A stretch of 64,000 nt of DNA from Sphagnum compactum (GCA_965153455.1 OZ234494.1:7688001-7752000), one strand, 5' to 3'. Positions 1-64,000 are shown, counted from the stretch's first letter. Notes: generated from the sequence alone by a model not told the origin. Numbers and translations: made by a program.

Positions 1-2750
1 GTGAGTATTACAAATTATTTCATCAACAAATGTCCAACATGAACAAATCAAGAGGTGACACTAAAACATCTTTTTATTAAATGACAACCAAATGTTAAAC
101 ATTTATGTGTCTTTGCAAGTGAAACATCAACTCACATTGATAAGAGTGCTTAATAAAAACTAGACTTGAAGATAGTTCAATGCATGTTGGTTGGATATGA
201 TGAAAATTAAAAACCAACTAATGTTTTCATCTTCAAACAAAATGGATAATTTATATTGCAATGTGAAATCCAATGAAACAATTGGTGGTGTATCACAAGA
301 TACAATGAATCCATTAAAAGGAAAAGTTACCATTTTTATTGGAACATTATATAGCACTCGAAAGAAACAAAGGACCAATGGACATAAGATCAAAACCATT
401 GTTAAAGAGGTTAGAGGTGTTTTTGGGGCATACATGAGATGGAGGATTGCAAAAACAACCACCAAAATGCAAAACATTAGGTGATTATCTTTTTATTCAA
501 ATTGACTTGTTTAGTTTTTATCATGCAGTAGGTGAAGATAAATCGATCTTCAATCACCAACAATATTAAGGATAACAAAACCAAGAAGGTCAAGATGAGT
601 CTCTAGACCATTGCTTAGGTTTGATAATTACATTGTAGGAACCTTGATTTGTCAAGTGAACCTCAATTTGATGAATCAAAATGACAATTTAATGAATGGA
701 AAGTTATAATGGATTCTAAAATAGATTCAATACAAAGGAATCAAACATGGGATTTAATGGAGGTGCCAATTGGGAAATGTGCCATCACAACAAAATGGAT
801 ATTCAAGATAATCTTTGATTCATCAAGAAACGTTCAAAAGTTAAGTTTAAGGCAAGACTTGTAGTAGGGTTTTGAACAACTATAAGGCATTAAATTTGAT
901 GAAAATTTTACATTAATAGTAAAGTATTGAGGCTCCATAAAAATAGTTATAGCTCTAGCAACACATAACAAGTGGGATATTAGTTAACTTGATGTCAAAA
1001 CCATTTCTTTTGAATGGGGACCTTTAAGAAGAGGTGTACATCCATCAACCCAAATGTTATGTGTCCCATGGCAATGAACATTTGGGTTACAAGCTATAGA
1101 AAGCACTACAAGGTCTTAAGAAAGCTCCAAGGGCCTAAAACCAAAAAGTTGATAGCTTCTTGGAAAAATAAATATTGCAAAAAAATAAATGAATCACAAC
1201 ATATACTACCCAAATGAAGACATGAAAACCATAATTTTTTTTGTTGTACATTGATGACCTCCTACTAACTAGAGACCATACCAAGAAAATTTCTTGAATC
1301 AAAGAACAACTTGAAAAACAATTTGAACTGGCCAATTTCAAACAACTAAGTTAGTACCTCAAATGGACTTTACTTTTTTGGCCCATACAAATTTTCATGA
1401 GCTATTAAGGTTATGTGGAGGATATGTTGAAAAAATTTGGGCTAAAATTCATGCAATAATCTAATAAGAACTAGTGTGGCTTGTGTCATTGGCCCAAGTG
1501 TGAACGCATTACAAAATAGGGAAACTCAACATGTAAACATTGTTTTGCAATGTATGTATCAATTTTTTGAATAGCCAAATACGAAAGGAAATTGTGCTTG
1601 AATTGAATGGTAAGTCTTCAACTGTTACCACGTTCTCAACTGATTTTTCCTTCCAAAACCTCGTTTTTTGGAATTTATTTGAATTTTTAGTGGCATAAAT
1701 CACTTAAAAATCAATATTTCCCACATTTTGAATCCAAATCTTACCAAATAAATTTCATTAAATCTTCCCATCAAGATCTTTCCAAAAACATCAAATTCAC
1801 ATTCCAATTCTACCGAAATTTTCAACTATGATTTAATTTAATTTTCAATGAAAAAATCATTCAATATTCAAAAACTTTTGCATTGCAAGTCTAAACATCA
1901 TAGAACCAAGCCCATGCACCCCTTCTCGTTGAGAACTTTCCAAAGACACTAAGAACACGATCTAAAACATCCCAATTTAGTGAATCTCATAACTACAAAA
2001 CAAAACAAAACAAACTACCTTCCTTCATAGATAAATTCCAATCGTAAAACAATTGTTACTAACAATAGACATGGGAGAAAAAAATCTAGATGAAACAACA
2101 TGAAAAAGGATGGTGCAAAAGATGATCTATCTAACAAACTTTGAAAATTCAAACATTCTTTTCACAATAGGAGTTGTATGTTGCTACACAACATCACCGC
2201 AAGAACTTCATCTCAATGTGGTGAAATAAATCTTCAAATATTTTAAAGGGACAATAGACTTTGGAATCATATATTGAAAGGAGATAACAACATTCTAGAA
2301 GGATACGTTGATTTAACCTATGCAAAAAAAAATGAAACCAAAAAATCAAATAAAAGCTACCTATTTTGAATAGGCACATGTATCCTACTACACATTTAAA
2401 AGAAAAACCATAGTAGCTAAGTTTTCCATTGAGGTTGAACACTACGCCCTACCAAATTTCAAAGTTATTGAACCCACTTGGTTAAAGATCATGTTGCTGA
2501 AGTTAAGATTTCAACCCAAAAAACCTATGAACTAATTTATCGCAACAACGAAAAAAACTAGTATATCAAATTAGAACTAAATGTACATATAAATACATTA
2601 TCATTATATTAAAGAAAGGATATTGTTAAATGAAATAGATGTCAAACAAGTTCTTACTAACAATGAAATAGCAAATATTTTCACAACATCAATAGGTGTG
2701 CTTTAAGTGAATGAGATATTGAGACATAAATTAAAAATTAAGAATGCCAA
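1..2750 (+). mobile_element. Decayed Ty1/copia LTR-retrotransposon pol (integrase C-terminus/SH3-like region, RT, RNase H), interrupted by a Helitron at 1471-2031
   Basis: Manual translation gives copia motifs broken by many stops and frameshifts: KLDLKIVQCMLVGYD (~155-200), DSIQRNQTWDLMEVPIGKCAITTKWIFK (~724-810), LDVKT.FLNGDL.EEVY (~988-1040), LYIDDLLLT (YVDD motif, ~1244-1270), HLNVVK*IFKYFKGTIDFGIIY (~2208-2275), FSIEVEHY (STEAEY-like, ~2423-2446), YHYIKERILLNEIDVKQVLTNNEIANIFT (~2598-2685). Domain order INT-RT-RH is copia-type. No LTR identified. Confidence 0.9.
1471..2031 (-). mobile_element. Non-autonomous Helitron-like element (561 bp) inserted in the copia RT
   Basis: On the minus strand it starts TC(TATG) at 2031 and ends ...CCACACTAG at 1471. 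An imperfect hairpin (CTTGGGCCAATGACACAAG, 1480-1498) lies just before CTAG. It sits between A and T with no TSD, and copia homology resumes right after 2032. Confidence 0.8.
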
Positions 2751-4319
2751 TCAAGTTGATCAAAGGTATCAAATCATTCGGTAAAAGATTATTTCCCTTT
2801 CAAAGGACAATATGTTAGTCAAGATGATAAGTTGATATAGAAGATTATAAAGATATTAAATTATTGAAGTCCTCACGTAACAACCATTAAAGGAAGAAAA
2901 TTTCGTTATTTAACCTTTCAATGAAAGATAGTCTAATTATACAACCTTGATGAACATAATGCATGTAACCTGGTTGGTTAGTATTCAATATTTCAAGGCA
3001 TTTCATTGGATTGTACCACCCATGAACTCTTTCCAAGATATGTTCATTTTCCCAAACCTAAACAACAAAGAAAGAGAGGTTCTCACATTCAACTTTGGCC
3101 ATATGAAGTCTTTCACTAAATCATGGTTCAAAGGAGGAAACAAGGTTGTTGAACCACATTAAGGATCTATGAACTCAAAGTACACTTCTAAAGAGCCTTC
3201 TATAAAAAATTCACTACTTGTAGAAAAATCTCCATTGACACACATTGCAATTGATGATTCATCATCCACAATTACACCTACAAATTTAACGTATGAACAA
3301 TGAGATAGAATCTAGCAATCAACAAAATTGTTTTTTACAAGAATATGAACAAGATCCAATGTACAAGAAAAAACAACTATCATAACATACATCTTTCCAT
3401 GACTTGACATATAAGTTTAACGTTGGAACCATCAAATGGAGAACCCCTGCTTTACCATAGGAATAAAAATTCTTGAAATTATAAAAAACTTCACTTGGAG
3501 TGAATTTGAGATGTGAAGACAGGTATAGGAATTACCACACCTTCCAATTGATTTGCCACATAAATTTAGACAAGTTGAAATTAATTAAAAAATGAAATGA
3601 ATGAAGTGAAATTCATTAACTTAAATTACTATGAACTTTAAAAGTGAAATAGGTTCACCCCACCTTAGTCATTTCACCTTGCTTAAAATTATGTCACTGT
3701 AGGTCACTATGTAATCATCATGTTTCAATATTAGTTCACATAATTCATCATGAATTAAAGTAATTTTTTAGAATAAAGAGGTTTTTTTAATGTTATTTTT
3801 TTAAATGCCATAGGGGCCTTATCCTTGGGGGGTACCATTAAGAAGGTCACACCCCATTTCTAAGACCCATCCAACTTTAGGACAACATAAAATTCACATA
3901 AAAAAAGCTTTTCATTCCAAATTATTTATCAAAGGGTTACCCAAGTCATGTAGAATTCAAAACTCTAATTAAATTTACAAAAAAATGTGTTTTGATGTGG
4001 AAAATGAATGCATAAAGAAAAAGCTTTAAGAATGTCACACTAGGGATTTATCAGGAACACAAAAGGAATATATTTTTTGAGAATTTTTCTTGGATGTTAA
4101 TTTTTAAGAATATTTCAAATGCTAACCTACTTGATGTCTTTTATAGATAATTGATTGAATCAATTTTCATTCAGTTATGAATTTTTGAAATCACAAGCAT
4201 GAAATCTTAAAGGGCTAATAATGTCAAGAACTCAAATGACAACTATTTTCATCTTTTGTTATTTTAATGATTAGTTTGGATCATTCCCTTGTGCATGTAA
4301 TTTAAGTTGTTCCACCTTA

Positions 4320-4965
4320 ACCTAGTTTTGGCTGTTATAACCTAAGATTTTTTTGACTATTCTAGGTTATTTCGCCCTAGGTTATTAGAGGTTATTTTTA
4401 ACCTAAAATATTTTAAGCTATTCCATTTTATGCTATTATAAATTACTCTACTCTAAGTTATTTTTAACTATTTTACCCAAGGTTACTCTTAACTATTATA
4501 GATTATTTCACCTTAAGTTATTCTAAATTATTCTACCTTAGGCTGTTATAAATTAGTATAAATTATTTTATATTAGGTTATTATATTTTTTACTATTCTA
4601 GGCTATACTTTGCAATAACTTAGTATAATGTAAGGTAAAATAATTTATGATAACATAGAAAAACTCAAAATGAAATAACTTAAAATAATTTAAAATAACC
4701 TGAAATAGTTTAAGTTAAAATACCTTAGGATGGATTAGTTTAAAACAAATGGAAATAACCTAAAATAGCCTAAGGTGAAATACTTTAAAATGAATTAGTT
4801 GAAAATAAATGAAATTCACCTAAATTAACCTAGGGTGAAATAACCTAAAGTGGATTAATTTATAATAGTTAAAAATGATTTAAAATAGCCTAGGGTGAAA
4901 TAACATAAAGTGAATAAATTAAAATAGCTAAAAATAACTTAGGGTGAAATAATTTAAGGGTGAAA
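4320..4965. repeat. Foldback-like structure: two degenerate AT-rich tandem arrays in inverted orientation
   Basis: Left half repeats CTAGGTTATTTC(G/A)CCCTAGG-type units (e.g. 4362-4381). Right half repeats the reverse complement CCTAGGGTGAAATAACCTAA (e.g. 4829-4848, ~4889-4904). The symmetry centre is near 4620. A similar array lies at ~5670-5900. Confidence 0.65.
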
Positions 4966-7900
4966 ACATACTACATTGTCCATATCATGTTATCATAAGG
5001 CAATTTTTGCAAGATTTAAAGATTTAATTGACCATGTGATTAAATAAAAATGATTAAGCTGATATTTGAGGATTCAACGTTATAATGTTATATATATTAT
5101 AATCACATTGTATGAATTTTTTCACTAATTTTTGAATTATCATAACATAATGAACTTTTAAAGAAATGAATTTACAACAATTCATAATCAATGAGTATGG
5201 ACTTCATGCACATTTATATAATTTTTTTATTGAATAATAAACTCAATGATAATATGGTGTGATAACATTGATATTAAGGATGATTTTTTGAGAGGATTTT
5301 GATGACCAAATTATTTTATGTGCCTTGAATTATGGTTTTTTCCCCATTAAATCCTTTTTTTAGTGAAGGTAATAATTTAAAAGCTCATATTTCAGTTTTA
5401 AGTTCGCCATAAGGTAAATTAAGGTTGGAATTTTATAAATAATGACTTTTTAATGATAACTTGCAAAATGGCTTAATGTATGATTCAAGTTATCATATTT
5501 TCACATTGATTCCATAATGTTTAATTTAGGCAATTACGGAATTAATTCATATGTGTTTAAAATTGTTACATCATGTGCTTTCAACTTTAAAATATTGAAA
5601 CATAGCCTAGGACGTAACAATCTTCAATAACATATTGTACTAGGGTATTGTATTTTATGTTATTGCCAAGGGTGAAATAGTCGTTAATAACTTAAAATAA
5701 CATAAGGTAAGACAACTTAGAATAATAAAAAATAACCTAAAGTAGAATAACCTAGAATAGTTTGAAATTAGCCTAAACTCCTAACCTATGGTAGCCTAGG
5801 AATAATTTGTGATAATTTATTAGTATGGGAATAGCTTAAAATAACTTACATTAACCTAAGAATAACTTAAGAATAACGTAAGAACCTAGTTTATAATAGT
5901 TTACACATAGGTTAAAGAAAGAATGTGCATAATAATATCTAGTGAAAATTCATTTCATTTATTGAATAATGGTTCAATGGTTAAAGACTTAGTCCTTAAG
6001 CATGAAAATGAAGGGGTCATTAGACTTTCACATTTGCACCTTAAGTTGATAAGTTAGGTTGATCAAGTGTGCTTAAGTTAAGTTAAGTTTTTAACCTAAC
6101 CAAGTTATGAATTAGAAATCTAATTTAAAAACTAAATATTAATGAATTTAATTAGTTATTAATGAATCGATTAGTTATTAGTGAATTCACTTGTTTGTAA
6201 CAATTGGTCCTTGTTCATTACAAATTTGTTCATATTCACTCAAAATCTAGTGAAATGTAAAATGAATTAAAACACATATTAATGTAGTGTAAATTTTTCA
6301 TTTTGTAAATGATATTGATAGAGTCTAAATAAGGTTCAGGATCCATAATCATGCATGTTGTATCGATCTACTTTTTACCACGTTCTATGCACTTATGCAA
6401 TATTTGAAACCTTTCACTAATTAGTGTTAGGTGGTTTGGCCTGGATAAATAAGCTAAATCTAGGCATTGCTGATCATTATATCAAACTTTAAGTTAACAT
6501 TCATATTTCTATACATACTTCATAACTTTTCTTATAAATTCAACACTTTCTTTTCTTTTGAAGTTTACAAGAAATCTTGTATTATTTCTAAATGCATTAA
6601 TGTTTGATGAAACCATTGGTCACCAGACTACAACCAAAATTGCTGATTTTTTTTCACCAATTGTTGTTAGAAGCAGTCTCATGGTCACTACTTATTAAGT
6701 AACACCTCAAATATATGTCAATTGCAATGAGTTCTAAGTTTTGTGAAAATTATGACCATGTGAAGAGTTATTGAAAGTATAGGAAATAACGTCTTTGGAG
6801 GGTATGATAACGAAATTAAAGGAGCTTGCCAAAAACTTCAAAAACCAATTTATTTTAGGTTTTTGCCCCTTTCTTTTTATTCGTACAAAAGTTTGATTGA
6901 AGAAAGATCAAATGTTTGTTCCCCCCTTCTTTTAATTTTTCCTTGTAATACCCAATGGGTGCCTACTGAATTTCATGGGACAACAATTTGGAGCATGTCT
7001 TTACATTCAGTAAAGCCCTCAACAACAAGCTTTACTGAATTTAGGCATGCACACGACTTTGGTTCATGTGGGCCCTTGTTTTGGTAAAGCCCCACATTGT
7101 AAGTTGTTGATATTTCAAAGAGAACAAGTGGATGCGAGGTTGACACACGTTTAGAAGATTAATTAGAAGAGGAGTCTTTAAAACGTTGTTTTGAGAAAGA
7201 TGAGATTTCATATGTGAGCAAAAAAATTCATTGAATCATTTTTTTTTCATTCAATATGTAATCCGTGTACACATGTACTATATGCATTGTTCTTTCAAAA
7301 TAAATAGGGTCAATAAAATAATGGTGTGGTAGCCCATACCTATTTGAAAAAAAAAAAAAGAACCACTCACCTTCTTCCCTCACCTATTCTCTAACTGCCA
7401 ATTCTCATAACACAAATAACTATTTCTATATGGGTTTGTTTATGTGTTTGAAAAAGAAGTAACCAACAAACGCTCACAGGAGAGATCTTACACTTACCTC
7501 TTTAAGTGCGGGAGGGATTAAGTGTAGGGCAACCACTAAAAACCTTGGGTTAGTGCATTCCCAAAATTAGGTGCCTAAGGGGAAAGGATGGGTAAAGATG
7601 CTGGGTCAAGGCATTCTGAACATAAAGGGGTCTAGGACAAGGCCATAGCCAAGTCCAGCCTTGCATTTTGGGGATGTCCCCCCCCCCACTCATGAGATTC
7701 ACCTATTGTAGAGCAAGAGAAGAACCATTATCATGGTCTTTAGCATATGTACACCACAAGGTGTACATGGGGACAATTCTTACACTTACTCATTAGGAAT
7801 GAAGGGATCTAAAAATAGACATAATTTTCATCCCACTCTTAAGGAATGTAAGGTTGCTTCTCTTTCATCAAAGGGATATTTATGTGTGTAGGGCAAAGAC

Positions 7901-8172
7901 CTTGATTATGGGCTGTACACAGAGTAAAGACCTACTCTAATTTTTTTTCTAATTTTTTCCCTACGATACTTGGTGGTGTTATGGGAAAAGGACAAAATGT
8001 GAAGCTTTTTGAAAAATGGAATGCCTTTTGAAGCATATATTCTGTTATTTTAAATGCCCTGCCAACAACAGAAGAAAAATTACACTTAGTAATGCACCTA
8101 TAGCCTAGGAAGGGGTCTAGAACTATGAGGATTAAATTTTTATTAAATTTTTTTAACAAATAGGTAGACCAT

Positions 8173-8610
8173 GGAGCTTTTCCTAATTATGTTGGGTAAT
8201 AAAATGGGTCTTGCTCTTACCAAAATGATCCTTTCTGTTTTGTTCATAGAGCATATAAATCCCCTAAAATGTATATAAACTAAAACCAATAATAGAGAGG
8301 TAAAAATAGGTATTATAATACCATGAAAAAAAGGAGCGCCTATGAGAACATCTCTACTTACCAACCATTGAAATAGTATGGGTGCTGTCGTGCCACCAAG
8401 CACAACCATAAAGATAAGAAAATAAAAAGTTCTGTAGTTGGACCATCTGTTCTATTTGTTTTTGGTATTTTCGCCCCTTCAAACAATAAAATACGAGATA
8501 AAAGACAAAGCAAAAAAAGATTTTTTTCGATATGAGTGTTTTTTTTGAACCTTTAAACTCTATCTCTCCTAAGCCCTCCGCAAATGCTTTGCGCCCCTCT
8601 AGTACCCTCA
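8173..8610 (-). pseudogene. ccmFC: NUMT: mitochondrial ccmFC 5' fragment (cytochrome c maturation Fc) plus ~160 bp of probable upstream mitochondrial sequence
   Basis: ATG at 8446 gives MVQLQNFLF. A frameshift then leads into MVVLGGTTAPILFQWLVSRDVLIGAPFFHGIIIPIFTSLLLVLVYIHFRGFICSMNKTERIILVRARPILLPNIIRKSS (to 8173), which matches the plant mitochondrial CcmFC N-terminus. Homology is truncated after KSS. The upstream boundary (~8610) is approximate. Confidence 0.88.
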
Positions 8611-10720
8611 ATTAAACATACTTCAAAACAACACTTGCAATATTCATCATTCACATGATTTCCAACATGAGACTTTACATTCTTTTGGGATAGGATCATC
8701 CATGTGCTTAAAGTCGAATCTTTATGTGAAACTACATCCCAAGGGAATTCATCACATGCATTTAAAAATTCTCCTTTATGGGGATCACTCACCAGAAGAC
8801 TATAAAGTTTCCACAATGGTATTCACAATAATTCCCACTTTTTTTTTTTTTGAAGCTTCCTATTCACATATGATACTTATACAAGTCTTGATCAAATTAA
8901 CAACATAAAATTATTGAATGCAAATTATGAATCAAAAGCTCCAATTTCTACCCCTTCTATACTTGAAGGAAAGATGTGGATGAGTAGTCAACCACATTTA
9001 TCTACATTTATTCCCCAGGTATCAAACCAATTATCAAATGTCACTTATTATTTTTCATCCTTTTATGGAATAGGTTTTATATTATTTGGAGTCTAGGATT
9101 TTATGAAGTCCACATATTTGACCTTCCATTATTACAAACTTGAAATAATTATTTAAATTATTCATAATCAACCCTTATGCCCCTAGTCAAAAAATTCTCT
9201 TTGTAAAGCTATGAGACTAATTATTTTATTCCCCATTTTTATCCATACTATTACCCTAAACAATAATACTATTATTTGAAATTACTAATAATTATTTTGT
9301 TGTTACACACCCTCTGATTATAATGAGTCTTTATGAATTTAAGGTACCCTTCAAACATACCTCAAAATTCATGTAAGTGATTATACTAGGATAAAATTCC
9401 TCCCACTTTCGAGTAGGTGTAAGAACCAAGAACCCTTCCCCTCCTATCGCTCATGATGTCCAGCACGTTTAAGATCATATTAAAGTTCCAATCATGCTCT
9501 TCATGGGTAAAGCCCAAAGGTGAGGGCCATTACCAAAATGAGGGGCTGCAAAAAACAACCCCCATCTGCACTTTTGTTGGAAAAAGGTGACTTCATTTTC
9601 AATGAAAACCTTGAGATTAATGGTTGGTACATTATCTAACCATCATGGTTACCTATGGGACACTCATACAATGAAAAAGTTGATTTTAACCACCACTAAG
9701 TTACCAGGGTGCAACCTTGGTAACTTATCTTGTAAACACTCCTATTTACCTACGTAGCATAAGGGGGAAATAGGAGGGTTTTACAAGATAGTGTGGTAAG
9801 TAATATAGATAAGTAAGTAGGGAATGCAAGCAGTTACTATGTGGGTAGGTCAGTAGGTTAGGCACTTGGTGATTAGTAGGTAGGTAGATGCATGTGGATG
9901 GGTAGTATGTTAGTACATTACAGTGGGTCTGAGAGGGAGAGAGCCTCCCAAGGTGCTGGTGTTTTGGGCGTGTTCTGTTCCAGATTCTCTACTGTAATGA
10001 AGCTCTTGTTTTTTTTGGTTTTGGTCCATGCATTTTTATCATTCTTTTGCATGCCACCTCTTGGCCCCACTCAGACAGCATGGGCCCTATTATTTACCAC
10101 TTCTGTTTTACTCAATATGGGACGCAAAATAATTCAAAAAGTGGAACAGAAAAAAAAGGTTGAAATTTTCAACCTTAAAAAGAAATTGTTTTTTTTTTTC
10201 ACACTTTCTTTTGGGACCAAAAACTTGAGAAATTTCTAAAAAATATGTGTCTTTTCTACCGTCAATTTGACTGATTTTGCTAATTTTGGAAAATTTTGCC
10301 AAATTTTCAAGATCATAAAATTGAAAAAAGAAACCTTGCTAGAAGTAGGGGAAACACCATTTGATAAAGGATTGACGTGTTGAACTAATGAAAGATAAGA
10401 AAATCAGAATTTTTCTAACCAGACATACATAAAATTTAAACACATTTGAGTTGTCTGTCTCAAAGGAAAAACAATTACACGCAAAAAAAAGAATGATTGA
10501 TTTAATAAAAATATATTCTTGTGATCTTGACATAGAAGTAAAGTGTCACAACCATGAGTTCAACTTTTGATCCATTGCAGATTCCACTTTCAGTTTTCTT
10601 GTTGCATTGTCTTGGATGCACACAAAACAATTTGGGATCCAAATACTTTGGAAAGCAGGATACAGTGGCTCACAAGGTCTTCAAATGATATTGAGCATTA
10701 AAAAGGTTTTCCTTTCGCGA

Positions 10721-10886
10721 AATTTTCAACATGTTCAAAGGCAAGCAAATAATGTACAAGCACACTTAAACATCAAGCCAATAAACCAGTTTTAAAAGGT
10801 TGTCCTTTTGCAAAAAAAATCAACATTTTTCAAAGGTAAGCAAAAAATGTACAAGCACATTTAAATGTCAAGCCAATAAACCAATT
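10721..10886 (+). repeat. Imperfect direct repeat, 2 copies of ~70 bp
   Basis: TCAACA..TTCAAAGG(C/T)AAGCAAA.AATGTACAAGCACA.TTAAA..TCAAGCCAATAAACCA occurs at ~10726 and ~10820. Confidence 0.75.
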
Positions 10887-12429
10887 GGTTAGGAGTATCA
10901 ATGGCCAGTGACCATATCAATTACCATGCAACTGATTTGAAGTGTTTTCACCTGTATAGCCCATTCTAAATGTTACTACAATAGTGAATTGAACTGTAAT
11001 ATGGTCACTGGATAGACTAATAACCATAGACTATACTCCAAAGTTTTAAAACAAGTGCGCAAAAACTTGCCCATTAAACAATCATAACAAAATTTCCAAC
11101 TTCAATTTAATAGATTGAATAATGAAAAGCTAAGGTTTTTTGAATTATCTCATTGGTTGATGGGCAAACATGTTGAAATTGAGTTGGCAATTTTGAATAC
11201 CATGGGCCACCTGAACTTGAAGGTTTCTCAAGATTGAGTGAGCTCACAAAATTTGTCAAAATGTTTTTGTTCTTTATGAATTGTTTGTTAGGAGTTGTCC
11301 CCATGCCACCCATTCATGCTTGCATTACCATTGTGGGGTGGGTATTTGATTCAACACCAAACCCTTGTTGGGTATCAACTTGGGTGTAAAATTCTAAAAA
11401 TCTTGAAATCACTTCATACCTAGACATATTTCAAACTAACTACTGGGCCCAACCTCATATTTGGCAATCTAATTTTTCCAAATACCCATATCCAATTTGA
11501 CTCAACTCAAAAAATGGGTACAAGTATTAGTCAAAAACCTAAAAACCTAAAACTATTTAAATAATCATTGGAGTTCTTATTTAAGGTTAAGGTTGCAAGT
11601 TGCAATGGAGTATATATTTTGTGTTTTGTGTTTTGTGTTTTTTTTCCTTCCCATTGCTTTTGACTTTTGGTGCTTGCACTTTGGCTTTTCGTTTTGCTCT
11701 ATGATGTTGCAGGAAACACCAAAGTTTGTGGATGTTGTCATTGTGTTGAAAATCACATTTCAAAATAGAGGTGAGGTTTAGGGTTTGTGAATAAACAAGC
11801 TTGTTTTATTGTTTTGTTATTTCTCTTTGAGTGCTAAAGAGCTTTTGATTTCCACCATTGTTTTGTTGTTTATTGCACTTTGAAAGGCTTATGAAATGCA
11901 ACAACAATGGTGAAGAATTTCGATAAATTGTTATTATTAAAAAATTGATTTTTTTAATGTTGCATGTTGAATTTTAGGCTATAACATGTTTATTGTGTAT
12001 TCATTGCATCACCTGAGACAACTCCATGAATCAACAATAGTTGGGGGACTATAAAAAAATTTGTTCTTGAACTCTCTCACAACGTATCGATTGTTTGTTT
12101 TTCGAATATTTTTAAAACCTTAACAATTGAAGATCAATCATGATTGTCTATAATTTTAGTTTCCCTCTCATTGATTTTTTAACATTGTCATTATGTTTTT
12201 TTATTGTCACTTCTAATCTTTCATTCTATTGTTACAATCGACAATCAATGGAGCTTTTCTTCAAGGCCATTGGTCAACATTCTTGTCTAAATCCTAATTT
12301 AAAAACCTCACAAGCTTTTGCAAGAAGTGATAACAACAATAATGTGCAACCCTTGCATGAAATTAGAGAGTTGTAGACTTTTGAAATAATTGTTGTTGAT
12401 GAATCTTACATAGTTGAAATGCACATATG

Positions 12430-13262
12430 GAGTTTGCCAAAAGAAGGTTTGGCTTGGAAGCCTCACAACCATACTTCTGTGACATGGGCATTTTTTAAAA
12501 TGAACAATAACCAGGCCATTAACCTTTTTCAAAATCAAGCCATGTGATATATAGTTTGCCACGATGAAATTGTTGGTCTTGAAATCCTAACCTTGCACAC
12601 AAGGTCACAAAAAGGTTTAATTGTTTACCACAAGCCCAATGGAATAACAAACATAAAAAAACATGTTGATCTTGAACACATTATGTCAATTAATGCATAT
12701 GTTTCAAACAAACAAATTGCCCATTGGGGTGGTTTAATGGATCATGAGCCACCCAAAAAAAAACTTGTGTAAGCCCAATTATTGCCATTTTTGGGTTTTT
12801 TGTAATTTTTAATTAGTTAAAAAAGGATCATGAAACACAAATTGATTTTTTGGAGGATGTCATGTTATTCATAATAAAAAGTTTATGCCTATGAAGACAA
12901 TGGAATCCATTTGGCTCTAGAGCTTGACGTACAAGCTATACCCAAGGGGGTGTTCCTAAGCCAAAAACATTTTGTGGAATAGGTTTTACTGCATTGGTGG
13001 AGAAAACAATGGTAACATATGTGCAAGCAACATTGGCTTCATGTTTATCTATCATTTGCATTTTTCATTTATGGATGTTGAAAGGGGCTCATGACATTTT
13101 GCTGTTGTTGAACTAATTCATTTTAGCAACTAGGAGGCCAAACATAAATTACAACTTACCATTGGATTGTTTGAAGTTATTGACATCAACGGTGCAACTA
13201 GATGGCTCCTAAACTACATTAGCTTCTTGATCAATTTTCCTTCATTCATAAAGTTTTGGCTT
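12430..13262 (+). mobile_element. Decayed hAT-superfamily transposase, N-terminal half (BED-like Zn finger and start of the catalytic domain)
   Basis: Translation gives WKPHNHTSVTWAFFK...IVCH...KGLIVYHKPNGITNIKKHVDLEH (BED-like), FLEDVMLFIIK, MESIWL, IFHLWMLKGAHDIF (degenerate FDLWMS, first catalytic Asp region) and LTIGLFEVIDING. It ends abruptly at the AT-rich block starting at 13262. Confidence 0.7.
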
Positions 13263-16200
13263 TAGGTACCTACTAACTAAATACCTAGTTAGTAAAAAAC
13301 TACTAATTAAGTAAGTAGTTAAATAGGTGTTAGGTATTTAGTAAGTACATAGTATGGTACCAATAGATACATAATAAGTAGGTATAATATTAATTTAAAT
13401 ATAATAAGTAGTTTATAACAATTAAGAGTAGCTAATAAGTTTAATTCTCAAAGGTTATTGTAATTAGTTCTAAGTTAGGTTATTTACATTCTTATTATTA
13501 TTATTTATTAATAATATTATAATATGATCCTAACTTAGGTGAACAATTAATAGCTAACCACCTAAGGTTAATTGAGTGTTTAATGTGGCACATAAGGTAC
13601 CCACCTAGGCTAAACGATCTAAACCACCAAATATTTATCTAATACCTAGCATCTAGGTTATAACCTAAAAATTTGATAACTAGTAGTAGTTAAAAAAATA
13701 CATATAAGGTAATAGTTAGTAAGTACCTAGAAGTAAGTATTAGCTACCTAACTAGGTATTTTTATAAGTACCTACTAACTACCTATTAAAGAGCTCGCTA
13801 TCTTATACTCTAGATATAATTAACTAAATACCTAACTACTAATTAGGTGAGTAGCTAGGTAGGTACTAGGTATTTAATAAGTACCTAGTATCTCAAGAAA
13901 TAATTACTTAATATCTAATTAATAATCAATTCACAAATTAATCATTAATTTTTTTGATATATTTAATTATTTGGCAATTACTTATAAATTTTTTTATTTA
14001 TTAAATTATCTAAATAAAATTTCTATTTTTACCAATTGCTAGTTCTGAAAATAAACCTTTTAAAATGTTAGTGATCAACTAATTAAATAAGAAATAATTA
14101 AGTTTTAAATTACTATCTAAAAAATAAACTATTAACTAATTGGTAATTTCTCTATATTAGTTATAAATTATTAAATCTCTAACTTATTAAATCAATTTGT
14201 AGAAACCAAATCAGTTTTGATTCATCATTAATATTAATTAAATAATTAACTTGTGAATTGGTATTTTAAAATATATATATAACCAACTACTGTTAATTAA
14301 TTAATATTTATTAGTTATTAACCATAATTGTTGATTATTAAAAATTTAACTACCACCTAGTTTAATAAATATTAATAAAGTAATAATTAAATTATTACTT
14401 TATATTTAAGAAATATCAACTGATAATATATATATATGATAAATATTCAATGAATTTTAATTAATAATTAATAATAATAAAATTAATTTGTGAATTTTTA
14501 AATTTATTATCATTAGCTGACTAAACATTTACTTACTAATAGTCATTAGTTATTAACCATAACTTTTGATTAAATAGTTAGATCATATTATTGGGAAACT
14601 TCAAAATTAATGAAAATTATTTAAATTATTTAAAAAGGAATAATCAAATAATTAATTATCTAAATAAGTAATCAAAAAATTCACTTTATCCAACTAATTA
14701 TTTATAACTATTTTGTTTTTCATAGTAACTAAATATTAAATATTAATTAGTAGTTAATGAATTATTGACAAATAATTCATTGATAAATATTAAATATTTA
14801 TATGTAAATTTATTGGCTTGTGAATAAAAATCAAATATAGCATTGTGCTAATCACTTTGTTAGTAGATTATGCATGTGTGTTACCTTGAGGGTAGCATTT
14901 TGTGGAGGTAGTGTGATCGAAAATAAATGGTGTCATTGATGAAATGCATTCCTTGGTCTGAAACCAGGGTAAGAGGGCACCCAAACATAGTCAAGATGCA
15001 TTCATATAAAAATTTGGCCATTACTACCACCATATTGGAATGTAATGTCCTTGCATCTACCCACTTGGTGGTGTAATTTGTCACAACAAGGATGTATTGA
15101 TTTCATGTGTGCCTCCCCATGGGTTTGACAAGTCCAATGAAATCCACACCCCATTTCATGAATGGATTTGACGATAGGGCTATTACTAATTTGGCCATGC
15201 TTGAAAATGTCAAATTTCTCGTTTTTTGCCATTAATCACACTAGTAGAAATTGGCCAAAATGTAATCACTGTATTTGCAACTACATGCGATTGTTAATCA
15301 TTTGTGATTACCTTTGGACATTTTTGAAATTATTTCTTATGTTTGGTCATATTTGTGATTACATTACAACTATTTTGGTTTTCATTTAAAAAGAACAACT
15401 TATGTCCCATTAGTTGTAAATGTGACCAATTTAATCAAGCAATCGTATGGGTATACAAAAATGTATTTTGTGTATTTTAAGGAGTATAGTTGCATATATT
15501 ACGATTTACAAATGTATACTTTGAATGTATATGAACAATCATATTACATGTGTATTCAAGTATTATTATTAACACAAGTGGCTCAAATATTATGGTTACA
15601 CAAGGTGTCTAGTTTAAATACATTAGAATTTTATGTAAGATATTTACAAAATATATTGTGCCCATATTATAAGTTTATCCAAGCTATCTTATTATACTTC
15701 CTAAAAATATTACAAATGACATTTATTTTTATTTTTATTATAAATAATAATTTATTATATTATATTTCAAAAATATAATTTAATATTATCTTTCACTAAT
15801 TTTTGAAAATAATATTTTATTACATGATGATGATGATTAGTATGATAGGAAAAATAATAATATAATATTGAAATCAATACCATTATGCATATTGTAATTA
15901 TTATTATTATTATTATTTGATATTTATAGTTTACAAGAGCTATAAAAATTGACATAATAAGAATAATACAATAGTTAACATAGACTAATTACGATATCAT
16001 TATTATTATAAGTAATCATGTATAAAATATTAGTACATCGTAATAGTAATTAAAATATAATTATTTTATAATATTTATTGTAATAGTTCATAAATAACTA
16101 TAATGAGTGAAGTAATAATATGAATAATAAAAATCATATAATTAACCTTGGCTATTGACTAGCTACATAATAATTCAATTCATGTTATTGTTATTGTTAA

Positions 16201-17120
16201 ATATTTTTATTTTTATTATCTAAAAAATGAAAATTCTTGGGAATAATTATAATAAAATAGTTAGCTTAGGCTAGGTTTTAATTATATTATTAGATTTTAT
16301 AAAATCTAGTAGTTAACATTTAGAATTATCAACTATTAATTACTGAATAATTTAACTATTATATTAATTTATTTGGTTACAAGATGTTAATTATTTATTT
16401 ATTAATAATTAGTTAGTTATTTGAATATTAGATATTTACCTGACAATTACTAGTTAATTCAATTTTTTGATAGATCATTATAGTTAATATATAGTTAAAA
16501 TTAAATATTATTAATTTTTATTTAACTAATAAATTTAGTAATATTTATTAATAATTAATAATTTTATTATGTAGTTGAAAATTATTAATGATTATTACTA
16601 TAAATAATTAGTTAGTTGGATTGTTTATTATTGAATTAATTAATTGCAAGTAGTTTGCAATTAAAATGTTTATGTCATATGTTTTGGCTTTCATTTTCAT
16701 TTTGAACAGTATATAAACAAGGTGTTTTGTTTTATATTTTCATATTGAAAAACACATGGGCATATGGGATGAGCCAATAAAAAAGGCTTAATTCCAAATA
16801 AAATATAATTATTCGTGTATTTACATTTAACTACCTACCTCCTTAATTTACCTACCTACCTTCCTACCTATTTACTTAATTAAGTAGGTATTTGGCCTAG
16901 GTAGATAAGTTAATCGTATTTACATAGGTGTTTAACTTAGATGGGTAGGTAGATAGGTAGGTAGGTACTTATTTTGACCTACATACCTAAATATTAATTT
17001 TTGAAAAAATTCAATTAATATGTCACTTAAATTTTTTCTATTGCACCACATGCATAATCTAAAACCATCTAAGCATAAAAATTAAATGTCCTAAATTAGT
17101 TCAAAATTATAATAAAAATA
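13262..17120. repeat. Extremely AT-rich low-complexity block with (T)AGGT/ACCT(A) repeats and internal direct repeats
   Basis: TAGGTA/TACCTA arrays at 13262-13890 and 16830-16990. The segment ATTAGTTATTAACCATAA is duplicated at ~14310 and ~14545. Long AT-only tracts; the ORFs here are compositional artefacts. Confidence 0.6.
14880..15230 (-). mobile_element. Ty3/gypsy integrase core (rve) fragment
   Basis: Translation gives PFMKWGVDFIGLVKP, TKWVDARTL, MAKFLYECILTMFGCPLTLVSDQGMHFIND and ..PQGN, with frameshifts and an internal deletion. Confidence 0.85.
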
Positions 17121-18399
17121 TTTTTAATTGTTAAAGTTACTTTCTAGCAAAGTGAATCGTAAGGCTTTTAGTGTAATGATTTTTGTGTACTCCAAAGGGC
17201 AACTCTCAAGAAATAACCTTCATGTGTGAAGGTAGCTTTTCACATCTGATAGCTAGTCAGGCTATATAATGAATAGAAGTGCATTTATTGTATGGTTAGG
17301 GACCCCCTATGGCTTTGTGTTGTGAGGGAGATGAAATAGTGCAATTGCCATAGAGTGAGTACATCTTAATAGATTTATAAATCATATTCTAGAAATAATA
17401 GTAGCCACCTTGCTATTATGCCGAATAGTTGTGGTTTATTAACAAGGTAAGTCATAACCATGTGGTTAATGTAAAAAAAAAAATTGTTGTTGAAAAGGTA
17501 ATGGTGAAATTTATGAAAGGCGTAGATCATAGTTAGCACCTCTCTATGCCATAATATAATTTTGCTTCATGAAACTCAGCAACCTTGATGCATAAGTAAT
17601 CAGCTGATCGCACTTATTGTCTTGATTTTGAACTAACATTGTGTTAAGGGAATAGTTACTTGTGGTAATCATTAGTTAATATATTTCTATTTACCTAATT
17701 ACTATTTTAGGAATTACTAGCTAGATTACATAGTTTTTATCACCATTTGAATTTGAATAAAACATAGTAGAACTGTTTTTTTTAAGGAATAAATTGGGAG
17801 AAGAAAAATAGAATACCATTGTATCATTGTAGAACATGGAGCTTTAATGTAGTATGAAAGAAATATACTTTGATTTCTAGAAAGCTTTGTTTTCATAGCC
17901 AAAATTTATTATTTTGATGTTTTTAATCATACTTTCATTAGTGGATTTTAATTTTGAAACTAGTTCTAAGTAGATCTAAATGAACATATTTTGTTGGTAT
18001 TATTACTTTATTGCATTTCAGTCCAAATTTTAGACCATAATATAGAATTAAAAAATTTGTATTTACCATTTGGCGACCATCCCAAGGTTTGAATTTAGAG
18101 TGAATTTCATAATGTTGTTTATGTTTTGTTGCTAAATTTTTTGTTTCTATAGATAGATAATGAACTTCATTTTTATTTTTTTGCATTTTTAAAAAAACAT
18201 CGATCATAATTTTTTGTTTAGGAAACAAATTTAAGCATAATAGCTAATTGTGAGGATTTTATTCTAATGTAGAAGTTTGTTTAGATTTGAATTAGGATGT
18301 GGAAAGATGAAAAATAAAATTGTAATTATAAGTTTGAAGAAACAATTGGATTGGGTTATATTACATGAACAAGGGTAAGGCGCTTCCATTAACAACAAT

Positions 18400-21300
18400 T
18401 TGAGTGCATATAAGGTAGATCAATGGTTTGAAACACCTAGAAGAGTTTCTTAGACAAAACATAAACATCCGTGGACCAAAGAGAGACTTGTAAGCCATAG
18501 AACGCTTCAAGCAACACCGATTATTCTTCGTGAAATGGAAATCAGTGAAATACAAAGGCACACCAGCAGTCTGTTGTAAAATTCTAGGAGGGAAGAATGT
18601 TAAATTGAAAATGCAAACTCACAAGTTGAGTTTAGACAAAGGAGTCGAGAATCTAAACCTTGGCAAAAAGTTGTGTTAAAATCAGTAGATCTAATGTAGC
18701 AACATAACTCTAACACTCTAATTCAAGAAGAAGAACAGGGACTCAACAGGTTAGAAAGGGAGGAAGTGGTACCAAGGTATAGATCTACTTCACCTCCTTA
18801 TTATCGAGACGATCAAGAGAATGAAGAGTTTGAGCAAAGAGCTCAGCATTTTGAACCTCTAATTCATTATGTTGTTGAGCAAAAAGTCGTAACTCAGGGT
18901 ATCAGAATGTCCAGAGGAGTTGAGTCGATATTTGTAACTAGACAAAAAACTGTAGTTTTATTTAAAGCAAAACCAATAATAGGATAAGGTGTTCTTGTGG
19001 CTGTAAAAGTGAGGTATAGTGACCCCATATTTAATCAGTAGAATGGAAGCATAGTTAGAAGAGTTCCAAGGGATTGGAGTAAAGGAATTCATAGTGTGAA
19101 TAGAGTTCCAAGACCAAATTCTCCACATTGCACATATTACCATCAAATTGGACATCAGATCAATGAATGTCTATTTATTGAAGATAATGTAAATCAAAGA
19201 TTTGCTGAACATTTCCAAAATTTGAATCCAGAACCTACAAGAGTAAGGAATCATGGACAAATTTAGGAAAAGGATTTATACCATGAGAGGGTTCAAATTC
19301 TAGATAGAATTAGACAACAGATCTGGAGAGAAAACAAAGTGGAAATGAAAGCTTAGACTATGGCATAGGTAGTATCTATTTATGTAGCTCCTATACCAAG
19401 TTTGTTACATCAAAACAAAATTGGAATTACCTATGTAGGAACTTCAAATTTTAGAATGGAACTAATAAGATCTATGCCATTATATTCTATGGCAATGCCC
19501 TAGTCTATAATTACAGTTATTGAAGCTTTGTTTATATTAGCACTAGTCCATATTGTTGATGGTGTTAGATCCAGACCACAAACTCCAAGGGGAACATAAT
19601 TTGTGAGTTTGCATGAAGATATACTTAGAAAGGTGAATAGAGTTTTTGTTAATTAGCTATTAGATCCAAGAGGAGGTAGCTCAGATCTACCAAGACCACC
19701 AGGACCTCCAAGATATTTTGGATTACCAATGGTGAATCCAGGTAAACCACCATTACCACCAAACAGACCTTATTGTCGGCCATTTAACTATCCTGAGTGT
19801 GTCAAAGATTTTGACCTAGATGCTCATGTTAGAATGTTTAAAGCTACCATTAGAACAAATAGTGAAACAAATGATGCAAAAATTGTTAATATGTTTAGTT
19901 TTACCCTCAAAAATACTATATTTGATTGGTGTAACAATTATATGGGAGATTACCCAAATTGTACTTTTGCAAAATTGTAGCTGGTTTTTTGTAAAAGGTA
20001 CAGAAAAGTTTAGAATGATGAACAAGTTTACCGACAATTTAAAAACATGAAGTAGGAGAAGAATGAAAAAGTGGAAGTCTATTATGAGATATTATTGAAA
20101 TTGGCCAATAGTCTTCAACACACAACAACATATAGTTTCAAATTTTGTTTTCAAATTTGAATTACAACCATATTTGTGTGTAACAATAGCAGGTATGAAG
20201 GGAAAAACTTTGCAACAACATAAGAAAACAACTTTGGTTTGTGAAGAAAGAATTTTTGAAGTAGAGGCCATAAGCAATCTGTTAGTACCATAGAGTAGTA
20301 AGACAATATTAGCTTAAAAACCTTAGACAATCCCAAAGAAAACATGAATGTACTGTACAAATTGTCATAGGACAAATCATAATGTTGAAACATGTAGAGT
20401 CAAAAGAAAGGAAGACCCTATTCCTGCAATCTCTGAGGTTATTATTCAACAGATTAAAGTATAGAGGCATGTGAGGTATTCCTATCATATTTGTGGTGAT
20501 ACTGAACATAAGATCATATATTGTCTTAAATATAGTGATATGTAGAATATGTTTGAGAACAAAGGAGTGAAACCAACAAAGAAACAACTTGTTGTAAAAC
20601 CCAAGGTTTCAAATCCTTTAGTCCATATGGTCGATGTGAATATGGCCATCACCAGGAGCAAGGTTACTGAAGACTAGGTGTTTAAGGACTGAATTAATGA
20701 AGAAGAAGTCTACTGCTGATTGGGAAGAGGAATAGAGACTACAACAATCTTTTGTCAAGACTATACATGAGATGCAAATCAAAAACCCACCACAAAATTT
20801 GATTCCAAAGGAGAAAGCGCAATGGAATACAATTTGGGCAAGATTGCTAGGATCTGAAGTGTCCACATAACCAATTGTATCACAAAGTTTGTTTGTTAAT
20901 CCTATCAATAGAGTTATGTACATGGAACAAATATTCCAAAATATCAGTAAACAAATGTTGGAGACTACCTATACGTTGAGGTTAAGTCAATTACTGAAGA
21001 TAACACCAGATCTTTAAAAATATGTGGTAGAAATTAAAACTAGAAAAACCTAATATAGTTACTAAACATAGGTCAAAATTTAGTGTAGCCACAGTGGTTG
21101 AGACACATTCTGAATTAGACACATCAATTATAGAGGTAGATAACCAGATGGCAGTTATCCAAGTATAAGTTGGGAGAACATTGTTGAGCATGTTTTGATA
21201 AATGGAGGGTAGGTGTGAACATTACAACATAAAACCTTAGAACAAAGTTAGGTTTACCCAAACCAAAACCAGCTCCATACCACCTTAGAATGGTAGATCA

Positions 21301-23440
21301 GAATATGACCAAACCATTATGAATCATAAATTTTTTGAAGATTCCCATACATGGTATCCCATATATAGCCACATTTATTATTTTGAAAGATAGAATGGTA
21401 GATTCTAGTTATTATATGTTGTTAGGAAGACCTTGGCTCAGAGATCCAAAGGTTACACATGACTAGGGTAACAATGTCATTATTGTTCAAAGTAATGGAA
21501 CAGTTAAAACAATATTCGTTAACAAGAAATTGGGAGCAAAAACCAGAAGGCCCCAAATATTTATTTGTTTTGACTTGATGGAAGTGTTAATAGATGAAAA
21601 AGAAGATCTCATCTTTGAGACAGAACCAGAACTGTTTTCAATTGGCACAATTACATTCTTAGAAGAAACATTTTCATTGCTAAGTGTTGGAGTGTTAGAG
21701 ATCAAAAGCACTGAAAAATCTAACCTAGAGCAAAAGATATCACATTAAATATCTCTAGAAGTAATGCCTTCAACAGTGAAGTCAAAAGACTTTTGTGTCA
21801 AACCAAAGGTTTCATTGGAAGACAAGGTTTATCCAGAAAACTATTACCATCATAGCCATGATGATATTCAAGTGGATGAGACACCAGCAAAAATATAAGT
21901 ATAGGGTCCTTAGATCGCAGGTTGGACATTGAATATAAAAAACTTGTTAAGCTGAATCTTGGCACATAAGTAAATCCATAATACATCAAGGTTAATTCAC
22001 AATTGACAAAAGAAAAGACTAAGGAGCTTCAAATGTTATTTAAGGAGTTCAAAGATGTGTTTGCCTAGACTTACAAAGATCTGAAGGACATACCTCTGGA
22101 ATTGGCTCAACATAAAATTGAATTAGATACCTCAAGTCCACCAGCACATCAGGCAAGGTACAAATTGAACCATAATTATGTTGCAGTTGTCAAATGGGAC
22201 ATTGACAAACTATTAACAACTGGATTTTTTCAACCAATAAAGGAGGCTATATGGTTATCACCCATAGTAGTAGTGCTTAAGAAGAATGGCAAATTGAGAA
22301 TTTGTGTGGATTTTAGGAAGCTCAATAAGGCAACCAAAAAAAATCCTTATCCTTTGCCATTTTCTGATGAGGTACTGAACACAGTAGCAAGGTATGAAAC
22401 CTATTCATTTTTAGATGGATATTCAGGATACCATCATATTTTTATAGCCCTTAAGGATAAATACAAAATAGCTTTTGTAGCAAATTGGGGAGCTTTTCTT
22501 TAGATGGTGATGCCATTTGGTGTAAAAAATGGGGCACTAACTTTCCAGAAAGTAAACAAAGCCTTCAAAGAGTATTTAGACTAGTTCATGAAGATATTTT
22601 TGGATGACTACATAGGTTATAGTGATATGGAAAGTCATTGATGAAGCTCAAACTTTGCTTTTAAAAATGCAGAAAATATAAAATTAGTCTTAACCTAGAG
22701 AAACGTGCCTTTATGTTATTTTCAGAACTAATTTTAGGGTTCATAGTGTCCAAGGAAGGAAAAATACCAGACCTTAAGAAGTTTCAAGCAATAATGAACA
22801 TGCTAGTACCTACCAATCCATAGCAGATTCATGTTTTTAATGGTATGGCTTAGTTTTATAGATGTTTCATCAAGAACTTTGCTTTTATCATGGCACCAAT
22901 CACCAAGTTGATGAGGAAAATAGAACCTTTTACCTAGACCACAAAATGTCAAGAAGCTTGGGATCAGATCAAACAAAAGTACATGGAAGCATCGATTCTA
23001 ATACCTCCAAATTGGCAGTTGGAGTTTCATGTGCACATAGATGCATCATTGTTGGCAGTAGGTGTAATGTTGGCACATAATCCAACTAGTAAGTATGACT
23101 AGCCTATAGTATATGTTTTTAGCATGCTCAATAAAGTAGAACATAATCATACTATTATAGAAAGATAAGGCTTAGCATGGTTTATGCTTTACATAAGTTC
23201 AAACATTTTTTATTGGGAAACAAATTTGTTTTTTATGTAGACCATATGGCTCTGGTGTACTTAGTCAACAAACCACAAGTGTCAGGAAAAATAACAAGAT
23301 GGTATTTGTTATTCTTGGAGTATGAGTTCACAGTAGTTTACAAACTTAGTAGAACACATGTACTTGCTGATGCTTTATCCAGATTGCCAGATAGTTCAAA
23401 ACCATTGGGTGTCTTAAATCAGAATGTGGATGCATCTTTG
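18400..23440 (+). mobile_element. Decayed Ty3/gypsy retrotransposon gag-pol (gag, Zn knuckles, protease, RT, RNase H), truncated before the integrase
   Basis: Gag-like DLDAHVRMFKATIRTNSE...FSFTLKNTIFDW (19729-19980). CCHC knuckles at 20354-20395 and 20483-20524. Protease-like VLINGG.GVNI at ~21192. RT WLSPIVVVLKKNGKLRICVDFRKLNKATKKNPYPLPF...YSFLDGYSGYH (22102-22503), MPFGVKNG and IFLDD (~22595). RNase H FHVH.DASL and LHKFKHFLLGNKFVFYVDHMAL...ADALSR (23177-23385). Resembles the non-chromovirus (OTA/Phygy-like) group. The 5' boundary is approximate. Confidence 0.92.
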
Positions 23441-23789
23441 TTTCTAGCCCTCTTGCTCTTTTTATTTAGAAAAAAACTTATTCATATTCTTTTTCCTTGT
23501 TGGTCCATCTTTTTTTCCTTGGTTTCATATTCTTTGGCCTAATTTAAACTCTGCAATTGATTTGAAAACATGAATATACTTAATAAGAACTATCCATTAG
23601 CAACAGACTCTTATGCATATTTCAAACATTGATACAAAGTCAAAAAGACAATCTTGCTAGAACATTTTCAAACCACAAAAATTAGTTCCAATTTTCTATC
23701 TATATTAGTTTTTTTCTTTGTCTTTTATTTCTTTCCCTTAAAATTTTTTTTCCCTATATCTTTGCCTTTTGTTTATCTTTTTTCCTATG

Positions 23790-24400
23790 AACTAATTATA
23801 AGTTATGACATTCCTTGTAGTTGTAGTTAAATTTCTCACTTGAGAGTTGATTGCAAGGTTTTCAAAATCCAATTTGATGAATGATATGGGCATTTCAAGC
23901 TAGAGATGTTGAAAAGAATTTCAATCGATATCTAACATTGATTAAGGCACCATTATTATTATGAACAACATTTGGAACTTGTCAAAACCTTAAAAGCAAG
24001 TCTACTTTCAACTACAACCAAGATCTACGGATCAATTTTGTTTACAAGTGCTATCAACATGCAATCCAATTCTTTTAATGTCACCGTGCAATGCAATGTT
24101 GTTGTTATTATGAAAGCACCATTTCATGTTAATCCCTTAATTTGGATTTGGTGCACTTTAAAGGCTTCCCACATTTTACAATATTCTTTCCTTGAGGTTT
24201 TCAAATTGGTAGAACTTACAATAATATGTGTTGGGGTCAATGGAAAATGAAAATCTTTCATGTTTTTTTTCATGAAATCTGAATTGAAAAAATCACCTCA
24301 ATGAACACCTAATACTGTTGTGGGAATGTATTCTCAAACTCTCTATAGTTTCAATACTTTCCCATATGACACATGCTTTGATTAATGGAAGGAGTAGGAG
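23790..24400 (+). mobile_element. Decayed hAT-like transposase C-terminal (dimerisation) domain fragment
   Basis: NPLIWIWCTLKASHILQYSFLEVFKLVELTIICV.GSMENE..F...FMKS.L.NHLNEHL..VVGMYSQ...FPYDTCFD*WKE resembles the hAT C-terminal pattern (S..ER.FS....K...RN.L). Confidence 0.6.
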
Positions 24401-25757
24401 TAGAAACTTAGGTGAACATTGGATTACATTCCACTATTGGGATTTGGGTTGAGTTCATGATTTCACTCCCATCATCCTTGGGCCATATTCTCAACGATGA
24501 CATCTAATGGCCAAAGCTACATCTTTTTTCACTTAAGATTCAATAAGTTAGGTCATGGTTGCTCAATGTTATGTCTTTGTGTGTGTGTGTGTGGGGAATG
24601 TTTAAATGTTTATGTGTCCATTATCATGTATGCATGTGTGTTTGTGTGTGTGTAAGGTCTACATTATGTTTAAATGTATCAATCTTGCAATTTGTTGGGT
24701 CAACTTGTAAATTGTGAGTTAATCAAACCTTTATCCTTTTCTTTACTTGGGTCTATCTAGTTTCTTTTTCTTAAGTTTGTCCATTTTTATGGTTTCTTTT
24801 TTCATACTTAGTCTTTCTATCTCTTTGTGTTTTTCATCATTAGTATTTTTCTTAACTCTCTTTGCCTCTTTTGATTCTTTGTTCACTTATGTCTATCTTC
24901 CTTTGATTCTCTATTTGCCTTGGTTTGTTTTTATTATATTCTTTGTCTACTTGTATTTGTTTGCATTTGTGTGAAAATGAAGGCATCATAAGGTTATAGA
25001 CTATTTAAATGTAATCACATGAGTCAATCATTATATTGGAGCCAACCAATCAAAAGTAATCATTTTAGTGTGTTTTCTTAATGGAACAAAACCCATTGAT
25101 TTTTATACAAGGCCCAAAGGTTCTTGAATTTGAAAAACTGTGCCAAAACTAAAACGACAAGATTTAGAAATTTGAAGAATTGGGCTCAAACTTGCACTCA
25201 GACAACCTACAATCTTTTAAAAGCAACAAAATCAGGACTAGCATTTCTCTTTAAAGGGTAGAGAGACCAAAACTAGTCCATACAGATGTTGGATGAGTAC
25301 TTGCTTCCAAGGGTAAGAACCACAAATTCTGATCCCGATTGGTAAGAACCGAACTGGAACTGGGTCTGATTCTTAGAATTAGAATGACAATCGAAACCTG
25401 ATATTTTTATAAAAGAATTAGACCTAAAATAAGGTTTCAGTTCTATTTATGTGTGGAACTAGAACCAAGATTTTTGAAAACCAATGGTTTTGAAAAATAA
25501 AATGTGACACTGGCGTTAACAAGAGGTTCAAGGTTTAGTGACCGTTGACCACTGGTTCTCATCTGTGAGTTAGTAAGAACCGGACGACAATTGGAACCAG
25601 AACTGAATTTTTTTGAAAAAAGAACCAGACCCAAAACCACAATATCAGTTCGATTTATGTATGGAGCTAGAATTGAAACCAAGACAGTTCTAATTTATTT
25701 TCTGGAACCTGAGCCCCAGGGTGAACCCCTTTTACGGGGAGGGAGGCAACAGCCCCA

Positions 25758-28700
25758 TCAATCATTAGAAAAATTGAGAAAGTACAAGGGGGGGAGCAGG
25801 CGCCACGAAATGGCAGCCTCGCCCTCCCTAAAGATGTGGCCGTGAAGCCATTCAGCCTTAAAGGCAAGCTCAATGCTATTCTGATTGTCCTGAGTCCTAT
25901 TCTGGCTCGAAGATCTAATGGCCTTCCAGGAGGCCATGCCCACCTCCGCCGTAGCTTCCCACGACTGGAGCAAAACTCTTTTGAGGGAGTACTGGCCATC
26001 AAAGTGCCTTCGGCATCTTTCAGACCAGAGATAATAGAGCAGAAAGCTCCTAAGAATGTCGAGAGGTTGTCTCCGGTAGGAGAAGCCACCCGGGTGGTAG
26101 CGATGAAGGTCCGGGGGGTCGTCCTCTTCTTCGAACACGGTCTCCCTAAGGAGAACGAAGGGCCAGGTAATGGAGAGGCGATTGGGCGCCTCCCATTCGC
26201 CCCAGACGCTGAGGAATGCACTCCAAGCCTTTTGGGCCGGGGTGCATTCCATGAGGCAGTGTCGGGCAGATTCCTCGAGCCCCTGGTCGCAGCCTTTGCA
26301 GGGGGCCTGAATTCCCATGGTATGGAGCCAGGTGCCCACCGGCAGCCCGTTGTTGAGGGTCAGCCAGATGAGCGCTCCAACCTTGCGGGGACGTGCGTTG
26401 TGCCACATTCTGGCAACGATCTGGGCAACCGACGAATTGTGCAGGCCCAGGTCCTGGATGAAGGTGATGATGCTGGGGGAGTGATTTTTTTTCTGGCATT
26501 CTGGTACCCTCTGTTGGAGGAGTATCCAAAGAAGGGAGCGTCGCCCATGTTGCGCGTCGACTGCCAATGCCAATCCCCTGGGTCCCACAGGAGATCAGAG
26601 ATAAATCCAGACTCAAAAATCCAATAGATTGGTGATTTCTTACCTGGCAGGAGTAGATCCTTGGCGAGCCTGAGCGTGGCTCCATGGCCGTCTTGGGCGA
26701 GGACCCTGACAGGCTCGTACCCCTCAAGGGGGATGATGGTGCTGTGTGAGCTCGTAGCTTGAACTCGGCCAGCGCTGGACGATCTTCTGAACTCCTTGGC
26801 ACTGGCAGTGGTAAGGTTTGTATCAGTGATCTGATACACCCACTCCGGTGGGGCAGTCTGGTCAGCTTCCTTCTTGCTGACCCAATCCCCCACGAGAGGT
26901 TTACTGTTCGAGGTGGCCGGGTCCCAGGGGATACTGGCAACGATGAGGTCCCTGTTTAGTCTATTGCTGGCGTGGCAGCACATTCCGAGAGCTGAGAGGT
27001 CTTTCCAAGTTTTCGTCTCTGAGTCCCAGAAGTCGCCAACCCTGGAGTAGCCAGCGCTCGCGAGAGCGTTGCCCTCACTCCTGCCACTAAGACCTAAGGG
27101 TCTGCTGTCCTGGTTTGTTATGAGAGGATTGCCAAACACCGATTGTCTGAGCACTTCGGCAGCGTTGGTCGGCTCCGACTTGCATAAACCCGGTCTGACA
27201 TTCATCCAAGCACTAAGGATGCTCTTCCACAGAGAGGTCGACGGTCTCTTGAGCTTAGTGGCTGCAAACAGCCAATTGATGTCTTGCGTGGTTGGGCCCA
27301 GCCCGTGTACCGGAAGCATAGCTTGATTGGCCTTATGCCTCAGGAGCTCCTTCCAGGGCTCTCTTCCCGGTTCAAGACCCCTGACGAGAAGCTTTGCTAA
27401 AAGAGCCTCGGACTGGGTTTTTGGGTCAATGATCCCAAGTCCTCCCTGCGAGGTCGGGAGGACGAGGGTCTCCCACTTGACCTTGGCTCTCGCGTTAGAG
27501 GCTTTTCCGCTCCAAATAAAGTTCCTCATTACACCTCGGACCTAGCAGCACATCCTGGGGTTCGGGTTCCAGGAGGCCGCCAAGTACCACATGGAGGCGA
27601 GGAGTACCTGGTTCGCCACCAGGATTCTCCTGGCTAGTGAGAGGCGGCAAGTACTCCAGTTTATTAGCTTGCTTTTGAGGGCGGACAACAACTTGTCGAA
27701 GTTGGCTTCAGGGCGGAGATGGAATCCCACCTGGATTCCCAGATATCTTATCCCTTTGCCTTCCGGGATCCATTGGAGTCCCACTTCCTGGCCCCACTCC
27801 CACTCTTTGCTTTTTTTGTTGGCCCAGATCGCGGCCGTCTTGTGCCAGTTTATTTTTGCTCCCGACGCTCTACAGAAGATGTCCAGGACTTTTTGCGTCC
27901 TTTCCATGTTCTCGCGCGTTCCTTGCAGGTAGAGTGCGGTGTCGTCCGCAAAAGTTTGGTCCGTTATTTTTCCTCCTCCCGGGAGAGCCAGACCTTTTAC
28001 TCCGAAACGGTGGTCATCGAGCATGTGCCCGAGGACGTCCGTTGCCAGAATGAAGAGATAGGGTGAGAGCGGGCACCCCTGTCTCATTGATCTGCCGAGT
28101 GGGAAGGTGCTCCCCTCCACTCCATTTAGCTTGATGGCCGACGAGGCTGACTTGTATAGCGAGCTCACCCACCGGATCCATTGTGGGCAGAACCCGAGCT
28201 TTGCCAGGGCTTCAAAGAGGAAACTCCACTCGATCCTATCGAAGGCCTTCTCAAAGTCCAGGAGTAAGACGACTAAGTCCTGGTTGCTCTCCTCTGCCCA
28301 GTCCTGGGCTTCTTGTGCCAGGAAGGTGTTGTCGAGAATGCACCTCCCCTCTACAAAGCCAGTCTGGCTGGGCCTTATTATACCCGGGAGAAAGGTCTGA
28401 AGCCGCTTGGCTAGTGTTTTGGCCAAGATCTTGTATAAACTGCCCAGCAGAGTGATTGGGCGCCAGTTTCCAATTCTGGCATGATCTCCAGATTTGGGGA
28501 TCATAATGATGAGCCCTTTGTTGATCAGCTCTGAGGTTTCCCTGGTTCTGAGCATCGCTGAGAACGCTTGGAGCAATGTTGGAGAAACTTCACTCATGAA
28601 TTCCTGAAAGAATTCCGTCAGGATGCCGTCGCATCCTGGCGCTTTGTCCTTTGGCATCGCCAGGATGGCCTCCTGGATCTCCTTCAGGGTGAGCTTTTGA

Positions 28701-30115
28701 GTCAGCTCCTTGTTTGTTTCGTTAGAGACCCGAGTCGGGGTGCTGGCCCAACAAACCTTTCGGGCTTCGTGGGTGCCGGGGGCGTTTGCCTCCGAGGTGT
28801 AAAGGTGCGTGTAAAAGGAGCGAATGTAGTGGGCCAGGTCCTCCTGGCCTCTGACCTCTCCGTCTTCGGTTGACAGCTCCTTTAGGAGTGTTCTTTTCCT
28901 TCCAATTCGGTGGAAGTCGAAGAAGCGCTTTGAGCACGTGTCACCATACCTGAACCAGGTGGCGGCGCTGAGTTGGTGGTTTCGCACCACTTGCTCTTGC
29001 AGGGAGTCCGTTAGGTGGCCCTGTGCCACTGAGAGGATGTCTCGGACGGGCTCGTCTTCCGGGTTGCTCTGCAATTGGATCTCCGCCAGGCGAATTTTGT
29101 GTTGCAGTTCTCTGATTCAAGTCCCTTTTGCTCGTCTCGTCTCTTTCACTAGTCTGCCATTGCAAATGAGTACCCTGCTGGTGGCTGCCTCCAACCAGTC
29201 GGGCCAGTCTGTATCAAGGCTGGGTGGAGGTTGGGTGCCTCTCCATGCCTCTAGGAGGGCAGTTCTGCTCCTGTCCTCTTTCAGCAGGGCTGTATCAAAG
29301 TACGTGGCAGTAGTGGGCGGAGCGGAGGAGCGCCCCCAGATCGTTATGATGAGGGGGGAGTGATCGGATATTTTCCTCATGGATGGGGCAGCTTCTATTC
29401 TTCCTCCCCTGGCATCTAGTTCTTGTGAGACAAGGAACTTGTCGATCCTGGAGACAGCCGACCCCTGGCCCTTCCTCCCATTGTCAAAGGTGTACTCTTT
29501 TTTTGACATTTTCCTGAAGCTGTCCAGGGTCCAGGCGTCTATGAGGCCATACTGTAAGGTTAGGTGGTGCCAGGAGGCTGCCTCTCTTCTATGCATCCTC
29601 CTTGGCCCTGCCTCACCTCTGACCTCCTCCTCTTCCATGTGGTTGAAGTCACCGCCAATGATGACATGGTCTGCTGTGAAATTGGCCTCCCCGATTTTTT
29701 TCCACAGAGTGGCTCTGTCTCTGGATGCCCTCGGTGCATAAGTGTTGATGATGGACAGCTCAGTGCTGTCGGGGAGGTGGAGGGTCAAGTATTGTGCCCT
29801 TCCCTCTGTTATGATCCCGTCTTCCTTGATGAGTGGAGCCGTCATCCTGTCCATCAGGATGGCGGTCCCGGCACTGGTGCGCTGGGAATTCCCCATTGGA
29901 ATTCCGGGGTTCCAGAAGGCTCCCCCTTGCCAGAACTCCAGCCCTTTCGTTGAGTTGGTTACCCCTTGCTCGTCCAGGTGGTGTTCCTGGATGAGTAGTA
30001 TCTGGGGCGGGTTTTGGAGGGAGGACAACCAAGTCTTGATAAGCTTCTGTTTGGTCGAGTTCCTCCCTAGTCCTCTAACGTTGAGGGAGACGATTGTGAG
30101 AGGTCGTTCAGACAT
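25758..30115 (-). pseudogene. LINE ORF2 (~1450 codons): APE endonuclease, reverse transcriptase, C-terminal zf-RVT
   Basis: APE motifs SLNVRGL, LIQEHH, GGDFN, SRIDKF, ISDHSP. RT motifs KAPGCDG, NWRPITLL, DFEKAFDRI, RQGCPLSPYLF, FADD, YLGI. C-terminal CKGC..EESARHCLMEC. Broken by in-frame TGA (29117-29119), TAG (27542-27544) and a frameshift in an A8 run (26485-26492). Confidence 0.95.
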
Positions 30116-33012
30116 GTGTTGGGAGCGCTAGGGCGGCCTGCTGGCCGATCGATCCCAATCCTTCATATTCGCTTTGAAGAGAGGTTGCCAGGTCCTGAGG
30201 CGCCAGCGCTAAGAGGTCGAACTTAATGGTTTGAGCGGACTCTTGATCTCCCTGACCGGTGACCTCCACGGTCTGTGGGGCCTGGAAGAGGCCTGCTGAG
30301 TTCGAGGGCACCAGGGTCAAGAGGTCGAGCTTGATGTACCTCTTCTTTTTTCTGGCCGCTTGTGGAGATGCCAGTAAACTAGCGGACACGCTTTTGCGCG
30401 TTTGACGATCCGTGCATGCGGGACCAGTCTTCAGCAGAAGGCTGTGTGCCGGGCCTGCGAAGACCACATCATTGTTCATGCTCGGCATAGATTCAAGCGT
30501 CCTCCAGTGGAGGTTCTTTCTTTTTTGTGCACTGATGCCACTGAGGCCAGTGCTGATGTGGGCTAGGATCGTGCATTCCCAGCCTCCCTGGGCATGGTCT
30601 TCTTGCCAGCTCCATTCCAAGGCGAGGCGCCCCTTGAGGCTTAGACTGAATCTGAGAATCTTTCCCTCGAGCTCAGTCTCGACGTTCCTGGATAGGTCCT
30701 CAAGGGCGGACGCCGGAGTCCATTCCTCTTCAGGTGCACTCATGCATCTGATGTGGAGTGGGAGGTTTGGCGGGTCGTTGCTTTTTACGTTGACCAGAAT
30801 CTCCTTCTGGTTATCCCTCTCCCTGGACAGGACCGGCCAAACTTTTGCTCTGGCATGTTCTTGTCCCGGGGGGACCGGGATGCCCAGCGAGGTAAAGAAG
30901 GAGTTGTGAACCTCTGAGCGGGTTCTCTTCCTTCTGCTTCTTGGCGTGCAGTCCTGTGTTGGGACGTGGGTTGGAGAATGGTGCTGCATACTTGGCCGAG
31001 GTGGGGTCTGTTTCGGGTCGAATCTCTTGCGACCTTGGAAGGACCAGCCCTCTTTCAAATCCTCCTGCGTTTCCATTAGAGACTCGGCTCCTGCGTTGTC
31101 ATCTCCTAGAATAGCGAAAGGGTTGGACTGAGCGGCTGGGTCCGGGGCCGAAGAGCTGGCCGGCTCTTGAATTCCAAAATTTGGTGTGTAATTCCGGATG
31201 GCGTCCAGTTTTTGTCGCCCTTCTTCTAGGAGTTCCACACAGGTCTTGGCTTCGCTGTCGGGCTGGGCTGACAGCTCAGAAGCTTCCTTCATTTCTTAAT
31301 CGGATTCCGATGTCCCTGAAGTGGCCTTCGGGCATCGATTCCGTGTTGCTGCCTCTGTGTTGGGCGGAATTGCGGAGGTACTAGTGATGTTTCTCTGAGC
31401 AGGGTGATCCGCGTGTTTGCTATCTTCCTTTTGGTTCTGAGTCACCTTGGTTAGCTCTTGATTCCTCCTCCCCTTTTGGGTTTGGGTTTGGAGTCGTTTG
31501 CTGGCCTGGGCTTGGTTCGGCTGGGGAATTCCTCCCCCCCTGGCTCCTTTCCTTCTGATCTCTTGGAGTTTGTGGGCGGATATGCTGGCGCCCCCTCCCA
31601 CGGTTTGCTCCTATTGATCGTGCAGGCCCGTGCATGATGGCCGAACCTCCTGCACTTTCTGCACTGGTTTGGCAGGCCGGAATACAAGATTCTTTGTGCC
31701 ACAGTGTCGCTGGGCTTTGATCCTTCCGCCATGGACGGAATTCGAATGAATCCGGGTAGCTTGGAGATATTCGTGAGCTCGATGGTGATCATGGGCCCCG
31801 TTGGCCTTTTGATGTAGGAGTCTTCAGCTTCTATCTCCAGGACTTCCCCGATTTTACTCGCCATGATCGTCAGGGCCCTTGTGTTCCTGAACTGCTCGTG
31901 CAGATCAGGGAATTGGACCTTGATCGCGTGTGTGAGTTGGGCTTCTGCCCCCTGCGAGCTTGAGTTGAAATTTGGGATGTAGCGAGAGAAGGAGAGGCCT
32001 AGGCCGCTCCATTCGACTGCTGCCAGTCTTCTGGTGGCCTTGGCCCCTTCCTCGTTCTCGAATAGTATTTCGAAGTATCCTCTTGTGAGGAGGGATACTG
32101 AGTTGAAAGGGGCCGGGAGATGGAGCTTGAGGCAGTCGAGCAGCGCTTTGAATGTTGCTCTGCCTCCAAGCGTTCTACCGATAACAGTTCTTCTCGCTTT
32201 CTTCGCCGCGCTTTCTTGCATCTCTACCACTAAGTCTATTGGAAAATCCGCCTCTATTTCCATGCTGTAATCTATTGGCGATGGGCCTTGGCCGCTTCCC
32301 CCTCAGGGGAAGCGGCACCTGTCCCGCTGCCTGGTTGCACGATCAGAGAATGGGGCGAGGGGGCGTTCACTGAGCTTGTCGCATTCTTTCGCAATGAGTT
32401 CCACACTCTCGGCGCTTTTGCCCTGGCCTCGGAGAGGTCGATCCTCTCCGATTGCCTGGCAGCGGCGATGTCCGAGCCCTCCGAGCTTCTTCCATGACCA
32501 ACAGATACAGAATGGACTTCTGACTTGCGGGGATGGGAAGAATCTCCTTTCGGAGGTACCTGATGGGTGTACGATCCGCCCGCACCTTCGATCTCGCTCT
32601 CCCGAGGCTTCGACGCGACGTCCAACGGAGCGATGAGCGTTGATGACCGTTGAGGAGCTTCTCCTCGAGGTCCGCCATAGCTCCTGGGTTGAAGAGCTTT
32701 CGCCTCCTTTCCTTGCTGCTGGAGTTTTGAACGATCCTGGGAGGCGATCGAAGTCGCCTGGTTCGAGCCTGCATTTCCTCCTTCCTTGCCGATCTCCTCT
32801 CCCAGAGTAGAGGCAATCAGCTTGGTTGAAGTTGCGCCGAGCTTGGGCGATGCAAAATCCAAAGAGCCGTTGGCAGTCAATGAACACTTTCTGTCCGTTG
32901 GGGAGGAAGCGTGAGCGCCACGCCCCGCTTTCCTTATCCTTCGGGAGACCTGAACGAATTCATCGAGCCCCGTGGTCTGAGGATCTGCAGTAGCAGAGCA
33001 GATTTCCATCAT
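30108..33012 (-). pseudogene. LINE ORF1 (~970 codons reconstructed): DUF4283/RRM-like region and CX2CX4HX4C zinc knuckle, with long low-complexity flanks
   Basis: Four pieces: 33012-32272, 32263-31451 (VIGRTLGGR..LTRGYFEILF..SKIGEVLEIE..YSGLPNQCRKCRRFGHHARAC), 31601-31296 and 31292-30108. They join by frameshifts in a G5 run (~32298-32302) and a G7 run (31534-31540), plus an in-frame TAA (31296-31298). The stop overlaps the ORF2 start (ATGtcTGA). Confidence 0.82.
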
Positions 33013-33379
33013 TAGAATGTGGAAGCGCTTAAGAATTGACTAAAAAAAGTAGCAATCGGACAACAAGATCATGGTTCTCTCTGATACGTGTCCAGGCAGA
33101 GAGCTCCCATCGCCCTCCTCCCTCAGCTATCACAGGGTGAACCCCTTTTCCTCACCTGAGCCCCAGGGTCTTCATAAAAGTAAAGAACCACCAAACACTG
33201 GTCTGGACCCATATATCCCAGGTTTAAAAATAGATTTCTTCACTATCTGTATTTAATGTGGTCAGATATGGAGCTTAATGGCGTATTTGCATTATCACGA
33301 CATCTCCAGAGTCCATATCGTGTTTTCTTAAAGGGTAAGTTTGAACCCCGTGCCTAATGCACAGGTGTGTTATTTCAAC

Positions 33380-34170
33380 AATGTTTGGTTCATGTTTTAG
33401 TTTTTTTTTTAAAACTTTTATCTTTTTTATTTTTTATTTTTATGTGTTTTCTGTTTTTATTATTTTTTGTATAATAAAAATAAAGTGTTTCTTTTTCACT
33501 TTTGTATTTTTGTTTATTTGGATGCAAGTTTGAAGTTTGGAGAAAGAAGACACACCTCATTCTTTTTCAAGTAGGGTTTTTTTTCATTATTATAAGTTTT
33601 ATTTTTTCTTATTTTCTACTCTTTATTTGGTTTCTTCTTATTTGTATTTTTTTTTCTTTTAAAATGATTTTACTGTATTTCCCTTTCCTTGTTTCATTTG
33701 TTTCCATTCCTTTTTTATAGTTTTTATGTTTTACTTTTTTTTTGTTTATGTTTGTTTCATGTTTTAAATTTTTCTATCTTTATTTTGTCTATCTTCATTT
33801 CTTTTCTATTTTTATGCGTTTATTTATTATTTAGTTTTTATTTTCTTTTCCAAAACAATTCTAGTTTTTCTAATATGTTTTATAATAAAAATTATTTTTG
33901 TTTGAGTAGATGCAGGTTTGAAGTTTGAGAAAAGAAGACAAACCTTTTTTTTTTTTCAAGTATGGTTTTTTTTCTCTTTCTTTTGCTCTCTGTTTTGTTT
34001 CTTATTTTTTGTCATCTATTTTTTAATTTTCTTTTAAGATTATTTTACGGTATTTTCCTTTTTTGTTTCATGTTTAAGTGTTAACAAAAAGTTTCTAATT
34101 GTTAAAGTGTTTTTCTGTTTTTATTTTTTTTCTAGTTTTTTCTCTTTTTAAATATATATTTGTTCTGTTT
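33380..34170. repeat. T-rich low-complexity tract containing a duplicated ~40-bp core
   Basis: GATGCA(A/G)GTTTGAAGTTTG..AAAGAAGACA.ACCT occurs at ~33521 and ~33908 within poly-T-rich sequence. Confidence 0.6.
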
Positions 34171-36108
34171 GGATGGATGACGGGATGAATGACGGACGGA
34201 TGGATTCAGGGGAAACTTCATTTCATCTCGACGTCCTTTACTATATGTAATTGCGACATTGTCCTTAGCAGCAATTGTGCGCCTCTACGGTCAATTGATG
34301 GCCAAAAACACATGCCTGGACACATGTACAACTTGTTATAAGTGCAGGATTGTCCTGGACAGGATTGAAACCCACAACTTCAAAGAGGTGGGACCAACCA
34401 ATGAACAGCCTACTTTCAGCCATTTACAAAAAGCGGGGTCCTAATTTGATTTTTATTTAATTTTTAGAACATTAGGTTATCCTAGTCAAACCCTGTTACA
34501 GAACTGCTTGAGGCATCTCGCTGTCGCCTGCAAAGAGCTCGTTAATTTAGGGGGCATTCAGTGTCTTTCCTTAAATGCACAAAACAAGGTAACATTGCTG
34601 TTACAGTAAATGGCAAGTTTGGCGAATGAGGAGGCTTGTTCTCTATCTTTGCAGATTCTGGGTGGGTGCCCAACCTATTCCATGAAATTTGTTTGGTGAT
34701 ATTAAAGTTATCCTTAAAGTAGCCCAAACTGGGGGTAGCGGCTCCTGGCTTTGCCAAAACTGCTGACAAAATGAGAAGTCACGATGAAAACAGTATACAG
34801 ATGAAAATCAGGGGTCCAAGCTAGTTTTCTCACCTAAACTGGTCTTCGGTAGACTTTCACCCTTAGTTTTAAATTTCCCTCACCTGCGCCTTAACTGCTG
34901 CTTATTGAATTACATCGAGCCTTGTCAGAATAAAAATCCTGCAGATACCTGAGTTGGCTCACTTTATGGATACATTCAAATTGATGATAAAACAGGGTTT
35001 TCGAAGATCAAACTAGGGGCGAAAGACAAGGCGACTTTATGGAAAAATACACTGCGTCGTATCTGCCCGGAAGTGGGTCCATCACAGGATACAAGATCTA
35101 GACAAAGGTCATGAGAGCATGTGTGGACTGAGTTGAAGAAGCTCCGACCCCAACCTGATTCTTGCAGAGATTTAACCATCATCATGCTCCTCGTCGTCAT
35201 CATGGCATATCCCAGGTCAAATGATATTATCCTTCCCCCAACAACAGTTGCCTTATTGGACATTTACGTTGATATTCTACCATATGGAAAAATAAGGTAT
35301 AAGTTAAGCTTAGGAGCTAGAGCATCGGCCCTCTTGTCCTCAGTACTATGGAGTTTTGCAATTCACACATTCTAGAGCACACTCTCCTGTCCAATTTGAA
35401 GCACTCTAAATTGACCAGGATAATAAACCTATAAACAATTCTAGTTGGAGTAGAGCAAAGGTTAAAATCAGTGTTTTCTTCCAAAAAAAATTATGTAAAA
35501 TAGAAAAAACTCAACATCAAAAAATCATTGGCTTAAATTATCTCTCTAACAAAGTGATTGTGATAAGCAGCAAAAGTTGTATTTCTTGTTCATTTTTAGT
35601 AGTTCAAAAACAAAGCCCTACTTTATATATATATTCTCATTACTTTTATATTGTGCATGTGTGCATTCCTGTGTGTGTGCAAAGAAACGTCCAGCAACCT
35701 TCAATATTTCACATATGCTTGCAAACAAATCAACTCTAATTTATACTACAACTTCCTTGCAAAATTTATGCTACTTAAAAATCAGGCGCATATCATCTTT
35801 ACCTCCATGCTAAAGGCATGTCACCATGTTACATGGTTCAATCTTTTTCATGATTTTTTTTGAGGCTGTCAGAAAAGGGGAAATCGTCATGGATGAGCAG
35901 TTTACAGATGAGTACAATCTTGTTTCTACCAATTTTTCTTTGCAGAAAAAGTGGCAATCATCCAGAGGAAGATGTAGAGGAAAAAGTGGATACACCATCT
36001 AGACGGTTATTGACACATCTAACTTATGTACCTTATGGCAGGAGTTTTATTTTCTTAAAGAGTTTATATGCATCCTTGGTTAAAGTACGTACCTATTCAC
36101 ACGGATAC

Positions 36109-36155
36109 ATGACACGTGTCATCAAAGATCGGACTGGGTATATGGCGCGTGGCAG
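36109..36155 (+). promoter_or_regulatory. Palindromic G-box/ABRE plus a CE3-like element upstream of the Gly-rich gene
   Basis: Perfect 14-bp palindrome ATGACACGTGTCAT (36109-36122, ABRE ACGTGTC on both strands), then GCGCGTGGC at ~36145-36153. A pyrimidine-rich 5' UTR-like sequence begins around 36200. Confidence 0.55.
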
Positions 36156-37354
36156 TCTCATCGTTGGAGACTCCAACTGCGATTCCCGTGTTTTGCGTGT
36201 TTTTTTCTCCTTTCGAAAGCGCACACACTCCAAACACCCTTCAACGCGGATTCTCTCCCTTCCGCTGTCTATTTACACAGTTTGATTGATCGTCGAAAGT
36301 GTGGTTTGATCATTAGCGCTCACACTTGATTAAATTTTTTGTTTACCATCTGCTGAAAAATCGCATCGCAATTCTCTTCATGCAGGTGTTGTCACATGAG
36401 CACTTGAAAGAAAATCGGACTTTTTGTTTGGTTTGGTTTGTTTTCGCACTACCAGGATCGAGATCCCCTTGTGCTCATTGTCATCTGGTATGCGAAATCT
36501 CTTGTTGCTCTCATTTGCATGCGCCAGAATAATTGACATGCGATTTTATTAGTTATCATGTGAACGATATTGTGCTCGTCTGGTCGAATCTGTGAGCTTC
36601 GTAATTTTTTTGCTTGAGATTTTTTGGAGGAGTGGGTTGCCGAATGGTCGTGCTCGCTGCATGCGTCGTTTTCAATTGCTGCTCTTGTTTTCGAACGAAA
36701 GATCCACTGAAATAGTTTCCGTCGGGGTGTCTGTGAAGTTCGCGCAGTTGGAGATTATATGTTACAATCTTTTGTTAGGCGATTGTTTGTTTGTTTTTTG
36801 CTTTTTTGAGTTCTCCGTTTGACTTCTGAGAGCGTTTTGTTTGTTTGTTTTTTCTTTTCTTCTTTCTTTGTGGGGAGAGGCGGGGGTTTCGTTTGATTTA
36901 AAGATGCACTCGCCGTCTATTTGTTACTTGCCCAGGTTTCAAGAAAACGCACACGGTCGTGAACGAATTTCGTGTCTAAGAACCAGCCGCTGATTTTTCC
37001 AGGGGACTTCGCAGCAGTAAATTCTTACGGTTTTGCACACAAGGTATGTGTATTTTTTTCCCGCTTTGTTAGAAGCTTATTGCATTCTCCACATCCGAGA
37101 AGCTGGAGGCAGTAGAGCATCAAGGGTCATGAAGTTCATGATGCTATAGGTAGATATGGTGTATTTTTGTCTTTGTAGTCGTACAAAACACAATTCTTTG
37201 AGGGTTTTTCTTCTGTGGTCACTGCAGACAACCAACAACACCTCAGTGCCTTTCTGCCTGCAGAAGGAAACACTTGTTCCATCCATCCAGCAAGATAGTA
37301 GTGATTCATACAGTTCTGGACTGCTGCATCAAGTAACCAAAAGAAGCAATCTTG

Positions 37355-38548
37355 ATGGGAGACAGGTACAATGACAATGCTTATGACCCTTCACCATATC
37401 AAAAGGGATCCACTCAACCTCCTCTGTATGGACCAGCTGCAGCCACTAGTAATTTAAGTGGTAGAACATTGTATCCACCTTCCCACAATGTCAATGGGGA
37501 GACTGTGCCTTTTGGTGGAGCACGTCCTGTACAAAATGAGTCTGATTATGGTCAGGGCACTGTTCAAAGCTATGGCAGATCTGCTCATGGCAAAGGTAGC
37601 TATGGACAGCTGAGACCAAGCTATGGAATACAAGGTGGTGATTCTCAATCAACACCAAGCTATGGAGGAGCTCCAGAGCCACCTCCACCATATGGTGGTG
37701 GCTCAGGACTTCAGCCTCCTCTGCCATATGTAACTCTTCCAGACTCAGCTGGACATGAGTCAGCTGAACTCCAATCAGGATATGGTGGAGAATCACACCC
37801 TCTAAAGCCTTATCTGCCATACGGGATCCAAGAACCTGAACTTGGACAGGCAAATCCTGAGCTTGGGTACAGTGGAGGGAGAGGGTTACAGCCACCCCCA
37901 TATGAGAATCAAGAAGCAGGCCGTGGTGGTGGTAAACCTCAACTTCCACAGGCATATCCACCATATGGGATTCAACATCCTAACAAGGACAGCTTCTCCT
38001 CAGGAAGTCTTGGACAAGGCAGGGGTGGTGGTGGTAGTGGTAGCCAGTTAGCTCCTGCAGAAGATCCTTATGGAAGAGGTTATGGCAGAGCCCAGGATGG
38101 CTTCTCTTCAGGAGGTCTTGGAAGAGGCAGGGGTGGTGGTGCTAGTGGTAGCCAGTTAGCTCCTGCAGAAGAACCTTATAGAAGAGGTTATGGCAGAGCC
38201 CAGGACGGCTTCTCCTCAGGGGGTCTTGGAAGAGGCAGGGGCAGTGGTGGTGGTGATAGCCAGTTAGCTTCTGCAGAAGATCCTTATGGAAGAAGTTATG
38301 GCAGAGGTCAGAACCCTGCCGAGTATGCACCAATCAGACCATCGAGCTTTGAGGAGGAGGAGGTGCCACCTGCACCCATCAGCTCTGAAGTAGCCCGTGA
38401 AACCTATTCAAGTGTTTTTGCTGATCCTGTCTATGGAGGTGCTAGAGATTACAACCCAGAGGGAGGTTACAGTGAGGAGCCAGAGTCTTCCAGATTGGCA
38501 CATTACCAGCAAGATCTCCATCGCCAGAATGACTTGAAGAAGCTCTAG
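37355..38548 (+). CDS. Gly/Pro/Tyr/Ser/Gln-rich, RGG-containing predicted intrinsically disordered protein (397 aa), function unknown
   Basis: Uninterrupted ORF, first ATG at 37355. Probable 5' UTR introns lie upstream (GT ~36487/AG 36935; GT 37044/AG 37227 or 37263). The protein has many YG/PY motifs and three 36-aa repeats, with no signal peptide or globular domain recognised. Confidence 0.8.
   Translation: MGDRYNDNAYDPSPYQKGSTQPPLYGPAAATSNLSGRTLYPPSHNVNGETVPFGGARPVQNESDYGQGTVQSYGRSAHGKGSYGQLRPSYGIQGGDSQSTPSYGGAPEPPPPYGGGSGLQPPLPYVTLPDSAGHESAELQSGYGGESHPLKPYLPYGIQEPELGQANPELGYSGGRGLQPPPYENQEAGRGGGKPQLPQAYPPYGIQHPNKDSFSSGSLGQGRGGGGSGSQLAPAEDPYGRGYGRAQDGFSSGGLGRGRGGGASGSQLAPAEEPYRRGYGRAQDGFSSGGLGRGRGSGGGDSQLASAEDPYGRSYGRGQNPAEYAPIRPSSFEEEEVPPAPISSEVARETYSSVFADPVYGGARDYNPEGGYSEEPESSRLAHYQQDLHRQNDLKKL
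37994..38317 (+). repeat. Coding tandem repeat, 3 x 108 bp (36 aa)
   Basis: Units start at 37994, 38102 and 38210, with consensus FSSGGLGRGRGGG.SGSQLAPAEDPYGRGYGRAQDG. Confidence 0.95.
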
Positions 38549-39980
38549 CTTTCCCCTGATGCAAGAAGGAGGCACCCACGTCTGCGCATCAGCATCAACA
38601 GTACTGCCAACATTTGTAGAGAAGAATAAAGTCTCTCCCCATGTAACCTTTCACATCTACAACATAATTTCAGCATGATCTATACAAAGAATCTTCTTGC
38701 CATATCTAACCATATCTCAAATCTGCTTCCCATATCTCCATCAGAGTTTCAGCATCATCTAAGAAAGAATATGCTTGCCATAACTTCACCAGAGTTCCAG
38801 CATGATCTTAAAACAAAGAGGTTAGAGTTTGTTGCCATGCTCCAGCAGTCTTCAAAAGCTAAATGCTCCAGAAATTGTCAGCATGCTATTTCCAAGTCAT
38901 TTGCTGAAATTTTAAGAGACCAAGGATTTGTTCAAGTTTCTTGCTTGGAATTTTAGGGGATCGTGTGCACATTAGAGTACAGCCCAAAAGGATTGAATGT
39001 AAGAGGGAAACTAAGCTGTGTGATTTAATGGGCAGTTCTATCCCCTATTCCAATAGTTGCACTAGAAAAAACCAACCTCCCTCTACATAGTTATATAATC
39101 CAACACTATGGAAGAGGATCTTACATACTGTAAGCTGTTTACGCAACTTGCACTGCTTTGTACATTCACTGCCAACATGTTTAAAAGAGCTCTTCAACAA
39201 CTCTATCAACAAGATCTCAAGAAGATATCAAGAACATATTATGTGTTTTAAGCACTTCTCTACACAAAATATAATGTTGTTGGCTGATTGGAAATTGAGA
39301 AACATGAGGAAGAAAACCCATGTTATAAAACTATTACTTGCTATTGATTAGAGGATTGAACATAAGGTAGTTACTCATAAGTGGAAGGGGTATCAATCCA
39401 CATATGTGGGATGACTGAAGTTGCAAAAAACATTGAGTTATGCTAAGTCCTGACACTGTTCCCAAACCTTGAGAATACCAGTAGTTCTCATAAACAGAGC
39501 AGCAAGGGAACATTAACAGAAGCATTTTCCAGCACAGAAACTACAGAACAAGCTAGTCCTTTTTGAACTCATGATGTAATGGAGTACACAGCAAAACCCA
39601 TAGACAGCAGAGCAATCCATTTATGAAAGATCAGTCCCTCTCTGAACTCATAATATACTGGAGAATTAGCTCTGTTTTGGACATCTTGGACGCTGGCACC
39701 AGGAGCCAGCCCAAGCAGTCAAATAAAAGTAACCCTGAAGAACACTGGAAAAATGCAGCCATGCCTTCTAATGGTGGCACAGTTCTCTAGGGAGAAAGCT
39801 ACAACCATAACATAAAATTGAATCACAATACCATACTGATGGACTCAGGGCAGATAGCACCAACCTTTCTAACAATTGCATTGAAGTGAAGATACCTGTG
39901 GCACATCAAATCATGAACCAAATCACAGTCCAAACATCTAGTTCTCAACAAGTATTTTAAAGCTAAACAAATGAGCCAGT

Positions 39981-42900
39981 TTACTGTGAGACACCCAACC
40001 ATTTTGTAAAATTCTCAAACTCTGTGTATTCACTGTCTGAAACCATAGTCTTGTACCAGGCAGACCCTGCCTTCTTTGCCAGTTCCTTGTCCTCTGGCTG
40101 TAAAACCGCAGAAATAAAGTCAAAGTCAGGAAAAAAACGCAACTGTCTTTGATACATCAGATAGTCATACATAGATTTGATCTTTCAAGCCTTGAGATGG
40201 TAAGCAGCTCACTCACTGCCCCTCCACCATAATTGCATTTGCATCAAGGCAGTTGTAATAATGGGTCTAGTCTCTAAGTCCTTTTATACTGGTCTCCTTA
40301 CCTTCAAATCTTTAGACCCATGCAGTCCATGCAAAGTATGGGGTTGTAGCAAACTGGGAAAACCAATTGGCCCACTCTACTTTGCATGATGAAGCTAGCA
40401 GATGCAAAGGGATTGTCTATGCATAACGGGCCAGATAACAAGCAACAGATTTCCCAATTTTCAAGCATTGAGAGGATATGGATGATCCCCTGAGATCATC
40501 CATAACTGTCCATATACAGTATGAGTAAGACCAAACAGAGAACATTCTACACAAGAAAAAAGAACTTGCTATTCTCTGCTTATTACTCTGCTTCATATGT
40601 AGTTTGGTCCATGCAAAGTATGGGGTTGTAGCAAACTGGGAAAACCAATTGGCCCACTCTACTTTGCATGATGAAGCTAGCAGATGCAAAGGGATTGTCT
40701 ATGCATAACGGGCCAGATAACAAGCAACAGATTTCCCAATTTTCAAGCATTGAGAGGATATGGATGATCCCCTGAGATCATCCATAACTGTCCATATACA
40801 GTATGAGTAAGACCAAACAGAGAACATTCTACACAAGAAAAAAGAACTTGCTATTCTCTGCTTATTACTCTGCTTCATATGTAGTTTGGACATGTGCATT
40901 GCCCATCAAATCTAGGTTGACCTATATGGGCAAAATAGATCTTTAATTGAATGTGATCATGTCCAATGGGGCAAATCCACTGGCACCTAGGCTCTCACTG
41001 TGTGAGAAGTGACTCGACTAGGATTGTCATCTTCTGACACATCTTATTATGGACTTGAATCAAGTCACTTTAATAGATGACCTTGAGTAACATGAACAAT
41101 GCTACAAACTACAGTGCCCTACCATGCCTGCAGTTTTCACAATTTGCCTATGACAGATATGCACTAAACTTTGCCAAAAGTGCAATCATCATCTTTCAAA
41201 ATGATTTTTTTTCATAACTAGGTATGTACCCTATATGCACATATGCTAAACCCCGACAAAGCACTGAGTTTGGCAGTCTCTGACTTACAAGCACAATCTT
41301 TTGTGGAAACCTCCAGTCAACTTCTTAAAATACCAGCACCCATTGCTATGTGTAGCCACTATCCAGGTCCTACTTTTTCCAACACCTGATTTACATATGG
41401 AAAGTATCGACATGCCAGATGTGACCATGAAAATTCTGACACATTTGGTGAAAAGTAACAAGAAGAGTAACAAGGCTTGTCCAGTGAGTGACCATCTCTG
41501 AAATGATGAGGGATAAAGATTGAATTTTTTTACCTTAGCAGTCTTTCTCTTGATATCAAGCTTTTCAGCCTTTGCCTTTGCCCACTGTTCCTGGGCCAAA
41601 AGCTCCATCCTCCTTGCAGTCTTTGCATATGGGTTAAGTTTTAGAAGAGCCCCCAGATTCTTCAATGGGTTCTTTTTCAATGCCCATCTCTTGATCTCCA
41701 CCTTTTTGGGTTGGACAACACTCTGGATCTCATCTGAATTGATGATTCTCGCCAGATCAGGGTTGCCCATGATGGGTCGGGGAAGCATATAATTCTTCTT
41801 CACAATTGACCTCTTCTCATGGGTGCCAAAGATAGCATCTAACTGCTCAAAGGCAGACTTTGTCCAAACAATGAATCAACCAAGATGACCTCCTGGAAGA
41901 GACCACAAAGACATCATCCACACATGAGTATCAAAGTTGCAATGTGGTAGACCAATCCCTTCCATCAAAGTCTAACTTGATGGTGCTACAAGGAGGATCA
42001 ATAAGAAAACAGGTGGACCACCTCAAAAGTTCGCAAGAAACAGCTTGAGGCATCCACAAGCAAGTTCTCTAGCCTCCAACCAAGGTGTAAGAAGCTCCAA
42101 AAAGTTACTTCCTAACATTCTGCCAAACACTAAAAAAATACTTCTTTTCACTTCTGAGGGAAAAAAAAGAGCATGACTTTTGAACCCCCCACAAACTGAT
42201 GATTCCATTTTTTCAGCTGTGCTTTATCTGCAAAGTTCTCTCCTGCCTACAAAGGCTCTGGTAATGATGATCTTCTAGCAATGCCTGGTTAGGTCAAGAT
42301 GTTCCCATGTTCATCTGGAATTCCCAGATACTTTATGAAGAAAAGTGGGGCTACTGAGAAAAATTTGCCGTTATCGGGGTCTGCATATAGTTGCGAACAA
42401 TCTTTCCTTTAGGACTTGTCACACCCAACAGAAGGGCATTCCTAGGAAATGCCCTTTCAACACATTCAAGACGAGAGAAAAACTCACCAGGAGCCAGCTG
42501 AAGCAGATTCAAGCGCTGCACGGAAACGATCTCCACACCGGGGACATTCCTGAAAGACTTAATAAGCTTCGCACCCTCGGAATCATACACAACGAGAGGG
42601 CCTCGCCTATTCCTCATTTTTCCCTTACCGGCACGGATATTATGACTGGCCCTAACCTTCTCGACATCTTCGTAAGCTCCAATTCTCTTCAGCAGCTTGA
42701 CTGCAGCAGACGTCTTCTCAATGGCCTCCACAGAGTCTTCTAGAACCAGAGGTATCTCTGGAACCTTTACGATGCGGTGGCCTCTAGCGAGAACCAAGGA
42801 AGGAATAGCAGAGGCTGCCAATGCAGACGCAATAGCGTACCTTTTCTGGTTCAGATTCACCTTCCGGTGCCATCGCCGCCAGATCTTGGTCGGAGAGAAC

Positions 42901-43088
42901 ATCCGACCTCCTCGGCACATATTTCCGAACGCTCCCTGACCTGCACGGTGCGTACCACCGCCTGGAACCCTAGGAATACGCGATACAGCTCTCCCGGTAT
43001 CCCATGACTCCGCAGATGTCTGGTGTCCCGCTTTCGTACTCACGGCATAGGGTTGCCTCTTGTTCTTTGCAAGAGACGTGTGCACAGA
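39981..43088 (-). pseudogene. RPL4: 60S ribosomal protein L4 (uL4) unprocessed, 5'-truncated pseudogene
   Basis: Exons 43088-42488 ([50 protein letters not shown]), 41892-41534 ([21 protein letters not shown]) and 40097-39981 ([25 protein letters not shown]), joined by GT-AG introns. Lesions: in-frame TGA at 41876-41878, SWGTG>SWDTG, a ~5-aa deletion at KMRNRR|GPL, and no exon for the N-terminal ~40 aa upstream of the acceptor at 43089-43090. Confidence 0.88.
40325..40888. repeat. Apparently perfect 282-bp tandem duplication in the last RPL4 intron
   Basis: Copy 1 is 40325-40606 and copy 2 is 40607-40888. I found no mismatch by eye, and the ORF track shows identical peptides offset by 282. 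Confidence 0.95.
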
Positions 43089-44061
43089 CTGCACAAAACA
43101 AAGTGGAAGAACCGCCCAAAAACATAGAAGATCACGCGCTGAGGTGGAAAAAAGCGCTCCAAGAATGACCCACCCCTTAAGGTGTTCCTATGATGGTTAT
43201 TTTCCAATTTTTTTTTGTAAATAATTGCTTGATTATTCCCTTAAAATAACAAATTTAGTTGAATTTACACTAGGAGTAAAAATCCAAAAACATATTTGTG
43301 GCAACATACAAAATTTATCAATAAAAAAACACTGGTTAGTATACTTGTGATCTCAAACTTCCTGGAATACTTCTTTTTCAATTGTTGCTGGTATGAACAT
43401 GCCATAAGGGGCAGAGCCTTGAGAAGTGTGAAGGCAGTGAGAAGCTTGTTAAGAATTGTTCACTGATTAAGTTTATTTGTTTATAGGTTTCAAGTTAGAA
43501 TGGAATTGTCCAATGATTAAGTATACTTGCCTATCAGTTTGGGGTACAATGCTGATATCTCCTACCCTTGCTACCAGTATCGATACCAGTTTTGATACTA
43601 AGGTGCCTGCCAATATACAAGGCCAACACTGGTCTATCACCTAATACATATACAATTGGAAGACTTCACATATTTACAGCATCATTCACCTAGTCTTTCA
43701 AGTTTGTGAACTGGACTCACATCAGATAAACACAAAGACACTCATGTGTGGATGCGGTAAACAAAAACACATTGTGAAAACCCTATGTGAGAAGATAACA
43801 AACCTCACAGGTGTGAAGCATGACAAAAGCCGTCTGCACCATCATTTTTATCATTGTTCTCTTACTATGTACAGCAATGTGGATTGCTATCTCATTATCT
43901 GAGGAATCAGGCACCACAATCACCTCACAGTTGCAGACATCAAAGGAATTAATAATGCCTCGTTCAAACATGACACAAGTAGTTCTTACTGAAGTGAACA
44001 GAAGACAGCCCAGACACAAAGAATAAGCCTGAATCTACTGAAAACTATGTTCTATTCTTCT

Positions 44062-47000
44062 CTAGGAAATAAGTTTATTACATCCTCGAGCTTCAGAGTA
44101 TTGCAAAGTTGCTTGCAAGTAACCATCACTCTTTGCAATAGATGTCAATGCCCGTTGAAGAAGTCTGCTACAAAGAGTGTTCAACTCCTCGTCCACCTGT
44201 GGAAACAGAGTTTGCACAACAATCTATTATGCTGAGATCCTCACATCATCCACAACATAACCTTTCTAGCTTTTCTCTCTTTCCATCTCCCTCTTCACAC
44301 AATCCACCACATGTACAATAAACATGTAAAAGAAAACATCAATAAGGTTGCAGTGAAAACTCCATAACAATAAGAAAACAGACAAACTAGTTTTCCAACA
44401 GTTGCCAGAGCCTTCACATACATTTTACCACTCCCAAGAGATTCACATAAACAAGAGTGCTCCTTTGCATAATCTGTCTTACTTTGAAAGAGGAAAAATA
44501 TTAACAGCCTCATTTCTAAGTTTCTGCTTCTAACCAAAAAAGCTTAAAGTCCATGCATGGTCTTAGCCATCCATTGAAAAGGTTCCAAGTGATGTACAAC
44601 AGACAACAATTTTAGCAGACATCACTGTGAAGTCAAAAAGAGATGGGACTTTAGGACAGAAATAGTGTACATTGAAGGTGGTGAGAAAAGCATTGCAAAC
44701 ATCAAGAGCTTGGTAAGCACCTTGGACCTACACAAACACACACCACAAGAAGTCAAAAAAACATCCTTGAAAACAGTTCTGATGCAATCCGGACTGTAAG
44801 TTGCAATACAACATGTGATATTGCAACAACTTCACAGTTTGTTAGGGCTTTGAAAATTATATTCACTCTTGTTAACGTTTAACTTTCAGCTTGTTGGATA
44901 GAAAGTACCTCTCCAGATTGACCTCGTATTACAGCACGCATGTGTCTGGTATGGGACCTTACCTTATCAGCAGCTTGATCCAGTAATGTAACAAGCATAT
45001 TCACCACCGTGGTGGTAATATCTGCCAGGTCTTTGTGGAATAAGGTGTCTCCAAAATACAGTGTATCATCGCTGTCCACCTTGTCCTCCCACAAAATTAC
45101 ATAGTTTAACATGTAGAAACAAAACTCAGGAATAGAATGACTGATCTGTACTACCAAAATGCAGAGTTAAGCATGTTAACCCTCAGGAATAGAATGACTG
45201 CTCTGTACCACCAAAATGCAGAGAGAAAGGCAAGAGCAGGAAAGAAAGCTGAAGGCTAAAGGTGACAACAGAAAAGAAAAGGAAAGAAATTACCTGTTGA
45301 TTACCAACATGGAATGGTAGCTGCTCTTGACCAATTGCACATAGGAGGCATAAAATTCCACACAGCAATCGTACTTTTCGTCGTCCAGATATCAATCTAC
45401 AGTGATCCCAATGTGTTAAGACATAATAGAACCTCACTATTGTGATGGTTGCAAACTCATGCAGCTGAAGGTTAGCTCATTATTCAATTCTGGAAGGAAA
45501 TGTGAGATCTATCTTGGCTCTCTGCTACATCCAAACTGCATCCTACATCCTACACTGGTAACAATGCTTAGATTATGTTTTAAGTTAATCCAAAAACATA
45601 CCTTGATTGAGAGTCAATGAGATTAAGAAGTCCACTCAGGATGTAGAAGGCACCAAGCTCCGGGTGGCCTGCCAACATAAAAGTGATCTATCAACTGGCA
45701 TACTTGAATCCACATCACTACCACTAAGGTTATGAATGCCCATCAACAGAAATTTTTTCAAAACCCAGTGAACATCATATGCCAACCTGGAACCACTACA
45801 AGAAATGATGATAGTTCGTGCAAGAAGCTGGAGATGCCCTCCTCAAACTCCTTTGCTTTCAGATCTGCAAACAGAGGATAGAAGTTTGAGCACGACCTTC
45901 AAGAAAGAAAGAGTTCAAATTGTACTCATGTTTGTCATAATTCATACAATATGATTTGGGATTTCTATAAACAGGAATTGACCTGCCCTGGTTATGTCAG
46001 AGTGCCAGGGAATGCAACCCAAGGTAAATCATAAAATATAAATTCGACTTCAAGAAAACAACAAGGGCATAAACACAGAGGCATACCCCTACTGCTTGGA
46101 ACATCTTGTAAGCAGGTAAGTGCAGCCTTTAGCAGACCCTCTGTGTGTGACAACATTGCATTCATGAGAGCTGCCTGCAATATCAGAGAACAATGACAAG
46201 CTTACTAAGAACTGTACCCAGGTTTCAGAAGACATTAGACAAACTATCTGTTCTTTATCACCCTGCTCCATTCCTCACCCAGTGTGATAATGCACTGCTT
46301 CAAATGAAGTAACTCCAGTCCTGGAACAAGCAGCTAGTATTTAGCCTTTCCCTTAATGCTACATCGAGGCAGAACACATACACAACAGAAAAGATATTAA
46401 AGGAAAAAGAGCTTGCCTCTTTTCCTCTCTACCTCTCTCTTTCTCCATCCAAACTGTGCCCCTGAAGGCTACAGCTAGCAGTCTATGAGTGCTTGCCCTG
46501 AAACTTGCATTTGCACAACTCTTTGTGTTGTTTAAAAATCCATACAGAACAATATGACTCTTTCAAGCCAAGGTTCATTACCTGAGCTGTCTCCAGAAAG
46601 AGATGAATGCGGGGCACCACACTGGTGATGGAAGGGATTGAAATCTCATTGAATGTTATGCATGCCTTCACAAATTCCCTTGTCCGCTTGCTGTGTGAGC
46701 CCTTCGCCATTTGTAGCGCTGTGATAGCCAACCGATTGCTGGCATGAACTACTGTTTCCTGTTTCATAGCCCCCCATTCATAACCACATTGAAAATTATG
46801 TTAAGGAGGTTCAAACTGACAGCTTCAATAACTTCTGTTCAAAGGTCATTTATAAGGGCAATGGCCACATTAATACCACCATTCAGGATGCAGACAGAAC
46901 ACTGAAGAATCCATATTGCTCTTTTCAATGATAAGCTATCCCAAAATATGCTAGCAATCAATTGGTAGCAAGAGAATGTACATGAATGAGGTTCATGTTG

Positions 47001-50000
47001 CCAAAAGTGGCCCGACAATCCACAAGGAATGCAAGATGCTGCTCCAAATCATGACCAAAATCTACCTGAATGACAGAGAAACCCCAATGTCCATATAGTT
47101 GTTAAGGACAACTTGTCTGCAGATACAGCTTAAGCACAACAAACACAGAAAAATATGCTTCTGCATAACAAGGCATACATGCACAATCATCAATCCTAAT
47201 ACCCCATACCTTATGTATCTTAGAATCTGAGCTACAGAATAGATATAGACCATGGAGAATGACTAGCCAAGAATTACTCTCCTCTTTCCTAAATTCATCC
47301 AATTGAAGAAGGGGCAGATCAGTCAATTTTGAAACAACTAAGCCTTTCATGATAAAAATCATCTACTGTCTTCAAAAGCTGACCTAGCCGCTTTGGAGAA
47401 AGTGAAACAACTGACAAAAGAAGACCCTCCATCTGATCTGAACTGATACACCATCAAATAAGCAGACTTCTAAGACTACAAAGACAAGTCACACAAACGC
47501 AAGAGCAAGTCAAGTTTAGTGGAACAGTTTTAACCATCAAGCACATGAACTACAAGCACAAATTGTAGATCCAGTTCAGTACAGTCAAACATGACACATC
47601 TTTGCATAAAATACTTCTAATAAAATACCAGCTGCACAAATCGAGCAATGAGACCAGTGGTTTGGCGGCAGTCATCGTCACTGCTCAAGCTATCCAGTGA
47701 GTCATGCAGAACTTGTGCCTGCTCAAAGAGAAAGTGTCGAGTCACTGGATCTTGTACTTTCTGGTTGGTCCTGAACTCACACAAATAACTGCAAACAATC
47801 AATACATGCATATTGACACATGACATTAAAGATGCATCCCTTCAAATAAGGTTGCAGAAATGTAAAGAATGAAGAAAACACAAGATTAGACAGAGCATGA
47901 CATGACCAGAGCACCTGCCTAGAGATGGATGTTAAAATTTGCTTGTAGACTGAAAGGCGGGTGTCACCATAAAATATGTCCAGCAATTCCACAACATGTT
48001 TCTGTTCTCAATGATGTGTAGGCATCAGACAAAAAAGGGGAGTTTATCAGTGCCCAAAAGGCATTTGCTCCAGTCACAGTTCTATGAGATTGCAGAGAAA
48101 TTTTCACAATGACATGTTGAAGGTAGCATGACAATTAGTGTGGCAATAACCTTATGAGAGTTGCTCACAAAGCGTCAGACCAGCACCATCACAAATAGGA
48201 GTGACAAATGCCATCAATACACAATGACTTGCTCACAACTGTGGGTGTAGATAAGTATACAACATCCCACCCAAAATTTTGGGCAACCCTTTGCACAAAA
48301 TCTGCAGCATAACACATTTCTGGAAGCATCTAGTCTAGTCACAGGCTGTAGCAGCCTTGCTGCCAAGACCATGGCAACAATCATGGAGGACAGTCAGTAC
48401 ACCATTCAAGGACCACAGCAATGTAGTGCAAGGTACTAACCACATTCAACACTTCGGTGAGGTCTTTATAGTGCATAAGCAGCTTGGACACAATGGCTTC
48501 AAGTGATGCCAGCACAGAATCTGTAACATCACCCTGGCGTAAATGCCGCAGAATGTCTCCCAACATTGTAATCATTTCCACTTCCTGCGATTGAAGGCAA
48601 AAGTGAGTTTGGACCTTTCAGATTAGACAATTGTCAAGCTCCCTCCCTGTCACTCACCATCTCTGTGATTATGCATAGTCTCTTTTGCTTCATTTTTTAG
48701 CAATAAGACAATCTTTATATACTTGTACATCAGGACTTCAATGGGGTCCATTGAGCTAAAGGTCCACAATGGATGATGTAAAGTTCATCCTATTGTCTCT
48801 CACCTCCAGACAGCTAACAAAACCAACCCCAAGGACAAGCATTCTACATGCCCTTGTGCTCAACATAGAACTCCACCCCTAAAAGAACAATTTCAGGACT
48901 GCCATGTTCTGGGACCACTATTACTACTCTTGTTCCCTTCAACCTCTTTATCACCCATGACCTTCATTCAAACAGGAAACCAGCACATATACTTCTGCCC
49001 AATATATGAAGAAAAAACACCATCACTGAAGCATTGTACCTGTGACAAAATGCATCCAACTAGCAAAACATTTGCAGTCAATTTTAGAATCTGTTACAAT
49101 GAAGTAACAGGAAACCACACTTACTGAGCAGTTTTGGAGTATGTAATCCAGAAACACATCAGCAACTGCCAAGTATTCAACAAGATCCCCATACTTCATA
49201 ACCACCTGCAGACCATGTCCAGGTGTTACATGTCTAATACAATTTTTTTGAGAAAAGAAAAACCAAGAGATAGTAGTTCATGTGAGAAAGATAGCATTTC
49301 GTGAGTTCTTTCCACACAGATTGAACATTTGAACCTACATTACTTCCCAACAAAACAGGTACTACTGTAATGACATTTTTGTCATCTGCAGCAATAATAC
49401 TCAAAAGTGTGCATGACCTCAAATCCCTGACTAGACATCAATTAAATGAAGCTGCCTTTAGCTCTACATTGCAAAATTAACTGCTCAGATAACAATATAC
49501 TTCCAAGATTTGTAACCACACTCTGATTGAACTTTCAATATTTGGGTCTGGTCAGTGCACCTTCCAAACATCATTGAGGACTGCAAGCCGCATTTCTTGT
49601 GGTGGATTGCACTCACAGATGATTGCCCCTAAGAGTCGATAGTTCAGATGCTGCCACATAATAAACACACAGAGAAAGGGAATGAATAAAAGAAGCAGAC
49701 ACCATTAGCAGACACTCGTGCCTCCACATTTGCAGCACCTCAAACCTAGGAACTGAGCCATTGCCACATAAGCAAGAGAAACATCAGCTTCCCTCTCCTC
49801 TCCTTGAGTTGCACAACAGTGGCAGGGTCACATTTTTCCTTTCGATACTGGACTGAGACTTCACTAGCTGTGGCAAGACTTCATTGGATGAGAACATTGG
49901 CGCCTTGCTGCAACCCAGAGCTATGCACTGCAAGACTTCAGATATGCTAATTACATGCAAAAGAGAACTTCCATATGATGAGGTCTCACTTGGGGCAGTG

Positions 50001-53000
50001 AGAGGTCACATGAGCTTTTGATCATCCGTGAGAGATCTAAAGCATTGCTTCCAACATATGCTGCAGGTAACTGCTTCAGCAGATAGTGCACCACAACAGA
50101 AACTGGATCTAAACCTTCTTCCACACCCTTCAAAGCTCCTGGTCTAAGAGTGACAGCTTGGCACTCTCCAAAAGCATGCCACACATACGCCATTTCTTCC
50201 TGCCCACCACAAACCATATTACAGAATGAGTGGCTGACATCCACATTCACATCAAAGTCATAGCGATTTCTAGCAAAAGTGAAGGCTTGCATATTGCAAG
50301 AGACATCTAACTCTGGAAAACTACACATTTCTCTGAGAGCAAGGAGAAAACCACAATAACACTTTGAAGGTAACCACTATGTCAGTTCCAGCCAAACTAA
50401 AACAAACACAACAAGAATGAGTGCGGTCACATGAGTGTCACTCACAATCTGTGTAATCTGGAACATTAGACATTCAAGTATGAGATCAAGCATGCTTATA
50501 TGGAGTAAGCTCAGTGGACACACAGAAGTTGATGAAGAAACAATGTGTGCTATTCATCCCACATAACAGATAACAATGTAAAACAAGCACAACTATTCCA
50601 AAAAAGAGACACAGATGGGCTGTATAAGATATCAACACAATTATGCATGCACACCTGTAAGAGTGTGCTACTGCACCTGATTTGCATTCTTTAAAATGCA
50701 CTGCATAATCCACTCAATAACAGGCTCCACCAATGACACATATAAACGACGATCCACCCCAGATAAGGTTATGTGCTTGTCAAACTCCCCAGAAAGAACG
50801 CGCCGAAATAGGACGAGAAAGTCATTCAAACCACTGATCAAGTAACCTGTAACACCAAAAGTTAGGTACTTCAACAATGCAGCATCTCAAGCCTAGCCAA
50901 ATTTCTCCATTAATGAAAGTACAATTCCCCATCTATAATTGCAAGTGAATGCTTCAAAAAGAATTTCCCAGAAGCAACTAGTAGAACTGGCAAGATAGCT
51001 CAAGATAGTGAAACTGTTCAGCAAGGTAGGCTCCATCCAGAAGGGCAAAATTGCGACCTCTACTCTGTGGGATTGAAGCAGGTACAGGTAATTGTAGAAA
51101 GCTTATGAGTGCTCCATAACTTTTAAGTGCATCAGATGGACCTGGACACATAGCCACATGTATTGGTTAAATTTGGCATTCACAGCATTGGCACAAATTC
51201 CAGGTCTTTCCTTCACAAGCAGGAAATGAGGCCCAAAAGATCCAAGGGAGTGATGTTATAGGAAACTCAAGAATTTGCACACAATGGGGAAAAGCTTTCT
51301 ACATCTGGTATACTCAATGATGGAATGTACCATGTGGAATAAGCTGCTACAAGAGGACACATTTCAGAAGACTTTGAAGAGTGAAAATCCATAGTGTCAG
51401 TGGTACATTGTATGCAGAACCAAGTGGCAGGGGTTGAGAAAGTGACAGCAAAACCTGTATCTGAAGGAAGAAGAGCTTGGCCATGGCGAGCCAGATAGAG
51501 GTGTGCATACGCAGAAGCCAATGGATCTGACAAGCCCCGCATCATCATTGTTAACCGTTGGATTGAGGCCAAAGGTGGGTCCTTTTCCAAAAAATGCATG
51601 CACCTCAATATTGCAATCTCCAGATAACTGCACAAAAAAGAAGTCTCATGCTTCAGAGTATCAAAATCTGTATATCCAGGCATTATGGTGTACAGAAACT
51701 GCTTCCAGACTGGAGCTGGATGTCAGATCCTTTGCTTTTGGATGAATGAAAGCACAAAAACAAGAGTGACCAAAACTACTGAACGAATCACTGTGGGCCT
51801 GTCAGAAGAGCAGACCATGTAAAAGGAACACCATACTTGTAGATGTGACCATGGACCCCAGGGGGAAGAAACTCCCAGAATACAAGCAATCAAAATTTCT
51901 AAGAGTGACGTCCAATTAAGAGCAAGTCAGTAATCACAAAATGCACATGTTGCACAATAATTCATAGAAATGTAACCACCAGGTGACTCACATGCGAGGA
52001 AGGAGCTCACGGATGCAGCCAATTTTGTAAAACCAGTTGTTGCATGTGTCCTTTGCCTCTTGCCGAACATCATCTGATGTGAAATCCACTGCAGCACACA
52101 GTACCCAAAAAAAATATGACCTCACACCACTGAAATCTAGAATTGAGAACTCAAGGTGAAACTTGTTTGAAAAGCATGAAGGTGTTCACATCTTGTACTG
52201 AAAGCATGTGCAATCTTTAGCAAATGATTGCATGAACGTGGCCACCTTTTTAAAGTGGACAAATTCAGATTCCTGTAAGTTGGGCTAAAGCATTTGCCCA
52301 ATCTACCTCTAAATGCCTTTGAACTGGGATGCCAACAATGGTTCTTGCATGTTTGCACACAAAAAAGACTTGCAGGTAGTCAGATGCCCTACTTCTAGGC
52401 TTTGTAGTTCCCTAAAAATGGATATCAGTCAACAAGTCACACCAGTTCCTGTTCCAAAAACAAAAGCTGGTTTACATGGCACAAATCAACCTACAAATGA
52501 TGACTACATGATTCTTATCCAATTATTTTTCATTACTTTGCATTGATTATATTCCAGTCTCAGTCCCACTCCAGTTTAAAGTGGTGCGGCACCTGGTAAT
52601 GTGGCTATCGAGTTGCCAGCATCATCAATCTCAGCCTTCTTCTTGATTCGAATCCACACCAAGTTGCCTACTGTATCCATGACATCTGTAACCAGAACAA
52701 AAAGAGTAGGATAAAATTGTGGAACTGATGTGTCCATCAAAAGCCTGGCAACCTGTCAGCAAGTCATTATGCAAGTCTCAGTCAATTGACTCCAGGGCAG
52801 AAATTTAGAACCACAAAATTTCAATTAGCACCAGTATGGCTGAGGACACTACTAACATGAGTGTTCTTTGCCTGCGATGAACAAAATTCTTTTCAGAGAC
52901 TGGAGGGTCTGACTACCTTGATTGACAGTCGCAGGGCTGAAACACGCTCATTGTTAAGCCACGCATGGGCAATCTCATTGTTCAGTTCACGCAACCTTGT

Positions 53001-54675
53001 TACATACTCTTGCTGTGATATTATCTTGGTCTCTTCACGAGACTCTTTCTCTGGATCTTCAAGCTCCTCTAAGTGTGCAGCCATCACTGACTTCTTCTGG
53101 CCTACAGCAATCGTGTACAGTGAGAAAAACAGAACTGCAACAAGAGTAATCCATAGTTGATTGAGAGGTACCAACCCACATTCACTTGGAAGCTTAGGGA
53201 GCTGACAGATCAAACATTGCAATAACAGAAATTCACCTCAACATAAACTACACGAACCAAACAGATTTAGGGTTCTGGATTGCAAACGATTTAAAAGCAT
53301 CAACCTAGAACAAGCATACTTTTTCCAAAAAGCGCAAGTTCAAAAGTATAGAAGAAATTGGACAACCTTTTGGCTCCTTGGAGATGATATCGAATGTCTG
53401 CAAAACAAAAACCAAACAAGAAGCTAAGAAAGATCATGCTCCAAACTTTACACCCTTTCAAGTTGCAAGCCAGTGGCATATGCTAAAATGGCAGGAGCGG
53501 AAAATACAACAAGGAGAAGATCGGCTGATTCACAAATTCAAGGCTGAGATGTGTTCTATGACCAACTCATGACATCACTTGGCAAATACAGATGAACAAT
53601 CTTCCTTCCACAAGAAACCCTAGTAGAACACACAGCTTGCAACACCTGCAAGTGCATAATAAAACAATATGCAACTTTGATGGCTGCATCAACAGTGGAC
53701 AGAGAAGAAGAATGAACAACCTATTTAGCAAATGGTTTCAGGAATCATGGAATGGCATTACTCTTAACAGAATGGGACAAACAGATCATGGATGGTTGAG
53801 ATACTTCACGAAACAAAACAAAAGAATGAGACAATCTCTGTGTCGTTTCTTTGGTGAAGAATCAGGAACCAAATATGCATAATAACTACTCATGACCAGC
53901 AATTATACAAAGAATAATATCCTGCTAAATAAGAATGAACTCAGTGAGAGTTCAGGGGGTTATCAGAAAGAGGATTCTTACAGTGGAAACAGTGATGGTA
54001 CCAGTGGATGCAAATCGTTGCATGATAGAAGCTTTGTACAAATCCCATTCTGAGGCCACCGAATCAACAAACTCTTCCCTGGTCTTTTTGGTCGAATGCC
54101 AGGAAGCTCTAGTTTTGGGCATCAATAAGTCTTCAGGTGGGCTTTGAACTGATACTGCCCTAAGAGGGTCATCAATTGCAAAAAAATTCTCCTGCACCCT
54201 TCCATTGTCCTGCAGCCTTGTGCATCAGTGAAATCCGTCAAGATATCTCCATCCTCCAGCACTCTAAACTTCAACTAAAACACCTGTGAGCATTCCAAAA
54301 AACCATCCTAGGGCTTGGGGGAATCTGCAGAAATGCTGATTTGAAATTGCCGTCAATTCACATCAGATGGAGTGAAACCACAAAGCTAGAAGATACAAAC
54401 TCAGACAGCATGAAATCGGCATGCTAATTCAATCTGGCTCCCAAATCAGCCACCACGACCTACATGCACACAAACAAAAACTTAGGGTTTTCACTTACAG
54501 CAGCTCCTGCATTTGATGTTGTAGCTATATCGATGTTTTGATCTCCTCCGTCCCTGTTCTTTTTGTCACTGATGCTTGAAGTCGCTCTAAGAGGATGCTC
54601 CCACCCCGTCGCGGAGTGCCTAGACAACGAGAACTCCAGCTCATCGCGCTTGTAATCCCGCTTGCGGAACTTCAT
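44062..54675 (-). CDS. VPS35L: VPS35 endosomal protein-sorting factor-like (Retriever subunit; C16orf62/UPF0505 family), ~21 exons
   Basis: ATG at 54675 ([11 protein letters not shown]). First exons: 54675-54499, 54209-53982 (DDPLR), 53397-53367 (31-nt micro-exon), 53101-52917 ([21 protein letters not shown]). Later exons encode [101 protein letters not shown] and [11 protein letters not shown]. The last exon ends ..NKLIS* with TAG at 44062-44064. Confidence 0.92.
45125..45223. repeat. Intronic direct repeat, 2 x 42 bp (period 57)
   Basis: CTCAGGAATAGAATGACTG(A/C)TCTGTAC(T/C)ACCAAAATGCAGAG at 45125 and 45182. Confidence 0.85.
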
Positions 54676-54966
54676 GATTCCAACAACGCCGCTACTACTG
54701 CAAAACCAACGAACACACCTCCACACAGCGCGACGACGACGACGACGAAGTACATAGGGGCCAGCGAAGAAGGTTTAACGTCGAAATTATACCGACCCAC
54801 ATAATATACGTACGTACTACGATGTATTTTGATACGTATATGTAATTTAAACGGGGGATTTTCTTTTTTTTAATTCACACTTCAGTTTAAACAATTTGTT
54901 TTCAATGTTTTTAAATTATCAATTTTTCATGAACTACAATAATCTACCATGATATTGTCATATGAA

Positions 54967-55235
54967 TTAGTGTGGCTTGTGCCGGTTGTGAGAAAGGTGT
55001 TTTAAAATTCAAATTAATTTCCAATGATGAAAAATATTTTAAATTCAATATTTCTTTCAACTTAAATCTAGAAATTATAATATCACTTTCAAGAAATCTC
55101 ACTCATCATCAAGGGTTTTCCAACAATATTAAAAACTTGCCCCTTAATATTTCCTTAATATTTTTATTTTTTTGAACTTTTTTTGATAAAACTATCTAAT
55201 TTTCAATAACTCTTGCATTGTAAGTCTAAACCACC
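54967..55235 (-). mobile_element. Degenerate partial copy related to the Helitron-like element at 1471-2031
   Basis: TAGTGTGGCTTGTG at ~54968 matches 1472-1485, and TTGCATTG(T/C)AAGTCTAAAC at ~55213 matches ~1878. Confidence 0.55.
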
Positions 55236-55599
55236 AATTCTAGTTCTTACAGATTTTTAAAAGCCAATTTAGGTCTTTTAAAACTTTGAAATTTTAGATA
55301 TTTCAAATATTGATTTTATTATTTTTAAGTTGGTTCTCAAAGGTGTAATTTTCACAAATTTAATAATTAGTAGTTATATTAAGTAATTTTTTCAAACTAG
55401 TTATCAAATAAATTTTAATAAGTTAAATCAAACCTCAATTTTTTAACAAATATCCAAAATTAATACAAATGAAATTAAGGAATTAATAAAATTTGATCAA
55501 AATGCAAAAATCTTGTTTTCATCATATTTTTAAAACATCATTTATTTCAAACTTTTTTAATTTTTCTTTTAAATCAGTATTTGTCACAATCAATTTTAT

Positions 55600-56815
55600 T
55601 GAATTAAAAAATGAATTACAACTAATCCTAGGATCATTAAGCCAATTTTTGCTCACAAATATCAATTTTTTTGAATTGTTTATTTACAAGCAACAGCTTT
55701 TTAGATTTGTAAGCATCTTAGTTAAAGAAAAAAAATCCTCTTTGTTTGAAATTGTGATCCTACAATAAACATAATTTGATTTGCAAAAAATCCAATAAGA
55801 AAAAACATTGATTCATTCCCCCATCATTGTAAATGACATTTAATGTCCCTCACATCCACTTGGTATTGCTTGAACATCAACAATTCATTGTTAATAAGTT
55901 ACTTGGTTAGTTCAATTGTGTTAATAATCATCTAGAAAATATTTAAACTAAAATCCTCATCAATTAATTGACTTGCCAAAAATTTGAATTTTGCCAAAGG
56001 ATGCATGCAATACATGATAATATTTCAACAACATCAATCACAAAAACCTTTTATCATACTTTTCAACATTAGTTTTATTTTGAACTTGACCAATGAAAAA
56101 AAATTTGATGAAGGTTTTTATATATAAAGTCCAACACCAAAAATAGCATGTTATGGGCTTTTCATTTTTCATATTTTTTCAAGAATGAAAGGAAACAATT
56201 TGAGACACCGCCTACTTCTTTTTTTATGGAATAATAATTATGTAACAACTCCATAATCATTTTCCATAATTTATGGAAGGTTAATTTTCAATTTCTTCCC
56301 TTAATTTCACACAAAATATTGTTAAATACCTATGAATGCAAACACAAAATTAGTTCAACACAAGCAATCACAACAAGAGAAAAATAATCTATAATTATTT
56401 CATAAATATGCCATGTTAGAGGAAGTGGCACACACCTAATCACTCTCACTATAGTTTGTAATAATGCAGCAAATAATAATAGTTTCTTAAAATGTAAAAC
56501 TTTTTGAAAACATTATTATTTTGCTATCAAACCTACAAAACATCATGTAACCAATTGAAATGTTATTTTTCATTATTTAGAAAAGAAAAAAGGTAATAAT
56601 GAAAAATTTGAAAAATAAAAAAATAATTAAAGTTCTTAACACAACCTTGCTTTCATTGGATTTTCCAATTTCCTAGGATGGAGACCAGAATCAACACAAA
56701 TGTTATTCCATTCATGTCTACCCTTGCTAAAATCTTTTAACCAAGTGATGCATTTTTATAAATTTACACGTGTAAACTTGATCGACACATATTTGAATAT
56801 TTTCCAAACTTTCTT
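55600..56815 (-). mobile_element. Decayed hAT transposase, C-terminal half, apparently with a GT-AG intron
   Basis: KCITWLKDFSKGRHEWNNICVDSGLHPRKLENPMKAR, then an AT-rich GT..AG gap (~56645-56533), then FDSKIIMF. Further motifs: AHNMLFLVLDFIYKNL (LDPRFK-like, ~56160-56112), IVGSQFQTKRIFF (S..ER.FS-like) and IFVSKNWLNDPRI (~55665-55625). Confidence 0.7.
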
Positions 56816-57855
56816 GAATGGCCCCTTGAACAATCTCTAAAACCTTCTTTCAATAAGCTAAAATGTTATTTATACAAAACAATTATAATTGTCTAATTGT
56901 TTGGCATGTCGACTATAATAAGATATCATATTGACATCTTGGCATATCGACTTGCCTAATTACATCATCTTGACATGCTTACACTATATACTTTTCCTTG
57001 TCATCTCAACCTAACTACTTATATTAATTTGTTCTTCTACCAATTTGCTTTAACCTTTGTTAGTACTACAATTCTTCTTCCTAATAGGGGCATGAGTCAC
57101 GACGTTGTGCATGGGGAGTTTTACTTTTCCGATTGGAAGTGTGCAATTTTATTTGCAAGCACCATTACCCTCGTTTCATTGGACTAAAATTTTAACAATT
57201 TTTCAAAAATTCGAGCATCGACCTTAGATCATGTAGACATTACAACCTAATCATTGTTGTTCATTGTCGTCTGTAGCATCAAGGTAATATGAAAGGAGAA
57301 CGATGACAAGCAATTGTTTGTTGTGGTTTTCTTTACCAAGGCAACATAAAGGGAATACAACCATTTTCTGTAGTATATCAACACGAAGAAGATGACAATA
57401 AGCAGCTACTCATCGTTTTTTATAGTACAACAAAAAAAGAAGACAAGAATGAGCAGTTGCTTGCCATCGTCTTATAAAACGCAATGCAAAGCCAAAATAA
57501 AAAACTATCAAAAGAGGGTAGGGTGCAAAGTTTACCTGGAGATGAACTTGGAGACGTAGGCAATAATGGTGCAATGGAGCTCATGTTGGAATGAGCAATA
57601 GTGTTAGAGACGAAGTTACACACATTAAAGATGAAGGTGCTCTTGTTGGAGATGAAGTTACACCCCTGTGGCGCAATGGAGTTGCAGGCCCTAGACTGGG
57701 GTTGGAAAGTTTGTAAAATGGGTTTGAAAAAGAAGGGGGACGTTTCTTTTTATAAAACCCGCCCCAATGAAACTGTTGCAGGTGGTTGGCCTGGGTGGAT
57801 GAATTGCCCTCCATCTAAAACGGACTGGTTGGTGCAGGCATGGGGGCTGGTCGGT

Positions 57856-57985
57856 TGTTACACTGGGGAAGGACCTACTATCATGTCAGGGAATTAGGTA
57901 CGCCCTGGAAATCAGGTATGATGGAGCTCCTTGGTAGTTACATTGGGGTAGGCTCTAGTGTCATGTCAGGGAATTACACCCTGGA
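57856..57985 (+). repeat. Imperfect direct repeat, 2 x ~50 bp
   Basis: GTTACA(C/T)TGGGG.AGG..CTA.T.TCATGTCAGGGAATTA..CCCTGGA at ~57856 and ~57937. Confidence 0.7.
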
Positions 57986-59217
57986 GAGTGTAATTTCCAA
58001 GCTGTCAAAAGGGAACTGAGAAATTGAATTAAGTTCCACCCAAAAGATACATAACTTACAAATGACACAAATTCATCTAAAATGTAGAAGGTTAGTCATA
58101 CCCTCGTAGATGCCTCTGGCGCTCAAGAAGTAGGCGTGAGAACCCTCTACCTCCTACGCCCTGGAATCTACATATGTTTAGGTTCATGATAATGTTTGCC
58201 TCTTGCTTGGGTTTATGATGGGGTAAAACCCATGTGTGGGGGTACATTCCCAAAACATGGGGCTGAACATGTGTGATTGACATGTGAAAGGATTAGGTAT
58301 GGCATTATTTTGATAATGCCCAAGGCAATTTCAGGGCCACTTTAGACAAGGATCCAAGGAGCATAGTCCAATGAAATCAAGCATTCCTATTGGTCAAGAG
58401 CTTTAAATTGGTCCCAAGGCCTTTAGACAAAGGTTCACGATCAAGGCAAATCAAATTGTGATTTAGTTTATATGGCATCATTTTTTTAGGGAAAACCAAT
58501 TGGTTCATACCCAAAAAAAAAAAAACTTTAAAGAGAGCTCATGGTTTGGAGAACCAAGGTGTAAGCTAAGGTTCAAAGTTACTTTTTTTTTCCTTTTAGT
58601 TTATTATTTTTTATAATCTTGTTGTTTAAATTTTTTGAAAATGGAAGACATGCTATGGATTGAGAACATTATTGAGAGCATATTAATTCTCTCATTTTTA
58701 ATCAATTCTAAAATTGACATGGCTAGTTTTGTGAATCTTCACAGGGTGGTTAAAAGGAACGCATTTTCAACCTTTTCAAATGTATGAAATGGAATTGAAT
58801 GAGAAGATGGGATAAAAAGTGAAACATTGAAGCATCAATTTTCACAAGTGGAAGGAGATTTGAATTCAAAAGGAGATCCCTAAACTAATTCTCATTTCAA
58901 ACAAGAGAGCACCCAAAAAAAAAACAATTGTGATGAAACATGAAGATGAAAAAGTTGGAAACATAATCCATTGTGTGTAATAAGGGTTTAAATTTTTATT
59001 TAAAAAACCATTAAAAAATAAATAAAAAATCTAATCCTTTCACATGTCAATCACACATTTTTTATGTTGAACCTTTAAATTGAACCCCAAGCCTTTAGAC
59101 ACACTCATTGTACCATAGAATTTTTTTTTAAAAAAAATTGTGAAGAAAGACTCAATTCAAGGTTCAATTCGGTCCCTGGGCTTTTGGTCTCTGGACCCTT
59201 GTCTAAAGTGGCCCTCA

Positions 59218-59357
59218 GTAATGCCCTTGATCTTGGGCTTTACCCTACCCCAAATTACCCATGGGGTGTAGGGTTAAACTCCTTAGGTAGAGGGCATTAC
59301 CAAAATAAGGGCCTGGGTGAAGCGGCCCTTATTTGGATAATGCCCTCAACCTCAGGC
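59218..59357. repeat. Nested inverted repeats (small palindromic MITE-like element) just upstream of AIH
   Basis: GTAATGCCCT (59218) pairs with AGGGCATTAC (59291-59300), with inner ACCCTAC/GTAGGGT arms. AGGGCATTACCAAAATAAGGGCC (59291-59313) can also pair with GGCCCTTATTTGGATAATGCCCT (~59324-59346). Confidence 0.75.
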
Positions 59358-59477
59358 AGGTTCTCTTTCAGGAAGAAGCCAATGGAAATAATAGCAAATT
59401 GAAGGAAAAAAACAGACAAACAAACAAAAGAGAGGGTAAAAATGGTCGTTGAGAAGGAGAGTCGATAGGTACCAAAA

Positions 59478-63735
<4,258 letters not shown>

Positions 63736-64000
63736 TTTTACTGAGTTGTAAGGTCAGATATGAGAGCTGAGGTGCTGTGGTATTTTGTGGTAGGAGTGCT
63801 GGATGTCAATGGTTCAATGGCAAGCAGAGTTTAAGGTACTACATGTTTAAGGAAGATTATAGTAGAAATGATGTCATGTTGTTTGCATCTTAGACACTGA
63901 TCCTAGAACATGACATCAGCCCTGGATGTATGCTAACAAAAATGTAATATGTTTCCTTAAGTCATAACCAGGAGAGAGATAATACCATTGTAACATAAGT

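Follow-up and report, generated by a model that had tools for sequence, protein, structure and literature searches.

The locus described here is one decayed copy of a moss L1-clade LINE whose family is prone to 5′ truncation and, as far as its sequences can tell, fits the tailless L1 of the "stringent" type. Near its 5′ end, the copy carries a second, identical version of its 3′-terminal 17 nucleotides. This 5′ 17-mer looks like a one-off, due either to a switch of the reverse transcriptase (RT) onto another element RNA at its 3′ terminus or to a read-in or nested variant. The reading that we tentatively prefer, with a probability of about 0.45, is that of a decayed, tailless, stringent-type L1 copy that owes its private 5′ 17-mer to an RT template switch.

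Layout of the element and its target site

In the 64-kb stretch of DNA analysed here (the window), the element spans 7.4 kb on the minus strand, and the coordinates of its parts are collected in Table 1. The 17-mer AAAAGGGGTTCACCCTG has exactly two exact copies in the window, both on the minus strand, whereas a count of two was reached in none of 100 shuffles, even when 2 mismatches were tolerated. The 16-mer ACCCTGGGGCTCAGGT, which constitutes the target-site duplication (TSD), also occurs in exactly two exact copies, and two or more were found in 0/100 shuffles. Read in element sense, the 5′ side consists of flank, 16-mer, GAGG, 17-mer and TGATAGC..., and the 3′ side of ...CCCCGT, 17-mer and flank, with neither an A-run nor a microsatellite. 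The arrangement claimed in the earlier note, namely, the 17-mer at both ends of a LINE and inside a 16-bp TSD, was therefore recovered by the exact copies and the shuffles. Since the 6 nt ACCCTG belong to both the TSD and the element end, either the TSD is 16 bp long and only 11 of the 17 nt are supplied by the element, or else the TSD is 10 bp long.

Table 1. Coordinates of the element, its termini and its coding parts, numbered along the window
Feature	Position	Strand	Basis or remark
LINE copy bounded by TSD	25717..33153	-	GAGG (33153-33150) is the 5′ end, G at 25717 the 3′ end
TSD, 5′ copy, 16 bp	33154..33169	-	ACCCTGGGGCTCAGGT; exact-repeat search and shuffles
TSD, 3′ copy	25707..25722	-	first 6 nt (25717-25722, ACCCTG) double as last 6 nt of the element
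5′ 17-mer	33133..33149	-	preceded by the 4-nt spacer GAGG (33150-33153)
Private 5′ extension, ~38-39 nt	33115..33153	-	GAGG, 17-mer and 17-18 nt; inferred from contig ends
3′-terminal 17-mer, true family 3′ end	25717..25733	-	same end base in the X22, L013, L024 and L090 copies
Conserved 3′-terminal 55 nt, presumed RT recognition region	25717..25771	-	identity to other copies
ORF1	31451..33012	-	split by a frameshift near 32289; CCHC knuckle, weak DUF4283 match
395-codon open frame	30108..31295	-	between ORF1 and endonuclease; no family in Pfam scan
APE-type (EEP) endonuclease	29117..30127	-	PF03372, E 2e-08; directly upstream of RVT_1
Reverse transcriptase	27542..29116	-	RVT_1, E 1.7e-39
ORF2 C-terminal part with zf-RVT	25758..27541	-	PF13966, E 9.9e-12, above cut-off; frameshift near 26485

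The boundaries of the element are independently supported by an empty site. In particular, a 55-aa peptide (P0001), present in 3 contigs, leads from the 3′ flank through a single TSD unit into the 5′ flank and contains no LINE, GAGG or 17-mer, and paralogous contigs from two species connect ~25707 to 33169. The 3′ junction is spanned by a 2501-nt contig of run X1, possibly the sample behind the window assembly, which covers 25400-25746 with 0 differences. The 5′ junction was absent from the contig and read rows listed. The empty-site peptide also led us to reject the 17-mer as a part of the original target, and a site-specific insertion was rejected because the three TSDs have in common only the CTG overlap. 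When the 5′-terminal 54 nt were compared with the rest of the element, the 17-mer was the only repeat found; an 8-nt inverted match between the two ends (GAGGGAGG / CCTCCCTC), considered as a possible panhandle, was dismissed as purine-run noise. A second copy of the element in the window was not found by blastn, nor did the 13-nt core have further copies there, save one chance-level site with 2 mismatches.

Coding parts and the family 3′ end

By its sequence matches, the element is an L1-clade LINE. ORF1 with a CCHC knuckle and a DUF4283-type domain is a mark of plant L1s; here, the C-x2-C-x4-H-x4-C motif is visible in the translation of ORF1, while the DUF4283 match (E 0.0015, 18.7 bits) falls under the Pfam cut-off of 27.2. 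The Pfam scan of the open reading frames gave EEP as the sole endonuclease family, without GIY-YIG, and an Rfam scan over the element returned no match at E ≤ 1. Compared with solved structures, the RT matched human L1 ORF2p best (E 2e-51 over 440 aligned residues; R2, 1.4e-28), a placement by match scores against solved relatives. Taken with the empty-site paralogue, the domain matches bear out the assignment, made in the earlier note, to an L1-type LINE with a genuine TSD. The copy is dead, since its ORFs are broken by stops and frameshifts. With regard to these lesions, an extra G behind 32289 accounts for 639.7 of 1005.8 of the X1 depth, other copies carry an extra G behind 26485/26487, and at the in-frame stop before the RT (first base 29119), the X1 depth from other copies shows a different letter throughout.

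The family is multicopy, with an X1 word depth of 3193 in the bin 25669-25937 versus 187-1057 in the body of the element, and an X1 contig reaching across the junction into the unique 3′ flank has a depth of 47.1. Very short 3′ fragments of 44, 54 and ~90 nt occur. The shortest of them, seen in the RNA run X22, is delimited by loose ends at 25717 and 25760, with a 13-nt duplication on its flanks, and the TSD lengths observed in the family are 13-16 nt. In the three copies with a clear TSD, the target and the element end invariably overlap by 3-6 nt (ACCCTG in the window, CTG in L090 and CTG in X22).

The absence of a poly(A) or microsatellite tail, noted earlier for the window copy, was confirmed there and extends to the family, as an A-run is lacking in all six independent 3′ ends (the window, the X22 copy, the metagenome loci L013, L024 and L090, and the peptide P0002); the missing tail is thus a family trait. 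Five of the six terminate at ...CACCCTG, and an internal A-run of 2-4 nt is followed by 13 fixed bases. The last 55 nt are almost invariant across the 4 aligned sequences, the window being identical to L013 at 51/55 positions, to L090 at 50/55 and to L024 at 50/55, versus 229/362 upstream in the latter comparison. Within the 3′-terminal 17-mer, a hairpin is predicted (AGGG-GTTCA-CCCT). The last 84 nt have a folding z-score of -2.55, and the predicted fold comprises 11 pairs, all of them invariant in the 4 sequences, so that covariation is seen in 0. A partner SINE was not found in the 64-kb window.

The 5′ 17-mer and its origin

We examined whether other copies share the 5′ 17-mer. At 33066, both X1 contigs, which hold all of the depth (562.9), and both X9 contigs show a from_end distance of 49, and one X9 contig (record 15) aligns up to 33114 only, with 99 unlike letters beyond. 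Among the raw DNA reads of run X21 at 33066, 11 of 13 come from other copies. Since the contigs of other copies, from two species, cease to match at ~33114, the first ~38 nt of the window's element appear private, the boundary at 33114/5 being our reading of the contig-end distances together with the single contig listed. Contigs could likewise break there because of a variable purine run, and the rows listed contain no 5′ junction of another full-length copy. On this indirect, contig-end evidence, the 5′ 17-mer does not look family-wide, and the "mini pseudo-LTR" proposed earlier as a family feature is not supported, as the match of the other copies ends short of the 17-mer. Part of the X9 depth at 33066 (36.6 of 70.1) bears the window's letter, by virtue of which a sub-lineage may share the 5′ extension.

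The searches for a second 5′ junction were negative within their scope. A metagenome search with a 16-mer gave at least 117 loci, and the 17-mer followed by TGATAGC or the element 5′ sequence occurred in 0 of the 117 loci listed, only 3 of which are LINE 3′ ends (L013, L024 and L090). Two other loci (L055 and L095), evaluated as 5′-type junctions on account of 24-nt matches with 1 mismatch, lie in GC-rich surroundings otherwise unlike the element and were set aside as bacterial chance matches. In the metagenomes, a 21-mer taken from the 5′ UTR had 0 matches, the genome_contigs set no match to the junction 20-mer or ORF1, and the viral_contigs set no match to the ORF1 N terminus or the RT. As for the peptide searches, the antisense 67-aa junction frame retrieved the empty-site peptide alone and the sense 40-aa junction frame 0 candidates, both without a positive control and, hence, silent on absence. 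Head-to-tail joints were not found among the 15 of 59 joints listed, and the window holds a single copy.

According to the reading that we prefer, the family RNA would lack an A-tail and terminate in a fixed, conserved 3′ region of ~55 nt with a hairpin in its last 17 nt, and recognition of this end would be of the stringent type, not via poly(A). By pairing with the final 3-6 nt of this RNA (...CUG), the nicked target strand would prime reverse transcription, which would frequently abort inside the first ~50-100 nt. In the copy under study, the RT would have gone on from the end of one RNA to the 3′ terminus of another element RNA, of which it copied the final 17 nt with the terminal hairpin before halting, and the cDNA end would have been joined to the upstream target with the addition of 4 extra nucleotides (GAGG). 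The family-level mechanism is partly shown, and we infer the origin of the 5′ 17-mer. The 5′ copy ends exactly at the family's terminal G, as would be expected if the RT had jumped onto an RNA 3′ end. For R2 proteins, jumps from full-length cDNA onto further 3′ UTR RNA molecules have been described, as have "extra template" 5′ junctions and head-to-tail products (PMC11371274). However, after a clean end-to-end jump, the 17-mer would be expected directly upstream of the canonical 5′ end, whereas 17-18 nt (TGATAGC...) separate it from the start of the other-copy match, and the halt after exactly 17 nt of the second template has no explanation. Among the three options offered in the earlier note, an RT jump onto a second RNA is thus the best fit; read-in or self-insertion keeps some plausibility as a one-off event, and nothing speaks in favor of a circular or concatenated RNA.

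Read-in (5′ transduction) would account for the 17-18 nt that separate the 17-mer from ~33114, which a clean template jump leaves aside. According to this explanation, the 3′ end of a different, perhaps truncated, copy stood 17 nt upstream of the source copy, and transcription that began inside that end produced an RNA with the 17-mer and a 17-nt spacer ahead of the normal 5′ end, as a HeT-A-like accident of one locus. Short 3′ fragments (44, 54 and ~90 nt) are common in the genome, the depth in the last bin being raised threefold, so that a full-length copy beside such a fragment is plausible, and the 17-nt spacer can be counted as within the TSD range of the family (13-16 nt seen). We nevertheless consider read-in unlikely, since a tandem source locus of that kind was not seen, TGATAGC follows the 16-mer in a LINE context in 0 of the 117 metagenome loci listed (3 being LINE ends), and transcription must have started precisely on the 17-mer's first A, unless unrelated extra bases (GAGG) are admitted. 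Less probable still would be two events at one site, whereby a 5′-truncated mini-copy (GAGG and the last 17 nt) inserted first and made the 16-bp TSD, and a full-length RNA, the 3′ end of which paired with the mini-copy, inserted later, the 17-mer being at once the second TSD and the element end. The final sequence is entirely compatible with such a course, very short copies of the family exist, 17 nt is near the 13-16 nt of the family's TSDs, and the pairing of the target with the RNA 3′ end is supported by the overlap of 3-6 nt in 3/3 copies. Nonetheless, two independent insertions at one base pair are demanded, and the bottom-strand nick would fall to the left of AAAA, whereas the three informative copies overlap at the terminal CTG and not internally. 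Moreover, no intermediate allele occurs among the 15 of 59 joints listed, and the empty-site paralogue displays just the state that preceded both events.

It could also be supposed that the 5′ copy of the terminal hairpin is a heritable functional part, either of the whole family or of an active sub-lineage, which we judge very unlikely. With the same low probability, the active sub-lineage might inherit at the 5′ end of its RNA a hairpin recognised by the RT, which would serve as a second docking site for the protein or for end-to-end copying. R2 proteins use separate 5′ and 3′ RNA segments, the repeat consists of exactly the conserved terminal hairpin with its A-run, and about half of the X9 depth at 33066 (36.6/70.1) bears the window's letter, the one observation that leaves room for such a sub-lineage. 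The identity of the two 17-mers (17/17) points the same way, but it is expected anyway, since the perfect TSD (16/16) indicates that the copy is little diverged. Against heritability, the X1 contigs at 33066 (depth 562.9) and record 15 of X9 cease to match at ~33114, and the second junction was encountered neither in the 117 metagenome loci listed nor in genome_contigs nor in the two peptide searches. If it were true, the second docking site would be a simple counterpart of R2's paired RNA sites, the element would count as a LINE whose mini terminal repeats are functional, and the 5′ hairpin might allow head-to-tail arrays through end-to-end copying. Lastly, that the 5′ junction is an assembly artefact, or the repeat a matter of chance, hardly deserves credit: although no contig or read row listed contains the 5′ junction, a perfect 16-bp TSD brackets the unit, the empty-site peptide P0001 fits both flanks, the 2501-nt contig covers the 3′ junction with 0 differences, and chance is excluded for the 17-mer by the shuffles (0/100 with 2 matches).

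Relation to known systems

A poly(A) tail is usual but not universal in plant L1s, since it characterizes 224 of 233 flowering-plant families, while 9 of the 233 and 5 of 15 green-algal L1 families have no 3′ repeat (Ohshima 2012, PMC3472496, Table 1). The same work describes a lineage of plant L1s in which the 3′ end is conserved, the "stringent" type, with a divergence of 0.144 over the last 45 nt versus 0.570 overall (PMC3472496). As tailless and stringent plant L1s are already on record there (PMC3472496), the "distinct plant LINE end-processing system" envisaged earlier is not supported; the text of that paper (PMC3472496) makes no mention of moss, Physcomitrella, bryophyte or Selaginella. 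With the stringent L1s (the LINE1-1_ZM lineage and L1-1_CR), the moss family shares the L1-clade coding architecture, a short 3′ region conserved far above the rest (here, 50/55 versus 229/362) and a small predicted hairpin at the end. Different from the maize lineage, which stands among families mostly ending in poly(A), the moss family is tailless and has a fixed end base.

As in R2 template jumping, the extra piece at the 5′ junction starts exactly at the RNA 3′ terminus. Template jumping of non-LTR RTs was reportedly the subject of work by Bibillo and Eickbush in 2004. Unlike in R2, only 17 nt of the second template have been copied here, 17-18 nt of unplaced sequence separate the 17-mer from the canonical 5′ end, and the enzyme, with its APE endonuclease, is of the L1 type. 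The 5′ tags of Drosophila HeT-A arise in head-to-tail arrays by read-in from the element upstream and are a regular outcome of telomeric arrays combined with a 3′-end promoter. The moss copy resembles HeT-A in that its 5′ end bears the last bases of an element 3′ end, but it belongs to a dispersed element with a TSD, arrays were not found, and the tag is apparently not shared. In Penelope-like elements, which have a GIY-YIG endonuclease C-terminal to a telomerase-like RT, the pseudo-LTRs are terminal direct repeats derived from tandem or partial tandem copies. Terminal direct repeats are common to Penelope and the moss element, whereas in the latter the endonuclease is of the APE type and the RT is L1-like, and its repeat measures 17 nt and is known from one copy. 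Finally, episomal circles, which are extrachromosomal products, were observed in a yeast assay for Zorro3, a fungal member of the L1 clade (PMC3510499). Zorro3 is similar as an L1-clade element whose retrotransposition can join 5′ and 3′ ends, but the moss copy sits in a chromosome as an ordinary insertion flanked by a TSD, and nothing indicates a circular template.

Overall, the family provides a clean case, from a bryophyte, of an L1-clade LINE in which a fixed 3′ end, not poly(A), would be recognised and 3-6 nt of complementarity with the target would serve for priming, in line with the stringent ancestor proposed for green-plant L1s (Ohshima 2012, PMC3472496). For annotation, it should be considered that tailless LINEs with fragments of 44-90 nt can easily be overlooked or given wrong boundaries. 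In the 5′ copy of the 3′ end, we probably see the fossil of a single in vivo RT template switch; if so, it would provide a small natural illustration of the behavior known from R2 biochemistry rather than a new end-processing system.

Ends of the element and the tailless 3' terminus

The 17-mer at both ends of the LINE, inside a 16-bp target-site duplication and with no tail, was correctly described in the earlier note. The 17-mer (AAAAGGGGTTCACCCTG) and the 16-mer of the duplication (ACCCTGGGGCTCAGGT) each occur exactly twice in the window, and two matches of the 17-mer were obtained in 0 of 100 shuffles, even with two mismatches tolerated. In element sense, the 5' side reads flank, 16-mer, GAGG, 17-mer, and TGATAGC, and the 3' side reads CCCCGT, 17-mer, and flank, where element end and duplication overlap, sharing the 6 nt ACCCTG that close the 17-mer and open the duplication. 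Neither an A-run nor a microsatellite is present at the 3' end of the window copy.

Coordinates (window-based) of the LINE, of related 3' ends, and of neighboring features
Feature	Position	Strand	Remarks
LINE, 7.4 kb	33153-25717	minus	
17-mer, 5' and 3' copies	33133-33149; 25717-25733		
16-bp duplication	33154-33169; 25707-25722		
44-nt copy in X22 (RNA run)	loose ends 25717 (20 reads) and 25760 (18 reads)		same 13-nt duplication at both
54-nt copy in L090 (metagenome locus)			between 12-nt duplications
P0002 (database peptide)			antisense reading of another 3' end; departs 3 nt before the ...CACCCTG stop
395-codon open frame	30108-31295	minus	no Pfam family
Host repeat around the LINE	25459-25706; 33170-33202		
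33-nt stretch	33338-33370		enormous depth; 33338 and 33370 are break points for hundreds of reads
403-codon frame	37337-38548	plus	no Pfam family
278-codon uninterrupted frame	42351-43187	minus	ribosomal protein L4/L1 match (PF00573, E 8.3e-28)

The missing tail is real and family-wide, since an A-run occurs in none of six independent 3' ends, namely, those of the window copy, the X22 copy, the metagenome loci L013, L024, and L090, and P0002. In five of them the stop point is ...CACCCTG, the exception being P0002. The length of the internal A-run varies from 2 to 4, and about 59% of the depth in the sequencing run X1 lacks 2 nt at 25730-25733. The window copy and L024 are identical at 50 of the last 55 nt, versus 229 of 362 upstream, and RNAalifold predicted two small hairpins, the terminal one within the 17-mer, with all pairs invariant. 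Furthermore, each of the three copies whose duplication is clear has bases common to target and element end (ACCCTG in the window copy and CTG in both L090 and the X22 copy). On sequence grounds, we read the element as a stringent-type L1, whose own 3' end would be recognized and whose priming would use a few bases of target complementarity.

A tailless, fixed 3' end belongs to a known kind. A plant L1 lineage whose 3' end is conserved was described by Ohshima 2012 (PMC3472496), in whose counts L1 families without any 3' repeat amount to 9 of 233 in flowering plants and 5 of 15 in green algae; the terms moss, Physcomitrella, bryophyte, and Selaginella gave no match in that paper. In X9, a run from organism B, a variant end at 25735 replaces the last 18 nt in three contigs (antisense consensus AGGGGGGGAACCCCATG), so that a sub-family distinct at its terminus may exist.

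Insertion site, copy number, and coding content

The insertion boundaries of the LINE are real, as can be seen from the peptide P0001 and from contigs joining the two flanks. P0001 (55 amino acids; 3 contigs), the sole protein from the peptide search with an antisense frame across the 5' junction, runs from the window's 3' flank through a single copy of the duplication directly into the 5' flank, with no LINE, GAGG, or 17-mer. Position ~25707 is joined to 33169 in contigs of two species, and 25459-25479 is joined to 33165-33173 in many contigs of two species; twenty X9 contigs also have loose ends at 33165. On these joints and ends, the host sequence is a repeat in its own right and the joined sites are empty paralogues. 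The 3' junction lies within 25400-25746, which a 2501-nt X1 contig spans with zero differences, and the window may have been assembled from X1; none of the contigs and reads listed spans the 5' junction.

The LINE is nested in this other repeat, whose units may be ~224 nt long, judging from a joint that leaves out 223 nt (25459 to 25683); a boundary at 33201/33202 is indicated by loose ends. The nearby 33-nt stretch probably forms the core of some short, very abundant repeat; in the bin 33201-33450, X1 word depth is 66322, versus 47.1 for the unique contig.

No second LINE copy was found within the window, and part of the stretch is present in twenty public runs from six coded organisms. X1 word depth rises from 187-1057 over the LINE body to 3193 in the bin at its 3' end (25669-25937), compared with 47.1 for the contig across the unique flank and 3' junction, while raw DNA reads of X21 give about 3 for the flank and 3.5-42 for the element. 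These depths point to roughly ten or more copies, with 3' ends several times more numerous, a profile typical of 5' truncation. RNA reads of X22, from poly(A)-selected material, extend over the family's 3' part (25669-26744), and they include the 44-nt fragment embedded within another transcript; passenger transcription thus applies to at least some copies.

Pfam matches on the LINE are an EEP endonuclease (E 2e-08), RVT_1 (E 1.7e-39), and zf-RVT (E 9.9e-12), and ORF1 presents a sub-threshold DUF4283 match and, in translation, a CCHC knuckle. The nearest solved proteins to the reverse transcriptase (RT) are human L1 ORF2p (E 2e-51) and then R2 (1.4e-28). The 395-codon frame separates ORF1 from the endonuclease and represents an additional ORF or else extends ORF2 at its N-terminus. 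The window copy is dead, given its stops and one-base differences: an in-frame stop begins at 29119, where the entire X1 depth of other copies has a different letter, a further stop lies at the 27541/27542 boundary, and one-base differences from most other copies occur near 32289 and 26485. Moreover, 28992 and 32917 are connected through 2 intervening letters in an X1 contig of depth 118.6 (about 2-3 copies), an internally deleted LINE derivative that is present in more than one copy and is without most of ORF1 and the endonuclease.

Origin of the 5' copy of the 17-mer

At 33066, the entire X1 depth (562.9, two contigs) has a letter other than the window's, with a largest distance to an end of 49, and 11 of 13 X21 reads come from other copies. 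Two X9 contigs with the non-window letter lie 49 from an end at 33066 and 236 at 32879 (counted as we infer), and they fit records 15 and 16 (depths 12 + 21.5 = 33.5); in record 15, the alignment reaches 33114 and is followed by 99 letters unlike the window. Thus, other copies reaching the 5' region would cease to resemble the window at ~33114, where a variable purine run could also break contigs, leaving unmatched the 38-39 nt at the 5' end of the window copy. The leftover piece (GAGG, the 17-mer, and 17-18 nt) looks private in these alignments, with the caveat that the window's letter accounts for 36.6 of the 70.1 depth in X9 at 33066. A second 17-mer/TGATAGC junction was found neither among at least 117 metagenome loci (only 3 of them true LINE ends) nor in genome contigs or two peptide searches, all searched without a positive control. 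The "mini pseudo-LTR," proposed earlier as a possible family feature, is most likely private to the window copy.

We tentatively favor, at a probability of roughly 0.45, an origin of the 5' 17-mer by an RT template switch onto a second element RNA. On completing first-strand synthesis, RT would jump to the 3' end of that RNA, copy its terminal hairpin, and halt, and the cDNA end would then be joined with 4 extra bases. The 5' 17-mer ends exactly at the RNA-end base of the family, as expected if it was copied from an RNA 3' terminus, and early RT stops are frequent in the family (44-, 54-, and ~90-nt copies). A similar jump to another RNA 3' end is made by R2 proteins, for which PMC11371274 reports template switching in vitro and, in cells, junctions of the "extra template" and head-to-tail types. 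However, a template switch leaves unaccounted for the 17-18 nt that separate the 17-mer from the canonical 5' end. These are explained by read-in, with the source copy directly downstream of the 3' end of another copy, an origin that we nonetheless consider unlikely. Insertion of the LINE, as a second event, into a 21-nt mini-copy appears less probable still, and a heritable, functional 5' copy, against which the apparently private character of the piece speaks, is improbable; that the 5' copy is an artefact is hardly credible. Template switching, read-in, insertion into a mini-copy, and an artefact would each make the 5' copy a one-off, and the heritable reading alone would not.
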